DNA from: Candidatus Latescibacterota bacterium
Lineage (GTDB): Bacteria > Latescibacterota > UBA2968
Length of the DNA: 64,000 bases
Assembly: GCA_965205975.1 (NCBI GenBank)
Contig: OZ242195.1
Location: 5,120,001 to 5,184,000 of the forward strand
Direction: 5' to 3'
Part shown: positions 1 through 64,000 of the stretch, piece by piece
Layout of the letters: the number at the start of each line of letters is the position of its first letter
How positions within the stretch are numbered: the stretch's first letter is position 1
The notes under the pieces: generated by a model
Told to the model about the DNA's origin: nothing
Database searches by the model: none
The model's input: the letters and a program-made list of their open reading frames with translations, nothing else
Translations under genes and position numbers: made by a program

Positions 1-204
1 AGGGAGAAGGAGCTGGATGTTTCAGATCGGATCACAGTGACTTATGGCGTGCCTGATGAAGTGGCACCTGCTTTCGAGCAGTTTCGGGATTATATCATGG
101 GTGAGACGCTCTGTACGAGATTGGTTCGCGCAGATGAGGTGGATGGCGATGCGATTGATATAGAGGGTCACAAGGTGATGTTTGAGATTAAAGTTGAGGA
201 ATAA
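1..204 (+). CDS. ileS: Isoleucyl-tRNA synthetase, C-terminal end (partial, runs off window start)
   Basis: Manual translation of frame 1: REKELDVSDRITVTY...FRDYIMGETL...KVEE*, matching the type-2 IleRS C-terminal pattern (L.VSDRI...DYI..ETL); TAA at 202-204. Confidence 0.75.
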   Translation, partial: REKELDVSDRITVTYGVPDEVAPAFEQFRDYIMGETLCTRLVRADEVDGDAIDIEGHKVMFEIKVEE

Positions 205-251
205 AAAAAGAGCGTCAGGAGAGGCGGCGGTTATACCCATTCCTGACGCTC
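204..251 (-). terminator. Rho-independent terminator (possibly bidirectional) between convergent genes
   Basis: GAGCGTCAGGA (210-220) / TCCTGACGCTC (241-251) perfect 11-bp stem; adjacent A-run gives a U-tract on the minus strand. Confidence 0.65.
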
Positions 252-268
252 GACTAAAGTAAAGTGCT

Positions 269-511
269 TCATTTTCTGATTTTGTACAATCCAAAAATAC
301 CCACCGCGATCAATACGCCCGCTGTTGGTCCCGCTATGTCCAATCCCAACCAGAACCCTTCTTTCCACTCGACGCTCTCAGTGCCAAACATTTCATCTAC
401 GACCACTACTTGCTGCTTGTTTTTCGTGAAGATCTGAGTTCCGTCTATGATCCACTTTGCACCTATACCTATCGCGAGTATAAATGTGATTACGCTGATA
501 ATTTTCCACAT
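269..511 (-). CDS. Small membrane protein with two predicted TM helices
   Basis: 80 aa; hydrophobic N- and C-terminal segments; 19 bp downstream of the cytochrome-porin gene. Confidence 0.7.
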   Translation of the reverse strand: MWKIISVITFILAIGIGAKWIIDGTQIFTKNKQQVVVVDEMFGTESVEWKEGFWLGLDIAGPTAGVLIAVGIFGLYKIRK

Positions 512-530
512 GGGCTACTCCACACAGGTG

Positions 531-1676
531 TTAATAAAACACATGCAGTTGTAATGCGTAGCGCGATGAGCGGAAGGTTTCTGTGTCGAGGATGCGATAT
601 TCGGGGCGCAATTCTATTTGCGGTGTTAGAAAAATTTGCATGCCAAATACAGCCTGCTTCGTCGTCAGATCAACAGAGCGCGCTGATGTGCGGATATGCG
701 TTACTTCGCCGGTTTCCCCCCGCGCGAACAAGAGCAGTCCGGGTATTGCTTGAAGTGTGATATCAACCGAGGCGGTTTTTGCCTCGCGCACACCTTCTTT
801 ATCGGATAGGACATATTCGGCCATGAGGGCGATCTTGTCCTGCAATCCGACGCCCGCAAAGAGGTTGGTCATCAAGAAATCGCCGTTTTTGAGCCACGAT
901 CCTCCCAGATAAAAATTCATTTTTTGTTCGACCAATTTGGGCCACAATACGATACGCCCCAGGAATGAGGGTTTGTCGCGGTTTTCGATCAGAGAGGCGT
1001 CTTGTTGTACGGTATTTTCGGAGAGTGCGCGGGCAGAATAAATGCCTGCGGTTAGCGATAGCCACAATTTTTTGTAATAATGCACTTCTGCGCCGTATTC
1101 TGCGTAATTGGGCGCAATTAGCGATGTGGCTCCGGCAACGTCGGGTGTTTGGCGCACGAGCATGGTGTGGTCGTCATACCGCATGCCAATGGTTGGCTGG
1201 AAATGTCCGACGCGCAATGCGGGCCAGTTGTAATTGGGTTGATATATTGCCGATGCTGTCCACGCGCGCTGTCCCGCGTATTTTTCGGGTCCAAAATTAT
1301 AAGAGCCTTCGATTTTCAGGGCATTTGAGGGACGGACAACGCTATATAGCGCGACTTGCATGGGAAATACTTTGCGCTCGGCTTCTGGCGATGTGTGAGA
1401 TCGCGCCATTTGTCCGCGGAGATCTGCGCCCATGAGTACCAGGCCATCGGCATAAGCGGTTTTGCCCGGCAAGACGTAATTGGGTGCGAGCAATCCCACG
1501 CCATCCATTGAGTATTGCCCCAGTTCGTCTCGCTGTGCCCCGCCCTGCGCGGTGATGTGACAGTTCACACATCGATTGGCCGTCAATAATGCAAATTGCG
1601 AGAGGGCATCCGCCTGCCCCACAGAGCACAGCAGGATTAATAGTCCCAGTAATCTAAAATATGCGGTATTGATCAT
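531..1676 (-). CDS. Outer-membrane beta-barrel with an N-terminal single c-type heme motif (Cyc2-like cytochrome-porin fusion)
   Basis: Signal peptide ending ..GQADA, then LSQFALLTANRCVNCH (CxxCH); amphipathic beta-strands; C-terminal aromatic beta-signal ALQLHVFY. Confidence 0.7.
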   Translation of the reverse strand: MINTAYFRLLGLLILLCSVGQADALSQFALLTANRCVNCHITAQGGAQRDELGQYSMDGVGLLAPNYVLPGKTAYADGLVLMGADLRGQMARSHTSPEAERKVFPMQVALYSVVRPSNALKIEGSYNFGPEKYAGQRAWTASAIYQPNYNWPALRVGHFQPTIGMRYDDHTMLVRQTPDVAGATSLIAPNYAEYGAEVHYYKKLWLSLTAGIYSARALSENTVQQDASLIENRDKPSFLGRIVLWPKLVEQKMNFYLGGSWLKNGDFLMTNLFAGVGLQDKIALMAEYVLSDKEGVREAKTASVDITLQAIPGLLLFARGETGEVTHIRTSARSVDLTTKQAVFGMQIFLTPQIELRPEYRILDTETFRSSRYALQLHVFY

Positions 1677-1761
1677 GTTAAGTAGTCCATCGGAATTTTT
1701 TGATATATTGCCCAGTCATTATGAACAAAGAGTAGTGGCATCAAATAAGCGGTATAAAATT

Positions 1762-1796
1762 TTGTCATTGCGGCATGTTTTAAGCCGCAATCCAGT
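1762..1796 (+). repeat. Palindromic REP-like element, left copy (inverted partner at 5773-5808)
   Basis: TTGTCATTGCGGCATGTTTTAAGCCGCAATCCAGT with internal stem ATTGCGGC/GCCGCAAT. Confidence 0.85.
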
Positions 1797-1842
1797 CTGT
1801 TTTTCCCACTTTCCATTATCACAAGACTTATAGGCAGCCACT

Positions 1843-2574
1843 TTATGCCTTTATTGTCTCTGATTCATCAAGTGCCACTCGGTGCGCCTTATGGGATTCC
1901 TCGTAAAAGGTCATTACGTCCATATCTGGAACTTCTTCTGGTGCGAAGTACCATTTTGCAATGAGGTTATGGTCCTCCACAGCCAGCACTGTAAGGTCAA
2001 AGACTACCTCTTGAGTTGGGGATGAACGTTTAACTTTTTCGCGTACATCCTGTATATCTGCGGGGAAGGATGGACCTTGTCTGGGTACAGTGAGTTCGAC
2101 ATGACTGAAATACGGCATTTGTTGATTGAAGACCGCCAGTCCGTGTATCGGTGCGAGGATGTCGAGATAGTAGCGAAGTTTTTTGTCCTTGTAATCGCCA
2201 ACGACAACCTCGCCGACTACAGCACGCACGAGCACACGCACGAAACGCACCAGACACTCAACCTGTTCATTGCTCAATTTCAGGCTAGTTCTCGTTCTGG
2301 AACTTGAAAGTGTCAATATATCTCCGGAGATAGAGAAGCTATTGTTGTGAATAACCTCATTGCGATATGGTAGCAGTTGACAAAAGAGTGCCTTTGAATA
2401 GTCATAAAGGTAGGGTTGATTCTTGAACAGGTCGGGGAGTTGGAGATTGGATTCTTTCTTCAGCAACTTCACCTTTTTTGTGAAAATCCTGGGAACCTCT
2501 ATGCAATTCTTTTCAAATATCCACTCGAAGATCATATCCAATGTTTTGAAGGAAGCAATAAATGTGAAGGGCAT
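1843..2574 (-). CDS. Hypothetical protein (possibly the frameshifted 3' part of the upstream ORF)
   Basis: 243-aa ORF, AT-rich, no recognised motif; begins 8 bp after the upstream stop. Confidence 0.55.
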   Translation of the reverse strand: MPFTFIASFKTLDMIFEWIFEKNCIEVPRIFTKKVKLLKKESNLQLPDLFKNQPYLYDYSKALFCQLLPYRNEVIHNNSFSISGDILTLSSSRTRTSLKLSNEQVECLVRFVRVLVRAVVGEVVVGDYKDKKLRYYLDILAPIHGLAVFNQQMPYFSHVELTVPRQGPSFPADIQDVREKVKRSSPTQEVVFDLTVLAVEDHNLIAKWYFAPEEVPDMDVMTFYEESHKAHRVALDESETIKA

Positions 2575-2582
2575 CGTGGCAT

Positions 2583-3014
2583 TTAGGAGTGTGTAGCACC
2601 TTCAATAGCAAAGTGTTCTTTCAAGGAGGGAGGTATATTGCTATTGCTACTAACCCTTATATTGCTACCCCTCTCACCGTTTTTGATCCCAATCACTGGG
2701 GGCGCATTTTTGCCCTTAACTATATTATAGCGTTTTTCCAGAAAATCGAGAAACCAGATCTCATAATCCAATTTGGTCAGAAGCCTTCCACGCATTGTAT
2801 TTGGGGCATCAGGCATTTCTTCCCTTTTAAGTCTTGACCTGATCCTTTCGAAACGTTTTACAATATCCGGCGTGTAAAAGCGTTCGCCACAACGAAGACA
2901 AACTTCGGCTTGAACTTTCACGATCTCCTTGAGATTTCCACCTCGCAAAATTTTCTCAACTTCCTTTTCAATAATCTCTCCACCGCATACCGGACATTTG
3001 TCAAGTAGCGTCAT
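2583..3014 (-). CDS. YgiT-type zinc-finger protein (MqsA-like antitoxin domain) fused to an unrelated C-terminal segment
   Basis: CPVCGG...AEVCLRCGERFY motif; start reassigned to ATG 3014 (AAGGAG upstream, ATGA overlap with the upstream remnant). Confidence 0.7.
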   Translation of the reverse strand: MTLLDKCPVCGGEIIEKEVEKILRGGNLKEIVKVQAEVCLRCGERFYTPDIVKRFERIRSRLKREEMPDAPNTMRGRLLTKLDYEIWFLDFLEKRYNIVKGKNAPPVIGIKNGERGSNIRVSSNSNIPPSLKEHFAIEGATHS

Positions 3015-3106
3015 GATTTCGTTCTCCTTGCACGCCAATTGATCCAACCTGTTGGGAGTGGGTGATAAACAGTAATCAAGATTGCCCATTGATTTTCTAC
3101 GATTAC
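3011..3106 (-). pseudogene. 3' remnant of a DUF4258-type toxin gene
   Basis: Manual translation VIVENQWAILITVYHPLPTGWINWRARRTKS*; typical DUF4258 C-terminus (WA.LITVY.P....W..W..RR); stop overlaps the YgiT start; no start codon. Confidence 0.6.
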
Positions 3107-3107
3107 A

Positions 3108-3455
3108 TCAATACTCAATAATTGCCACAATTGCGCTGGCTATTGATTTCATAACCACTTTAGAGGTGTCGCCAATTTTTTTAACAAATCTTTGTGTATC
3201 AACACCACGGAGTTGTAACGTGTCAACTGCTGATAGCTTGGTCAATCCATTGCCACTATCAGGCATCACTTTGACATGCCAAACGTTAGAAGTAAAATAA
3301 TGTTTCCATTCCGTCAATGGAGCGACCAGCCGAATTGGTAACGTGCCAACCGCATCAGAGTTTACAACAACAACGGGGCGAGTCTTTTGGATTTCTGTGC
3401 CGACAGTTGGATCGAGATTTACCAACCAGATTTCACCGCGTTTAATACGCATCAA
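3108..3455 (-). CDS. Type II TA toxin, PemK/MazF family endoribonuclease
   Basis: KRGEIWLVNLDPTVGTEIQKTRPVVVV signature; QLRGVD motif. Confidence 0.93.
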   Translation of the reverse strand: MMRIKRGEIWLVNLDPTVGTEIQKTRPVVVVNSDAVGTLPIRLVAPLTEWKHYFTSNVWHVKVMPDSGNGLTKLSAVDTLQLRGVDTQRFVKKIGDTSKVVMKSIASAIVAIIEY

Positions 3456-3697
3456 TCAAAATCTCCTGCTTGCCATTCAGTTCGTTCAGCCCTTGTCTGT
3501 TCGTAGTGACTCTTCATCTGTTTGGCTTGTTGTGCTAAAATTCGGCGACGTTCATCAATGGAGAGGCTTGCAAAATTCTCTTGAGGCATCGTGTCATTGT
3601 CAACGAGGTTTTGCAAAAAATGAAAGGCAAGTGACAATTTTGTCTCTGGGAGTTTATTAGCCAGTTCTTGAACATGAGCGTGAGTAATTGTTTCCAT
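3452..3697 (-). CDS. Putative antitoxin upstream of the PemK/MazF toxin
   Basis: Start reassigned to ATG 3697 (AAGGAGGAG RBS); 81 aa; acidic C-terminus WQAGDFD; 4-nt overlap with the toxin ORF. Confidence 0.7.
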   Translation of the reverse strand: METITHAHVQELANKLPETKLSLAFHFLQNLVDNDTMPQENFASLSIDERRRILAQQAKQMKSHYEQTRAERTEWQAGDFD

Positions 3698-3786
3698 TTT
3701 TCTCCTCCTTAATCTCAGGGGGATATCTCTGCATATTCTCGTGTGGGATGATGTGCATCTGACTTTGCGTGATCCTGCCAAGCAAC

Positions 3787-4815
3787 TCAGGTATTCTCGA
3801 GTAGCGGAACCTCGCAAGCAACTTCAATCTGGTTAAACCCGCATGGCTCAGATTCTTGCAATTGAGGCCAAAAGACATTTTCGTAGCCAGAAGTGATTGC
3901 ATCCAACTCTGTCTTTGTCCGCCATAATAATCCCGCATCGGTTTTATAGAGCCACGCCTGGCCGAGATCATATAGCCCCTGTTCAGGGTCTTCACCCCTA
4001 AAAATGAACTGATGTGGCTTAATGAATTGATGTGGCTTTTGATTGCTGCGCCCACGAGGGAGATAATCATCAAAGTTCAACCATTCCGTCTTTTTAATGG
4101 CTACAGTAGAGACGTGCATTGTTGCTCTAACATGAACCTTGAGGTCACCGCCACCAAAAATTGAAAAGTAATCCCTGTCGGGGTTCACTGTAATAACACG
4201 TTCTGGATCTCCGTCAACGGAGGTATTGTACCTTTGAGCGACCAACTTCCTAACCCAATAAGCGAGGTCATAGATCTGTTGAAGTCGGTCACGGATATCG
4301 CTGGAAAGCTGGAGGCTAAAGTTGAGCAGGAGAGGCGAGGAAAATGATTCTGTAAACTTATTGATGTCACCACGAAGATCTGTAAGAATTCTCAGGTCAA
4401 TTTTCTCCTGAGATACGGCTTTTTTGAGCATATGGCCTAATGCATGGCGCAGGTTGTTTTCAGCCACCTGTGTGTCTATGCGATCAACTTTCGATACGAT
4501 ATAATCAATCTTACGTTCAATGCGGGCCATTGTTTCTTGCAAATGGTCCATTTTATCGTGCAGGCTGTTAATCCTGTGTGCGATGTACACAGAAACTCCC
4601 AAGTTCAAGATAGAAGCAATGAGATTGGCTCCAGCCAGGCCAGCAGATAGGCCCGATTCACCAGCGACCATAGGATTGGAGGGTATCTCGGCGCTGTCTG
4701 GCGGCAAGTATCGGATGTTCTGCGGATTAGGAATCGGCCCATTTTGACCGAGCACTTGATACGCGAGCCTTCCAGATTGCCCAGGTCCCAGTTTGTCAAA
4801 AGACACTGTGTTCAT
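3787..4815 (-). CDS. Hypothetical protein with a Gly/Ala-rich hydrophobic helix followed by a coiled coil
   Basis: 342-aa ORF; SGLSAGLAGANLIASILNLGVSVYI followed by heptad-like INSLHDKMDHLQETMARIERKIDYIVSKVDRID. Confidence 0.7.
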   Translation of the reverse strand: MNTVSFDKLGPGQSGRLAYQVLGQNGPIPNPQNIRYLPPDSAEIPSNPMVAGESGLSAGLAGANLIASILNLGVSVYIAHRINSLHDKMDHLQETMARIERKIDYIVSKVDRIDTQVAENNLRHALGHMLKKAVSQEKIDLRILTDLRGDINKFTESFSSPLLLNFSLQLSSDIRDRLQQIYDLAYWVRKLVAQRYNTSVDGDPERVITVNPDRDYFSIFGGGDLKVHVRATMHVSTVAIKKTEWLNFDDYLPRGRSNQKPHQFIKPHQFIFRGEDPEQGLYDLGQAWLYKTDAGLLWRTKTELDAITSGYENVFWPQLQESEPCGFNQIEVACEVPLLENT

Positions 4816-5723
4816 TGTTTCCCCCCTTTAAGTTGTTGAATTCGTTCATAAAACGAGCGATTTCATCTGAATCATGAGAACATAGTTGCGGTTTTGTATC
4901 ACCAAACATCCATCGCCGATAGTAAGACATTGCACCTGTTGTTTCACAAGAGGCAATTGCATCCGCAAAGGCTAACGAAATCATGTAGTCTAAGTCATGT
5001 TTTGTGTTTATCAAACGCTTTTTAAATTTTTCGGGTATTTTCTTAAAAGTATCCTTACCTTTGACTGTCGCAGAGCAAGGCAAGAAGCGATTTACCGAAA
5101 TGCCATATAGTCCAAGTATCATCTACGTCCTCGGGATTTAGTAAAACATCTAAACCATCCTTTTTCGCAATTTGCTTAATCGCACCTATTGCTGTTGACT
5201 GAATAACATCTTGATGGTTGACGACATTGTAACAAAATTGCACGACTTGTTCGTCATGTCCATTTTTATTTTTTATCTCTTGAGCAGATAGCGGCCAACT
5301 TGCAAAGCCTTGGAATAGTGTAACTATATCGTGGCCTTCTCGTTCTTTCACATAGATCTTAACGAGTTTTTTCATATCGGCAGGTTGATACTGCGGATTA
5401 TTCGCTATCATTTCCCGTATGCGTCTGGTTTTTTCATCATGTAAAGGGTCGCCATACCGACGGTTTTTTTTTAACTCGAACCTATACATCGGAGATACAT
5501 GTTCCCATACCTCAATAGCGTCCACGCCCGCCTTTAGTTTATTCATTGATGCGCGCCATTGGTTGGTATCATCTGTGCTACAAAGCTCGTAAATTAAAGT
5601 GTCGATTAGCACGATGCGACCACCTTGTTTACATATAGCACGAAACGGCGCACCATCTTTGCGCATGCCGCGAATGTAGTTTGCATCAATTATAATGCGT
5701 GGATTTGTCGGGTGTTCGTTCAT
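4796..5723 (-). pseudogene. PIN-like domain protein split by a frameshift near 5060 (ORFs 5055-5723 and 4796-5122)
   Basis: N-part has IIIDANY and TLIYEL; the overlapping second frame continues KGKDTF...NTKHDLDY...ADAIASCET, resembling the remaining PIN acidic motifs. Confidence 0.55.
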
Positions 5724-5772
5724 TGTTCTCCTTGTCTGTCAGTTTTATCTGTGGTTGGATAACCTAAAAACC

Positions 5773-5808
5773 ACTGGATTGCGGCTCAACACCATGCCGC
5801 AATGACAA
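5773..5808 (-). repeat. Palindromic REP-like element, right copy (inverted partner of 1762-1796)
   Basis: Reverse complement TTGTCATTGCGGCATGGTGTTGAGCCGCAATCCAGT: first 16 and last 14 nt identical to the left copy; only the loop differs. Confidence 0.85.
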
Positions 5809-5845
5809 TCACTATTCTACGGCTCCTTTGAGATTGCTTTGCCTT

Positions 5846-5895
5846 TTCATCTGCGTTCATCTGCGTCCATCTGCGTTCATCTGCGTTCATCTGCG
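5846..5895. repeat. Tandem decamer array (TYCATCTGCG)x5
   Basis: Direct reading; same unit at 27336-27365 and (reverse complement) at 54132-54154. Confidence 0.9.
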
Positions 5896-5908
5896 GATGC
5901 TTTTGGTC

Positions 5909-6478
5909 TTAAAAAGTCTGCCCATCTCCGGGCGGATTGCCGCCGAAAGTGACTGGCAGGCCGGTCAGGTCGCGCAAGAATATTTGCAGGCGAATGATGT
6001 GTACATTGCCCGCTCCCATGCGCATGTTCAGGCCATCTATAACTTCTGGCGTGATAAAATCGAGATTTTGCAAAAGAAAAGTGATCCCATCAAGATAATC
6101 TACAAAGGCGGCTTCAAATTCCTCGGTGTGCAATTTGAGCAGATACGGGTTTGCGGGACGCATGTCGTGCAATGTAGATTGAATGGCGTGAATCCGCGCG
6201 ATCATGGTGTTTATAAATTCCCGCGACCAGTAGAGCGGGACCAGGTCATTCGTGAGCTCGACAGTTACGCCGCTATATTCTATCAAAAAGACATCAATAG
6301 ATGTAAAAACCCGGTTGATGTCGGCAACATAGGCATCGGCCTCATCCACGGTGACATGGTCATATACCTGTTCAGCAGATGGTTCGGGCGCAGGGGTCAC
6401 GGGGTTGGACGAACCACATCCCGTGTACAACACCAGCAGTGCAAAACACAAAATCCATCGTTTCATAAAATGCCTCAT
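5909..6478 (-). CDS. Putative lipoprotein
   Basis: Start reassigned to 6478 (ATGA overlap with upstream stop); MRHFMKRWILCFALLVLYTGC lipobox-like; helical body. Confidence 0.7.
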   Translation of the reverse strand: MRHFMKRWILCFALLVLYTGCGSSNPVTPAPEPSAEQVYDHVTVDEADAYVADINRVFTSIDVFLIEYSGVTVELTNDLVPLYWSREFINTMIARIHAIQSTLHDMRPANPYLLKLHTEEFEAAFVDYLDGITFLLQNLDFITPEVIDGLNMRMGAGNVHIIRLQIFLRDLTGLPVTFGGNPPGDGQTF

Positions 6479-6990
6479 TCGTTGTGTCCCATATAAAGCA
6501 GACGCCGTTTCTGATATCTTCTGGTATTGTTTAAAAAGCGCGCGATTTCGTCTTCTGACAATGTGCGACGCGGTTTGGCGGGTACTCCGGCGACAAGTGT
6601 GCGCGGCGCGACCTCTGCGCCTTCCAATATCAGGGCGTGGGCAGCCACCAGTGCAGATTCGCCCACTGCCGAGCCAGTTAATACGGTTGCCCCCATTCCG
6701 ATGGTCACGCCCTGTTCTATTTGACAACCGTGCAAGATCGCATTGTGCCCTACGGTCACATTTTTACCGACATTACAGGGATAGCCCGGGTCGGTATGCA
6801 CGACAGTGCCGTCCTGGATATTTGAGCCTTCGCCGATTACAATGGGTTCAACATCACCCCGAATCACGGCGTTGAACCAGATGCTCGCGTGTGCTTCAAT
6901 CACCACGTCGCCAATTACAACAGCACCAGGCGCGATATAAGCCGACGGATCTATGTGAGGGTTTTTGTCCTTATAAGGCAAAATTGTCAT
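6475..6990 (-). CDS. Gamma carbonic anhydrase family protein (YrdA/PaaY-like)
   Basis: Hexapeptide repeats; IRGD, SNIQDG..VH, VGHNAILHGC motifs; start at MTILPY. Confidence 0.92.
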   Translation of the reverse strand: MTILPYKDKNPHIDPSAYIAPGAVVIGDVVIEAHASIWFNAVIRGDVEPIVIGEGSNIQDGTVVHTDPGYPCNVGKNVTVGHNAILHGCQIEQGVTIGMGATVLTGSAVGESALVAAHALILEGAEVAPRTLVAGVPAKPRRTLSEDEIARFLNNTRRYQKRRLLYMGHNE

Positions 6991-6994
6991 TGCG

Positions 6995-7954
6995 CTATCT
7001 CCGCTTGTCACCCTCAACAGGCCCCAGCGTGAAGGTCTCACCGCTTTGCGTGGCTCTGGCTCCTGTCACCAGCCCGCTTACAAAACCAAAGATGCCAAAA
7101 ATTGCGGCGGCCCAGATTGTCGTCTCTTTGACGTCGGCATTGGCCTGCCAGGCGGCAAGTGCCCCGGTTAATGCGCCCATTGCGGCACCTCCAATCCCCT
7201 GTACAATTGCCCGTTCCATCGCCACGGAGCCGCGTTCCCCAAAGAATTGCACTTTGTTAATTTTATCTACCGGAACCTTTTGTACGCTCAATTCCGTCTC
7301 GATCAAAATATTATTATCTTCATAGGCGGGCAAAAATTCGCCTTTGATTTGTTTTTTATCCTTCAGAGTGACCATTCCGGGAAAGCGTGTTTGTACTCGA
7401 AAACGCACCCTGCGTTCTTCAAAAGAGATGGCATCCTCGGTATATTGTGGGTAGGTATCGTCTATTTTGGAGGAGTCTGCAATTGTGTACTCGCCTTTTA
7501 CGATTTCATCAAAATGTTCGATGTATTCTCTCAAGCGGCGCAGATCATTTTCACTTTGCACATTCACCAGCTGTGTTTCAATGCGAGGACCTGATCGATA
7601 CTGAATTTTTACGGCGAGTTTGCCGTTGTCTTGTTTCATAAATTCGGCAAATTGAAAGCCCGCTACGCCCAGATGTAAGATCGAAAGATCTATTTTTTGA
7701 GTATAAATGGTTGCCCCCTGAAACAAAGCGTAGCGATTGCTTTCTTCTAAGTCGATTTGAGGACCCACCCGAGAGCTTAACACGATGCGCGTGCCCGATA
7801 CCTGCCGCACATCGACTATCTCCCAGCCATCATGTCCCAATTGGTAAATCCCGCGCTCGTATTGTGTTTTCTTTTCGCTTTCTGCTGCCCGAACAGGACA
7901 AACCGCAAGCAAAAAGCTCATCGCAGTGATTAATGAAATCGATTTTTTAATCAT
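6995..7954 (-). CDS. Secreted/membrane-anchored hypothetical protein
   Basis: Signal peptide MIKKSISLITAMSFLLAVCPVRA; two Gly-rich C-terminal hydrophobic helices. Confidence 0.7.
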   Translation of the reverse strand: MIKKSISLITAMSFLLAVCPVRAAESEKKTQYERGIYQLGHDGWEIVDVRQVSGTRIVLSSRVGPQIDLEESNRYALFQGATIYTQKIDLSILHLGVAGFQFAEFMKQDNGKLAVKIQYRSGPRIETQLVNVQSENDLRRLREYIEHFDEIVKGEYTIADSSKIDDTYPQYTEDAISFEERRVRFRVQTRFPGMVTLKDKKQIKGEFLPAYEDNNILIETELSVQKVPVDKINKVQFFGERGSVAMERAIVQGIGGAAMGALTGALAAWQANADVKETTIWAAAIFGIFGFVSGLVTGARATQSGETFTLGPVEGDKRR

Positions 7955-7965
7955 GAAATTCTCCT

Positions 7966-8586
7966 CTATTCGCCACAAATTGCCTCGGAAATGCCGTCTA
8001 AAATATACGGGCGATACTTGCTAAACCTCAGACGGGGATGAAACCATGTGCCTTCGGGATCTGCTGTGCCGGGGATCGAGACCATGCTGGTCAGATCAAT
8101 TCTGGACAATGTCGCCTCTCCCAAAAACCATTCTGCAATTTGTCTGGCTGTGCGATTTGGCCGACCATTTTCGATGGGAATTTCCCTGTCCATAGGAAAA
8201 AATAGCGCGCCATCTCTCAACGCAGATACATCGTTTTGATATGTCTGTGCGGCTTCGGTTATTTGACCGGGTTCCGGTATGACGACACCTGTTACACACG
8301 CAATGTCCTCTTTGGACACCACGTCGCTAAATAGCGTGCGAATGCGATTTTGCAGCCCGCCATAGTCATTTAAAAGATGTGATGACCGGGGGTTCACGCC
8401 AGCTTGAAGAAGGCCCAGTGTATTGTAGCGCGAACACTCGGATACAAAATCGTCTTCGTTGTCAAACAGTCCCACGCCAATCAGATTTTCGTCATCCATC
8501 ACATTGAGTTGCGTGAGGCCCAAATCTGGTTTGTGCTGAAGCAAATCGTAAAAACGTCGCACATCCCGTTCGTGAAAACGCTTCAT
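7966..8586 (-). CDS. Hypothetical protein, possibly a degenerate RepB/AEP primase-like domain
   Basis: 206 aa; AGVNPR and IDL..MVSIPGT motifs; ATGA-coupled to argH. Confidence 0.55.
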   Translation of the reverse strand: MKRFHERDVRRFYDLLQHKPDLGLTQLNVMDDENLIGVGLFDNEDDFVSECSRYNTLGLLQAGVNPRSSHLLNDYGGLQNRIRTLFSDVVSKEDIACVTGVVIPEPGQITEAAQTYQNDVSALRDGALFFPMDREIPIENGRPNRTARQIAEWFLGEATLSRIDLTSMVSIPGTADPEGTWFHPRLRFSKYRPYILDGISEAICGE

Positions 8587-9992
8587 CCAGACGCCTCTCC
8601 ATCGGTCAGCAAACGCCGTCCTGCTTCGATCTGTCTCAAAACAGAGTCGCGTCCTGTTCCGCCATCCAGATTGCGCTGTGCTGTACTGGCTTCTGCGGAC
8701 AAAATTTCTTGTACATCGGTGTCGAATACCTCAGATGCAGCGCGCAATGTCGGCAGGTCCAATTCTTCCAATTTTTGTCCGCGCGCCAGAGCGGTTTTTA
8801 CCAGTTCGCCAACGATGCGGTGACACCGGCGAAACGGTACGCCTTTTCGCGCCAGATAGTCGGCCAGATCGGTGGCTAAGATGGTGCCGTCTATGGCATT
8901 GGCCATCCGCTCGCCTTTAATTTTCATGGTCTGCCATACACCTGCAAAGACCGATAGGGACATCTGCACGGTTTCTGCGGTGTCAAAGACGGGTTCTTTG
9001 TCTTCTTGCATATCTTTGGCATAAGCCAGCGATACGCCCTTCATCACGGTGAGCAGAGACATCAGATTGCCGTACACGCGTCCTGTTTTGCCGCGTACCA
9101 GTTCCAGTGAATCGGGGTTCTTTTTTTGCGGCATCATGCTCGATCCGGTGCTGAAGGCGTCGTCCAGTTCGACAAACCCAAATTCAGAAGACGACCAGAT
9201 AATCAGGTCTTCGCAGAATCGGCTCAAGTGTGCCATCAAGATGGATGATGCCGATAAGTATTCGAGGAAATAATCGCGATCACTGACTGCATCGATGCTG
9301 TTTTCAGTGATGCGATCAAACCCCAGTTCCTCGCGCAAAAATTCTCGGTCAATCGGATACGCACTTCCCGCCAGTGCGCCCGATCCGAGGGGCATGGCAT
9401 TTGCGCGTTTCCAGCAGTCTTCAAATCGCGAGCGGTCGCGCGCCAACATCCAGAACAGGGCCATGGCATAATGCGAGAATCGGATCGGTTGTGCCTGTTG
9501 GACGTGCGTGTATCCCGGCATCAGGGTATCGAGGTGTGTTTCGGCAACGTCTAATATTACGCCCATTAACTGCTCGATTTGCGCGAGGGTGTTGGCGATT
9601 GTTTCGCGCAAGAACAGGCGTTCGTCCAGGGCGACTTGATCGTTGCGGCTGCGTCCCGTGTGGATTTTTGCGCCGGCATCGCCGATCAGTTCCGTCAAGC
9701 GCTTTTCCACTGCCGTGTGTATGTCTTCCAGATCATCCGTCAATGGCAAGGTGCCTGCGTCGAGTTCACGCTCCACGCGATTTAGACCTTTGAGGACCTG
9801 TTCCAGTTCCTGTTTTGTTAAGATACCCATTCGGGCCAATGCGCGGGCTTGCGCTCGGCTGCCTTCAATATCCATTTTGTACAGACGCCGATCAAAACCA
9901 ATGGATGCATTGAACTTTTCCATTAGTTTTTCAGTCGATCCCGCAAATCGCCCTCCCCAGAGCTTTTCGGATGATTTCGATGATTTATTCAT
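8583..9992 (-). CDS. argH: Argininosuccinate lyase
   Basis: KLWGGRF, HTGRSRNDQV, STGSSMMPQKKNPDSLE signature. Confidence 0.97.
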   Translation of the reverse strand: MNKSSKSSEKLWGGRFAGSTEKLMEKFNASIGFDRRLYKMDIEGSRAQARALARMGILTKQELEQVLKGLNRVERELDAGTLPLTDDLEDIHTAVEKRLTELIGDAGAKIHTGRSRNDQVALDERLFLRETIANTLAQIEQLMGVILDVAETHLDTLMPGYTHVQQAQPIRFSHYAMALFWMLARDRSRFEDCWKRANAMPLGSGALAGSAYPIDREFLREELGFDRITENSIDAVSDRDYFLEYLSASSILMAHLSRFCEDLIIWSSSEFGFVELDDAFSTGSSMMPQKKNPDSLELVRGKTGRVYGNLMSLLTVMKGVSLAYAKDMQEDKEPVFDTAETVQMSLSVFAGVWQTMKIKGERMANAIDGTILATDLADYLARKGVPFRRCHRIVGELVKTALARGQKLEELDLPTLRAASEVFDTDVQEILSAEASTAQRNLDGGTGRDSVLRQIEAGRRLLTDGEASG

Positions 9993-10002
9993 AGTATTGT
10001 AC

Positions 10003-11241
10003 CTACAAAGCACTTTGTCCCGATGCGTGTTGGGCTTTTGCGCCGACGCCGAGTACGTTTAGGAAGCCTTCGGAATCGCGATGGTCGTAGTCGCCCACGT
10101 CTTCCATTGAGGCGGTTTCTTCGGAATAGAGAGAGTTCGGCACATTTTCCGATGACTGAAATAGTACCGTGCCTTTGTATGCGGCGACTGTGATTGTGCC
10201 CGTCAATAATTTTGCCACGGGTGCGAGCGCGCCCTGCATCATTTGAGTGGATAGATCGCAGTAATATCCCTGGTAGATTTGTTCGGCGAGGGATGAAGAA
10301 ATCGAATCGTAGAATTTTCGCGCGCGTCTGTCCAGAACTTGTTGGAGCAAGAACTCGTAACACGTGCCGAGCAGGCAAAGCCCCGGGCTTTCATATACGC
10401 CGCGCGATTTGATGCCGACAAAGCGGTTTTCCACGGTGTGAATCCCAATGCCTACGCCGTTTCGCCCGCCTATTTCATTGGCTTTCAGGATTGCGATTAC
10501 AGAATCGGTATCCGTACCATTGATTTGCACCGGGCGGCCCGCGTCTATTCTGACGGTAAATGATTCGGGCTTATCCGGTGCTTGCGTGGGAAATACGCCC
10601 ATGCCCGGTTCGATAAAATCGGCTGCGACATCGAGGTATTCGAGTTTGCCGGCTTCGTGTGTTAAGCCCAAAAAGTTGGCGTCGGTAGAATACGGTTTGT
10701 CATACGTGGCCGTAATTGGCAAATTGTGTGCATTGCAAAAGTCGATCATTTCTTTGCGCCCGCCAAATATGTCGAGAAATGCGGGGTCTCGCCAGGGGGC
10801 ATATACGGTTACGCTGGGTTTGAGCATGTTGGCAACGAGTTGAAATCGCACCTGATCGTTGCCGCGTCCGGTTGCGCCGTGCGCGAGTACGTCGATATCG
10901 CGTCGGTCCATTTCCTCCAATAATCCCCGCGTGGTGACATATCGCGCGATGCCGGTTGTATTCCAATATCCGCCTTCGTAACGCGCTTGTCCAATCAGCA
11001 TTGCAATACCCGCTTCTGCCAGATCGGTTTTTAGATCGATCAGCACGGCTTCACTTGCGCCACAGGCGAGCATGCGTTTGGATATGTCATCGATGTTCAC
11101 TTCATCGGGTTGTCCAATATCGGCGGTTAAACTCACCACGTTCACGCCGCGATCAGCCAGCCATTTTGTCACGGTGCAACTGTCCAATCCTCCCGATGAT
11201 GCAAGTGCTACTGTTTTTCCGCGCAGTTCATTAAGCGTCAT
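10003..11241 (-). CDS. argG: Argininosuccinate synthase
   Basis: SGGLDS, HGATGRGNDQVRF, ENRFVGIKSRGVYESPG. Confidence 0.97.
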   Translation of the reverse strand: MTLNELRGKTVALASSGGLDSCTVTKWLADRGVNVVSLTADIGQPDEVNIDDISKRMLACGASEAVLIDLKTDLAEAGIAMLIGQARYEGGYWNTTGIARYVTTRGLLEEMDRRDIDVLAHGATGRGNDQVRFQLVANMLKPSVTVYAPWRDPAFLDIFGGRKEMIDFCNAHNLPITATYDKPYSTDANFLGLTHEAGKLEYLDVAADFIEPGMGVFPTQAPDKPESFTVRIDAGRPVQINGTDTDSVIAILKANEIGGRNGVGIGIHTVENRFVGIKSRGVYESPGLCLLGTCYEFLLQQVLDRRARKFYDSISSSLAEQIYQGYYCDLSTQMMQGALAPVAKLLTGTITVAAYKGTVLFQSSENVPNSLYSEETASMEDVGDYDHRDSEGFLNVLGVGAKAQHASGQSAL

Positions 11242-11254
11242 GGTTTTTTCCTTT

Positions 11255-12109
11255 TCAGGTCTCGTCTAAAGCAAAACCCACACTGGTCAACATATCTATC
11301 ACATTTTCGCGTGCGTGTCGGATGCGAATATCGATTTCTTCAGCGGTAAAATCGCCACCTGTGCCGTTTACGCGCTCGATGACCACTGGACCATTAAAGC
11401 CCGCTTCGAAGGCCGTGGCAAAGATGCGTTCAAAATCCACATCTCCTTCGCCTGGAATGGGGAAGTTGTTTTCTGCTTTGGGACCAATGTGGTCTTTGGC
11501 GATTATTTTATACGTCTGGTCCGCTATATGGGGAAAATCGTCTTCGGGAGATATGCCTTCGTAATAATGGACATTTCCTGGGTCGTAACAGGCCCGCACC
11601 GAGGGCCGATCAATTTCGGGCAATAAGCGGGCCAGATGTTTTGCGGTCGCGGTATTGCCCGTATGCGGTTTGGGGGCGAGGATAATGTCTCGTTCCTGCG
11701 CATAGGTGCCCGCTTCTTTCATGTCTGCGATATATGCTTCGTGGGCAGCACGAAAGACTTCGGGCGCGAGTGGTTCATCGGGGAATCGCCGATACCCGCC
11801 CGCACCTGCCATCTGAATTGTTTCGGCATTAAGTGCCCGGCACACATCAATTCTGCGCATAAGATACCGCGCGTTATCTCTTGCTGGGGTGGATCCAAGG
11901 CCAATTACGACGGGGGTTAAACCCGCTTGCTCGCACAGGGTTTTTGTGCGATGTACGAGCGGACCATCGGGATCAAAACCGAGCGTGTCTTCGCCTTCGT
12001 GCGACCAGCCCAAACCTACGTAGGAATATCCCGAGCGGGCAACACCTTCAATTCCTCGTTCGAGAGGATAGTTTGCATAGGGCAGTGTGAGACAGACGAG
12101 TTTGATCAA
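11255..12109 (-). CDS. Sugar phosphate isomerase/epimerase (xylose isomerase-like TIM barrel)
   Basis: KPHTG, YDPGN, AKD, PGEGDVDF..IF, GPVVIE motifs. Confidence 0.85.
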   Translation of the reverse strand: MIKLVCLTLPYANYPLERGIEGVARSGYSYVGLGWSHEGEDTLGFDPDGPLVHRTKTLCEQAGLTPVVIGLGSTPARDNARYLMRRIDVCRALNAETIQMAGAGGYRRFPDEPLAPEVFRAAHEAYIADMKEAGTYAQERDIILAPKPHTGNTATAKHLARLLPEIDRPSVRACYDPGNVHYYEGISPEDDFPHIADQTYKIIAKDHIGPKAENNFPIPGEGDVDFERIFATAFEAGFNGPVVIERVNGTGGDFTAEEIDIRIRHARENVIDMLTSVGFALDET

Positions 12110-12127
12110 AAGAGGTCTCCACAGGTG

Positions 12128-12670
12128 TTAGTCGGTTTTCCGCGTGACAAATAGCGCGAGAAATCCAGGTAAAAAGGCAATGGTCCAGGAAAGCAACTTA
12201 TAGACATAATGCGGCCCGCCGAGCGCGTGACGGGTCCAGATGCCCAAAATCAAGAAGGCGAGACCAGAAGCCGCGGCGGCCAGGATACCCCGGAGCAATG
12301 TGCGTTTCAGGCTTTCGGAGATGGTGTTCACCCACCAGTGGAGCAGGGCTGCGAGTATCCACAGTTCCATCCACGAGACGACTATTGCATTAGCGCGAAT
12401 GAACGGGCGCAAGAGGTAATATCCACCGGCGGATAATATGCCAATGGCGAGGCCACCGAGTGTACCCAGCAGGATCGTTTGTGTCGTTTTGCCGCCATAG
12501 CCGAGGACAGCACCCAAACAGAGACACAACAATGCGCCGTGAAGGATGCCGGCAAACATGCGGTGTTTGATCCCGTGGTGCGCCCACAAGAAATCGCCCA
12601 GTGTGCTGAGTGCGGCGAGTATGATCGCGGCGACGAGTGCGCGTAATATTCCGTTGTATTGAACAGCCAT
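12128..12670 (-). CDS. Integral membrane protein (about 6 TM)
   Basis: Start reassigned to MAVQYNG (ATG 12670, AAGGAGGAG RBS); the longer ORF reads through the MITE. Confidence 0.75.
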   Translation of the reverse strand: MAVQYNGILRALVAAIILAALSTLGDFLWAHHGIKHRMFAGILHGALLCLCLGAVLGYGGKTTQTILLGTLGGLAIGILSAGGYYLLRPFIRANAIVVSWMELWILAALLHWWVNTISESLKRTLLRGILAAAASGLAFLILGIWTRHALGGPHYVYKLLSWTIAFLPGFLALFVTRKTD

Positions 12671-12683
12671 GTGCTCCTCCTTA

Positions 12684-12902
12684 GAAGTTGTTTTAAAATT
12701 AATAACTGGTGTTAGGCATATCAGGCGTTTTGTCATGCTGAGCGTAGCCGAAGCATCTTTTCCACCTGCGTCAGTAGCAGATGAACTGCCCTGAGATGCG
12801 GGCAGTTGTACCCCGTTCCTTCGACTCCGCTGCGCTCCGCTCAGAATGACAGGGCAATAGCGCATCGCCGAGAAGGGGCAAAATGAGTTTTAAAACAGTC
12901 TC
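12684..12902. mobile_element. MITE-like non-autonomous element with imperfect terminal IRs and TTA target duplication
   Basis: Left TTA|GAAGTTGTTTTAAAA; right TTTTAAAACAGTCTC|TTA; no coding capacity; contains a nested palindrome doublet. Confidence 0.6.
12731..12851. repeat. GTCA-type palindromic REP doublet nested in the MITE
   Basis: TGTCATGCTGAGCG...CGCTCAGAATGACA inverted ends, with an internal hairpin AACTGCCC/GGGCAGTT. Confidence 0.75.
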
Positions 12903-12908
12903 TTAGAT

Positions 12909-14300
12909 TTATTCCCGATACACGGGGTTGGGCGTGGGTATCACAGCGCCGGTGTCTGTCAAGAATTGGTCGATAAGGTCATTCAATTCAGATACGCGAT
13001 CGGGGTATTCATCCGCCAGATTATTTGTTTCGCCAATGTCTTCCGATAGGTTGTAAAGTTCTACGCGGTCAGTCTGGTCGTCGTTGTCGCAATAGAATCG
13101 GATGAGTTTCCAATCGCCTTTGCGAACATAAGTCGATGGCAGGCCATCTGCTGCCGGCGTATAGTGCGGAAAGTGGCAGAAAATGGTGTCCCGCGCAAGG
13201 GGTTCGCCGCGAAGCGCGGGGGCAAAACTGATGCCGTCAACCGATGCAGGTGCTTCGAGGCCGCAGAGTTCGGTCAGTGTGGGAAAGAAATCGATGCTTT
13301 GTACGATTGCCTGATCGTTGCGGCTGCCCGCTTCTATATGACCGGGCCACGCGACAATCAGGGGTTCGCGGGTGCCGCCTTCATAGATATTTGCCTTTCC
13401 GCCTCTCAGGGGCGCGTTGCTCGTGATGGGTACATCGATATAATCGGGATGGACATTGTCTGTCGCGCTCCAGTGTACTCCGCCATTGTCCGAAAAGAAG
13501 ATTACGATGGTATTGTCTAAAATTCCCTCTTCTTCAAGTGTTCCCATTAATTGTCCTACTGCATCATCCATTGTCTCAACCATGGCTGCGTAAACGGGAT
13601 TGTGCTGGGGATATTCGAGATCGACTTCTTGCGCGTATTTTTCTATTACATCCTGTTTGGCGTGCCAGGGAGAATGTACGGAAAATTGCCAGAAATGGAG
13701 ATAAAAAGGTGTGTCTTTGTTTTCGCGAATAAATTCAATGGCTTCCAGTGCCATGCGGTCTTCCAGGTGCTCGCCGGGTTCGCCTTTGTTGGGATAGACT
13801 TTCCACGGCGCAAACCAGCCGTCGGCCAATGGGCTGGGGGCAGGTGTGTGCGGGATGTCGATGTCGAATCCGTGTTCAAACGGGCTATAAGGCTCTGCGC
13901 CCAGGTGCCATTTCCCAATGTGCGCGGTTTTGTATCCGGCATCGCGAAATACCGATGATAGGGTCTGGTATTCCGTGCTCAAGCGGGTGACGCTTTGTGC
14001 GATCAGAGCTTTGTTATGCGGCGGACCTTTTTCGCTTAAAGAGGATTCGAGTACAATGCGGTCCAGATGGCATCCCGGCGTTGTAATGCCAACGCGCGCG
14101 GGCCACAATCCCGTTATGATGCTCGCGCGAGTAGGGGAACACAGTGGGTTGGCGGCGTACGCATTGGTAAACATCATGCCGCGCTCGGCAAGGGCGTCGA
14201 TATTTGGAGTTTTGCAAAATGCGCTGCCGTATAACGACGTATCGCGCCAACCCAGGTCGTCTGCAAGAATGAATAATACATTTGGTTTGTTTTTTTCCAT
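12909..14300 (-). CDS. Sulfatase (arylsulfatase A-like, Cys-type)
   Basis: PNVLFILADDLG, CSPTRAS formylglycine motif, GKWHLG, FSDNGG. Confidence 0.96.
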   Translation of the reverse strand: MEKNKPNVLFILADDLGWRDTSLYGSAFCKTPNIDALAERGMMFTNAYAANPLCSPTRASIITGLWPARVGITTPGCHLDRIVLESSLSEKGPPHNKALIAQSVTRLSTEYQTLSSVFRDAGYKTAHIGKWHLGAEPYSPFEHGFDIDIPHTPAPSPLADGWFAPWKVYPNKGEPGEHLEDRMALEAIEFIRENKDTPFYLHFWQFSVHSPWHAKQDVIEKYAQEVDLEYPQHNPVYAAMVETMDDAVGQLMGTLEEEGILDNTIVIFFSDNGGVHWSATDNVHPDYIDVPITSNAPLRGGKANIYEGGTREPLIVAWPGHIEAGSRNDQAIVQSIDFFPTLTELCGLEAPASVDGISFAPALRGEPLARDTIFCHFPHYTPAADGLPSTYVRKGDWKLIRFYCDNDDQTDRVELYNLSEDIGETNNLADEYPDRVSELNDLIDQFLTDTGAVIPTPNPVYRE

Positions 14301-14314
14301 GAGACTCCTCTATT

Positions 14315-15460
14315 TCAGACTTTATCAATTCCCTCTTGGGTTTCGGCAATTAGGAGATCGACGACGGCGCGCAATGCCTCTATTTCAGTGGCATCCTCCA
14401 GGCGGCGGATGCGAAAGTGGTCAACCTGTCGGTCCGCACTGCTGCCGTCGCGGATGATTTCGGATATGCGGTGTAGTTCGTCTTCGCAGCCGAGTGCGCG
14501 GGCGTCTTCGTCTAACTGTTCAATTAGTCCGCGTGCGTAGTCGTCGATGTCCATGCGCCCGCCGTCGTGCGTATCCCCCAGAAACGCAAATACTCCGTAT
14601 CGCTGTGCAAGCCAGCGATTCTCGGCGATGATTTCGGTGCGCGGCTCGGAGGGCAGGGTGTCCGCTCGCGCCTGTCGCAGCAGCATGCGGATGAGGGATG
14701 CGTAGAGCGCGACAATGCATACTGCGTCTTCAACGCGCGAACAGGTGTCGCAGATGCGTATTTCTACTGTTGGATAAGCGTTGCCAGGACGGATGTCCCA
14801 CCACAATTCGCCGCCGTCTCCGATGAAGTTCAGGCGCTGGTAGTCTTCTACGAGTTGTTCGTATTCAACTTGAGAGTACAGGGGACCGGGAAGGCCTGTG
14901 CGCGGGAGGGCACTGAAGATGTTCAGGCGATAGGACTTGAAACCGGTGAGGTTTCCGCCGCTGAATGGCGACGAGGTGGATAGCGCGTGGAGCAGGGGTA
15001 GGTACCGGCGAAGTGCGGTCATGACGCGAATGCGTTCATCCGGGTTCCCGAAGCTGGCGTGGATGTGCATGCCCCCGATGAGCAACCGCCGCACGGATTC
15101 CTGGTACGTGACTGCAAATTCCTCGTAACGCTTTTGTGGTGTGGGCGTCTGTGCTGACCACGATGCGAAGGGATGGGTGGAGGCAGCTATCACTGCGGCA
15201 CCGTACTGTGAAGCGCCCTCAATGACTATCTGGCGGGTCTCCATCAGTGCTGTGCGGACTTCGGCTATTGATGTGCAGACGCGGGTGTTGGCCTCTATTT
15301 GGGAGCGCAGAAATTCCGTTACTACTTTGTGCGGACCGCTGTTCTTTTCGCATGCGGCGAGGATGCCCGGGTCGGGGTCAGCAACGAGGTCGCGGGTGTT
15401 GGGGTCAACGAGAAAGAATTCTTCTTCAACGCCGAGGGTGATTTTGAGGTCTTTATCCAT
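14315..15460 (-). CDS. ybdK: Carboxylate-amine ligase (glutamate-cysteine ligase family 2, YbdK-like)
   Basis: TLGVEEEFFLVD, GMHIH, LWWDIRP, PTVEIRICD, ENRWLAQRYG. Confidence 0.9.
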   Translation of the reverse strand: MDKDLKITLGVEEEFFLVDPNTRDLVADPDPGILAACEKNSGPHKVVTEFLRSQIEANTRVCTSIAEVRTALMETRQIVIEGASQYGAAVIAASTHPFASWSAQTPTPQKRYEEFAVTYQESVRRLLIGGMHIHASFGNPDERIRVMTALRRYLPLLHALSTSSPFSGGNLTGFKSYRLNIFSALPRTGLPGPLYSQVEYEQLVEDYQRLNFIGDGGELWWDIRPGNAYPTVEIRICDTCSRVEDAVCIVALYASLIRMLLRQARADTLPSEPRTEIIAENRWLAQRYGVFAFLGDTHDGGRMDIDDYARGLIEQLDEDARALGCEDELHRISEIIRDGSSADRQVDHFRIRRLEDATEIEALRAVVDLLIAETQEGIDKV

Positions 15461-15470
15461 ATTGGGCCTT

Positions 15471-16166
15471 TTATGCGATTGCTTCGGCCAATTCTGTAAA
15501 ATCGGCAACTGTTATATCTGCGCGATACGGGGAGTCTTCGTAGGGTAAGTTATAACGGTTCACGTACGCACCTCGCATACCGCAGGCGCGGGCGCCTACC
15601 ACGTCAAACGAGTTGGCCGATACCATCATGCATTCGCCCACTTCCAGTCCGAGGATTTGCGCGGCGCGGCGATATACGGCGGGATGCGGCTTGAATGCGC
15701 CCATTGTCGTTACGGAAATGACGTCGTCAAAATCCCACTGGATCCGGTTTTTCGCCAGGTGATCGAGAAAGGCAGGGTCGCCGTTGGATAGTCCGACGAG
15801 TTTATAACGCGCAGCCAATTTTTCCAGTCCCGCTCTGACTTCGGAAAAGGGGGATAATTTCTGCCAGCAGGCAAGGAATGTCTGTACTTCCTCCTTTGAC
15901 ATTTCAATTTTATTCAGGGCGAGTACATATACAAATGCCCGTCGCACGGTTTCCAGGTAGCCTCCGTGTCCGAGCATCATGATTGTGTCCTGAAATTGTT
16001 CCAATCGCTGACGATAACGCCATTGCTGCCAGAACTGTTCCGCTGTGGTGTCGGCTCCTTTTTTGCGAAGCATTTCGTCGATAAATGGCGTTAAACTGCC
16101 ACCCAGATCCAAAATCGTGCCAAATAAGTCAAATGTCAATGCCTGTACTTGTTCTAATTTTTCCAT
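15471..16166 (-). CDS. Haloacid dehalogenase type II
   Basis: FDLFGT, WRYRQ, LSNGD, FKPHPAVY, VSANSFDVVGA. Confidence 0.88.
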   Translation of the reverse strand: MEKLEQVQALTFDLFGTILDLGGSLTPFIDEMLRKKGADTTAEQFWQQWRYRQRLEQFQDTIMMLGHGGYLETVRRAFVYVLALNKIEMSKEEVQTFLACWQKLSPFSEVRAGLEKLAARYKLVGLSNGDPAFLDHLAKNRIQWDFDDVISVTTMGAFKPHPAVYRRAAQILGLEVGECMMVSANSFDVVGARACGMRGAYVNRYNLPYEDSPYRADITVADFTELAEAIA

Positions 16167-16277
16167 TAAAACCTCAGCTTTCTCTATTTTTATTTTTCAA
16201 CACGGACAATCAAGGGTTGATTCGCTATTGCAAATAGTCTATTTTTGGGATAACGCATCGCTTTTAGGATTGGACAC

Positions 16278-16511
16278 ATGCCAACAGTCATCATCAACGG
16301 ATACAAATTTCGTTTCTATTCTTCAGATCGTTTTGAACCGCCACATATGCATGTTATCAGTGCTGAAAAGGTAGCAAAAATTTGGCTACGCCCCGTATCT
16401 GTTGAGTATAATCGGGGATACCATCGCGCAGAATTGAATCAAATTGTGAAGCTTACCCGAGAAAACATAGAACAGTTAGAGGAAGCCTGGGATGCTTACT
16501 TCTCCAGATAA
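16278..16511 (+). CDS. DUF4160 family protein (TA-like pair, first gene)
   Basis: MPTV...GYKFRFYSSD..EPPHMHV...AKIWL. Confidence 0.85.
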   Translation: MPTVIINGYKFRFYSSDRFEPPHMHVISAEKVAKIWLRPVSVEYNRGYHRAELNQIVKLTRENIEQLEEAWDAYFSR

Positions 16512-16752
16512 AAAGACAGTTATTGCAACAAGCGTCCGTTTTGATGATGGTCTTCTATATGTCGCATTAAGCGATGGACGCGAAATAAGTCTGCGGTTGG
16601 ACAATATTCATTGGCTGGACTGGTTATACAGGGCAACCGATGAACAACGTGCCAACTGGTCAATAGAACCGGGCGGTTTTGCTATTTATTGGGAAGACTT
16701 AGATGATGGTATCGAACTTTGCCATCTCTTGAGTCTTGAATCCCTTTTTTGA
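16492..16752 (+). CDS. DUF2442 family protein (TA-like pair, second gene)
   Basis: LYVALSDGREISL...L..AT.EQRANW.I...G.AIYWEDLDDGI. Confidence 0.85.
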   Translation: MLTSPDKKTVIATSVRFDDGLLYVALSDGREISLRLDNIHWLDWLYRATDEQRANWSIEPGGFAIYWEDLDDGIELCHLLSLESLF

Positions 16753-16753
16753 G

Positions 16754-17764
16754 CTATTCGACAGAGCCTACCGGTATTTCCACTCTGCGACCTGTGCGAG
16801 CAGATTCATGGGCGGCGAGGGAAATCGCAATGGTGCGTCTGCCGTCGTGGCCGCTGGACTGCGGTTGTTCACCTGTTCGGATACAGTTTAAAAAATAGGT
16901 CATTTCTTCCAGCAATCCGTTGTTCCACTCATAAGTCAGGTGTTCGGGTTTTTCTCCCACCCGGTTGAGGGTGAGTTGCGCGCCTGTGCCACTGGTGATT
17001 TTTACTGAGCCTTCGGTGCCAGCCACGCCCAGTTCATAGCTTCCACCCGGATAAATTCTGCTGCTGCTTAAAGATCCGATTGCGCCTGAACTGAATTCCA
17101 GATTGATAAAGATACTTTCCTCTACGGTGTTATCCGACGCATCGTCGTATCGCATCACAGCCTGAACAGCGCGCACTTCGCCAGCCATCCAGGTGAGTTG
17201 ATCCAGTTCGTGGCTGTGCATTGAAAAAAGCCCGCCGTATCTCTCCCGATCCAATTGCCATCCCGCCACGCCTCCAGGTGCTCCTGTGCCCAATCGCACG
17301 GTATGCGCCATGCGCACCTCGCCAATTTGTCCTTCATCGATCAATTGTTTCATTTCGCGGTAGGCATTTTGAAATCGCCGCACATATCCGATCATTAAAA
17401 AGACACCGGCATGATCAGCCGCTTCAATCATGGCGTCGCAATCTTCAACTGTGAGTGCCATTGGTTTTTCGCAGAAGACATGCGCGCCTGCTGTGGCGGC
17501 ATCAACTGTAATGGGGCTGTGTACAAAATTGGGTGTTACGACGAGTACGGCGTCTGGGGATTGCGCCGATAGCATGGTTCGGTGATCGTCGTAAACCGCT
17601 GGTTGGGACGAGAGTTTGCCGGATAGAGCCTCTGCCGAATCCCGTTCATGATCGCAAACTGCCACCAGTTCTGCGCCTTCTATGCTCTCTACGTTGGCGG
17701 CGTGACGCGATCCCAGTCCTCCGCAGCCGACGAGTCCTATTTTGAGCATTTGATCTGACGCCAT
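16754..17764 (-). CDS. Gfo/Idh/MocA family oxidoreductase
   Basis: GLVGCGGLG, VTPNFVH, HVFCEKPMA. Confidence 0.92.
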   Translation of the reverse strand: MASDQMLKIGLVGCGGLGSRHAANVESIEGAELVAVCDHERDSAEALSGKLSSQPAVYDDHRTMLSAQSPDAVLVVTPNFVHSPITVDAATAGAHVFCEKPMALTVEDCDAMIEAADHAGVFLMIGYVRRFQNAYREMKQLIDEGQIGEVRMAHTVRLGTGAPGGVAGWQLDRERYGGLFSMHSHELDQLTWMAGEVRAVQAVMRYDDASDNTVEESIFINLEFSSGAIGSLSSSRIYPGGSYELGVAGTEGSVKITSGTGAQLTLNRVGEKPEHLTYEWNNGLLEEMTYFLNCIRTGEQPQSSGHDGRRTIAISLAAHESARTGRRVEIPVGSVE

Positions 17765-17777
17765 GTGGCATCTCCTC

Positions 17778-18791
17778 CTATCTCAGGTGAACAGGTGCGC
17801 CCCGATCCCGTGCGGATGCTTCAGCGGCGAAGCAGGCCAGATGGGTGTTGACCGCTACTGATAGATTGTCGTGGGATTCCATATCGGTCGTGATACAGTC
17901 GATGAAGTGGTCGATCATTTCCTGGAAGGGGTGGTGTGATACTGCGCCGCTGTCTGGCAATACGGTTGGAATCTCAGCCAGATCCTGTTGTCCGGGGATT
18001 TGTTTTGTATAAAATCGGTTGTTGCGGATTATGCCTTCGTCGCCAAATACTTCCAGGTTGAATACATAGGGCATAAAAAATTCGGTCGATCCGGAAATTT
18101 TTCCCGCGGTGCCGCGTTCGAACTGAACCGCGGCTGCGGTTGTTGCGAGATATGTTTCGGGATGACTGGAATTGCGAGCAGAGACGCCCGATACCTGAAT
18201 GATGGGGTCGTTATCCAGCACATATCGCGCAGCATCCACTGCATGACAGCCTCCGTGTACAATAGCCCCGGCATTCATGGGATTCCACCCGGGTTTTTCA
18301 AATTTTTTGGGGCGCTGATGGGTTGGTCCGTGCCAGTAGTCGGCCTGTACGAGAAGTGGCTGTCCGATCCATCCTTTTTCAATGGCCTGTTTGATGGACA
18401 GCACCATTGGGTTCCATCGCAGGACAAAGCTCACGACGGTTTTTACCCCGGCTTTTTGAACCGCTGCATCCATGGCGTGAAGTTCGTCTGGGTTCAAGGC
18501 CACGGGTTTTTCGATCAGGATGTGTTTGCCAGCTTCGGCTGCTGCGATGGCTTCTGCGGCGTGTAAATCCGGGGGGGTGCAAATCGATACCAGGTCCACG
18601 CCGGGATGGGCGATCATGCGGTCGTAAGAATCGAATAGTTCACAATCTATACCGCAGGCGATGGCCTTTTTTTTCGCGCTTTCTAACGTGCGACTGCCAA
18701 TGGCTACGACCCGGGTATGGGGATTGTTCTGGTATGCTTTGATATGTTCGGTGGATACATTTCCCGCGCCCTGAATTGCCACGCCGATCAT
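17778..18791 (-). CDS. Gfo/Idh/MocA family oxidoreductase
   Basis: GAGNVS, CTPPDLH, HILIEKPVA, GGCHAVD. Confidence 0.92.
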   Translation of the reverse strand: MIGVAIQGAGNVSTEHIKAYQNNPHTRVVAIGSRTLESAKKKAIACGIDCELFDSYDRMIAHPGVDLVSICTPPDLHAAEAIAAAEAGKHILIEKPVALNPDELHAMDAAVQKAGVKTVVSFVLRWNPMVLSIKQAIEKGWIGQPLLVQADYWHGPTHQRPKKFEKPGWNPMNAGAIVHGGCHAVDAARYVLDNDPIIQVSGVSARNSSHPETYLATTAAAVQFERGTAGKISGSTEFFMPYVFNLEVFGDEGIIRNNRFYTKQIPGQQDLAEIPTVLPDSGAVSHHPFQEMIDHFIDCITTDMESHDNLSVAVNTHLACFAAEASARDRGAPVHLR

Positions 18792-18804
18792 CGCAATTTC
18801 CTTT

Positions 18805-20769
18805 TTAATAATTGTGTACATTGTGCCCGCGTGCGGGGAACCACACCCAATCGATGGCGAAGACCAGAGCTGTACTCAAAGCCTGGGCGACGATCAATCC
18901 AATAAAAAAGGGCTTGCCGCGTTCGTAGAGATCCACGCCGCCTATTCTCATCAGCAGGGATTTGATTGCCCAGACGATCAGAATTGAAAATACGACCTTT
19001 GTGACGCCGTAGTTGCCCTGTATGGCCAGGCCAATGGGATGCAGGGGCCACCAGGGGAGCCAATAGCGCGCCATCGTGAACGCGGCCATAGCTGCCGCAC
19101 CGATTAAAGCCCATATCGCCAATCCGCCTTTGCCACCCATTGGAATTGGGTTGCGGATGGAGTTGATAGCTTTGTTAAATGCGCCAGGCGCGGCGTTTTT
19201 GAGTCCCATGTTGCCCAGGTTGTACGCGCCATAAGCGTATCCCAGGTACAGTGTGTTGGCAATGGAAACCACATAGCCCAGGATGAGTGATATCCCGATC
19301 ATCAGGGCAATCTGTCTGGGTTTTACCACGCGATCTACGGCTTTGACCGATTGTGTCATAGCGGGCATGACATAGCCTTTGCCAGCGCTGTTAAATATCC
19401 GCATAAACGATAGGATTGTGACACTTTGCCCGCTGATTGTTGGTGTGCCCCAAATTTGCAACGCCGCGTCAAAAGGCTGTACCTGATAGTACACGTACAC
19501 GAGGCCGAGTTCGGCAACCACGCGAGAAAGCCCCAAAAATGTCAACAGGGCAATTGGCAAAAATGTGAGGATGACGAATAGTGCCAGGCCCGCAGCGTAT
19601 AACCACGCGGCGACAAACGATAGGGAGACAATCAGGCCGATCACAGCCGTGCGATACGATAGTAATTCGCCGCTGTCATCGACATCGCAATCTATATGCA
19701 TGGCTTTTCGCCAGACATCTGTGAGATGTGCGCGGCCCATCCACAGGCTCCAAATCGCCAGAAAAATGAGTGCGCCCCCGCTTTGCCAACCCAGTGCGGG
19801 GCTTTGCCACTGTCGGTCTGCTGCACCCGGCGTGTACCCAAATTTGTTGAATAAAAGGACTTCAAAGCCAGATAAAAACACCCATACCCAAACGCTGAAT
19901 AGCACGTCCAATCGCGCAAAATAACCGAAGCCAATTGCGTAAAAACTGACTCTGCGAATTAAAAAAGGATAGTCGGGATAGAACCGAAACTGCCCGCCTT
20001 CAAACGGGATGTGCGGAAAAATCGGTGTGAAGTACGACCCGATGTTCCAGACTTTCAGCAGCATCACGAGACCAAACGCGATCCAGAAAAGCGGCGACGA
20101 AAAAACTTGAGATAGCTTGCCCCCTTTTTGGGTCTGGGTCAATAGTGTGCCGACTTCTACGATGGGATAGGTCAAGCGTTCGTGATCTACCCACTGTCGG
20201 CGCAACATGACGACCACACAAAAAACGGCAAATGCGACTGCGCCGAGGAAACATGTCCACCAGAAAAGCGGGGTTATCCACGCGCCAAGTGCGGGGATAT
20301 GGCCTGCGGGCGTGCCTTCGTAAAACCAGTTCATCGCGCCCGTATCATTTTGCGGTGCCAGCCACGTTGGGATATTGTGATGGAGATAAAAATTCCATCC
20401 ATTTTCTGGCGTGGCAAAATAATACACCCCGGCCAAGACACCGATGAGGTGCCCGGTAACGCCGTCATAAGGCACAATTGCGGCGACGAGTCCCATCCCC
20501 AAAACCACGCGCAATTCCGGTGGTGTGAGCACGAGAGAGGGCAAGAACCGGCGCGCGATGATGTTCAATACGGCCAGCGATAAGAATGGAAAGAACAGTG
20601 CCAGGGGGAAATGGCTGCGACTGATATTGGAGCCGCTCATGTAGTAAGCCATCCACTCGTCCCACAAGACGGTTGCGATGATGATCACGATGGCTACAAA
20701 AATGGCCCGGGGCGTTACGGCGCGGCCGCTTTGAACCTCAGGTGCCCGATATGTCGATGCTTCTGCCAT
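18805..20769 (-). CDS. Large polytopic membrane protein (DUF6785/DUF6784-like putative transporter)
   Basis: Many TM helices; RRQWVDHERLTYPI, WWPLHPIG, PFFIGLIV motifs; start reassigned to MAEAST. Confidence 0.75.
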   Translation of the reverse strand: MAEASTYRAPEVQSGRAVTPRAIFVAIVIIIATVLWDEWMAYYMSGSNISRSHFPLALFFPFLSLAVLNIIARRFLPSLVLTPPELRVVLGMGLVAAIVPYDGVTGHLIGVLAGVYYFATPENGWNFYLHHNIPTWLAPQNDTGAMNWFYEGTPAGHIPALGAWITPLFWWTCFLGAVAFAVFCVVVMLRRQWVDHERLTYPIVEVGTLLTQTQKGGKLSQVFSSPLFWIAFGLVMLLKVWNIGSYFTPIFPHIPFEGGQFRFYPDYPFLIRRVSFYAIGFGYFARLDVLFSVWVWVFLSGFEVLLFNKFGYTPGAADRQWQSPALGWQSGGALIFLAIWSLWMGRAHLTDVWRKAMHIDCDVDDSGELLSYRTAVIGLIVSLSFVAAWLYAAGLALFVILTFLPIALLTFLGLSRVVAELGLVYVYYQVQPFDAALQIWGTPTISGQSVTILSFMRIFNSAGKGYVMPAMTQSVKAVDRVVKPRQIALMIGISLILGYVVSIANTLYLGYAYGAYNLGNMGLKNAAPGAFNKAINSIRNPIPMGGKGGLAIWALIGAAAMAAFTMARYWLPWWPLHPIGLAIQGNYGVTKVVFSILIVWAIKSLLMRIGGVDLYERGKPFFIGLIVAQALSTALVFAIDWVWFPARGHNVHNY

Positions 20770-20770
20770 T

Positions 20771-22666
20771 TTATTCCAAATGCCAATCGGGGTCTTCGAG
20801 GGCTTCATAGACCACGCCGCCTTCGACCTGCATCGGCATGGGCACACCGGTGAGATAACAGATTGTGGGCGCGACATCGATTGAGCGCACTTGTTTTGTG
20901 AGCAGGCCAGTCTGCTTAATTCCCGCGCCCGCAATCACAAATGTCGAATGCTGACCGGCCATGCCAAAGCTCACCGAGGGCAATTGCTTGCCGTGCGCGC
21001 CGTCAAATTCGGGATGCAGTGCATAGACCACATCGCCGACCAGATCGCTCCACAAGTTGACCATTTCGGCATTTTCGCGGCTCAGAGCCAGCGCGAAGGG
21101 GTGGCGCCCAGTGGCTTCGTCTTTGTATTCCATCAGCGCGGCAATTAGTTCTCGGCGCACTGTTTCGTAATCGTCCTGGGGAACAATTCCGTCGGGTTCG
21201 CGCCCTTCCAGATTGATGAAGATATGCACCAATCCCACATCGCAGGCGCGCGTTTTGCTCCAGTCGATTTGCCCATTTTCGTGGTATTTCACAAATCCCG
21301 TTTCTGTGAGGACTTTGCGGATGTTGACCGCGGGGAATTGATTGGATGTGCCGCCGTGATCGGCTACCACTGCGACGACGGTATCGTCATCGGCAATATC
21401 GTCAACGATGCGACCGATCATGCGATCAATTGACTGATAGGTGCGGAAGACGCCTTCGCGCGACCGCTCGAGGACCGATTGCTCGGCACCGCTCGTGGGA
21501 TCGGCCTGTCCGAGGAAGAAGTGGCTCGTATAATCCGACGCGTGCGTTTCAATCATCAGCAGATCCCATGGGCGAGATCCCGTCAGATACTGCGCCACAT
21601 CGGCCAGTCGCTGGTGGTGGAATTCCAGCAATTCAAAATACGTGTCGTCGTCAATTACGCCCAGGGCATCGCGGGCGGGATTTTGCAAGAAGTTACCGAC
21701 GTTTTCGTCGATTTCCCGCGCGATTGACGCCGGTTTGGTATAGCCATCGGGAGGCCAGATTTGCGGTACGAATAGCTCGAACATATCGGCATTTTCGGTC
21801 AGGGAGATCAGCTTCATCTGTACGTGACCGCTTACCTGTTCGCCGTCGATTTCAAATGTGTCGAGCCACCAATCGCTCCATTCGCCCGCGCCGAGGTCAC
21901 ATACTTTTGTATCCCCGTCCCGCGTGTGGCATACGGACACGCGATCGTATCCCTTTGCGGTTGTCGCGTAGATCAAACCGTAGAATGGTTTGGGCGTGCC
22001 TTTCTTTCCCCGGTTCATGGGTGCGCGCCCGCGTGCCAGAGGCGTGATCACCATTTCGACTTCGAGCGGTGGCTTTTCGGAATCGGGCAGTGCTGTCCAT
22101 CCATCTGCCGCTTTGAGGGTGACGGGATCAAATTCTGATACGGTTTGCAGGGCACTCGGGTCCAGTGTTTCGGGGTCGCGCTGTACGACCAGTCGCCGCG
22201 GTGCCCACTTGCCTCCTACAAATAAGTGATAGCCCGCGACTTGATGGTGATTGGATACGCCGGGTCCCGTACCTTCCACCTGGATCCCGGTCGTGACGGT
22301 GGGCGGCCACGACATTTCCCATTTGACCAGAATTGGCGTTTTACCCGCACGTTCATAAGTGTTCCAGATATATTCCGATTTGGACAGATCCGTATTGATG
22401 CCCCAGACGGTCTGATCCAGTCGTTTGCCCAGGGCGCGGATGTTAAAATCCATCACTTCGTGATTGCCCGGCCATGATCCCGTGGCTATAGCCGTCCATC
22501 CCGGTGGCGTGAGGGTGGGAAATACGCCAATCATGGGGCGCCAGGCTCCGCGTTCCATTAGTTTTGCGACATTGGGCATGTGTCCCCAGTCGGCCAGGTT
22601 TTTCACTATTTCCATGCTCGCCCCATCCATCCCTATGACAATTGCCTTTTTTGCTGGACTTTCCAT
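20771..22666 (-). CDS. Alkaline phosphatase superfamily (type I phosphodiesterase/nucleotide pyrophosphatase)
   Basis: IGMDGA, PTLTPPGWTAIATG (Thr nucleophile), VADHG, DVAPTI. Confidence 0.88.
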   Translation of the reverse strand: MESPAKKAIVIGMDGASMEIVKNLADWGHMPNVAKLMERGAWRPMIGVFPTLTPPGWTAIATGSWPGNHEVMDFNIRALGKRLDQTVWGINTDLSKSEYIWNTYERAGKTPILVKWEMSWPPTVTTGIQVEGTGPGVSNHHQVAGYHLFVGGKWAPRRLVVQRDPETLDPSALQTVSEFDPVTLKAADGWTALPDSEKPPLEVEMVITPLARGRAPMNRGKKGTPKPFYGLIYATTAKGYDRVSVCHTRDGDTKVCDLGAGEWSDWWLDTFEIDGEQVSGHVQMKLISLTENADMFELFVPQIWPPDGYTKPASIAREIDENVGNFLQNPARDALGVIDDDTYFELLEFHHQRLADVAQYLTGSRPWDLLMIETHASDYTSHFFLGQADPTSGAEQSVLERSREGVFRTYQSIDRMIGRIVDDIADDDTVVAVVADHGGTSNQFPAVNIRKVLTETGFVKYHENGQIDWSKTRACDVGLVHIFINLEGREPDGIVPQDDYETVRRELIAALMEYKDEATGRHPFALALSRENAEMVNLWSDLVGDVVYALHPEFDGAHGKQLPSVSFGMAGQHSTFVIAGAGIKQTGLLTKQVRSIDVAPTICYLTGVPMPMQVEGGVVYEALEDPDWHLE

Positions 22667-22705
22667 ATACTCCTCCTCAAAGTGATTGAAGAACGTCTCG
22701 CGTTA

Positions 22706-23419
22706 TCACACGTCGCGTTTGTAATAATTTTCCCAGCGTTCAGCCGGTTCGTAACCCAAAATGCGTTTTGCTTTTTCCATGGTGTATTTCTGGTGCGCTG
22801 TCATACTCACCATGTTGAATTCCTGATAATTATCCGGCACGGATTCGATATCCAGCGCGAGACAACACGCATGGGCCAGGTCTTTCCAAAATATGCGAAA
22901 TGGAGGGAAGTCCTCGCCTTTGATTGGCTCACTCGGCTCCAGACCCAGGCCGTTGAATACAAAACAAATCGTCTGTATATCGTATATTCGCGCATACGTG
23001 CGACATATCTCGTAGCTGAGCATTTTGGTTATGCCGTAATACCCGGTGCCGGGGGCGCGGGGGACATCGGTGATTTCAAAATCCTGATCGTAATAACTCC
23101 GCACCAGTTGTGGTCCCGTATGCACCACTTTTTTGATGCCCAATTCGGCGGCGGCTTTCATGACGTGCAGCGCGCCCAGTGTACTGACGTGAAAGCTCAG
23201 TATGGGGTCGGGACGGTTCACTGTAAAATTCATCACCGCGTCCATGCCCCGCATTGCATCGCGCACCTGGTCGTAATCGCGCATATCTACATGTTCGATG
23301 GGCCGACCATCGGGATAGGGCTTTACGTCGGCCAATGTGAAATCGCAATGCGGTTCCATATCCGGTATGATATTGGGAGCAATCTGTCCCGAAGCACCCA
23401 GCAAAAGTACTTTTTTCAC
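22706..23419 (-). CDS. NAD-dependent epimerase/dehydratase (uronate dehydrogenase-like)
   Basis: LLGASGQIA, YGITK. Confidence 0.85.
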   Translation of the reverse strand: MKKVLLLGASGQIAPNIIPDMEPHCDFTLADVKPYPDGRPIEHVDMRDYDQVRDAMRGMDAVMNFTVNRPDPILSFHVSTLGALHVMKAAAELGIKKVVHTGPQLVRSYYDQDFEITDVPRAPGTGYYGITKMLSYEICRTYARIYDIQTICFVFNGLGLEPSEPIKGEDFPPFRIFWKDLAHACCLALDIESVPDNYQEFNMVSMTAHQKYTMEKAKRILGYEPAERWENYYKRDV

Positions 23420-24183
23420 GCGTCACCTCCACGCCAGATGGCTTCAAAATTGTGTTGCGGTTGAAATCCTCGCAATTGAGATCCACTAATTTTGCCGACC
23501 AGATATTTTGGATTTGGAATGTCTGCACAAATGTGATGGAGGGCAAATCGCCTGTTCCATTTCAATTCGGACTGGGCATCGCGATTGAGCGATAGGCGAA
23601 ATGCCCGCGCCGCATCGCGATAATCGACCCACATGAGGTCTGGGTCCAGTGGGGAAGCATCTTCTTCTGCTATTAGCTTGCCCAGTCGCAATACTGTGAC
23701 GGCTACGGGAAAATCGCGCGCAAATTCGCGTGCTGTCATTTCGCCGAGATACCGCGTAAGTTGGAATTTGTCCGTGGATGGCAAGGGACGCCACATTTCG
23801 CTGATATATACATCATCGGGATAGGCTTCAAATATTTGGAGGGTGCTTCCATATACAAACCGCTTTATACCGGCATCTATACCAGCTTTGAATAGGACAT
23901 GGGTGCCCCGCGTTGCCAAATCGAGTAATTCACGTTCGCAGGCGAAATCGTCTTCTGGTAGATTGGGGGGTGGCTCACCTGTGTATATAATAGCCTGCAT
24001 GTTTCGAACAGCACGCCACGCTACGTCTGGGTCGCGCAGGTCGCCTTCAAAATAGGTGATGTTTTCATCCTGTTCAGAAGGCGGGTCGCCCGTTCCCCAT
24101 AGTCGCAACTGGTTGCCTGGTGCCAATTCTCTGGCGATGGCCTGTCCCAGATGGCTCTCGGCTCCTGTTATCAGTACATTCAT
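23416..24183 (-). CDS. NAD-dependent epimerase/dehydratase-like, catalytic YxxxK degenerate (FQLTR)
   Basis: LITGAESHLG, FVYGST, VTVLRLG; 4-nt overlap with the downstream paralog. Confidence 0.8.
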   Translation of the reverse strand: MNVLITGAESHLGQAIARELAPGNQLRLWGTGDPPSEQDENITYFEGDLRDPDVAWRAVRNMQAIIYTGEPPPNLPEDDFACERELLDLATRGTHVLFKAGIDAGIKRFVYGSTLQIFEAYPDDVYISEMWRPLPSTDKFQLTRYLGEMTAREFARDFPVAVTVLRLGKLIAEEDASPLDPDLMWVDYRDAARAFRLSLNRDAQSELKWNRRFALHHICADIPNPKYLVGKISGSQLRGFQPQHNFEAIWRGGDA

Positions 24184-24890
24184 AATTTATCCTCCAGATC
24201 AGATTCCCATCCAAATTGCTGGCATAAGCGCTGAATGGGGCCGGGGATTGGCGCGGAGATTTCGATCCATTTCTCCGATTTGGGGTGTGCAAAACCGATG
24301 CGGGTAGCCATTAGGAGCAATCGGTCAATTTCAAAATGGGATTGAAAAAAGCGATTGTGATGGCGGTCTCCATAGCGCGTATCGCCGATGATTGGATGGT
24401 GCAGATGCGCACAGTGGCGGCGGATTTGGTGTTGCCGACCTGTTACTGGCATTGCGCGCATGAGCGAATACCGCGCGGTTTCATATCGGCCCACGGGGTA
24501 CGGTAGTTCAACTGTGCCTTTGCAGTGAAAATCTGTGACGGCATCGACGGGCGACGATGTGTTAGGTGGGCAATAGGCGTGGTGTATCCGCCCTTTGTCT
24601 GGTAAGTACCCGCGCACTACGACCAGATATTCTTTTTTTACCTGTCGCGCTGAAAATGCAGCGCCCAATGTGCGTGCGATTTCAGGGCGAAGTGCGAATA
24701 GTACAACGCCCGATGTCCCGCGATCCAGGCGGTGAACCGGATAAACCCACTGCCCGAGTTGATTTCGCAATACGGGCATACAACACATGGTCGATCGATC
24801 CAGGTGGGTCTGGTGTACAAACCAGCCACACGGTTTTTGTATGGCAACAAGATCATTGTCGCCATACAGGATGTTCAGCTTCAAAATCAA
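24180..24890 (-). CDS. truC: tRNA pseudouridine(65) synthase, RluA family
   Basis: KPCGWFVH, VHRLDRGTSG, RYETARYSL, TGRQHQIRRH, HPIIGDTRYGD. Confidence 0.85.
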   Translation of the reverse strand: MILKLNILYGDNDLVAIQKPCGWFVHQTHLDRSTMCCMPVLRNQLGQWVYPVHRLDRGTSGVVLFALRPEIARTLGAAFSARQVKKEYLVVVRGYLPDKGRIHHAYCPPNTSSPVDAVTDFHCKGTVELPYPVGRYETARYSLMRAMPVTGRQHQIRRHCAHLHHPIIGDTRYGDRHHNRFFQSHFEIDRLLLMATRIGFAHPKSEKWIEISAPIPGPIQRLCQQFGWESDLEDKL

Positions 24891-24896
24891 TTCTCG

Positions 24897-25595
24897 CTAC
24901 TTAATCTCGAGCAATTCCAATTCGAATATAAGCGTTGAATTGGGACTAATTTGCCCGGCTTGCCGCGCGCCATAAGCCAGATAGGAGGGGATATAGAGTT
25001 CCCATTTTGATCCTGAGGGCATGAGTTGCAGGGCTTCTGTCCAGCCGGGAATGAGTTGATCTACGCGAAATTGCGCCGGTTCCCCGCGGCTATAAGAACT
25101 GTCAAATTCCGTGCCGTCGAGCAATGTCCCGCGATAGTGGCATACTACTGAGTCAGTTTTTTGGGGTTTCGCCCCGTCGCCGGCTTTGATCACTTTGTAT
25201 TGCAAGCCGCTGTCCAATGTCACTACGCCTTCTTTTTTCATGTTTTCCGCGAGGAAAGCCTCGCCAGCTTTTTTGTTTTCTGCTGCCATTTTGTTTTTCT
25301 CCGCTTGTTGTTGTGCCATTTGTTCCTGTCTTATCTCGAGTATAAATTTTACTGCCTCGTCCCAGGAAAGCAGGGGGGATTCTCCAGAATAACCGTCTTT
25401 GAATCCCTGTACAAATACATCCAGATCAATAGCCATGCCCTGCTGCTGTTTTAATTGATGGGATAAATCTAAGCCTATTGCATAACTCAGCTTATGTTCC
25501 TTGTCCTCGAGGTTGACTTCTACAAATTCGGGTTTTTCCTGTGCCTGGCAACCCAATAAGCCAGCAGCAATGAATACTGCAAAAAGACGCTTCAT
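24897..25595 (-). CDS. FKBP-type peptidyl-prolyl isomerase (FkpA/Mip-like lipoprotein)
   Basis: Lipobox LLGC; SYAIG; SGLQYKV; HYRGTLLDGTEFDSS; IPGWTEAL; LAYG. Confidence 0.95.
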   Translation of the reverse strand: MKRLFAVFIAAGLLGCQAQEKPEFVEVNLEDKEHKLSYAIGLDLSHQLKQQQGMAIDLDVFVQGFKDGYSGESPLLSWDEAVKFILEIRQEQMAQQQAEKNKMAAENKKAGEAFLAENMKKEGVVTLDSGLQYKVIKAGDGAKPQKTDSVVCHYRGTLLDGTEFDSSYSRGEPAQFRVDQLIPGWTEALQLMPSGSKWELYIPSYLAYGARQAGQISPNSTLIFELELLEIK

Positions 25596-25616
25596 GTTTT
25601 CTCCTGAATGATAGGG

Positions 25617-25696
25617 TGCGAATCTACGAATCTGCGAATCTACGAATCTGCGAATCTACGAATCTGCGAATCTACGAATCTGCGAATCTACGAATC
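25617..25696. repeat. Tandem repeat (TGCGAATCTACGAATC)x5
   Basis: Five perfect 16-bp units built from alternating 8-mers. Confidence 0.95.
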
Positions 25697-25760
25697 AATG
25701 TAGGGGCGGTGCCCCTGTGCCCTCCCGTTGGGTGGTGGGGCGGGGTTCGTCTATTCGTCT
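25694..25760 (+). repeat. 67-bp direct repeat, copy 1 (contains a GTAG-type REP hairpin)
   Basis: 65/67 identical to 29548-29614 by manual alignment. Confidence 0.9.
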
Positions 25761-27279
25761 ATTCGCCAAATCGCGTTTTTACTTCCGATAGCACAATATC
25801 TGGAATATCCTCTGTGCGCTCAACTGCATAAACACAAATGTGATCCGCAACAGCAGCCCGCTGACGGAATCGTTGGGCATCCCGGTTTTGCGCTACGTGA
25901 ACAGCGGTTACCCGGTTTTCTTTTTGGATCAGAAATTGCATCAGTGCATCGAGGTTGGTGATCTGCATATCTGTTATGAGAAAAATATCCACATGATTTT
26001 TGAGAAGGGGGTCCAGATCGGGCAGATGTAACGCGGTTCCACCACCGAAGTAGCGGCACAGTGTGAAGAATACGCGCTTGCGATCTCTTGAGAAATCCAG
26101 TACTTCTTTTCCTCCTGCCTGTGCATCGCTAAAATTGTAAACGGCCACGCGCTTGCCCCGTCGCAAATACGCGTCGGCCGCGCATCCGGCACCTAAGACA
26201 GCGTGGGATGTTTCTCGACACGGATCGACCATACTGCCCGATGAATCGACAATGACCACACAATCGGGTATGCCATCGCCATCGCCGTGGGTTTCGCCAT
26301 CTCGCCAGTTCCACATCTGGGAAATGCCCGGCATGACGCGCCCAAAACTCGTCCACACATCGATATGTTGAACGGGTTTGCCAATTTCCCAGGGCGAGTG
26401 AGAATGCGGATGTAATCCGCCCACTTTTTCCAGGGGTATGGTTTGCACGGGCAAGCGAAATGCGGATGCGCGCGCCATGTAGAACAAGAGGTCGGCATCT
26501 GAGGGCGTGCCTTTGCCCCGGCCCATATCGGGCATCATGTTGGCGTCTTGTAGTTCGTCGGCAAAATCGCGCACCATTTCTCGAAAGGCATAAAATCCCT
26601 GCTCGGCAAATTGCGCCATTCCCTCCGCGAGTTCGCCTGCGGAATACTGCTGGGTATCGCCCATCATGCCACCCTGTCCATTTCCATCGTCCATTTCTTT
26701 TTGGATTAACGGGGCAATTACCTGTGCAAATGACCGAAGGCTATCGCCCCACTGCGAGGTGTCCAGATAGGGTATGCGGGCGAGCCGATCTACTTCGTCG
26801 CGATCTTCCACGCCCAAATTTTCCCCCCAAAGGCGCTGATACAATGCCCGAATTACGTCTGTCACTTCACTCGATTCAGTGTGGCGATACACTTCGGACA
26901 ATTTTGATTCGCGCTCGCGCACGGCATGGGTATCGACCACTACGTCCGAGAAATATTCGACTACCTGCTTGACCAATGCCCCATCCAATAACACGGGTTT
27001 GAGCGTGGCATATAGCTTTAAATGCGTCTCAAAATCCCAGGGACAAACAGTGTGATGCCCCACGCCGTGGTCCAGCAGTGCAGAGGTGGCGTCTTCTATG
27101 TCCATTACTTGCGCGAGGGCGGTCAGCCGATTGGCATTCAATTGGATCACTTTGTCCGTCATTTGAATGCTCGCGGCTTCGTCGCCTGTTTCGATTACTT
27201 CTGGCGTCGGCAATTCGGGAAATAGATGGCGCTTGCGAACAGCGGGCCAAATGCGCTGGATGATGTCGTTGAAGTTCAT
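25759..27279 (-). CDS. vWA domain protein with an N-terminal zincin-like domain (HGVGH in place of HExxH)
   Basis: MIDAS DSSGS...GGT...ITD; LLDHGVGHH motif; stop codon lies inside the flanking repeat. Confidence 0.8.
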   Translation of the reverse strand: MNFNDIIQRIWPAVRKRHLFPELPTPEVIETGDEAASIQMTDKVIQLNANRLTALAQVMDIEDATSALLDHGVGHHTVCPWDFETHLKLYATLKPVLLDGALVKQVVEYFSDVVVDTHAVRERESKLSEVYRHTESSEVTDVIRALYQRLWGENLGVEDRDEVDRLARIPYLDTSQWGDSLRSFAQVIAPLIQKEMDDGNGQGGMMGDTQQYSAGELAEGMAQFAEQGFYAFREMVRDFADELQDANMMPDMGRGKGTPSDADLLFYMARASAFRLPVQTIPLEKVGGLHPHSHSPWEIGKPVQHIDVWTSFGRVMPGISQMWNWRDGETHGDGDGIPDCVVIVDSSGSMVDPCRETSHAVLGAGCAADAYLRRGKRVAVYNFSDAQAGGKEVLDFSRDRKRVFFTLCRYFGGGTALHLPDLDPLLKNHVDIFLITDMQITNLDALMQFLIQKENRVTAVHVAQNRDAQRFRQRAAVADHICVYAVERTEDIPDIVLSEVKTRFGE

Positions 27280-27281
27280 GG

Positions 27282-27365
27282 ATTAGTGATTAGTGGTTAA
27301 GGGTTAGTCCGCCCAGCCCCCAATCCCTCTATTATTTTATCTGCGTCCATCTGCGTCCATCTGCG
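27282..27365. repeat. Composite low-complexity repeat: TTAGTG-like heptamers, CCAGCCCCCA motif and (TYYATCTGCG)x3
   Basis: Direct reading; resembles the reverse complement of 54102-54183. Confidence 0.7.
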
Positions 27366-28138
27366 GATGCTTTTTCCCCTCTGAGCATTTGGTCGCGGTG
27401 GTAAATCGCGCCGCCTTCAACATTGCCCACACCTCCCAGGCGTCCATTGATGTGGATTTCGCCGGCTTGCATTTGTTCGCCAATAGATCTGCCGGCGTCT
27501 CCCGATACTTCAATCCGCCCGTCGATCATACCTGCACCCAGATAGTGTCGGACATTCCCCTCGACCTTTAGGCAACCCCCCATGAGCGAAATGCCCGTGA
27601 GGTCGCCCAGGTCGCCCACAATGGTGAGTGTAATGTCTTTGCGAAGGCGATATCCCATAAGAGACAGGCGCAAATCGTGACCTGTGAGATCGAGATGAAT
27701 ATCCGATTGAGACGATGCGTTGCAAAAGGCCGATAAGAACAAGCCGAGGGGTTCCATGACAAAAAAAGCCGCGTCATTACTTTGAAGGGCGTGCGCGCAA
27801 AATGCTTCGAGATCAGTCATTTCCCAATCGATTTTTCCCACTATCTGCGATGCCGCAGCATAGGTCGATTCAATGGTTTTGCGGTCGGCTTGCCAGAGCC
27901 CCTCGCCGACGCATTCGGCGATCAGGGTGCGGTAAGCTGCCGTCAACCGATCCATTGCCTCGGTGTGAGATGCGAGAATTTCATCCATGGGCAGGGCGCG
28001 CTTTTTGCGTGTGTTTTCGACAAATTCGGCGAAGGGATTGCGCTTTGGGGATAGCAAGCCATTGACGCGCACTGCGTTTTCAGGGTTCAAATCGGATGAT
28101 GCAATCCGATCAAATTCTCGAAATGGATTTTTTCGCAT
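27332..28138 (-). CDS. GXGXG (FwdC / glutamate synthase C-terminal-like) beta-helix protein
   Basis: GDLGDLTG..LMGG.LKVEGNV..YLG.GM.DG.IEVSGDAG..IG.QM.AGEIHING repeats. Confidence 0.75.
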   Translation of the reverse strand: MRKNPFREFDRIASSDLNPENAVRVNGLLSPKRNPFAEFVENTRKKRALPMDEILASHTEAMDRLTAAYRTLIAECVGEGLWQADRKTIESTYAAASQIVGKIDWEMTDLEAFCAHALQSNDAAFFVMEPLGLFLSAFCNASSQSDIHLDLTGHDLRLSLMGYRLRKDITLTIVGDLGDLTGISLMGGCLKVEGNVRHYLGAGMIDGRIEVSGDAGRSIGEQMQAGEIHINGRLGGVGNVEGGAIYHRDQMLRGEKASADGRRWTQIK

Positions 28139-28153
28139 GTCTGGCTCCTGGAA

Positions 28154-29476
28154 TTACGAAAATTCGGGGCGCACAGGCTCTTGTCCCAGGTCGCGCATAA
28201 TTTCCATGTAAATGGGGTGTTCGCCCTGAATGGGTTTCTCGTCGGCACCATTCAAGATGTGGTTGGCAGTCATTAGAGCTGTTTGGATGCGTTCGCTTTG
28301 CTCGGTATAGCGCCGAAAGACTTGCCGCACCGCTTCTCGCGCTCTGTGAATAGGCAATACATCGTCCCGGTGGTCTTGCGTTTCTTCCTCATCTCGCCAT
28401 TGAATGCGATGAGCACATGTGTATGGCAATATCGTGCGGATATGTTCGATATCCACTTCTTTGTCGCGCAGCACCCAGGCGAGTGCCTGTGCGTAGCGCC
28501 GGATGGAGATGGGCAGGCGATTGGACGGACAGGTTTGTACTTCGTAACACAGGTAGCCCGTGTAATGACAGCCTTCGCCACAGACTTCATTTGTGCGTTT
28601 TTGTCCGTATTTGCAGCAGAAAGACAATTCGGCCAAAAAGGTTCGAACATAGGCACTGGCATCGGTCTGGAAAGGCAATGCGCTCATTTCACTGCGAATG
28701 GTTTCGCGCTCTGCACGCCCCAGGGTAGGTACGGACAAACGTTCGGAGATCGCTTGTCCATAATCCTCGCAAATCGCTTCCACCTCTGCTTCGGCATTGG
28801 GGGTGACCAGACACGCCTGGAGTGCCTGCTCGCGTTGGGGATCTCTCAGGAGATGTGCGGGAGAGGATTCAGTGCCGATCATCCAGGACAAATTCGCGCC
28901 CGGATATTTGGATTCTACCATTACATCAAAGCGATCCAGGAGAGGTACAACGATGGTATTTGTTCCGCGATCCTGATAGTTGGCCGTTGCGAACAAACAG
29001 TATTCTTCGTTGATTTGCATCTGGTTCAAGTAGGACCAGTTGCCGCGATCCACGCCGTTGAGGATCAAGCTCTGCTTTGTTTCCGGCAGGCGGTTGATTT
29101 CATCTACGACTTTGACGGGCAAGACGGAAAATGCCGACCAGACCACATCTTCTTCGCCGCGATTGAGTGCGCCGAGGTTTGGGCGCCCGACAATTTTTTC
29201 TTCGGTCTGCTCGGGGTGTCCACTTACTTCGGCTTCCCACACAGCCCCCAATGGCATGCGATATAGTAGCGCTCCGATATATTCTGCCGACGTTGTTTTG
29301 CCCAGGCCGGGTTCGCCTACGATCAGAATTTTGCCACCCAATAATCCCGTTAGCGCGCTGAGCAACAAAGCGGCATTGTGTTTTTGTCCTTCGATCTCCA
29401 GGTCTGCCCGATTAAAATACAACCGATTCTGGATAAAGGTCAAGATATCGTGTACTGTTGTTTGTAAATCGGCCAT
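28154..29476 (-). CDS. MoxR-family AAA+ ATPase with a Cys-rich insertion
   Basis: Walker A GEPGLGKT, Walker B VVDEINR, FATAN, LLDRF; CCKY...C.EGCHY.GYLC insert. Confidence 0.88.
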   Translation of the reverse strand: MADLQTTVHDILTFIQNRLYFNRADLEIEGQKHNAALLLSALTGLLGGKILIVGEPGLGKTTSAEYIGALLYRMPLGAVWEAEVSGHPEQTEEKIVGRPNLGALNRGEEDVVWSAFSVLPVKVVDEINRLPETKQSLILNGVDRGNWSYLNQMQINEEYCLFATANYQDRGTNTIVVPLLDRFDVMVESKYPGANLSWMIGTESSPAHLLRDPQREQALQACLVTPNAEAEVEAICEDYGQAISERLSVPTLGRAERETIRSEMSALPFQTDASAYVRTFLAELSFCCKYGQKRTNEVCGEGCHYTGYLCYEVQTCPSNRLPISIRRYAQALAWVLRDKEVDIEHIRTILPYTCAHRIQWRDEEETQDHRDDVLPIHRAREAVRQVFRRYTEQSERIQTALMTANHILNGADEKPIQGEHPIYMEIMRDLGQEPVRPEFS

Positions 29477-29547
29477 GTTTGTTACTCGCATACGGTAACG
29501 AATCAGCGAATCAGCGGAACGGGGTACAACTGGTGTCAGGCCAGTTC

Positions 29548-29614
29548 ATCAATGTAGGGGCGGTGCCCCTGTGCCCGCCCGTTGGGTGGTTGGGCGGGGT
29601 TCGTCTATTCGTCT
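29548..29614 (+). repeat. 67-bp direct repeat, copy 2 (GTAG-GGGCGG...CCGCCC hairpin)
   Basis: 65/67 identical to 25694-25760. Confidence 0.9.
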
Positions 29615-29694
29615 GTTCGTCTATTCGTCTATTCGTCTATTCGTCTATTCGTCTGTTCGTCTATTCGTCTGTTCGTCTATTCGTCTATTCGTCC
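29600..29694. repeat. Tandem octamer array (TTCGTCTR)x11 plus a partial unit
   Basis: Direct reading; supplies the last codons and TAG stop of the potC-like gene. Confidence 0.95.
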
Positions 29695-30501
29695 AGCGGA
29701 GCGGCGGCGCAGCCATTCGACGGTGAGCAGTAGCAACACGGCGAAGGCGATCAAGAATGTTGCGACGGCGAGAATGGTCGGGCTGATTTGCTCGCGAATG
29801 CCTGCCCACATCTGGCGCGGGATTGTGCGCTGTTCAATGCCGCCCATAAAAAGGACGACAACTACTTCGTCGAAAGATGTTGCAAACGCGAAAAGCGCGC
29901 CAGAAATAACGCCCGGTGCGATTAGCGGTAGTTGTACCCTGCGGAATGTGAGGATCGGTGAGGCACCAAGGCTTGCGGCAGCGCGCGTCAGGTTTGTATC
30001 AAAGGCGGATAGCGTAGCGGTTACGGTGATTACGACAAATGGCGTGCCCAGTGCGGCGTGGGATAGGATCAATCCGATGTGGGTTTGTGCGAGGCCCAGG
30101 GCTGAATAAAAAAAGAACATGCCCGCCGCGGAGATGATCACCGGTGTGACCATCGGCGAGATCAATAGTGCCATTGCGATGCGACGACCGGGCATGGCGG
30201 GGCTGGATAGACCCAGCGCGGCGAGTGTGCCCAGCGCGGTTGCCAGTGCGGTGGAAGCGATGCCGATGATCAGGCTGTTGATCAGTCCGCGCGTCCACAG
30301 TTCGTTTTCGACAATTTGCCGATACCAGCGCAGGGAATACGCTTCGGCGTCCAGGCGCAGCATGCCTTCGGTGAAGGTGAAGTAGGGTTCGGCATTGAAG
30401 CTCAAGGGTACGATCACCAGAATTGGCGCGATCAGGAACGCGAAGATCAGGGTACAGGAGGCCAGGTACGCGCCCCGGCCAATGCGTTGTGTTGAGATCA
30501 T
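29677..30501 (-). CDS. potC: Polyamine ABC transporter permease (PotC-like)
   Basis: TM pattern; LTRAAASLGA EAA loop; FATSFDEVVV. Confidence 0.85.
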   Translation of the reverse strand: MISTQRIGRGAYLASCTLIFAFLIAPILVIVPLSFNAEPYFTFTEGMLRLDAEAYSLRWYRQIVENELWTRGLINSLIIGIASTALATALGTLAALGLSSPAMPGRRIAMALLISPMVTPVIISAAGMFFFYSALGLAQTHIGLILSHAALGTPFVVITVTATLSAFDTNLTRAAASLGASPILTFRRVQLPLIAPGVISGALFAFATSFDEVVVVLFMGGIEQRTIPRQMWAGIREQISPTILAVATFLIAFAVLLLLTVEWLRRRSAGRIDE

Positions 30502-30502
30502 G

Positions 30503-31717
30503 TTAGCCCAACCTCATGCGGTCAATGCCAACTATGCGGTCGTAGAGCAGATAGAGCGCGATTACGCATACCAGCAAGATGCCGCCAAGTGCTCCGGCCA
30601 GACTCCAGTTGAGCGAGGTTTGCATGTGATAAGCGATCATGTTGGAGATGAGTTGTCCGGTACTGCCGCCTACCAGCGCAGGGGTGATGTAGTAGCCGAT
30701 GGCAAGGATGAATACCAACAGTGATCCGGCACCTACACCGGGCAGGGTCTGCGGCCAGTACACGCGCCAAAATGCCTGAAAGGAATTCGCACCCAGCGAC
30801 GCGGCGGCACTCATCTGGCTCGGTGGGATGGCGCGCATGATGGAGTATAGGGGCAGGATCATAAAGGGCAGGAGCACATGGGTCATTGCCACGAGTGTGC
30901 CAATCATATTGTAGATCATGGCGAGGCGGCCGTCGTCGCCGATCAGCCCAATTGTGACGAGTAAGTCGTTGATTACGCCCTGGGTCTGGAGCAGTACGAT
31001 CCAGGATGTCGTTCTCACCAGAAGCGATGTCCAGAAGGGTACGAGTACGAGGATGAGGAGCAGATTTGCGATGCGCGGAGGCGAATGCGCGATTAAGTGG
31101 GCGATGGGATAGCCGAGTAGAAGGCAGATCGCGGTGATGCCGAGGCTCACGACAAAGGTGCGCCACAAGAGGGACAGATAGATGCGGCGCTCTGGGGGCT
31201 GGCGAGCGATGGATCCGTCGGGCAGGGGTTTCAGGTCAATGGCATTGAGATAGTGCCGCGCGGTGAAACGGTCCCCGGCACTGCGGATCGCGTACCAGGT
31301 TTGTACATCGCCCCATGCGGAATTCAGGCCGATCATGGCATCGCGATAGGGACCTTCGAGGACGTTTTGCAACGATCTTGCACTGCGCGTGAAAACGCTG
31401 CGCAGGCCCGGATGTACGCGGTTGACGCGGGTGGCAACCCGACCCAGCGAGCGATCTGTGCGCGCTTTTAATAGCTCGCGTGCAGCCGCTGCGTACACTG
31501 CTTCGTCGGGTGTGCTCTTTCCATCCCACTTCCTCAGCAGGTCGAGGGTTTCAGGCAGGGCATTGCCTACTGTGGGATCGTACACACTGTGTACGAGCAT
31601 TGTCGCCAGGGGCGCGATAAATGTGACGCCAATAAATGCCAGTAATGGCAACACCAGTCCCGTAGCGCGTAGTCGCGGACGGAGGATGGTGGTTTTTATG
31701 TCTGTGTTTGATTGCAT
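30503..31717 (-). CDS. potB: Polyamine ABC transporter permease (PotB-like)
   Basis: LVPFWTSLLVRT, HVLLPFMILPLY, AAASLGA, GYYITPALVGG. Confidence 0.85.
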   Translation of the reverse strand: MQSNTDIKTTILRPRLRATGLVLPLLAFIGVTFIAPLATMLVHSVYDPTVGNALPETLDLLRKWDGKSTPDEAVYAAAARELLKARTDRSLGRVATRVNRVHPGLRSVFTRSARSLQNVLEGPYRDAMIGLNSAWGDVQTWYAIRSAGDRFTARHYLNAIDLKPLPDGSIARQPPERRIYLSLLWRTFVVSLGITAICLLLGYPIAHLIAHSPPRIANLLLILVLVPFWTSLLVRTTSWIVLLQTQGVINDLLVTIGLIGDDGRLAMIYNMIGTLVAMTHVLLPFMILPLYSIMRAIPPSQMSAAASLGANSFQAFWRVYWPQTLPGVGAGSLLVFILAIGYYITPALVGGSTGQLISNMIAYHMQTSLNWSLAGALGGILLVCVIALYLLYDRIVGIDRMRLG

Positions 31718-31799
31718 AGATTAGTTTTGAGGTCGCGGAAAAACTCGTGACACTGTTGCGAGTTTTTATCGGTAAGTGCCATGCGCTCGAATCAAGTGC

Positions 31800-31910
31800 C
31801 TGCCTGAATTGTGTTGGTCATTTCTCCCGAAATCACTCGAAAGAGCCGGACTTAGGGGGTAACTTGAGGGGTAACTTAGGGGGTAACTTGGGGGGTAACT
31901 TCCCCAGTAG
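31800..31910 (-). pseudogene. Remnant of a Fic/HTH-type C-terminal domain with (VTPQ)n repeats
   Basis: TTGEVTPQVTP*VTPQVTP*VRLFRVISGEMT; 12-bp tandem GGGGTAACTT units; in-frame stops. Confidence 0.5.
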
Positions 31911-31959
31911 TCCGATCCTTCCCCCTTGAGTTAGACGCCTTCGTACTTTTGGATCTGGC

Positions 31960-32088
31960 TGATAACCCGGTGTCCACACCGTCAGCACGTATGCACCGGA
32001 TGGCCTCTTTTATCAATTCATCCCGAAAGGCTGGATCGCGCTGGATGCGAGCCTTTATCGTTTCTTTAAAATCACATGTAAGTGTCAT
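31960..32088 (-). pseudogene. Truncated addiction-module antidote / HTH regulator (N-terminal half only)
   Basis: MTLTCDFKETIKARIQRDPAFRDELIKEAI.CI..DGVDTG matches the MALTRDFKETI..R..RDPAF family; then runs into unrelated sequence. Confidence 0.6.
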
Positions 32089-32106
32089 ATCTCTCTGTAG
32101 TCTTTT

Positions 32107-32205
32107 TCATTCGATCAGATCGTCCAGTTCCACGTCTAAAATGGTCGAGAGTCGGCGGAATATATCTGCTGTTCCGGACTTTTGACCATTTTCAATAATT
32201 CTCAA
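32107..32205 (-). pseudogene. C-terminal half of an XRE-family HTH protein
   Basis: Manual translation LRIIENGQKSGTADIFRRLSTILDVELDDLIE*; N-terminal helices absent. Confidence 0.6.
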
Positions 32206-32217
32206 TCGTTCCTTTTT

Positions 32218-32604
32218 CTATTCGCCCCTGCCGCCAATCACGAGCAAAAAGGCACTGTCCTCCAGGGCTTTGACGCTATGAGGTAAGTGGGCTGCACAAA
32301 CCGCAGCGTCACCTGTTCTCAGTGGCTTAGATTCAGTGGCTGTCGAGAACTCGAGATGTCCAGATAGGGCTGTGACGGTGATTGGTCCAGGGGCGGTATG
32401 TTCGTGAAGTATAGCCTGGTCCTTTAATACTATCAAGACAACAGTCAAATCGTTTCCATGCACTAAGGACAAGGAGTTGCGTCCCGCATGGTCAATAACA
32501 TCCTCCTTCATGAGTTGTTCGGCCATACTTAACAGAGAAAAAGACGTAACGGTAGAATCGGTTATTTCGATAGGCCGAAAAGGACGTTCATAGGCCTGGC
32601 TCAT
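32218..32604 (-). CDS. Cupin domain protein
   Basis: LHEHTAPGPITVTALSG...HLPHSVKALEDSAFLL. Confidence 0.88.
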   Translation of the reverse strand: MSQAYERPFRPIEITDSTVTSFSLLSMAEQLMKEDVIDHAGRNSLSLVHGNDLTVVLIVLKDQAILHEHTAPGPITVTALSGHLEFSTATESKPLRTGDAAVCAAHLPHSVKALEDSAFLLVIGGRGE

Positions 32605-32731
32605 GTATTGTATCTCCTTAAAGGGCTATGTGAGCTATTTCAAATGCCGGAATATTGCGACTCTCTCGGCTGAACTCTACTTACCTGGCGATTTCAGTTG
32701 TATTACTTAGATGGGCAGTATGATACCTCTC

Positions 32732-33838
32732 TCACTGCGCCAGCCAGGCACTGAAGCGCTCGTTCATTTCGTCGATGTGATCGCTCCACCATTCCCAGGA
32801 ATTTCGCAGGGCGCGCTTAGAATTTTCCGGGCTGTTGGGCATGTGGGGGTTCATTTCCACGCCTTTCTCGGCGTGTGTCGATATTAGTGCCTCCGCAGAG
32901 TGGCGCGTGGGGCTGTAGGCGATGTAACGGCCGACGCCAGCTATGGCTTTCGCTGTTGCGGCGAAATTGAGAAATTTCTTTGCGGCTTCGAGGTTCCGCG
33001 TTCCCGCGACAATGACAAGCCCGCCAGTGTCCAGTATTTGCCCGTCCCATACGATGACAAAGGGCTGATCTTCCAATACCTGTGCATTGAAGATGCGTCC
33101 GTTGTAGGCCGTGGACATCACGACCTCGCCATCGGCGAGCATCTGCGGTGGCTGTGCCCCGGCTTCCCACCATACGATGTGGTCTTTGATGGTGTCCAGC
33201 TTGCGAAAGGCGCGATCTACGCCTTCGGGCGTATTGAGGGTGGGATATACTTTGTTGAGCGGTACGCCGTCGGCGATCAGCGCGAATTCCAGGTTTGCCA
33301 GAGGTGTGCGGCGCATGCCTCGGCGTCCGGGAAATTTTTCGAGGTCAAAGAAGTCGGCCATTGTGGTGGGTTTTTCACCCTGGATATTCTCTTCGTTGTA
33401 CGCATATACGGTGGAGTAAAATATCGTTGCCGGACCGCAATCCGTCATCGTTCCGAGCGGAAAATCCTGTGCCGCAGGCGTTCCATCGGCTCCCGCTGGC
33501 AGCGAGTTGACAGGGATGAGTTCAAGCAGGCCCTCGTCACAGCCTCGCACCATGTCGGGGATTTCCATATCGACGACGTCCCAATGCACATTGCCCGACT
33601 CGACCTGTGCGCGAATCTGCGCCAGCCCGCCGTTGTAGTCTTCGAGGTTGATTTTAATACCTGTTTCAGCGGTGAACACCTCGTGGTAGCCTTTGACGCA
33701 GGCGCGTGCATAAGATCCGCCCCAGGAGACCACGGTCAGTGGTCTATCGTTGGCTACTGCACGATCTGAGGTCCATATCGCCAGTGCGGTCAGTACAGTT
33801 AGATAAAATGCCGTTTTACGCTTGTTTTGCCACTTCAA
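32732..33838 (-). CDS. Polyamine ABC transporter substrate-binding protein, paralog 2
   Basis: TTG start at 33838 with AAGGAGG RBS; VSWGGSY, WDVVD, AYNGR. Confidence 0.9.
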   Translation of the reverse strand: MKWQNKRKTAFYLTVLTALAIWTSDRAVANDRPLTVVSWGGSYARACVKGYHEVFTAETGIKINLEDYNGGLAQIRAQVESGNVHWDVVDMEIPDMVRGCDEGLLELIPVNSLPAGADGTPAAQDFPLGTMTDCGPATIFYSTVYAYNEENIQGEKPTTMADFFDLEKFPGRRGMRRTPLANLEFALIADGVPLNKVYPTLNTPEGVDRAFRKLDTIKDHIVWWEAGAQPPQMLADGEVVMSTAYNGRIFNAQVLEDQPFVIVWDGQILDTGGLVIVAGTRNLEAAKKFLNFAATAKAIAGVGRYIAYSPTRHSAEALISTHAEKGVEMNPHMPNSPENSKRALRNSWEWWSDHIDEMNERFSAWLAQ

Positions 33839-33876
33839 GTTATTTCCTCCTTGTACAGATATGAATAGAATATCCC

Positions 33877-34977
33877 TTACTGCGCCAGCCAGGTGCTGAA
33901 GCGCTCGTTCATTTCGTCGATGTGAACGCTCCACCATTCCCAGGCATTTCGCAGGGCGCGCTTAGAATTTTGCGGGCTGTTGGGCATGTGGGGATTCATA
34001 TCCACACCCTTCTCGGCGTGTGTCGATATTAGTGCCTCCGCAGAGTGGCGCGTGGGGCTGTAGGCGATGCGACTACCGACACCGGCCATGGCCTTCGCTG
34101 TTGAGGCAAAATTGAGAAATTTCTTTGCGGCTTCGAGATTCTGGGTTCCCGCGACAATAGCAAGTCCAGATAGATCCAGTATTTGTCCGTCCCACACGAT
34201 GACGAATGGCTGATTTTCCAGCACTTGAGCATTGAAGATGCGCCCGTTGTAAGCCGTGGTCATGACCACCTCGCCATCGGCGAGCATCTGCGGTGGCTGT
34301 GCTCCGGCTTCCCACCATACGATGTGGTCTTTGATGGTGCCCAGCTTGCGGAAGGCGCGATCCACGCCTTCGGGCGTGTCGAGGGTGGCATATACCTTGT
34401 TGAGCGGTACGCCGTCGGCGATTAGCGCGAATTCCAGGTTCTCCTGGGGTGAGCGGCGCATGCCTCTGCGTCCAGGGAATTTTTCGAGGTCAAAGAAATC
34501 GGCTATTGTGGTGGGTTTTTCGCCCGGGATATTCTCCTTGTTGTACGCGTATATGGTGGAGTAAAACAGTGTTGCTACGCCACAGTCTGTCGATGTTCCG
34601 AACATAAAATCCTCTTCCGCAGGCGTTCCATCGGCTCCCGCTGGCAGCGAGTCGATCTCAACGTGTTCGAGCAGTCCTTCATCGCAGCCTTGCGCCCATG
34701 TCGGGAATCTCAAATCGACGACATCCCAATGCACATTGCCCGCTTGAACCTGTGCGCGAATCTGTGCCAGTCCGCCGTTGTATTCTTCGAGGTTGATTTT
34801 AATGCCTGTTTCAGCGGTGAATGCCTCGTGGTAGCCTTTGACACATGCGCGCGCATAAGATCCTCCCCAGGAGACCACAGTCAGCGGTCGGTCTTCCGCA
34901 AAATCGCAGCCCAGAGTCAACATCGCCAGCGCGGCTATTATCGCGGTGCATAATGTCTTTCTCTGTTTGGTATTCAT
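33877..34977 (-). CDS. Polyamine ABC transporter substrate-binding protein, paralog 1
   Basis: Signal/lipobox LTLGC; VSWGGSY, WDVVD, AYNGR; near-duplicate of 32732-33838. Confidence 0.9.
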   Translation of the reverse strand: MNTKQRKTLCTAIIAALAMLTLGCDFAEDRPLTVVSWGGSYARACVKGYHEAFTAETGIKINLEEYNGGLAQIRAQVQAGNVHWDVVDLRFPTWAQGCDEGLLEHVEIDSLPAGADGTPAEEDFMFGTSTDCGVATLFYSTIYAYNKENIPGEKPTTIADFFDLEKFPGRRGMRRSPQENLEFALIADGVPLNKVYATLDTPEGVDRAFRKLGTIKDHIVWWEAGAQPPQMLADGEVVMTTAYNGRIFNAQVLENQPFVIVWDGQILDLSGLAIVAGTQNLEAAKKFLNFASTAKAMAGVGSRIAYSPTRHSAEALISTHAEKGVDMNPHMPNSPQNSKRALRNAWEWWSVHIDEMNERFSTWLAQ

Positions 34978-34980
34978 GTC

Positions 34981-36084
34981 TTAATCCTCCTCCTCGTCCG
35001 GGTCGAGCACCCGGCAGTCTGTTGGTGTCCAGCCGATGCGAATTTTATCGCCTTTCAGCACGGCTCCGTGTCCCACGATGTTAGGTATTTTTGCGATGAA
35101 ATCCGAGGACTCGCACACGTTCAGGCGAAGGCGCAGATGGTCGCCTAAAAAGGTGATGTCCTCGATTTTTACTTCGAGTTCATTGGTGTACAGACCCGGT
35201 TCGGGTTCTATGGCGACGCGTTCCGGGCGAATCGATAGCGTGGTGGCGTCGCCGCTCTGACAGGGTGCAACGCGCAATGCCTGAATGATTTGGCCCCCGG
35301 TTTCTACTTCGCAGATGTCCCCATTTACGTTTTTTACGCGGCCGTGCAGGCGGTTGTTTTCGCCGATGAAGCGGGCTACAAATGAACGCTCTGGCTCTTC
35401 GTAGAGGGCCTCGGGTTCGGCAATTTGCTGGATGTCTCCCCCGCGCAGGACAGCGATGCGGTTCGACATTACCATGGCCTCTTGCTGGTCGTGCGTGACG
35501 TAAACAATGGTTACACCGAGACTCTGGTGGATACGGCGGATCTCGTACTGCATCTCCTCGCGCAGGCGTCGGTCAAGTGCGCCAAGGGGTTCGTCCATTA
35601 GCACCAGATCGGGTTCAAATACCAGTGCGCGGGCGATTGCCACGCGTTGCTGCTGACCGCCAGAGAGTTGGTTGGGCCGCCGGTCTTCCAGGCCGCTGAG
35701 GCGAACCAGGTCCAGGGCACGCACCACGCGTTCGCGACACTGCTCGCGGTCAAATCCTCGTACTTCAAGGGGAAAGGCGAGGTTGCCGCCCACTGTCATG
35801 TGTGGAAAGAGCGCGTAGTTCTGAAATACCATGCCAATGCCTCGCCTGCGCGGGGGTAGTGCGTGTACAGAACGCCCGTCAATGCGGATGTCGCCCGAGG
35901 TGGGTGCCTCGAAGCCGGCAAGCATCATCAGGCAGGTGGTTTTCCCCGACCCGGATGGGCCGAGTAAGGTTAGAAATTCGCCCTTTCGGACGCTGAAATT
36001 GACGTTTTGGACAATTAGTGTGCTTCCGTCGTAACTTTTGCAGACATTCTCAAATTCGACGTAAGCGTTATCGTTTGGGGGCAT
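34981..36084 (-). CDS. potA: Polyamine ABC transporter ATP-binding protein (PotA-like)
   Basis: GPSGSGKT, LSGGQQQRV, LMDEPLGALD, TOBE-like C-terminus. Confidence 0.9.
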   Translation of the reverse strand: MPPNDNAYVEFENVCKSYDGSTLIVQNVNFSVRKGEFLTLLGPSGSGKTTCLMMLAGFEAPTSGDIRIDGRSVHALPPRRRGIGMVFQNYALFPHMTVGGNLAFPLEVRGFDREQCRERVVRALDLVRLSGLEDRRPNQLSGGQQQRVAIARALVFEPDLVLMDEPLGALDRRLREEMQYEIRRIHQSLGVTIVYVTHDQQEAMVMSNRIAVLRGGDIQQIAEPEALYEEPERSFVARFIGENNRLHGRVKNVNGDICEVETGGQIIQALRVAPCQSGDATTLSIRPERVAIEPEPGLYTNELEVKIEDITFLGDHLRLRLNVCESSDFIAKIPNIVGHGAVLKGDKIRIGWTPTDCRVLDPDEEED

Positions 36085-36139
36085 TAGTTTGTCCTATCCA
36101 GGGTCCAGAAAACACAGATCGACAAGTTGGCGGATCAAA

Positions 36140-36173
36140 GTTTGAAGTAAATTCAAAATTACTCAAATGTCAA
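36140..36173 (-). promoter_or_regulatory. Possible sigma70 promoter/operator for the ABC operon
   Basis: TTGACA on the minus strand at 36168-36173; weak -10; imperfect inverted repeat TTTGAAGTAA...TTACTCAAA. Confidence 0.35.
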
Positions 36174-36262
36174 CGTCTTTCCTCTTTCGCCATGTCTCGC
36201 TTCGCTATATATTTTAGCAGCTATCATCAACATTTAATATTTTTGCAGAGGAGTCAGATTGT

Positions 36263-37027
36263 ATGCGGTACAAACGCGTTGTTCTCAAACTCAGTGGCGG
36301 TGCTGTTTCAGGTGCTTTGGAATCGGGATTTGACCCGGAGGCACTCGAACATATTGCCGACGAAATTCTCGGTATTCACAGCCGGGGTATTGAAATCGGC
36401 ATTGTTATTGGCGGGGGCAATATCTTTCGGGGCGAACAGAGTGTGCGGTGGGGCATTGAACGTTCCGAAGCCGATAATATCGGTATGCTTGGCACTATTA
36501 TCAACAGCCTGATGCTGCGCGGTGTGCTCAATGCCAAAAGCGATGCCGAGGTGCGCGTGATGACCGCGATTCCGATTAACGCAGTTGCAGAACCCTTTAT
36601 TCGCCTGGTTGCTGCTCGGCATCTCGATAAGGGGTATATTGTCATTTTTGCCGGTGGTATTGGCAATCCCTTTCTCACCACCGATTATCCCGGTGTACAG
36701 CGCGCGCTCGAAGTGCGCGCAGAAGCCATTTTGTTTGCCAAGCATAAAACCAATGGCATTTATACAGACGATCCGAACAAAAACCCCGATGCCAAACTCT
36801 ATCGCTGCATCAGTCACGATACAATTATTCAAAAGAATCTGGGTGCTCTGGATCAGTCCGCAGTGATTCTCGCGCGTGACCATCATTTGCCGATTCACGT
36901 TTTCGATTTTGAACAAAAAGGCATGATGCGCCGTATTGTGGAGGGTGAGGATGTCGGCACACTGATTACCCAAACGCCAGAAGATGTGCTTGAGGAAGAA
37001 ACAGTCATCCAGGAGAACGCCATATGA
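36263..37027 (+). CDS. pyrH: UMP kinase
   Basis: RVVLKLSGG, IGGGNIFRG, ADNIGMLGT, NPFLTTD. Confidence 0.9.
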   Translation: MRYKRVVLKLSGGAVSGALESGFDPEALEHIADEILGIHSRGIEIGIVIGGGNIFRGEQSVRWGIERSEADNIGMLGTIINSLMLRGVLNAKSDAEVRVMTAIPINAVAEPFIRLVAARHLDKGYIVIFAGGIGNPFLTTDYPGVQRALEVRAEAILFAKHKTNGIYTDDPNKNPDAKLYRCISHDTIIQKNLGALDQSAVILARDHHLPIHVFDFEQKGMMRRIVEGEDVGTLITQTPEDVLEEETVIQENAI

Positions 37028-38298
37028 AACTCCTCGTCGTCGGCAAGGGCGGGCGCGAACACGCCTTTGTCTGGAAACTTGCCCAAAGCAGCAAGATTAC
37101 CAGGTTATACGCAGCACCCGGAAGCCCGGGTATGGCGCAATATGCCGAATGTGTCGATATTTCGGATAGCGATCTCAATGGTCTGGTAGATTTTGCACAA
37201 CGGGAGGGTATTGACATTTCGGTCATCGGTCCCGAAGCTCCCCTTGCAGATGGTATTGTCGATGTTTTCGCGCAACGGGGTCTCGCTGTTTTTGGTCCCA
37301 CACAGGCAGCGGCGCAAATTGAAGCGGACAAAGATTTTGCGCTTGAACTTATGCATAAATACGATATTCCAACCGGTGCTTATGAAACTTTTGTGGATGC
37401 TGAAACGGCTAAGGTACGGCTCAGGGAATGGCAACACCCGCTCTATCTCAAAGTGAGCGGTCTCGCTGCGGGCAAAGGGGCGATTTATTGTGAGACGCTG
37501 CAAGATTCCTATAAAACCGTGGATGAAGTGATGGTGAAACGCGCCTTTGGCGCGTCGGGTGACAAGCTGGTTGCGATGGCGTTGCTCGAGGGGGAAGAAG
37601 CGTCGATATTTGGATTTTCAGATGGTGAAAATATTGTTTGTGTTGTGCCTTCGCAAGACCATAAGACGATTGGCGAGGGCGATGTGGGGCTCAATACGGG
37701 TGGTATGGGTGCGTATGCGCCTGCTCCGATTATTACGCCTGAACTCTTTGACGATATTGTTCTGCGCATTATGAAGCGCACGGTACACGCCCTGGCACAG
37801 GAGGATCGTCCATACAAAGGCATTCTCTACGGTGGTATTATTGTCACGGCTGATGGTCCCAAAGTAATTGAATTTAACTGCCGCATGGGCGATCCAGAAA
37901 CGCAGGTGGTTCTCCCATTGATCAAAACCGATTTCGTAGATATAATTGAGGCTGTGTGCAATGGTTCGGTGGCGGATCTCAATATTGAACTCGACAACCG
38001 CGCGGCGACCTGCGTGGTTATGGCTTCGGGAGGCTATCCCGAAGCATACGATACCGGCTTTCCCATTTCTGGTATTGATCGCGCCGAGGCACCGGGCGAT
38101 GTGATCGTTTTTCACGCTGGCACGGGACGCGAAGACGATCAACTCGTCACCAATGGCGGGCGCGTTATCGGCGTTACTGCAATCGGCGATACGATCAAAT
38201 CTTCCATCGATCGCGCTTATAAAGCAGTGGGCAAAATTGATTTTGACAAGGCCTATTTCCGAAGGGATATTGGGCATCGCGCTTTGACAAATGCGTGA
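37024..38298 (+). CDS. purD: Phosphoribosylamine-glycine ligase
   Basis: GKGGREHA, GPEAPL, GLAAGKG, NTGGMGAY, EFNCRMGDPE, TNGGRV. Confidence 0.97.
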   Translation: MKLLVVGKGGREHAFVWKLAQSSKITRLYAAPGSPGMAQYAECVDISDSDLNGLVDFAQREGIDISVIGPEAPLADGIVDVFAQRGLAVFGPTQAAAQIEADKDFALELMHKYDIPTGAYETFVDAETAKVRLREWQHPLYLKVSGLAAGKGAIYCETLQDSYKTVDEVMVKRAFGASGDKLVAMALLEGEEASIFGFSDGENIVCVVPSQDHKTIGEGDVGLNTGGMGAYAPAPIITPELFDDIVLRIMKRTVHALAQEDRPYKGILYGGIIVTADGPKVIEFNCRMGDPETQVVLPLIKTDFVDIIEAVCNGSVADLNIELDNRAATCVVMASGGYPEAYDTGFPISGIDRAEAPGDVIVFHAGTGREDDQLVTNGGRVIGVTAIGDTIKSSIDRAYKAVGKIDFDKAYFRRDIGHRALTNA

Positions 38299-38329
38299 GT
38301 AAGGGAGTCCCTTAATGAGGAGGTAAAAA

Positions 38330-38593
38330 ATGGCATTTATAGAACATGGTAAGGTACAAGATGGGAGTATTTTGCTCTCCAAGCCTTTGCCCTTGCCCGA
38401 AGGGACAGAAGTGGTCATACATGTTGAGCCGATTAACACTGCTCGCCAAAGCACTACGCCTGATGAACGCGAAAATTTTACCGCCTTACCTTTTTTTGGT
38501 ATGTGGGCGGAACGCGAAGATATGAGTGATAGTGCATCATGGGTGCGAAAGGAAAGACAGAAGTGGCACAAACGAATCATACCCCCGGAGTGA
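38330..38593 (+). CDS. Putative antitoxin (VapB-like partner)
   Basis: 87 aa; LPEGTEV N-terminal strand motif; FFGMWAEREDM...WVR; overlaps the PIN gene. Confidence 0.75.
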   Translation: MAFIEHGKVQDGSILLSKPLPLPEGTEVVIHVEPINTARQSTTPDERENFTALPFFGMWAEREDMSDSASWVRKERQKWHKRIIPPE

Positions 38594-38961
38594 TTGATAC
38601 TGATATTCTTATTGATGCAACGAGGGGTATCGTAGATGCAGTCACGTTTTTGGCGGCTCATCAAGTATCGGGCATCCAAATTAGTACCATTTCCGCTATG
38701 GAATTAGTCGTGGGGTGTCGCAACAAAGCAGAGTTGAATCAGCTACAGCAATTCCTTCAAAAATGTACTGTTTTGCCTGTTACTACCACTGCCTCACAGA
38801 TCGCCTATCAACTGATGGAAACATTTTTTCTAAGCTACGGACTTCTTATGCCCGACGCGCTTATTGCAGCGACGGTTAAGGAGCGTGGACAGATCCTCTA
38901 TACCAAGAACGTGCGCCACTTTGATATGATTCCAGGGTTAACGGTCATTCGACCATACTGA
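38563..38961 (+). CDS. vapC: VapC/PIN-domain toxin (start codon uncertain: 38539, 38563 or 38590)
   Basis: IDTDILID, SAMEL, PDALIAAT, TKNVRHF. Confidence 0.9.
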   Translation: MAQTNHTPGVIDTDILIDATRGIVDAVTFLAAHQVSGIQISTISAMELVVGCRNKAELNQLQQFLQKCTVLPVTTTASQIAYQLMETFFLSYGLLMPDALIAATVKERGQILYTKNVRHFDMIPGLTVIRPY

Positions 38962-39048
38962 ACACGAGTTTTATTTCTCAACCAATTTGGCAACTAAGCG
39001 TTATAATGCGTATCTTTCTTGAACGCCAGATATTTCTGGAGGCATAAG

Positions 39049-40146
39049 ATGTCTTACAAAGCAGCGGTTATCGGTCTGGGGCGTATGGGCAGTACATTTG
39101 ATGACGAAATTACTCAGGGCGGGTCTATTTTCTTGCCCTATTGCCATGGTCCCACTTATTGCGCGCATTCGCAGACTGATCTCATTGCGGGGGCTGATCC
39201 CCACGATGAGCAGCGCGCTTTGTTTGGCGAGCGGTGGGGTATTGATAGCGATCATTTGTATGCCAATCATCGCGATTTGCTCGAAGACGCAAAACCCGAT
39301 ATCGTCAGTGTGACTACCACAGCGCGTTACCGTCCACAAATTGTAATGGACGCTGTTGATGCTGGTGTGAAAGCCTTGTGGGTGGAAAAACCCATTGCCT
39401 TTAGCCTTGAAGAAGCCGATGCTATGGTTAATGCTTGCCGGGAAAATGGCGTTCCCATCGCCGTGTATTGCTCGCGTCGTTACAATCCCTATTTCAGTGA
39501 AGCCCGCCGCATGATCGAAGCGGGGGATCTGGGCGATATTCTCCAGATTACCGCTTATGCCCAGTGTGGTTTGTCGCACAATGGCAGTCACGCGATTGAT
39601 ACGATTCGCTATCTCGCTGGTGGCGATGTTTCATGGGTTTTTGGAGAGATGGCGTCGGATGAAGATACCGCATCTGATGACGATCTGATGGGCAATGGAT
39701 ATCTCGCTTTTGACAATGGCGTTCGGGCGTATCTCCGCGGGACATCGACAGGTGTTGCTTCGTGGGAATTTGATATTATTGGGACAGAGGGCAGGGTTCG
39801 CACCTTATCGGATGCGCTTGAGTTTGAGTTTTTTCAAAGAGTTTCAGGCGGCCTGGGGAACCGGGGCGTCCCTGCGCGGTCTCCTTTCCCGCAGCCAGCG
39901 CGTCCCGTGGGTCAGGGTATTACCACTGTGGATGATCTGATTGATGCTATGGAGAACAACCGACCGCCGCGTTGCTCGGGAGCCGATGGTCGCGCTGCTC
40001 TCGAGGTTGCGATTGCTCTTCGGGAATCCCATCGCCGTGATGGCGTCCGCATTGACCTGCCTATTGAAGACAGGTCACTCAAAATTTTTTCCAGTGAGAC
40101 GCAAGCAGACCACACACCTGCGCGCGTGCGCCGGTTGAATCAGTAG
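39049..40146 (+). CDS. Gfo/Idh/MocA family oxidoreductase
   Basis: IGLGRMG, VEKPIA, HNGSHAID. Confidence 0.9.
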   Translation: MSYKAAVIGLGRMGSTFDDEITQGGSIFLPYCHGPTYCAHSQTDLIAGADPHDEQRALFGERWGIDSDHLYANHRDLLEDAKPDIVSVTTTARYRPQIVMDAVDAGVKALWVEKPIAFSLEEADAMVNACRENGVPIAVYCSRRYNPYFSEARRMIEAGDLGDILQITAYAQCGLSHNGSHAIDTIRYLAGGDVSWVFGEMASDEDTASDDDLMGNGYLAFDNGVRAYLRGTSTGVASWEFDIIGTEGRVRTLSDALEFEFFQRVSGGLGNRGVPARSPFPQPARPVGQGITTVDDLIDAMENNRPPRCSGADGRAALEVAIALRESHRRDGVRIDLPIEDRSLKIFSSETQADHTPARVRRLNQ

Positions 40147-40174
40147 AAAAATCTAAATACCAAAGGAGATTTTT

Positions 40175-40630
40175 ATGGCAGATCCAGTTGTTGGCATTAT
40201 TATGGGCAGTTCTTCGGATGAACCCACGATGGAAAAAGGCTGCGCCATTCTCGACGAACTCCAGATTCCCTACGATATGATCGTATGTTCCGCCCATCGC
40301 AATCCCGAGCGTACCGCTGAATACGCCAGTACGGCAAAGGCGCGTGGTTTGAAGGTGATCATTGCAGGTGCTGGTTTGGCCGCAGCACTGCCCGGCGTGA
40401 TTGCCGCGCATACGACTTTGCCGGTTGTTGGCGTTCCATGCGCTTCGGGTGCGCTCAACGGCGTTGATGCGTTATACGCTATTGTTCAGATGCCTCCAGG
40501 GGTTCCCGTTGCGACTGTGGGTATTGACAATGCGCGCAATGCCGCTGTGCTGGCAGCGCAAATTCTCGCGCTTTCAGACGAGGGCATACAAGAGCGCCTG
40601 CAAGCCTATAAAGATGCCCTGGGTGGATAA
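40175..40630 (+). CDS. purE: N5-carboxyaminoimidazole ribonucleotide mutase
   Basis: IIMGSSSD, SAHRNP, AGLAAALPG, VQMPPGVPVATV. Confidence 0.97.
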   Translation: MADPVVGIIMGSSSDEPTMEKGCAILDELQIPYDMIVCSAHRNPERTAEYASTAKARGLKVIIAGAGLAAALPGVIAAHTTLPVVGVPCASGALNGVDALYAIVQMPPGVPVATVGIDNARNAAVLAAQILALSDEGIQERLQAYKDALGG

Positions 40631-40657
40631 TACTATTGCGATTTAACGGAGGTTTTT

Positions 40658-41182
40658 TTGCAACGTCATATATTTGTTTTTATTGCTCTTCTTCTTGTAA
40701 GCTGCGACGCACCCAAAACAGATCGCGCATCGAATACCGACCAGTATCTCATTCCCGCGACGGCAGAGGAGATTCTCAAGGATGTGAAAAATACCGATGC
40801 CAGGGTCGTTCTCGTCAATGTCTGGGCAACGTGGTGTCCCCCATGTGTTGAAGAGTTTCCCGATTTGATGGCTGTTTATAATCAGTACAAAGATCAGGGT
40901 CTAAAGATCGTCTTTATTTCTGCTGATTCTGAAGGTCAGGCCGATGGCGCGATTGCCTTTCTCAAAGCGCACGGTGTTGATTTTCCAAGCTATATCAAGT
41001 TGAAGAGCGATGGGGCGTTTATCAATACATTAGACCCCGACTGGTGGGGCGCAATACCCGCTACATGGCTATACGACAGCGCGGGCAATAAACGCCATTT
41101 TTGGCTCGGGAAGACCTCGCGCGAACAATTTGAAGCGAAGATACGCGATGTATTGATGGGAGGCGGTCAAGGGGTACTTTAG
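40658..41182 (+). CDS. TlpA-like thiol-disulfide oxidoreductase lipoprotein
   Basis: Lipobox LVSC; NVWATWCPPCVEE. Confidence 0.9.
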   Translation: MQRHIFVFIALLLVSCDAPKTDRASNTDQYLIPATAEEILKDVKNTDARVVLVNVWATWCPPCVEEFPDLMAVYNQYKDQGLKIVFISADSEGQADGAIAFLKAHGVDFPSYIKLKSDGAFINTLDPDWWGAIPATWLYDSAGNKRHFWLGKTSREQFEAKIRDVLMGGGQGVL

Positions 41183-41244
41183 GGTGCGCCTATCCGACAT
41201 TAAGACTATAGATACTCTCATACCACCAAATACAGGAGGATTCC

Positions 41245-41856
41245 ATGCGTAGATTATTAGCGATTGCACTTGTCGCAGCGATGGGTTTCAATGCCGAAGC
41301 AGGCAAAAGCGAAACCCTCGCATTGGGCGCAGAAGCACCGGCAACCGACCTGGAGATGAAGGGCACCGATGGTAAAATGTACACTCTGGAGAGCGTGCAG
41401 GGCGAGAAGGGTACTCTGGTGATTTTTTCGTGCAATTCCTGTCCCTGGGCCGTCAAATGGGAAAGCCGCGTAGCCAGTATTGGCAATGCGTATCGCGGCA
41501 AGGGGTTTGGTGTTATTGTGATTAATTCCAATGATCCCAGGCGTGCTGCAGAGGATAGTTTTGACGAGATGGTCGCGCGCGCAAAAGTGCTATCTTACGA
41601 GTTTCCCTATGTGGTTGATCCCGCATCCCAGGTCGCCCGCGCATTTGGCGCCAGCCGTACGCCAGAAATTTTTCTTTTTAATCATAAAGGCAAGCTCGCG
41701 TATCACGGCGCGATTGACGATAATGCTTCGGATGCCAATGCCGTGGAAGCGGCGTACCTCAAAGACGCGCTCGACGCATTGTTGGCCGGAGAAGCTGTTT
41801 CAATGTCCGAGACCAAAGCCCTCGGTTGTAACATCAAGTTCAACGAAGACTCGTAG
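41245..41856 (+). CDS. Thioredoxin-fold protein (AhpC/TSA, Prx-like)
   Basis: Signal peptide; FSCNSCPW, INSND, FGASRTPE, YHGAIDD, GCNIK. Confidence 0.88.
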   Translation: MRRLLAIALVAAMGFNAEAGKSETLALGAEAPATDLEMKGTDGKMYTLESVQGEKGTLVIFSCNSCPWAVKWESRVASIGNAYRGKGFGVIVINSNDPRRAAEDSFDEMVARAKVLSYEFPYVVDPASQVARAFGASRTPEIFLFNHKGKLAYHGAIDDNASDANAVEAAYLKDALDALLAGEAVSMSETKALGCNIKFNEDS

Positions 41857-41873
41857 GGAAGGAGGATGAGAAG

Positions 41874-42116
41874 ATGAGTGTATCATCCGCTTATAGGGAA
41901 ATCATTGATTTTATTGCAGAGGGGATAACGCCTGAAGATTTGGTAGCCTTTCATCCATCTGAAACTGCCAAAAAGCAAGTCGCCGATCTGGTCTATCGCG
42001 AGAAAACAACAGGACTTACTGCAGAAGAGACGGCTGAACTCAATCATTATTTGGAACTTGAGCATCTGATGCGTCTTGCTAAAGCCCGTACCCGCCATTA
42101 TTTGAAAGATGAGTAA
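41874..42116 (+). CDS. Small hypothetical protein, upstream partner of the HNH nuclease
   Basis: 80 aa helical; LT.EE.AEL..Y..LEHLMRLAKAR; overlaps the HNH start. Confidence 0.75.
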   Translation: MSVSSAYREIIDFIAEGITPEDLVAFHPSETAKKQVADLVYREKTTGLTAEETAELNHYLELEHLMRLAKARTRHYLKDE

Positions 42117-42552
42117 AACCTATATCAGCGTTGCTTTACGACAACTTGCGATAACACGCGCCAGGAGGCTGTGCGAGTACTGCCTGATTCACGAAGATGA
42201 TGCCTATTTTGGATGCGAAATTGATCACATCATTAGTGTGAAACATGGCGGACCAACAGAAGATAGCAATTTGGCCTATGCGTGTTTGTTCTGCAATCGC
42301 AACAAGGGTAGTGACATTGGGTCTATCGTGAGACAAACGGGACAATTTTATCGTTTCTTTAATCCTCGTATTGATCATTGGGCAGACCATTTCGCTTTGA
42401 ACGGCGTGAGAATTGATACTCTTACAGAAATAGGCGAGGTGACTGCTCGTATTTTGGATTTCAATCATATAGACCGTTTAATTGAGCGTCAGGAATTGGA
42501 GACTTTTGGCTATTATCCTCCTCCTGACGCTCTTGTATTAATTTCAAAGTAG
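42109..42552 (+). CDS. HNH endonuclease
   Basis: CEYC, IDHIISVKHGG...NLAYAC..CN.NKGSD, FNPR. Confidence 0.92.
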   Translation: MSKTYISVALRQLAITRARRLCEYCLIHEDDAYFGCEIDHIISVKHGGPTEDSNLAYACLFCNRNKGSDIGSIVRQTGQFYRFFNPRIDHWADHFALNGVRIDTLTEIGEVTARILDFNHIDRLIERQELETFGYYPPPDALVLISK

Positions 42553-42638
42553 CAGATTGCCCGAGTTGTATCAGATTTTATCCAGACTAAAAAAGTCGCG
42601 TGCGTAAAGTCGCGTGCGTTTTGAAAGGAGTTCTCATT

Positions 42639-43829
42639 ATGACCCTTAGTGAGCAACAGATCGCGGATTACCATGAGGATGGTTATGTGATTATTCGCAA
42701 TGTCTTATCCGCGAGCGAAGCGAATGACCTTCGTCGCGTTGTGCAGGAAAAGGTCAAACGCGGTGCGTACCCACCAAAGCTTTCGTATCCTGAGCCTGCG
42801 AAGTACACCGTTAGTGGCAACAGACTATCAGAATCGGGACTTACTTCGATTTCCGAGCATCCGACGGTTGTTGGTGCGGTAGAGTCCGTACTGGGTCAAC
42901 CGGCGCATTTGACGGCTTTTGTGGCGTATTTGCGGACGCCGGGCGATAAAGGAGGTGGTGCTCACTGCGATTACAAACGGTGGCGTCCCGTTGGTTCGTC
43001 GATGAACTGGGTGTTTGCCATTATTCCGCTGACTGATTTCGATCCGGAGTATGGTCCTTTTCTGGTGTCGCCGAAATCGCACAAACTGACGCGGATAATT
43101 GACGAGGATGCACATATTTTAGATGTTACACGGCCCGATAGGAGCCAATTGCCGGATTTTATCGATCCGGAACTCAAAGCGGGGGATTTGCTGGTTGTCA
43201 ACGAGCACGTCTGGCATGAAGCACCTGCGGGTACGAGTACAGAAGACCGTTGTGGTATTTTTAATAAGTATTGTGCGGCAAACGCGCCTCCCGCCGCGGG
43301 ATATTATCCGTATAATTCCGCTTCTCTTGAGGCTTTGAGCGATGATGGAAAACGGCTTATTCCCGTCTGTTTTGACAAGCCGATTGAGACGACCCGTTTG
43401 CTTATCGAGTGTCCGAATGGTGGGGAGCCGAGGTTCTTGCTAAGACGCGATGATGAGATGGGTCGTTGGGAGTTGCCGGGTGGCGAGGGGTGGGAAGAGG
43501 AAAAGTTGGTCGGCTGGGATGTCGGCGCGCGTGTAGGCTCTTTGCAAGAACTTACCAGGAAGCAACTCGATCTGGAGGTGCCGTGGATGTCTTATATTGA
43601 AGATGTGGAAGAGGAAGATGGTATTTGTCGGGTTTATGGTTTCTCGGATGAGAATATAGACGCCGATGCGCTGGCAAACGGAGACTGCGATTGGTTTACC
43701 AGAGGACAGATACAACAGTTTCTCGGTGAGGGCGATGCGATTAGTCGCGCTGTTGAGCTATGGCAAAGAGCAGATATTATCCGCGGTAAAGGCAAGGCGT
43801 GTAATCAGAGCAAAAAACAGTTTGAGTGA
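42639..43829 (+). CDS. Phytanoyl-CoA dioxygenase (PhyH) family protein with a C-terminal Nudix-like domain
   Basis: EDGYVII, HCD, SPKSH, LKAGD...VWH; C-terminal FLLRR...WELPGGEG. Confidence 0.8.
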   Translation: MTLSEQQIADYHEDGYVIIRNVLSASEANDLRRVVQEKVKRGAYPPKLSYPEPAKYTVSGNRLSESGLTSISEHPTVVGAVESVLGQPAHLTAFVAYLRTPGDKGGGAHCDYKRWRPVGSSMNWVFAIIPLTDFDPEYGPFLVSPKSHKLTRIIDEDAHILDVTRPDRSQLPDFIDPELKAGDLLVVNEHVWHEAPAGTSTEDRCGIFNKYCAANAPPAAGYYPYNSASLEALSDDGKRLIPVCFDKPIETTRLLIECPNGGEPRFLLRRDDEMGRWELPGGEGWEEEKLVGWDVGARVGSLQELTRKQLDLEVPWMSYIEDVEEEDGICRVYGFSDENIDADALANGDCDWFTRGQIQQFLGEGDAISRAVELWQRADIIRGKGKACNQSKKQFE

Positions 43830-43849
43830 GCTGGATATAGATCGTTCAA

Positions 43850-45109
43850 TTATTCTTTTTTGAACACGACGACTCGGTTGGTGTTTGTACCTTTTTTTCT
43901 GTTATCGACGCCCCAAACATTGGCGGTTTTGGTGAATTTTTGGTCGTTGATTAAGACGAGCAATGGCGTGAGTCCCGCTTCGATGCCGCACGGGATAACC
44001 GCTTCTTCGAGTTTTACTTTGCCGTGTCTGACTTCGCCGACTTCAAAGGCGATATGTCCGCCGGGTTTCAAAACGCGCTTTAATTCTAAAAAGACCTTTG
44101 TCATTTCGCATTGCCATTGCTCCACTTTCCTTGCCATGGTGATGGGAACAGTTGCAGGGTCTATCCCGCAAAACCAGCATCGCAACCAGTTGTCCTGCGC
44201 GTAGTTGACGACATCGAGAAACGGCGGGGAGGTTACGACAAGGGCGAAGGAGTTGGACGCGATTTCGGGAATGCTATCTGATGGTTGCGTAAGAAAGCGC
44301 GCCTGATTAGAAGCGCATTTCAATATTTTTCGAGTTTGATCGTCGCAATTTTTTAATAGAGTACGCGTTTTTTTAAGGATGCTATCTTTGACATCTCTTA
44401 ACGGTGGTTCTTGATTTCTTTTTTTGTTGATCTTTTTTTGTGAATCAATAGAGACAGCCTGGTTGGGTGGCAGGGTATAAACAGAGAAAAAGCCGGATGA
44501 GTGACCCGTCAATCTGCTCAGTGCGACGAGGCGAATCCATTGATCAACCTGATCAGATTCCCCATTTGTTTCTTTTTTTGTAAGATATTTTTTTAAGGCG
44601 CAAATCTGCTTCAATGTTTCCGGGTGATAAAAGACCAGTAATTCTTCCGGATATTCATCGACATCTTCGAGTTCTATATGGGATAGTCTGTCGGCGACTT
44701 GATCAATGGTGGGTGGATTCAGGCGGGGGAGCGTGAGGATAGAACTCAAGGGATTGATGTCGCATCCTATGGGAATGCGCCCCAAAAGCGCGGATTCGAT
44801 GAGTGTTGTACCCCGCCCAGCAAAGGGGTCATAGACCGCGTCGCCCGGTAAGGTTAGTCGTTCGATAAAGAATCTGGGAAGTTGGGGCTTGAAGCACGCT
44901 CGATATGATATTTCGTGCAGTGCATTGGCTGCTCTTTGTTTTGCGGTCCAAAATTCGTTTACGTAAGTTTCAAGGCGAATCTGCTCTGTCTCCGTAGAGG
45001 TCACAATCGTATTTTGGCCAAATGCGTTGAAGTCCGCCAGTTCCCGTTTGAGCCATTCAGACACAGCAGCAGGGGATCCGAAACCCAATGTCAATTGCTC
45101 CATAGTCAT
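43850..45109 (-). CDS. Amino-type DNA methyltransferase (SPPF, likely m4C; SAM motif before catalytic motif)
   Basis: YRACFKPQLP, DPFAGRGTT, VTSPPF, LKPGG. Confidence 0.88.
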   Translation of the reverse strand: MTMEQLTLGFGSPAAVSEWLKRELADFNAFGQNTIVTSTETEQIRLETYVNEFWTAKQRAANALHEISYRACFKPQLPRFFIERLTLPGDAVYDPFAGRGTTLIESALLGRIPIGCDINPLSSILTLPRLNPPTIDQVADRLSHIELEDVDEYPEELLVFYHPETLKQICALKKYLTKKETNGESDQVDQWIRLVALSRLTGHSSGFFSVYTLPPNQAVSIDSQKKINKKRNQEPPLRDVKDSILKKTRTLLKNCDDQTRKILKCASNQARFLTQPSDSIPEIASNSFALVVTSPPFLDVVNYAQDNWLRCWFCGIDPATVPITMARKVEQWQCEMTKVFLELKRVLKPGGHIAFEVGEVRHGKVKLEEAVIPCGIEAGLTPLLVLINDQKFTKTANVWGVDNRKKGTNTNRVVVFKKE

Positions 45110-45143
45110 GCAGGTCTCTTCCGATTGTGAAATCGTGGCTCTA

Positions 45144-46472
45144 CTATAGCTGATGTTTGATCCATTTATCAACTACAGGTTCTATGTCTCTGGCGCATTT
45201 TTCGTCTGCTATAAGTGAAAAATTTTTGATGGGCCTGTGTTTGGAGGCTCTCATTCCTTGCTCTATTTTACATTCTAAAGGCTCGAAAAGTGAAGGGAGT
45301 TGATTTTTTTTCTGTCTTTCAGAAACGAAATCGCCCATCATCTCTGTGCCTTTAGCAAAACGATCTAAAACAGTACGCATAGCTTCTACGCTGTTATCTA
45401 TTCCAATCCATCTCCTCCCAAGCCGATGCGCGATCTCCAGAGTCGTTCCAGAACCACAAAAACAATCTAAAACTATATCATCGGGATTTGAAGACGCCTC
45501 TATAATGCGCTTGAGAAGCTCTGGATTCTTTTCTGTCGGATAGCCAGTAATTTTGATATTTTGATTGTGAGCATCGCGGTAATCGAGCCATATATCTTGC
45601 ACAGACACGCCTGGGTTTTCATCGAGATAGACTTTGCGCCTGGGATTGCCATTTGGAGACCAATAGATTTTACCTTCAGCGTCAAGCATATCCAGCTTTT
45701 GGGGCGTATATTGCCAGTGTTTGCCGGGAGGGGGGAGCATCCCCCGCCAAGGCTTTCCAGTTTCACCGTTACGGACGCCCGGCGCGTGTATGGGCACTTT
45801 TTTATACCTACGTCCTGTTTTCTCCTCTATATATTGATATTCTTTTAATGCCCGGTCTTCTGTCCAGGGTTCTATAGGGCGATTCCAAACGTATTGATCT
45901 GATTTTGTATAGAACAAGATATAATCCGAAATATTGCCATATTTCTTACGCGTATAGTTTTTGGGGTTGCATTTTTTTCTCACGATACAGTTTTTATAAT
46001 TGCTCAAGCCAAATATTTCATCCATAATTACTTTGATATGAAAGATCATTTTTTCATCCAGATGGAGATAAATTGAACCATCTTCTGCCAATAATTCTCT
46101 GAGCAAGATCAATCGCGCACGTAAAAATTCAATGAATTCCGCTCCCGTTAAATTATCTTCATAAGCGTGAGAGAGTTTCCGAGAGTGGAAAGCGGTCTGG
46201 GTTGAATAAGGTGGATCAATATAAACCAATCGAACTTTTCCGGCTATCTTACGATCATCTAAAAGTTTAGCCATAATTGGCAAATTATCACCATAAAAGA
46301 AAAAATTCCGAGTATCCGCACCTTTTTCGGTTTTTGCCCATACATTTACCAATTTTGACTTTGGGGTCTTCATTAGATCAGGTGCGGATTTTTTGCCAGA
46401 ATAATCCAGATGCATGGTCAAATCTTTTTTGTTCTTTTTTTCTTTTTTGATTGTCGGAATACCAATAGCCAT
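45144..46472 (-). CDS. Type II beta-class DNA methyltransferase (DPPY)
   Basis: GDNL, YIDPPY, YPTEKN, LDCFCGSGTT. Confidence 0.92.
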   Translation of the reverse strand: MAIGIPTIKKEKKNKKDLTMHLDYSGKKSAPDLMKTPKSKLVNVWAKTEKGADTRNFFFYGDNLPIMAKLLDDRKIAGKVRLVYIDPPYSTQTAFHSRKLSHAYEDNLTGAEFIEFLRARLILLRELLAEDGSIYLHLDEKMIFHIKVIMDEIFGLSNYKNCIVRKKCNPKNYTRKKYGNISDYILFYTKSDQYVWNRPIEPWTEDRALKEYQYIEEKTGRRYKKVPIHAPGVRNGETGKPWRGMLPPPGKHWQYTPQKLDMLDAEGKIYWSPNGNPRRKVYLDENPGVSVQDIWLDYRDAHNQNIKITGYPTEKNPELLKRIIEASSNPDDIVLDCFCGSGTTLEIAHRLGRRWIGIDNSVEAMRTVLDRFAKGTEMMGDFVSERQKKNQLPSLFEPLECKIEQGMRASKHRPIKNFSLIADEKCARDIEPVVDKWIKHQL

Positions 46473-46489
46473 TTTCGAAACCCTTGAAA

Positions 46490-47359
46490 TTATTCAACTA
46501 ACCATTCATAAGTAATACGGTCTGAGATCATACGCAGTGTAACAACTTTGACACGCCTATGCCATGTTTCTTCAATATAGGCGTAATCGTCCCACATTGA
46601 ACCTAATAACAAGCCTGGTCCATCATTTACAAAAATTACTTTTGTATTCATCCCTAAAGCGTCGGTATAGGCAATGACTTCTTGAGCGCAATCTCGGTAC
46701 TGTCCAGTGCGGTCATCTTCCTGGGCACCACCTCTATCTGAATCATAGCGAGCCAAACCTACGGCTAAAACTGTCTCATTTTCAAATATTACAAAATCGA
46801 CAGGTCTATCTGGTTTGGGATAATTTTCAAAAACATCGCCGAGCAAGACATCTTTGCCAGCTCTTTCAGGGCCAACAATTTTTAGTTGTGGCAATTGTTC
46901 TCGTAAAAGCTGAAACATTCGCTCTGTCATATCGTAACCTTTTTTACCTCGATCTTTGTACTCCCAAAGGACAGCGCACAATGCTTCATCTGGCAATGGA
47001 CGGCTTTCAAAAGCCTTCTGAACTTCTACTATTGCTCTAAATCTTTCACCAAATTCATCGCATATCTTCTGGGCGGAAGATTTTCTTTTCAGCATCTCAA
47101 CGGGGGTATCTGGGCTGACATATTTCCGAAAGACGCGCATCAATTGGATACGCATCCACGGGACACGCACATCATTCAAATGCATAAAAAAATCTATTGA
47201 GGAGTGTGCTGAACGCAATAGTTGTCCAAACATTACCAGTACAGGTTTATAGAGTTCGCATGCTTGAGGCAAGATATCGGGGTAATATTCACCAGTTGCC
47301 AAAGTGATCCAGGCATAATTGTCGGATTTGTAATCGCCAAATTTACGTTCTTGTCTCAT
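46490..47359 (-). CDS. Type II restriction endonuclease (recalled similarity to BstEII/EcaI-type enzymes, unverified)
   Basis: Adjacent to the MTase; PD-(D/E)xK-like RPVDFVI...ARYDSDRGGAQEDDR. Confidence 0.75.
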   Translation of the reverse strand: MRQERKFGDYKSDNYAWITLATGEYYPDILPQACELYKPVLVMFGQLLRSAHSSIDFFMHLNDVRVPWMRIQLMRVFRKYVSPDTPVEMLKRKSSAQKICDEFGERFRAIVEVQKAFESRPLPDEALCAVLWEYKDRGKKGYDMTERMFQLLREQLPQLKIVGPERAGKDVLLGDVFENYPKPDRPVDFVIFENETVLAVGLARYDSDRGGAQEDDRTGQYRDCAQEVIAYTDALGMNTKVIFVNDGPGLLLGSMWDDYAYIEETWHRRVKVVTLRMISDRITYEWLVE

Positions 47360-47414
47360 AATGGTGGCCGATCATTTGTTATACAGAGAATATAGAGAAG
47401 TTCATTCACAAGTA

Positions 47415-47443
47415 TTTATAGACATAAAACTGCTTGATGTCAA
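47415..47443 (-). promoter_or_regulatory. Sigma70-type promoter for the R-M operon
   Basis: Minus strand TTGACA-N17-TATAAA, about 55 nt upstream of the REase ATG. Confidence 0.6.
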
Positions 47444-47483
47444 GATGGGAGGGAATATTCCATTCGGCGAATAGAAACGGATC

Positions 47484-49445
47484 ATGGATATTTTTATTAA
47501 AAAGGAAATATGTCGCGATCTCGGTCAGGCGATGGGGCGGGAGTGGCTTGAGACCAATGGTTTGGGGGGATTTGCGTGTTCGACTATTATCGGGATGAAT
47601 ACGCGGCGGTACCACGGCTTGCTCATTCCTGCAGAAGATGCGTCGCATGGTCGATTTGTTTCGCTGTCCAAATTCGAAGAGATGCTTATTGTGCCCGATA
47701 TGGGGACTTTTGAGCTGAGTAGTAATTGCTACGCTGGTGCCATTCACCCACACGGTTATACCCATCTCGAACACGTCCGATTGGATCCCTTTCCCATATT
47801 TACCTATTGCGTCGGCGATTTGCGTTTTGATAAGCAAATTTTTATGGTTTATGGTCAAAATACCACTGTGATTTCTTACGGTCCCTTTGATCGCCCCGTT
47901 GTGCTTACGCTGCGTCCGCTCGCGGCTTTTCGAGATTATCATTATCTAACGCGCCAGAATGATACGCTCAATGGCGATGTCGATATTTGTGATGGTCTGA
48001 TGAGTTTTCAGCCTTATTCGGAATATCCTCCTTTGCATATCGCGCACAATGGAGAATTTCAATCTCGTGGCGATTGGTATTACAATTTTGAATATGCCGT
48101 TGAAGCCTATCGCGGCCTGGATAATCAGGAAGACCTGTATTGCCCCGGAGAATTTACCTTTGATCTCGAAGCGGGCGAATCCGCGCATTTGCTCGTTGGC
48201 CTTGAACGCGGTGCATGCGATCAGGTGAATGCGCTTCGGCAGACTGAGGTAGATCGGAGAAATAAAATTGTTCAATCAGTTCCCAAATGCACGGGTCTCG
48301 GTCTGAGTGCCGATGCTTTTCTCGTCAGGCGTAGCAATGCACGCGCTACCATTATCGCGGGTTATCCCTGGTTTACGGACTGGGGGCGCGATACGATGAT
48401 TGCGCTGCCCGGTCTCGCGCTGGTGACCGGACGATTTGACGAAGCCCGCGATATTCTCGCTGCTTATGCGCGTTTCTGCGATGAGGGGATGATTCCAAAC
48501 CGTTTTCCCGATTGGGGTGATATACCCGAGTACAATAGTGTGGATGCAACCCTGTGGTATGTCTATGCGGTAGATCGCTTTTTGGCGTACACAGATGATT
48601 ATGCTTTTGTGCGCGAAAATCTCTGGCGAGTGCTCCAGGAGATCATCCACTATTTTGTTCGGGGAACGCGCTATAATATCCATCTGGATTGCGATGGATT
48701 GCTCTATGCTGGAGAGTCTGGTGTGCAACTGACATGGATGGATGCTAAGGTGGGAGACTGGGTCGTTACCCCGCGGCAGGGCAAACCCGTTGAGGTCAAT
48801 GCGCTGTGGTACAATGCGCTGTGTGTGATGCGGGATTTGGCTGATAGATATGGCGAACTCAGGCTCAGTGCCGAATACGCCAGGCTTGCGGAAAGAGTAG
48901 CTACGCGCTTTGCCGACGCATTTTGGAACCCCGGTGCCGGATGTTTGTACGATTGTCTGACCGATACGGTGCCCGATGCTGCTATTCGCCCGAATCAGAT
49001 TTTTGCCCTCAGCCTGCCGCATCGCATGCTCGATGCCGCGCGTGAACGCAGTATTCTCGATGTGGTCGAACGCGAGTTGTTCACGCCTTGCGGTTTGCGA
49101 AGTCTATCGCCATCCGACGCAGCATACCGGGGTACTTATGTCGGCGATCCGCATAGTCGCGATGGCGCGTATCACCAGGGGACGGTTTGGGCATGGCTTA
49201 TGGGGCCATTTATCACTTCCTGGGTTCGCATTCACGGCGACGAGGCAGATGTCCGGGCTAATGCAAGACGTATGTTGTGCCCTTTGTTGCGGCATGTTGA
49301 AGCGTCGGGCCTGGGACATATTTCTGAAATTTTCGATGGCGACCCGCCCCATGCATCTCGCGGCTGCTTTGCCCAGGCGTGGAGCACTGCCGAAGTTTTG
49401 CGCGCTTTTGTAGAAGATGTGCTGGACCAGGGACCTGAAAAATGA
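47484..49445 (+). CDS. Amylo-alpha-1,6-glucosidase (archaeal-type glycogen debranching enzyme)
   Basis: REWLETNGLGG, TRRYHGLL, AGYPWFTDWGRDT, LTWMDA, YHQGTVW, QAWS. Confidence 0.93.
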   Translation: MDIFIKKEICRDLGQAMGREWLETNGLGGFACSTIIGMNTRRYHGLLIPAEDASHGRFVSLSKFEEMLIVPDMGTFELSSNCYAGAIHPHGYTHLEHVRLDPFPIFTYCVGDLRFDKQIFMVYGQNTTVISYGPFDRPVVLTLRPLAAFRDYHYLTRQNDTLNGDVDICDGLMSFQPYSEYPPLHIAHNGEFQSRGDWYYNFEYAVEAYRGLDNQEDLYCPGEFTFDLEAGESAHLLVGLERGACDQVNALRQTEVDRRNKIVQSVPKCTGLGLSADAFLVRRSNARATIIAGYPWFTDWGRDTMIALPGLALVTGRFDEARDILAAYARFCDEGMIPNRFPDWGDIPEYNSVDATLWYVYAVDRFLAYTDDYAFVRENLWRVLQEIIHYFVRGTRYNIHLDCDGLLYAGESGVQLTWMDAKVGDWVVTPRQGKPVEVNALWYNALCVMRDLADRYGELRLSAEYARLAERVATRFADAFWNPGAGCLYDCLTDTVPDAAIRPNQIFALSLPHRMLDAARERSILDVVERELFTPCGLRSLSPSDAAYRGTYVGDPHSRDGAYHQGTVWAWLMGPFITSWVRIHGDEADVRANARRMLCPLLRHVEASGLGHISEIFDGDPPHASRGCFAQAWSTAEVLRAFVEDVLDQGPEK

Positions 49446-49460
49446 AATAGAGGTGTAAAT

Positions 49461-51065
49461 ATGAGTGACATAGATCAAAATGGTCGTGAGTGGGTTGTGA
49501 CAAAATGGGGACGCATTGAGATTGATTTTGAAAGTGATAAAGATTACGGGAATCCCATTCAAGAAGCGGCATTGCAGGTGGTGTTTACTTCGCCGTTTGG
49601 ATCGGTCTATAATGTGATGGGATTTTGGGATGGCGGGCGGCAATGGCGCGTGCGTTTTTGTCCAGATGAAGAGGGCGAGTGGTCGTATGCGACGTTTTTT
49701 TCAGATGCGGAAAACGCGGGATTGCACAATCGCGAGGGGCGTTTTATGTGCGGGCCATCGCAGACGAGCAGTGAATTTGATGTACATGGCCCAATCGCGC
49801 TGTCCGCAAGCAGGCGGCATTTTATTTATGCGGATGAAAAGCCATTTTTCTTTATGGCAGATACGGCGTGGAATGGGTGTTTGCGTTCTACGCGAGATGA
49901 ATGGCGTTATTATCTCAGCGAGCGCGTGCGGCAGGGGTTTAATACCGTGCAATGGGTGGCTACGCAGTGGCGGGCGGCTCCAGATGGCGATGTCGAGGGC
50001 AATCTGGCGTTTTCTGGGATGAAAAAGATCGCAATAAATCCGACCTTTTTTCAGCGGTTGGATGACTGGGTGGAGATGACTTTTCAGGCTGGCCTGGTCA
50101 ATGCGCCTGTGATGTTGTGGGCACTGGGAGGGCGCAATCATCCGGAAAAGAGCCCGGGCGCATCGTTGCCAGAGGACCAGATGATCCTGTTGGCTGAATA
50201 TATGGTTGCGCGCTGGGCGTGTTATCCCGTGGTGTGGATTCTGGGTGGGGATGGCAATTACGATGGCGAGAATGCCGAGCGGTGGCAGCGCGTTGGTCGC
50301 GCGGTTTTCGGGAAAGGGCCTCACGCGCCTGTGGCGATGCACAGTTCGGGGCGGCGATTCCCGACTGATGAATTTCGGTCTGAAAATTGGCTCGATGTGG
50401 TGGGTTATCAAAGCGGGCATGGCGATAGCGACGAGACTTTGCAGTGGATTGTGACAGGGCCGCCTGCGGAAGATTGGAAAAAGACGCCGCGCCAATTTTA
50501 TATTAATATGGAGCCTTCTTATGAAAATCATGTGGCCTATCATTCAAAGCGACCACACGATGCAGCGTCGGTGAGGAGTGCGATGTACTGGAGCCTGCTC
50601 AACGCGCCAACCGCTGGCGTGACTTATGGGGGGCATGGTGTGTGGGGGTGGGACGATGGCAGCGGTCCACCCGTCGATCATCCCAATTCGGGAACGCCTC
50701 TGCCCTGGCATGATGCGCTGCTGATGGATGGGGCAGAGCAAGTTCGCTATCTCGTTGATGCATTCGATTCTATCGGGTGGTGGACGCTGCGTCCGTCCCC
50801 AGAGTTGTTGGGCATCCAGCCCGGCGAGCGAGATATACACAATCACATTTTGATTTCTAAATCTGTGGCAAACGATCTCGTGGTTGCCTATACACCACAG
50901 GGTGAGGCGGTGGTGGTGAAGATGGCGGGGCTGTCACCACAGCTTCGGGGTATCTGGTACAATCCGCGCGATGGCGATGTGGAAGCAGCAGAAGTGCGCG
51001 AGGGTAACGGCAAGCGCATTTACGAAGCACCGGGAGATGGCGATTGGCTTCTGGTCATGGCATGA
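49461..51065 (+). CDS. DUF5060/DUF4038 glycoside hydrolase (apiosidase-like, GH140-related)
   Basis: GFWDGG..WRVRF.P, PFFFMADTAW, QSGH, EPSYE, GVTYG.HGVW, WYNPRDG. Confidence 0.8.
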   Translation: MSDIDQNGREWVVTKWGRIEIDFESDKDYGNPIQEAALQVVFTSPFGSVYNVMGFWDGGRQWRVRFCPDEEGEWSYATFFSDAENAGLHNREGRFMCGPSQTSSEFDVHGPIALSASRRHFIYADEKPFFFMADTAWNGCLRSTRDEWRYYLSERVRQGFNTVQWVATQWRAAPDGDVEGNLAFSGMKKIAINPTFFQRLDDWVEMTFQAGLVNAPVMLWALGGRNHPEKSPGASLPEDQMILLAEYMVARWACYPVVWILGGDGNYDGENAERWQRVGRAVFGKGPHAPVAMHSSGRRFPTDEFRSENWLDVVGYQSGHGDSDETLQWIVTGPPAEDWKKTPRQFYINMEPSYENHVAYHSKRPHDAASVRSAMYWSLLNAPTAGVTYGGHGVWGWDDGSGPPVDHPNSGTPLPWHDALLMDGAEQVRYLVDAFDSIGWWTLRPSPELLGIQPGERDIHNHILISKSVANDLVVAYTPQGEAVVVKMAGLSPQLRGIWYNPRDGDVEAAEVREGNGKRIYEAPGDGDWLLVMA

Positions 51066-51074
51066 GGAGATGAT

Positions 51075-51914
51075 ATGGATCACACTTTTGAACAGAATTG
51101 TACAGTGTCTTATAAAGTTCTCAGTCCCAATACCCGCGGATCAGACCACCATTACAAAATAGATGTTTGTGCATCAGCAGAGGAGTTGCAGCAATTTGAT
51201 CGGGAAGGGTATCTGGTGCGCGAGGGATTGTTTGCGGGCGAGGACTTGAAATCATTGCAAGACGCGCTGGATCGGTTGGAGGATCGGGAATCGGGTGCAT
51301 TTCGAGATACTGGAAAGCGGTCCTGGGGGCGTATCCCGCGGCATTTGATGGACAAAGATCCGGTGTTTTTGGATTTGTTGAAATTTCCGCCTGTGTTATC
51401 TATTGCGCGGGCGATGATGGGGCCGCTGGTCAGGCTTCGGGGATTGAGCGCGCGGATCAGTTATCCGGCTGAAACGCCTCATCAGACCCCATGGCACCAG
51501 CATTTGCGCGTGGTTTCCAATCCTTTACCGCCGTGGTTTTCCAGACCACATGGGTTGGATGCCCTGATTTATCTGGATGATTTGAATGATGATACGGGGG
51601 CTGTGGGAATTGTGCCGGGGTCGCACAATTGGTTGGATAGAGCACCGCCTCCCGATGTTTATGAGCCGGTTGAGGGTGAGCTTGTGGTTCGCGTGAAGGC
51701 CGGGGGCGGCGTGTTGATTCACAGCAATCTGTGGCATCGCGGATTGCCAACGTTGAGAACAAAGCGCAGGATGTTGATTTTGAGTTATACGCCCACCTGG
51801 CTGCGCCGATCACCCCACGGGGGACCGCCTCCCGATGACGGGTTGACGCAGGCGATTTTAGAAGGCGATGACGAAGAGGCGCGTATTTTGTTGGGCAAAG
51901 GTGGATATACTTGA
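51075..51914 (+). CDS. Phytanoyl-CoA dioxygenase family protein
   Basis: [27 protein letters not shown]. Confidence 0.85.
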
Positions 51915-51933
51915 GTTTCCAAAGGAGCGATAT

Positions 51934-54102
51934 ATGAGTGTGGTAGCCGTTGGAGAATTGAATGTAGATGCCGAGCTGTACGCATTGGTCAAAGACGAAA
52001 TCGCACCCGATACGGGTGTAGATGCAGAGGCTTTTTGGCAGGGGTTGGAAGGGATTGTAAGAGATATGGGACCGGAGAATCGGCGTTTATTGGAAAAGCG
52101 CGATGTCTTGCAGGCAAAGATCGATGCCTGGCACGAGGGGCGCGGATCTATTGATGGGGAAGCGTACAGGGCATTTTTGCAGGAGATCGGGTATTTGTTG
52201 CCCGAAGGAGATCATTTTCAGGTGTTGACAAATGGGGTTGATCCAGAGGTTGCGACAGTGGCTGGACCGCAATTGGTTGTGCCGGTGGATAATGCGCGTT
52301 ATTGTTTGAATGCGGCCAATGCGCGCTGGGGGAGTTTGTACGATGCGCTGTATGGGACAGATGTGATCCCGGAGGATGATGGCGCGGATAAGGGTGCGGC
52401 TTATAATCCCGTGCGCGGCGAGAAGGTGATTGCCAGTGCGAATGAATTTTTGGATGCGACTGTGCCGTTGTCCAGTGGGTCTTACGCAGCAGTGACGGCG
52501 TTTGCTCTGGGTGAAGAGGGTGGACAGAAGGTGCTTGTGGCAGAGGTTGATGGTCGGGATGCAGGGTTGTCAGATCCGCATCAGTTTGTGGGCTATACGG
52601 AGCGAGATGGGGCACTGTCCAGTGTGCTGTTGGCGCACAATGGGTTGCATATTGAGATTCAGATTGATCCGGGCCATCCCATTGGCAAAGACCATCCGGC
52701 AGGGGTGAAAGATGTGGTGCTGGAATCAGCTATTACCACGATTCAGGATTGTGAGGATTCTGTATCGGCTGTGGATGCCGCGGATAAGGTGCTCGTGTAT
52801 CGCAACTGGTGCGGTTTGATGAAGGGGACGCTGGAGACGACTTTTGAAAAGAATGGACAACCCCTGAATCGCAAATTGAATCCCGATAGGAATTATATCC
52901 GTCCAGATGGCGGTGCGTTGACATTGCCGGGGCGAAGTACGCTGCTGGTGCGAAATGTGGGTATTCACATGTACACCGATGCGGTGACGACTGCCGATGG
53001 AGAGGCGATTCCCGAAGGGTTTTTGGATGCGATGGTGACGTCGCTGGCGGCTATTCACGATTTGAAGGGCAATGGCATATATCAAAATAGCCGCTCGGGT
53101 AGTGTGTATATTGTAAAGCCCAAGATGCACGGGCCTGAAGAGGTGGCGGCGACGGTAGAATTATTCGGGCGTGTGGAAGATGCGCTTGGACTTGCGCGAA
53201 ATACGCTGAAGATCGGGATTATGGATGAAGAACGGCGCACGACTGTCAATTTGAAACGCGCTATGTGGGAAGCCCGCGAGCGCGTCATTTTCATCAATAC
53301 GGGTTTTTTGGATCGCACGGGTGATGAGATGCACACGAGTATGGAAGCCGGTGCTATGCTTCCCAAAAATGAAATTAAGGCGCAGCCGTGGTTGACGGCT
53401 TATGAAGATTGGAATGTGGATGTGGGTATTGAGACTGGGTTGATCGGCAAAGGGCAAATAGGCAAGGGGATGTGGGCGATGCCCGATGCGATGCGGGAGA
53501 TGGTGGAGACGAAGATGAATCACCCCGAAGCAGGGGCGACTACTGCGTGGGTTCCTTCGCCAACTGCGGCCACATTGCATGCGATGCACTACCATCAGGT
53601 GGATGTTTCGGCGCGGCAGGCAGAACTCGCAAGGCGAGAACGCGCGAGTCTGGATGCGATTTTGACACCGCCTTTGCTGGATAGGAATTTGACGTCTGAG
53701 GAGATTGTGCAGGAACTGGACAATAATGCGCAGGGTATTTTGGGCTATGTGGTGCGCTGGGTTGATCAGGGTGTTGGCTGTTCTAAGGTGCCAGATATTC
53801 ACGATGTGGGTCTGATGGAAGATCGCGCGACTTTGCGTATTTCGAGCCAGCATATCGCCAATTGGCTGCATCACGGGATTGTGAGTGCAGAGCAAGTCCG
53901 CGAGACGTTTGAGAAGATGGCCGCGGTTGTAGATCGGCAGAATGCAGGCGATGCGGCGTATCGCAATATGGCGCCAAATTTTGATGAGAGTATTGCGTTT
54001 CAAGCGGCGCTCGATCTGGTTTTCAAGGGTCGCGAAGTGCCCAATGGATATACCGAACTGGTTTTACACGCGCGGCGGCGAGAGGTGAAGGGGGAAGTGT
54101 GA
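51934..54102 (+). CDS. glcB: Malate synthase G
   Basis: [52 protein letters not shown]. Confidence 0.97.
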
Positions 54103-54183
54103 TCCGCAGAATGAAGGCGAGTAATTCGAGCATGAACGCAGATGAACGCAGATAAAAAAGAGGGGCTGGGAACTGGGGGCTGG
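54102..54183. repeat. Composite repeat: ATCCGCAG, (ATGAACGCAG)x2 and GGGGCTGG-rich tail
   Basis: Same decamer family as 5846-5895 and 27336-27365. Confidence 0.75.
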
Positions 54184-54213
54184 TTAGGCTGATCGCTAAA
54201 CAGGAATTGAACA

Positions 54214-54966
54214 ATGGGGCGAAAGCTGCTGGTTTTTGATGTGGGTAATTCGCGTTTGAAGGCGGCATTATACGATGGCGATCGCCCGATTGCGCGTGTG
54301 TCTCTTAGCGGAGTTCAAGATGCGACACAGGTCGTGAATGTTCTCAAATCACGTTTTGCCCCGATGGGAACGCCCGACCGCTGTTTGGTTGCTTCTGTGG
54401 TGCGCGGTGTAGATGGGGTGATTCGAGAAGCGGTTCAGACGGTGTGGGCGATAGCGCCGCAGGTGGTTGATACGGATATGGATCTGGGGATTGATGTCGC
54501 TGTGCCTCGTCCCGACTATGTTGGCATTGATCGGCTATTGCAAGCGAGCGAGGCGTTTCGCGTTTGCGCGAGTGGTGTGGTTGTCGCCGCTTTTGGCTCT
54601 GCGCTGACTGTGGATCTGGTGACAGCAGATGGTGTTTTTCGCGGGGGGACGATTGCGCCCGGTTTGGGGATGGGGTTGCGCGCGCTGCACGATGAAACGA
54701 GTTTGCTTCCCCACGTGGCGCTTCAACCGCCTGATTCAGCTATTGGGACGGATACGACTTCTTGTATCCAGGCGGGTATTGTTTATGGGGCTGCTGGTGC
54801 CGTAGAGCGACTGTTTAGTGAATTGGTTCCGGATGGGCGGGCGACGCTTGTTTTGACTGGGGGCGATGCCGAGTTGATTGCGCCTTTTATAAAATTCCCC
54901 CATCGGGTGGAGCCAGATCTGGTCATGCGTGCGCTGGTTTCGTTAGGTCAAAGGTGGTGGCGTTGA
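54214..54966 (+). CDS. coaX: Type III pantothenate kinase
   Basis: DVGNSRLK, ASVV, GIDR, GGTIAPG, LTGGDA. Confidence 0.92.
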   Translation: MGRKLLVFDVGNSRLKAALYDGDRPIARVSLSGVQDATQVVNVLKSRFAPMGTPDRCLVASVVRGVDGVIREAVQTVWAIAPQVVDTDMDLGIDVAVPRPDYVGIDRLLQASEAFRVCASGVVVAAFGSALTVDLVTADGVFRGGTIAPGLGMGLRALHDETSLLPHVALQPPDSAIGTDTTSCIQAGIVYGAAGAVERLFSELVPDGRATLVLTGGDAELIAPFIKFPHRVEPDLVMRALVSLGQRWWR

Positions 54967-57649
54967 GGAGTACAATGCGGTCGCACGCGATGGCGGGGTA
55001 ATCCCGTACGGTGATGGTTTTTTCCGAGGCGGATTCGATTTCGTAGCCGGTGTCTGCACACAGGAGATAGGTTCCGGGGAGAGCGTCGGGTTCGGACAAA
55101 GTTTGCGATATATGATAGGTGCGCTTGTCAATTGAGGTGACGTCGAGTGGGGTCTGCGCCTGCGGGAGTGTGAGGGTGTGACTGCCGCAGCGGAGTTCGG
55201 TGCCGCAGAGCAGATAAGCCCGTTGGAGATTGCCCTGATTGTCGATGGATGCATAAGCGAATTTGCCTGTGATGGAGACGGGTCCGAGGTCATGAGTGGT
55301 GCCTTCGGGGGCTGAGAGGATGTAGTCGGTACAGCTATCGCGTTTTACGGCTACTGCCATGGCACTGGTGTCGGGATCGTTCAGGATCAGGTGTGCGGAT
55401 TGGATGGGTGATTTGTCGGTGTAGGGTGTGATGACAGCGGCGTACTGACTATTTGTGTTCGCGTCGTTTTTGCGTTCGGCCAAGATTTGCTGAACGGGTG
55501 GGGCGTTGAGCTGGTCGCCCAGGTCCGAGCGCCAGCCGGGCGCGTCTGCAAGCAGGAGGCGATGGATGGGGTTGAGCAGGGTGAGGTCCATTCGCAGGTC
55601 CTGGTTTTGCCATGTGGCGGTGAAGGGCATTTGAGGATGGTCGGCGCGGATGTTGTCGAGCCATTCGATTTGTTCGTCAATGGGTTGGGGGTCGGCGCCG
55701 CGAATACCGATAAGGTGGCCGTTGCAGTGGAAGCCATACTGGTGGAGATTGCCGCCGTTTATTCGGAAGAAGTCGATGGCGTAGGTCTGTTCGCCGGGGA
55801 TCTGGATGAGTACGCAGGTGCGCTGGTAGCGATCGCACTGCTCGTACGGGGCGGCGGATGCTTGGACGATTTCGACGCCTGCGCCCGTGCCAAAGAGTTC
55901 CAGGGTGGCGGGTTTTGGATTGCCGCTCTGGTTTTGGGCGTCAACGGTGACGATGTTGTGGGAGAGGGTGCTTTTGGTCCAGGCATTTCTGGGGTCGTCC
56001 CATATATAACCCCTGTCTGCGGTCATTTCCCGCCCCTGGGCGATGTAGATGATGCCGAGGCTGTCGTAGTGGCGATGGCCGCCAAAGCCATAACCGTTGA
56101 GGTAGAAGGCTGTGTGACCTTTTGGGTTTCCGCCGCGCAGGACGGCGACGTGCCAGCCGGGGAACCATTCGGTGTGGTGGGGCAGGTCGGTGTCCTGTTC
56201 GGCTACTATGTCGGGAGCCCGGTGCCAGAGGGCGTATTCGTCTCCTTTTTGCGAGAGTGGGGCGTTCTGCGATTTTTCCAGCAGACCAGCGTAGCGGTTG
56301 CCGTAATGGGCGCTCAGAATTTCGGCGTAGATGGGGTCAATGCCTCGGCCTTCTCGGGAATCTCCGATGACGGGGTCTTGCAGGTTCGGGTCGAGCATGC
56401 GGGCCATGCTTTCCAGGGCGAGACGGTAGCGGTCAAAGTGCTGAAAGGGATCCAGGTTTTTGAGGATTGGACCGGTTTCGGGTTCGTAGCCGTCGGGATC
56501 GGAGTATCCGACGAGCAGTTCTGGTATGTCGCGCAACAGGTTGAGGTGCATGGCGGAATAGGAGGGAGATTCAGTGCAAAAGCCGTCGAAGTGGAAGGCA
56601 TCTTCGAGGAGGGTTTCAAGACCTTCGATGGCGCGGCGCACGCTTTGCGGTTTGTTGAAGAGTATGCCGACGGCGGCGCTTAGAGCGCGGCCAGGACCGC
56701 ATTTGTTGTTGATTTCGCTCCAGTTCTCGGTGTCTGCACAACCGGCGAGGATGAGGTCGTTGACGATGCGTTGATTCATTTCGGGTGTGAGGACGGGAGA
56801 GCCATCCTGATATTGGGCTGTTCGGATGAGGTCGTAGGCGAGGGTGATCTGGAGAATGCTTCCGCCGTCAGAGCCACTGCAACCAAAGCGTCCAGCACCC
56901 CAGAAGCCGTTGTTGAGGACCGCATGGTCTCCTTCTCGATGGCGGCCTTCAAAGGCGGTGATGATGGTTTCGACGGGAAAACGCCCGGCGCGGGGGTATT
57001 TGCCCAGGGAGATGGCGACTTCGGCCGGCGGACAATCCGCTATGGTGCCGTCGTAGGAGTGGAAGAGCCAGTTGGGGTATCGCCGCGCCATGCAGTCCAT
57101 GATATAGGCGCACCACCGGGCGTATAATACGTCATCTGTGAGGGCGTATAATTTGGCAAGCGGTAGTATTTGTTCGAAGCACCAGCGGCTTTTTTTTGTT
57201 CGGATGATGCCGGTCCAGCTCGTGTGTACGGGCCAGTTGACCCATTTGAAGGCGTGTTTGCCCGATTTGTCTTCGGGGTGGGCGCGTTCTTCGTCGGTGA
57301 GGTAGAAGGTGAAGGTCTGGTTCATTCTGGGCGCGGTGATGCTGCCGGTTTCGGGATAGCTGGCGTTGGGGTATTCGGTTTTGCAGTATTTGCATAAGAG
57401 TTTATCCGGATCGGTGGGATCCCATTCGTACAAGCCGGTTTCACCCATGGAGGAGAGGCGGTTGACGCAGGCGGGACAGTTTTGGCCGTATTCGGGCCAG
57501 GGGGTGAGTTCGGGCATCATGGTGTCGATAAAGTCGCGATTCTGGTCCATGAGGTAGGCGACCTGTTGTTTCCAGCCTTCGAGGATGGCCTGCGCCCAGG
57601 GGTAGCGTCTGAGGTTTTCACGGGCGTTTTCGACGTTGAGAAGGGGCAT
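54923..57649 (-). CDS. Heparinase II/III family polysaccharide lyase-like protein
   Basis: DG...ESPSY, GHRHYDSLG, DRGY, STLSHN.VTVD; start reassigned to MPLLNV. Confidence 0.8.
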   Translation of the reverse strand: MPLLNVENARENLRRYPWAQAILEGWKQQVAYLMDQNRDFIDTMMPELTPWPEYGQNCPACVNRLSSMGETGLYEWDPTDPDKLLCKYCKTEYPNASYPETGSITAPRMNQTFTFYLTDEERAHPEDKSGKHAFKWVNWPVHTSWTGIIRTKKSRWCFEQILPLAKLYALTDDVLYARWCAYIMDCMARRYPNWLFHSYDGTIADCPPAEVAISLGKYPRAGRFPVETIITAFEGRHREGDHAVLNNGFWGAGRFGCSGSDGGSILQITLAYDLIRTAQYQDGSPVLTPEMNQRIVNDLILAGCADTENWSEINNKCGPGRALSAAVGILFNKPQSVRRAIEGLETLLEDAFHFDGFCTESPSYSAMHLNLLRDIPELLVGYSDPDGYEPETGPILKNLDPFQHFDRYRLALESMARMLDPNLQDPVIGDSREGRGIDPIYAEILSAHYGNRYAGLLEKSQNAPLSQKGDEYALWHRAPDIVAEQDTDLPHHTEWFPGWHVAVLRGGNPKGHTAFYLNGYGFGGHRHYDSLGIIYIAQGREMTADRGYIWDDPRNAWTKSTLSHNIVTVDAQNQSGNPKPATLELFGTGAGVEIVQASAAPYEQCDRYQRTCVLIQIPGEQTYAIDFFRINGGNLHQYGFHCNGHLIGIRGADPQPIDEQIEWLDNIRADHPQMPFTATWQNQDLRMDLTLLNPIHRLLLADAPGWRSDLGDQLNAPPVQQILAERKNDANTNSQYAAVITPYTDKSPIQSAHLILNDPDTSAMAVAVKRDSCTDYILSAPEGTTHDLGPVSITGKFAYASIDNQGNLQRAYLLCGTELRCGSHTLTLPQAQTPLDVTSIDKRTYHISQTLSEPDALPGTYLLCADTGYEIESASEKTITVRDYPAIACDRIVLLNATTFDLTKPAHA

Positions 57650-57858
57650 GGGTGCTCCTGTGGAATTAGTTGGTCTCATTGTGCGCTATAGAGTTTCTTT
57701 AATATATTGAGAAACGCATCTTGTGTCTAACCAAAGAATGTGGGCACAAGATAGCTGATTACCTCTCATTTCTTGCGTCTTTTGTCTCTCTTTTGTAATA
57801 TCTTCACTGACCAGACATATAATACCAGAATACAGGCTATTTATTTTGGAGGAATACG

Positions 57859-58896
57859 ATGGGAAAGCAGCAAATAGCAGCGACGACGCTCAATAAAGAC
57901 GATTTGATCGTTATTTGCGGGGCGGGTGGTTTTATTGCCGGTGCATTGACGCGATATTTTCACGATCAGGGGTTTGTGCGGCTTCGCGCTGTTGATAAGA
58001 AGCCCTTGCCCGAGTGGTACCAGCGCGTGCCAGGGGTGGAGAATTTGTGTTTGGATTTGAGCGATGAAGACAATTGCAAACGCGCCGTTGAGGGTGCTGT
58101 CGAAGTGTACAATCTCGCGGCGGATATGGGGGGCATGGGATTTATTGAGCGATTCAGGATCGACTGTTTGCGGAGTATTCTGATCAATACTCATCTGATT
58201 GAAGCGGCCTATTGGGCAGGTGTTGAGCGGTATTTCTTTTCTTCTTCTGCCTGCGCGTACAATACTGAATTGCAGGAGGATCCCAATGTGCGCGCTCTGA
58301 AAGAATCAGATGCGTATCCGGCTATGGCAGAGCGTGGATACGGTTGGGAAAAGTTGGTTTCGGAGATGTTTTGCGAGGAATACTGGTCTGAACGCGGTAT
58401 GAAGACCGCGATTGCGCGGTTCCACAATGTGTATGGTCCTTATGGGACGTGGGATGGCGGACGAGAGAAGGCACCTGCGGCACTTTGCCGCAAGGCGATT
58501 GAGGCCAAAGATAACGGCAAACTCGAGATTGATATTTGGGGCGATGGCAACCAGACGCGCAGTTTTATGTATGTTGACGATTGTATCAGAGGCGTCGATA
58601 TGATTATGCACAGTGAAGATTTGATTGCAACGCCTATCAATCTCGGTTCGAGCGAATTGGTTTCTATCAATGAACTGGTGAGTGTTATTGAGGAAATCGG
58701 CGATGTTAAACTCAATCGCACGTATGATCTCACGGCGCCCCAGGGCGTTGCCGGGCGCAATAGTGACAATGAGATGATTAAAGAAATGCTCGACTGGGAG
58801 CCTGATACCTCTTTGCGCGATGGTATGGCTAAGACTTATGCCTGGATTGCACAGCAATACGCCGATCGCAAAGCGGGTAAGCCGACGGTGAGTTAG
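57859..58896 (+). CDS. GDP-mannose 3,5-epimerase-like extended SDR
   Basis: GAGGFIA, NLAADMGGMGFI, SSAC.Y, YGWEK, RFHNVYGP.GTW.GGREKAPAA.CRK. Confidence 0.85.
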   Translation: MGKQQIAATTLNKDDLIVICGAGGFIAGALTRYFHDQGFVRLRAVDKKPLPEWYQRVPGVENLCLDLSDEDNCKRAVEGAVEVYNLAADMGGMGFIERFRIDCLRSILINTHLIEAAYWAGVERYFFSSSACAYNTELQEDPNVRALKESDAYPAMAERGYGWEKLVSEMFCEEYWSERGMKTAIARFHNVYGPYGTWDGGREKAPAALCRKAIEAKDNGKLEIDIWGDGNQTRSFMYVDDCIRGVDMIMHSEDLIATPINLGSSELVSINELVSVIEEIGDVKLNRTYDLTAPQGVAGRNSDNEMIKEMLDWEPDTSLRDGMAKTYAWIAQQYADRKAGKPTVS

Positions 58897-58913
58897 GCAG
58901 GGGTATTTATTAT

Positions 58914-59711
58914 ATGGGCAGAGATATTACGAGTGTTATTGGCAATATTCCCTTTCGCATGGCTTTTGCTGGTGGGTGGATTGATCAGCCGTTTTTGTCA
59001 CAGCTCAATCCATCGCCTCCCGGGTCTATGGTTGTGGTTTCGCTCGAGCCGACCAGTCGTTTTATGAATCGCTGTGGTATGGCGACGAGTACGCGAGATG
59101 TTGCGATGAGGCTCTGGGGTTCTACGTTTCCCGACCGACCGCCATCCGATCTGGTGAAGGAATTGTACACAGTTGAAAATGAGGGCAAGGCCGAGCCGTC
59201 GGGGTCGCAAGATATGGTCGGGTTGCTTTATCCAGGTGTGAGCAGGCTCGACTACGATTGCGAGTACGAGGGGGGGTATTTTCCGGTTCATATCGAGTCC
59301 AATAATGATCCCGATGTCGCGCGTTGGCTCGAGGATGTGATCTACATGGTTCCGGTTGCGCCGCGGCCCGATGGCTATGAGCCGTTGGGTGAGAAGAATT
59401 TGGATCCGATATGGATTGAGAGATTGAGTCAGTCGGGCAAGGATTGTTATGATGCGATTATTGCCAGGGATACTCGGGGGTTGGGCGCGTCGTTGAATGA
59501 GTGTATGGTGTGTTGGGAGACTCTTTTGCCGCATACGGTGCGTCATCCGACTATTCAGATTGATTTGATGGGTATTCTGGAATATTATCAGTCCAGATAT
59601 GTCGGGGCGATGTATTCGGGGTGTGGCGGTGGGTATATTTACGTTGTGTCTGAAGAACCCGTGCCGGGCGCACTTCGCGTAGATGTCCGATATAAAAAAT
59701 GTGAGATGTAG
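58914..59711 (+). CDS. GHMP kinase-like protein (sugar kinase)
   Basis: PFRMAFAGGWIDQP, SGSQD, SGCGGGY. Confidence 0.7.
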   Translation: MGRDITSVIGNIPFRMAFAGGWIDQPFLSQLNPSPPGSMVVVSLEPTSRFMNRCGMATSTRDVAMRLWGSTFPDRPPSDLVKELYTVENEGKAEPSGSQDMVGLLYPGVSRLDYDCEYEGGYFPVHIESNNDPDVARWLEDVIYMVPVAPRPDGYEPLGEKNLDPIWIERLSQSGKDCYDAIIARDTRGLGASLNECMVCWETLLPHTVRHPTIQIDLMGILEYYQSRYVGAMYSGCGGGYIYVVSEEPVPGALRVDVRYKKCEM

Positions 59712-59731
59712 GGGCGAGGCATGCCTCGCCC
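59708..59731 (+). repeat. GTAG-type REP hairpin overlapping a stop codon
   Basis: GTAG followed by the perfect 20-bp palindrome GGGCGAGGCATGCCTCGCCC. Confidence 0.8.
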
Positions 59732-59752
59732 AATAAGATAAAGAGATGTAAT

Positions 59753-60550
59753 ATGAAGACGGTCATTGTTTCAGGTAGTTTTGACGATATGAGGGCGCGC
59801 GATATCCGTTTTTTGCAAGAGGCTTCCAGATACGGATGTCTTCACGCGCTGGTATGGGGGGATGATGCTATTGAGGGGCGACCCAAATTTCCACAAGAAG
59901 AACGCATGTATATGATGGATGCGATTCGCTATGTGGATTGCGCCACGCTTATTACGGAGTTGGTGGATAAAGACGGTCTTCCCGATGCGGTCCAGGCCGA
60001 TATGTGGGTGGTGGATGAACGAGACGATACGCCGCAGAGACGACATTTTTGCAAGGTACACAATATTGCATATCGCGTTTTGACTGCAGATGATGTGAGG
60101 GGGTTTCCGATAGAAGAGGTAGCGGATGGAGATGCGAATAATAAAAAAGTGATTGTTACGGGGTGTTTTGACTGGTTCCACTCCGGGCATATCCGGTTTT
60201 TTGAAGAGGTGTCTGAGTTGGGCGATTTATACGTGGTTGTGGGGCACGATGCAAATGTCCGTTTGCTCAAGGGAGAACATCATCCGATGTTCGATGAAGA
60301 CGAACGCCGGTATGTGGTGCAATCCGTCCGTTTTGTCAAACAGGGGCTTATTTCCTCTGGCGATGGATGGATGGATGCCGCGCCTGAGATCGCGGTTATT
60401 AAACCGGATATTTACGCGGTGAATGAAGACGGCGATAAGCCTGAGAAGAGAGTTTTTTGCGAGGAACACGGTCTGGAATACGTCGTGTTAAAACGCGCGC
60501 CAAAGGAAGGATTGCCGCGCAGAGAGAGTACGGTTTTGCGAGGGTTTTGA
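59753..60550 (+). CDS. Cytidylyltransferase-like protein with two tandem domains
   Basis: Domain 1 SGSFDDMRARD (HxGH degenerate); domain 2 TGCFDWFHSGH; RESTVLR. Confidence 0.85.
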   Translation: MKTVIVSGSFDDMRARDIRFLQEASRYGCLHALVWGDDAIEGRPKFPQEERMYMMDAIRYVDCATLITELVDKDGLPDAVQADMWVVDERDDTPQRRHFCKVHNIAYRVLTADDVRGFPIEEVADGDANNKKVIVTGCFDWFHSGHIRFFEEVSELGDLYVVVGHDANVRLLKGEHHPMFDEDERRYVVQSVRFVKQGLISSGDGWMDAAPEIAVIKPDIYAVNEDGDKPEKRVFCEEHGLEYVVLKRAPKEGLPRRESTVLRGF

Positions 60551-60640
60551 TTTTTCATAATGAAACTTTATCGCAGAGCGTTTTGTCTTTGTATTTAGTG
60601 AAATTAAGACCTCTATAGCTCTAAATAACAGGATTGTGCG

Positions 60641-62173
60641 ATGTCAAATGTTCTTCTCGATAAACCCGATCTCGAATCCCATTTTAAAGCGCTTGGCTTT
60701 GACAGGGTGCTCGCTTATAGACTCTGGTGTTACCGCAATGGATTGGATACCGGTCTGGATAAAACCGCTGCTCAACGTCAGGCGGAAATTGATCTTTTGC
60801 AACGCGAGGTTGAGCAGCGCGATCCCGATGTTAGCCCGAGGCACAATGCCCACCGCGCCAAATTTATTGCCCGTATCTTTAAAGGCGAGCTTCAGGACGA
60901 GACTGTCTCCGATTTGCTCTTTCGCATTCGCGCGATTTACAATAATCTCGATGGTGATCCCGACGCGCAACGAGCATTGGGTCGCCTTGTTCTGCACGTT
61001 GAAAAATACGGCGATTTGATGCGGCCCGCACGCGCCTGCAAGCGTTTTGGCCATACGGTTGTCAATACCTATATCGCCGCTCTTGAGCAACTCGCGCGCA
61101 ATCACTCGGACTGGATTCGTCCCGTTGAGGATTGGCGACCTAATAGCTATAAACCAGCGCACCAATTCTATAGCCTTGCGCGTCATCTTCTGGCACAATA
61201 CGATGTGCCCGCATTTTTTGATACGGCATTTTTGCAGGGCAATACACCAAAGGCGCGACAGGAACAAGCGTGGTTCATTCACGTTGGCATGGGGCAAAAT
61301 ATCCGTACAGCCGGTGTGCCTATGCGGATTACAAAGCGCATGGCGCATTTGCTTTTGCAAGAAAAACGCGGTTATCACACGGTTGTTCAGTGTCTTCGCA
61401 AGGTTCAGTACATAGCTTATGGCGGCAATCCGAAAAGTGCCTGGGAAATTGCCCATGGGCCGCTGGGGGAAGGATTCGAGAACGAAGATTTTTGGGAGAC
61501 TGTTGTCCATTTTCTCGCCAATCAGGCTTTTCTCGAACGCAGCTATATCAATCCCATCATAGACTATATCCGCAATCAAAAATTCACGCCTCAGCGCATG
61601 CCACAACCCGATGGCACGGAGATCGAAGGTCCGCCGCTACATCCCAACTTTTGCATGAAGGGCCGCAGTATTAACAAACTGCTCCGCCAGGTGGATCAAT
61701 GGCATCAAGAGCTTACGGGTTTGGAGGATGTCGAGCTGGAAATCTGGGCGTCTTCTGGATTCAGGGAGTTTGAACATGTGACACTGGACCCCAAGCTCAA
61801 ACGCAATGTCCAGTGGACGGTTCACGAACTCATTACTTCTCAACAACTCTACGCCGAGGGGCGCATTATGCATCACTGCGCGGGGTCTTATGCCAAACGC
61901 TGTGCGGCGGGTGAGCGTTCTCTCTGGTCTTTGCGTGCGCTCGATCTCGACGCTGCCGAAGAGAATCAGATGCAGGAACATGTGCTTACCATTGAGGTCG
62001 ATAATAAGAAAAAATCCGTCGTTCAAAACGCCGGCAAATTCAATCTCAAACCCTTTGGCAAAAAACATCTCGCCAAACAACGCCAAACGGGGAATGTCTA
62101 TCTCCATCTCCTCCGCGAGGCACCGACGATTATGCGTCTGTGGATGAACCGCGAAGGGTTGTCCCATGGATAG
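60641..62173 (+). CDS. PcfJ-like domain protein
   Basis: L..EGRIMHHCAGSY..RC..G..SLWSL, LTIEV; RHLLAQYDVPAF. Confidence 0.8.
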   Translation: MSNVLLDKPDLESHFKALGFDRVLAYRLWCYRNGLDTGLDKTAAQRQAEIDLLQREVEQRDPDVSPRHNAHRAKFIARIFKGELQDETVSDLLFRIRAIYNNLDGDPDAQRALGRLVLHVEKYGDLMRPARACKRFGHTVVNTYIAALEQLARNHSDWIRPVEDWRPNSYKPAHQFYSLARHLLAQYDVPAFFDTAFLQGNTPKARQEQAWFIHVGMGQNIRTAGVPMRITKRMAHLLLQEKRGYHTVVQCLRKVQYIAYGGNPKSAWEIAHGPLGEGFENEDFWETVVHFLANQAFLERSYINPIIDYIRNQKFTPQRMPQPDGTEIEGPPLHPNFCMKGRSINKLLRQVDQWHQELTGLEDVELEIWASSGFREFEHVTLDPKLKRNVQWTVHELITSQQLYAEGRIMHHCAGSYAKRCAAGERSLWSLRALDLDAAEENQMQEHVLTIEVDNKKKSVVQNAGKFNLKPFGKKHLAKQRQTGNVYLHLLREAPTIMRLWMNREGLSHG

Positions 62174-63212
62174 TACTGCGATAGCCGGTCACGCGTTTCC
62201 CTTTGTCGAAGTTTCTGGTACGGCGTACGATATGGGTTATCAACACGGCAAACAGGCCGCGGGTCTCGTGCATAAATATCTCGTGTGGATTGATAAACTC
62301 ACGGGCAAATCTCGCGATGAACTCTGTCAAAGTGCGCGTGCTTTTCATCCTTTAATTAAAAATTTGAGTCCGCTGCTTATGGAAGAGATTCGCGGGCTGG
62401 CCGATGGTGCGGGTATTTCTTTTGATGAGGCGCTTTTGTGTCAGGCGCGGGGCGAGGCCGCCAGTGTTCCGCCCGAGGGGTGTACGGCGTTCGCGCTTAC
62501 GGGTTCTGCGACTGCCGATGGGTATCCCCTGGCTGGTCAAAATCAGGATCTCGCGGTCGAATACGCCGATGTCGCCATTCTTTTGCATGTCTGTCCTTCT
62601 GATGGTCGGCCCCGTGCTCTGATCTTCACTTTTGCCGGACAGTTGGGTTATTCGGGTATGAATCAGTACGGTCTGGCTCATTTTGCCAATGCGCTCTACG
62701 ATTGCCCCTGGCAGATGGGTTTGCCTCACTATCCGCTCAAACGCATTATGCTGGAGCAGAAGGGGCTGGATACCTGTCTTCGGATTCTCAGACGGCATCC
62801 TACCTGTTCGGCCGGGAATATGGTTTTTTGTTTTGGCGATGGGCAAATTGCCGATCTGGAAATCCGTCCCGAAGGCGTGATGCAATTTACCGATACACAT
62901 CCCGATGCGATTGTTCATGCCAATCACTATCTCACCCCCGAATTTGCACCCTGTGAGACCAATAGTCTCGCCGATTCCTGTCCCCGACGCGATAGGATGC
63001 GCGATCTGGTTAAAGAACACTGGGGCGATATCACGGTGGATACGATGAAGGCCATTCTCTCGGATCACGATGGCGATCCCGCGGCGATATGCCGCCACGG
63101 TGCTGTAGATATGTTTTCTATTTCGGGTTATATCGCCGAACCCGCAAAGGGGTTGCTCCACGTGAGACGCGGACTGGGCTGCACGGGAACGTGGACGGCT
63201 TATGAGGTGTAG
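62166..63212 (+). CDS. Peptidase C45 family Ntn-hydrolase (acyl-CoA:6-APA acyltransferase-like)
   Basis: G..Y.MGYQHG, GCT autocleavage site, GQNQD, GMNQYGL, HANHYL. Confidence 0.88.
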   Translation: MDSTAIAGHAFPFVEVSGTAYDMGYQHGKQAAGLVHKYLVWIDKLTGKSRDELCQSARAFHPLIKNLSPLLMEEIRGLADGAGISFDEALLCQARGEAASVPPEGCTAFALTGSATADGYPLAGQNQDLAVEYADVAILLHVCPSDGRPRALIFTFAGQLGYSGMNQYGLAHFANALYDCPWQMGLPHYPLKRIMLEQKGLDTCLRILRRHPTCSAGNMVFCFGDGQIADLEIRPEGVMQFTDTHPDAIVHANHYLTPEFAPCETNSLADSCPRRDRMRDLVKEHWGDITVDTMKAILSDHDGDPAAICRHGAVDMFSISGYIAEPAKGLLHVRRGLGCTGTWTAYEV

Positions 63213-63244
63213 TGTTTTTTCAGGGGGTCCAGGTTTTGGCGCGT

Positions 63245-63335
63245 TCAGGCAATGAAGAAATTGGTGCCAGTGCCTTCGGTGATAAAGCCGCGTTCGTCGG
63301 TGAGGAGGGCGTTGGCACCTTTTTTGATATTTTTT
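63245..63335 (-). pseudogene. Fragment of a class IV PLP aminotransferase gene
   Basis: Manual translation KKGANALLTDERGFITEGTGTNFFIA*, the IlvE-type ALL.D..G...EG.G.N.F motif. Confidence 0.6.
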
Positions 63336-63337
63336 TG

Positions 63338-63781
63338 TTGCAGTATGTGGGGACGGGGATTACGACGGCGTTTGCGCTTCAGTTGGGCGCGGTGATGCCG
63401 ACAGCGACGCTGCCGGGGGTGACGGCGAGTCATTCTTATGAGGACGATTTGATTGTGGATGCACATTCGGTACAGCGCGGGTTTATGAAGGTTCCAGAGG
63501 GACCTGGTCTGGGCGTGGTGCTGGATGAGGATGCCGTGGCGAAGTATCGGGAGACACCTGCTGTGGAATGGCCCCGGCATGTTTCGGTGGTAACGCTGCC
63601 GGGTGGTATCAAACATTTTTATAAAAATTTGCAGCAGGCAGAGCGGCTGATGAAACAGGGGGTGGATGAGTCGTTTGCGCCGGGCGTGCGCCTGGATGAG
63701 TGGGAGGACGATGGGAGCGAGGAATTTGACAGGCTGTGGACCCAATTGCAGGCGCAGGATGCGCCGATTTGGGACGAGTGA
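63338..63781 (+). pseudogene. C-terminal fragment of a mandelate racemase/enolase superfamily gene
   Basis: QYVGTGITTAFALQLGAV...YEDDLI...GFMKVPEGPGLGVVLDEDAV; N-terminal and metal-binding regions missing. Confidence 0.65.
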
Positions 63782-63783
63782 AG

Positions 63784-64000
63784 ATGAGATGGTTTTTAAC
63801 AGTATTGTTGCTGTGGCCCCTGTGTGGGCAGACCGAGGAGAGAATATTGATGCAGGTTACGACGACGATTGATTTTGGCAAAGATGTGGGGCAGAACTGG
63901 GGTACGCTGTTTGAGGCGCGAGATTCAGAGGGCCGCACAGTTTTGGGCGCGGGGTTTACAGGTGTTTATAATACGGCGTTTCGCATGGATCGATATACGT
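63784..64000 (+). CDS. Secreted hypothetical protein (partial, runs off window end)
   Basis: Manual translation MRWFLTVLLLWPLCGQ...IDFGKDVGQNWGTLFEARD..., open to the end of the window. Confidence 0.65.
   Translation, partial: MRWFLTVLLLWPLCGQTEERILMQVTTTIDFGKDVGQNWGTLFEARDSEGRTVLGAGFTGVYNTAFRMDRYT

Follow-up and report, generated by a model that had tools for sequence, protein, structure and literature searches.

A co-inherited MoxR-clade ATPase, zincin-like/vWA protein and GXGXG beta-helix protein: a candidate ATP-driven remodelling system in Latescibacterota

Within a window of 64,000 nucleotides from a Candidatus Latescibacterota genome (contig OZ242195.1), three neighbouring genes encode a MoxR-clade AAA+ ATPase, a small beta-helix protein (GX) and a protein with a zincin-like N-terminal and a C-terminal vWA domain. 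The three genes are inherited together, and we consider it possible, though short of probable, that the ATPase, the glutamate-less zincin/vWA protein and GX form an ATP-powered machine to hold and remodel, rather than cut, a client encoded elsewhere. By analogy, a NorQ/NorD-like remodeller is the best reading of the trio, which likely descends from an ATP-dependent zinc protease whose ancestral type would persist in other lineages. A reading of the DNA from its sequence alone had proposed an undescribed three-component system, and this it apparently is: the literature searched contained neither a description of the trio as a system nor a report of the third subunit. Two of the three genes have no Pfam or NCBIfam model above cut-off.

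The layout agrees with that sequence-only reading, which had noted three co-oriented genes between potC and an FKBP gene. All three are minus-strand open reading frames separated by 15 nt (ATPase-GX) and 52 nt (GX-vWA), and they are flanked by genes for a PotC-like permease and an FKBP. The ATPase starts at the same ATG as in relatives, at 29476; the longest open reading frame begins at 29491.

Table 1. Features of the three-gene locus and its flanks (positions in the window)
Feature	Position	Strand	Remarks
ATPase gene	28154..29476	-	440 aa; MoxR-clade AAA+
Walker A GEPGLGKT, residues 54-61	29294..29317	-	invariant, 25/25 aligned
Walker B acidic pair D125-E126	29099..29104	-	invariant in alignment
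Cys/His cluster C287, C299, C303, H304, C310, C316	28529..28618	-	predicted metal site, Zn or Fe-S
GX (beta-helix) gene	27332..28138	-	268 aa; short GXGXG beta-helix behind an N-terminal tag and a helical part
NPFxxF tag, first copy, residues 4-9	28112..28129	-	from sequence
NPFxxF tag, second, conserved copy, residues 34-39	28022..28039	-	putative docking peptide
GXGXG beta-helix region, residues 167-242	27413..27640	-	PF01493 below cut-off; FwdC chains
vWA gene	25759..27279	-	506 aa; zincin-like/vWA protein
HGVGH, residues 71-75, then C79-P-W and D112	27055..27069	-	Glu-less counterpart of HExxH, by alignment
Conserved low-confidence segment, residues 278-334	26278..26448	-	candidate pore-inserting finger; many invariant residues, pLDDT <50
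MIDAS DxSxS, residues 345-349 (D345-S347-S349)	26233..26247	-	completed by T415 and D437; invariant, 32/32
8-nt tandem array and 80-nt dispersed repeat	25617..25773		strain-level, outside the system
Second 80-nt repeat and 8-nt tandem array	29548..29693		strain-level, outside the system

A search for the three-gene neighbourhood showed that the GX gene does co-occur with this ATPase/vWA clade. The trio is complete and in order at 70 of 79 loci in related genomes; six of the other nine loci end at contig ends and three are split yet complete. It is likewise complete in 19 of 20 retrieved regions; of 80 metagenome loci, 56 hold it whole, 21 are truncated and three have the ATPase alone. The linkage spans two gene orders and ATPases only 33% identical. 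Where the operon is broken (G028, G007, G052 and G190) all three genes are nevertheless retained, and after a split the GX gene adjoins the vWA gene, not the ATPase gene (4/4 split genomes searched whole). Occurrence is patchy, at 31/151 and 41/301 genomes, and the carriers are many uncultured bacteria and some archaea, with hosts from sponge-associated Latescibacterota through to sulfate-reducer lineages. Across 25 lineages, a set without DPANN loci, there was no fourth shared gene, no neighbour family in more than four lineages, no enzyme gene as a common neighbour and no variable effector neighbour. All three genes are under purifying selection (pN/pS 0.08-0.17), and GX diverges fastest, with a mean pair identity of 46% against 61% and 52% for the other two. 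Their distance matrices are correlated (0.79-0.88); this reflects shared ancestry, and we draw no evidence of co-evolution from it. In related strains, each of the three genes is covered by RNA-library contigs from sponge metagenomes (four runs, three studies), although such contigs show neither transcription, strand nor level. Overall, the inheritance of the trio best fits a housekeeping role in protein maturation or quality control.

This picture departs from the earlier idea of an accessory, mobile module inserted between repeats. An 80-nt direct repeat does flank the genes (copies at 25694-25773 and 29548-29627, 93% alike), but the idea that it delimits an insertion was not borne out: it gives 105 blastn matches genome-wide, 39 of them at least 45 nt long, and in 15 close-relative loci, most with unchanged gene order, only one 47-nt partial match was found. 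The ATPase gene is single-copy and at a fixed position in 19/19 genomes of the genus, and single-copy in 26 of 29 genomes of the family. Neither tblastn of the ATPase and GX against plasmid and phage collections nor that of the vWA protein against the plasmid collection gave a match, and IMG/VR, searched with three alignments, gave no confirmed one. Signs of a mobile island, namely element-specific terminal repeats, empty sites, odd composition and presence on plasmids or phages, were not found. Because the ATPase is single-copy in all 19 genus genomes and the repeats are genome-wide and nearly missing from close relatives, we conclude that the trio is no mobile insertion.

The ATPase carries AAA_5 and AAA_lid_2 above cut-off, and the Cys-rich insert seen in the first reading proved to be a conserved segment accompanying intact Walker motifs. 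Four cysteines and the histidine of the cluster are invariant in a nine-row alignment covering both clades, and, of 178 distinct ATPase segments, 144 show the five-Cys pattern, 28 were not parsed by it, three are parsing artefacts and three are without C310. The Cys segment of one relative weakly matches LRV_FeS (E 0.048). Fold comparison used the modelled structure of a fused relative with about 53% identity; it resembled 2r44 (Z 27.7, rmsd 3.2, 316 aligned), RavA (Z 23.9) and BchI (Z 21.1), whereas NorQ (Z 11.4) and CbbQ (Z 11.3) fitted in the core only. With regard to the named MoxR subfamilies (MRP, APE0892, RavA, CGN, APE2220, PA2707 and YehL), no NCBIfam model came near its cut-off for the ATPase, and the PDB sequence search returned no match. 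The motifs, the AAA_5-type core and lid, the predicted MoxR/RavA/chelatase-like fold and the co-encoded MIDAS vWA partner together place the protein in the MoxR clade.

In the partner protein, VWA_2 was detected in 31 of 32 aligned members, and the HGVGH and MIDAS motifs on which the sequence-only reading had relied are both conserved. HGVGH aligns with the intact HExxH of distant relatives, found in 93 of 123 full-length ones; two of these relatives' clusters include DPANN archaeal members. In the window's clade the glutamate position is taken by Gly, Ala or Ser, and H71, H75, C79 and D112 are invariant; in an Archaeoglobales-like branch the first His of the motif has gone too. Judging from a quick, midpoint-rooted tree, the glutamate appears to have been lost more than once. 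The window's protein would not qualify as an active zincin metalloprotease of the HExxH kind. For the N-terminal domain a protease fold is putative, being based on the motifs and on weak Pfam matches of relatives to M48, SprT and BSP (E 0.01-0.03). The protein was modelled with a pLDDT of 79.8, and the fold-search rows, which covered residues 277-506 only, were headed by the vWA domain of NorD (Z 12.9, rmsd 3.4, 185 aligned), within 1 Z of unrelated vWA domains. PDB sequence searches with the ATPase and the vWA protein yielded nothing usable, the gp41 rows being rejected as chance coiled-coil matches. The vWA subunit family comprises 768 clusters at 50% identity.

The description of GX as a stand-alone FwdC-like beta-helix protein stands: PF01493 matches weakly (E 5e-4, 20.1 bits, cut-off 32.5), and FwdC/FmdC PDB chains back the assignment (best E 6.6e-11). 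The beta-helix region, a low-confidence part of the model, aligns with FhcC (Z 9.0, rmsd 3.4, 134 aligned). An FwdC/FmdC role was rejected, with TIGR03122 at 38.9 bits far below its cut-off of 130.65 and no fwd/fmd linkage, and so was a glutamate-synthase role; glt genes are not common neighbours. Elsewhere in the genome the only PF01493 match is a 1529-aa frame, away from the trio. Residues N34, P35 and F39 of the tag are invariant in 32/32 GX proteins, and 100 of the 103 free GX proteins carry NP[FY]xxF, with two copies in 20; acidic residues D52, D109, E111 and D179 are also conserved. GX is single-copy in the ten genomes searched with a GX profile, and L171 carries two copies. Its single copy and a pN/pS of 0.17, similar to that of neighbouring housekeeping genes, give no support in this lineage to the suggested variable third component. 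An ESM Atlas match for GX scored under the tool's recognition threshold and is a lead only.

In one lineage the ATPase and GX are fused in frame. We found four distinct fusion sequences (L189/L190, L194, L198 and L214; 71-93% identical), and two database clusters hold nine full-length members. GX is joined to the ATPase C-terminus, the vWA gene is still separate, the NPFxxF tag is replaced, and the fusion was modelled with low confidence over its GX half. As all fusions lie in that lineage, they probably stem from one event, and the tag loss is therefore a single observation. Because natural fusions exist and lack the tag, GX likely docks on the ATPase motor.

A working model can be drawn from NorQ/NorD, as set out in PMC9976466. 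The ATPase would form a hexamer, one vWA subunit would insert the conserved segment of residues 278-334 into the pore as a finger, a role taken from the same source, and the MIDAS would hold an acidic residue of the client. We further propose that the disarmed protease domain may serve as a second clamp, and that GX may dock on the motor via its NPFxxF tag and aid client selection.

GX might instead be the client, although we think this rather unlikely. In that case the vWA protein would hold it at its MIDAS and protease-like cleft while the motor remodels it (HExxH relatives would clip it) so that it is switched on, released or polymerised. Its adjacency to the vWA gene in split operons, its rapid divergence, the duplicate in L171 and the conserved acids, which could serve the MIDAS, are in keeping with this; the in-frame fusion to the ATPase, with the vWA gene left separate, argues for a subunit, and the single copy in the profile-searched genomes also speaks against GX as client.

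The invariant Cys/His cluster, the four vWA residues retained despite the loss of the glutamate and the weak LRV_FeS match raise the question of a dedicated metal-cofactor maturase, in which the ATPase Cys/His and the vWA His-His-Cys-Asp sites would deliver metal or an Fe-S cluster to one enzyme, and NorQD and CoxDE offer a precedent (PMC3893208 and PMC9976466). By this analogy one enzyme would be served, but no enzyme gene is a common neighbour across the 25 lineages, the first His is gone in the Archaeoglobales-like branch, and the hosts are diverse; we regard the idea as improbable. Least credible to us is that the trio serves in conflict or defence, GX being the sensor and the protease domain the effector. 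Three-part MoxR-vWA conflict systems are known (PMC7159879), the distribution of the trio is patchy and relatives keep HExxH, but the single copy at a fixed position in all 19 genus genomes, the low pN/pS, a PADLOC match at P-loop level only, the absence of variable effector neighbours and the disarming of the supposed effector motif in the window's clade all speak against it.

Several known systems come close to the trio. NorQ/NorD, CbbQ/CbbO and CoxD/CoxE likewise combine a MoxR-clade ATPase with a two-domain partner ending in a MIDAS vWA domain, which a conserved segment precedes; unlike the NorQ/NorD type, the trio has a third conserved gene, a putatively protease-derived N-terminal domain and the Cys/His cluster, and no client gene lies adjacent. 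RavA/ViaA and MoxR proper (PDB 2r44, 3nbx) provide the closest ATPase folds, at 14-18% identity in structural alignments. RavA bears an extra binding domain, LARA, whereas the extra module of the trio is a beta-helix, usually a separate protein, and its partner has a zincin-like domain. DUF2201-type peptidase-vWA proteins, which pair with MoxR ATPases, similarly place an HExxH domain ahead of a vWA domain, and they are not known to have a beta-helix partner; in three relatives the vWA part weakly matches DUF2201 (E 5e-4 to 0.05), and DUF2201_N matched none of the proteins scanned. FwdC/FmdC/FhcC and the glutamate synthase C-terminal domain (PF01493) share the GXGXG beta-helix repeats, but GX has a shorter helix, a helical N-terminal part and a tag, and fwd genes, like glt genes, are not common neighbours. 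MoxR-vWA ternary conflict systems also consist of MoxR, vWA and a third conserved component, which in Kaur et al. (2020, PMC7159879) is VMAP, inactive STAND (iSTAND), FtsH or a beta-propeller fused to vWA; the trio differs in its GXGXG beta-helix protein, the absence of variable effectors and its core inheritance. A text search of the main text of that paper found neither 'FwdC' nor 'beta-helix'.

More speculatively, and with considerable doubt, the wider family may represent an unrecognised class of ATP-dependent zinc proteases, in which a MoxR ring works with a protease-vWA subunit, a protein of its own, and with interchangeable beta-helix substrate receptors docked by an N-terminal tag. In DPANN archaea the receptors would have multiplied into arrays; in bacteria such as this one a single receptor would remain and the protease would have been disarmed, which would have changed a machine for degradation into one for remodelling. 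Widespread as MoxR-vWA pairs are, a client or adaptor is known for few of them. Within the family, protease domains occur naturally both armed and disarmed, and adaptors both free and fused, so that target choice by the motor and MoxR-powered proteolysis become directly testable. Some relatives bear the labels Thermodesulfovibrio, Ca. Desulfofervidus and Archaeoglobales, so thermostable versions are available for biochemistry.

The sequence-only reading placed three co-oriented genes between potC and an FKBP gene, an arrangement that open reading frames and domain matches bear out (table). GX, a beta-helix protein with GXGXG repeats, matches FwdC/FmdC chains across about 55-70 residues. Searched alone, the vWA protein of the window gave no Pfam match; VWA_2 was matched by 31 of 32 aligned members of its family, and its AlphaFold model (pLDDT 79.8) has a C-terminal vWA fold. 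The nearest relatives are 94-98% identical and labelled Ca. Latescibacterota. Elsewhere in the window, a pot-like operon holds a tandem pair of closely similar periplasmic binding-protein genes (32732-34977), which some RNA-library contigs connect to each other.

Features of the trio locus (window positions)
Feature	Position	Strand	Remarks
ATPase (MoxR-clade AAA+), 440 aa	28154-29476	minus	AAA_5 and AAA_lid_2 above cut-off
GX, 268 aa	27332-28138	minus	weak GXGXG match, 20.1 bits vs cut-off 32.5
vWA protein, 506 aa	25759-27279	minus	VWA_2 in aligned members; AlphaFold model
PotC-like permease gene	29677-30501		flank of trio
FKBP gene	24897-25595		other flank of trio

The trio is real, conserved and of the MoxR-vWA kind. 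Searches across genomes and metagenomes confirmed that the three genes co-occur, in two orders overall. Seventy of 79 genome loci read ATPase-GX-vWA, six end too early, and three have the ATPase only; the genomes behind these three carry adjacent GX and vWA genes elsewhere. Among 20 regions hand-chosen from ATPase searches of two phyla, 16 read ATPase-GX-vWA, three ATPase-vWA-GX, and one is split, with its vWA and GX genes adjacent elsewhere in the genome. The 80 metagenome loci showed the two orders 33 and 19 times and an ATPase-GX fusion plus vWA four times; 21 ended early, and three had the ATPase only, with no genome behind them to check for GX and vWA. At individual loci, about 1 kb of additional DNA separates the ATPase and GX genes (L022:9330-10377), or two near-identical tandem ORFs, presumably transposase-like, break the vWA gene near residue 113 (L023:10627-12515). 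A same-strand gene for a putative Lon-like protease follows the trio at L125, L132, L133, L134 and L137, most of which also have a putative ArsA-like ATPase gene.

The trio is core, not mobile. An 80-nt repeat flanks it on both sides, yet is dispersed, with 105 blastn matches genome-wide (39 of at least 45 nt), and yields one partial match of 47 nt in 15 close-relative loci. The order potC-ATPase-GX-vWA-FKBP was found in all of the first 12 relative loci, vWA-FKBP-truC order persists at 66-71% ATPase identity (L023-L027), and GC content resembles that of the flanks; the proposed repeat-bounded mobile insertion was thus not upheld. Related-strain contigs join across the left repeat in 4/4 runs and across the right repeat in 1/4. 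Counting related, non-independent genomes, 31 of 151 in the phylum carry the ATPase (genus 19/19, family 26/29, sister family 1/19, one distant family 3/3), as do 41 of 301 in a second phylum. It is always single copy in the phylum's carriers, one of which has it as two contig pieces. At G280:C54:2455-3779, the ATPase is split into two pieces. Short intergenic repeat families, differing from strain to strain, occur genome-wide (window copies at 25617-25773, 27340-27367, 29548-29693 and 31850-31909); they include a 9-mer core at 139 places, 8-nt tandem arrays at tens to more than 100 places, and one 12-nt tandem array.

Searches of full-text literature yielded no paper on MoxR with GXGXG and, among the papers listed, none describing the trio, which, as suspected, is apparently not a characterised system. 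PMC3893208 distinguishes seven MoxR subfamilies. The main text of PMC7159879, whose supplements could list related neighbourhoods, describes four MoxR-vWA ternary systems, none with a beta-helix component, whereas the trio has one in GX.

The vWA protein of the window's clade carries an N-terminal H-[GAS]-x-x-H motif followed by C-P-W, with H71, H75, C79 and D112 invariant. A second clade, with ATPases 33% identical and members labelled Ca. Desulfofervidus, Thermodesulfovibrio, Nitrospirota and Archaeoglobales, has HELNH at this position in most rows. Searched with a profile, a set of 1.84 billion representatives yielded 768 clusters at E ≤0.001, the best 150 of which contained 146 new proteins; among the 123 of these with at least 400 aa, 93 have HExxH, ten have HxxxH without Glu, and 20 did not match the motif pattern. 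HExxH falls on HGxxH in the profile alignment. Two of ten clusters looked up bear a taxon name (Woesearchaeota, Nanoarchaeia). In a quick, midpoint-rooted tree of 40 rows, the Glu-less window clade (SH-aLRT 99) stands beside HExxH rows, and more Glu losses appear inside an Archaeoglobales-like branch. We infer from the sequences that the ancestor was probably active and that Glu was lost repeatedly, and that the N-terminal domain is a putative disarmed protease-like domain. Genomes G351 (L121, L145) and G160 (L123, L146) have both trio clades, one with HExxH and one without, a natural armed/disarmed pair within a single cell, provided that the bins are uncontaminated. The vWA gene at L166:2432-3942 is present as two ORFs with the motif HQLNH, and the second-clade ATPase at L124 (G190:C1:2196000-2205029) stands alone, beside genes that we take to resemble the aprA/qmo or dsr sulfate-reduction genes.

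At five metagenome loci ATPase and GX share a single frame of 660-673 aa (four distinct sequences, 71-93% identical), and two database clusters hold nine full-length fusions, one labelled Deltaproteobacteria. Because all fusions lie within one of 25 ATPase lineages (grouped at 72% identity), they are probably one event. Of the 103 distinct main-clade GX proteins that are free, 100 carry NP[FY]xxF near the N-terminus, a count excluding 39 N-terminally cut pieces and ten sequences without the anchor motif (five of them fusions); 20, from the window's lineage, have it doubled. The N-P pair is replaced in the fusions. On the simplest reading of this single event, NP[FY]xxF would be a putative docking tag made redundant by fusion; against this counts that, in the four split operons, the GX gene keeps its place beside the vWA gene. 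The fusion model is confident in the ATPase half, which matches 2r44, RavA and BchI, and weak in the GX half, which gave weak matches, with Z near 9, to FhcC and CAP beta-helices.

In the MoxR-vWA pair NorQ/NorD, one NorD vWA domain plugs the NorQ hexamer with its finger inside the pore, and the NorD MIDAS binds the client through the client's acidic residues (PMC9976466). Residues 225-505 of the vWA protein align structurally to NorD, which ties with other vWA domains; the conserved, low-confidence segment 278-334 would, by analogy, be a candidate pore finger. We favour, at slightly less than even confidence, a three-subunit remodeller in which GX would dock on the motor as specificity module. 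That GX is instead the client, as the sequence-only reading allowed, is a weaker possibility. Across the 25 lineages, each neighbouring protein family turns up in at most four, so a client is probably not encoded next to the trio unless it is GX itself.

Four Cys and one His in the core-lid interval of the ATPase, invariant in a nine-row alignment over both clades, form a predicted metal site (Zn or Fe-S); three main-clade ATPases lack C310 and keep C316. A metal-cofactor maturase is an unlikely alternative for the trio, and least probable is a defence system. The middle gene had been suspected of hypervariability, and GX is not hypervariable in the window's lineage: crude pN/pS against ten close loci is 0.17, vs 0.08 for the ATPase, 0.09 for the vWA protein and 0.06-0.22 for three neighbours. 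The remodeller with a motor-docked GX is the reading that we prefer over client, maturase and defence system.

GX-like Atlas clusters are, as a lead only, mostly archaeal (Altarchaeota, Microcaldota, Nanobdellota). On one archaeal-looking contig, two divergent GX genes stand in tandem downstream of the vWA gene (L171:8780-10267).
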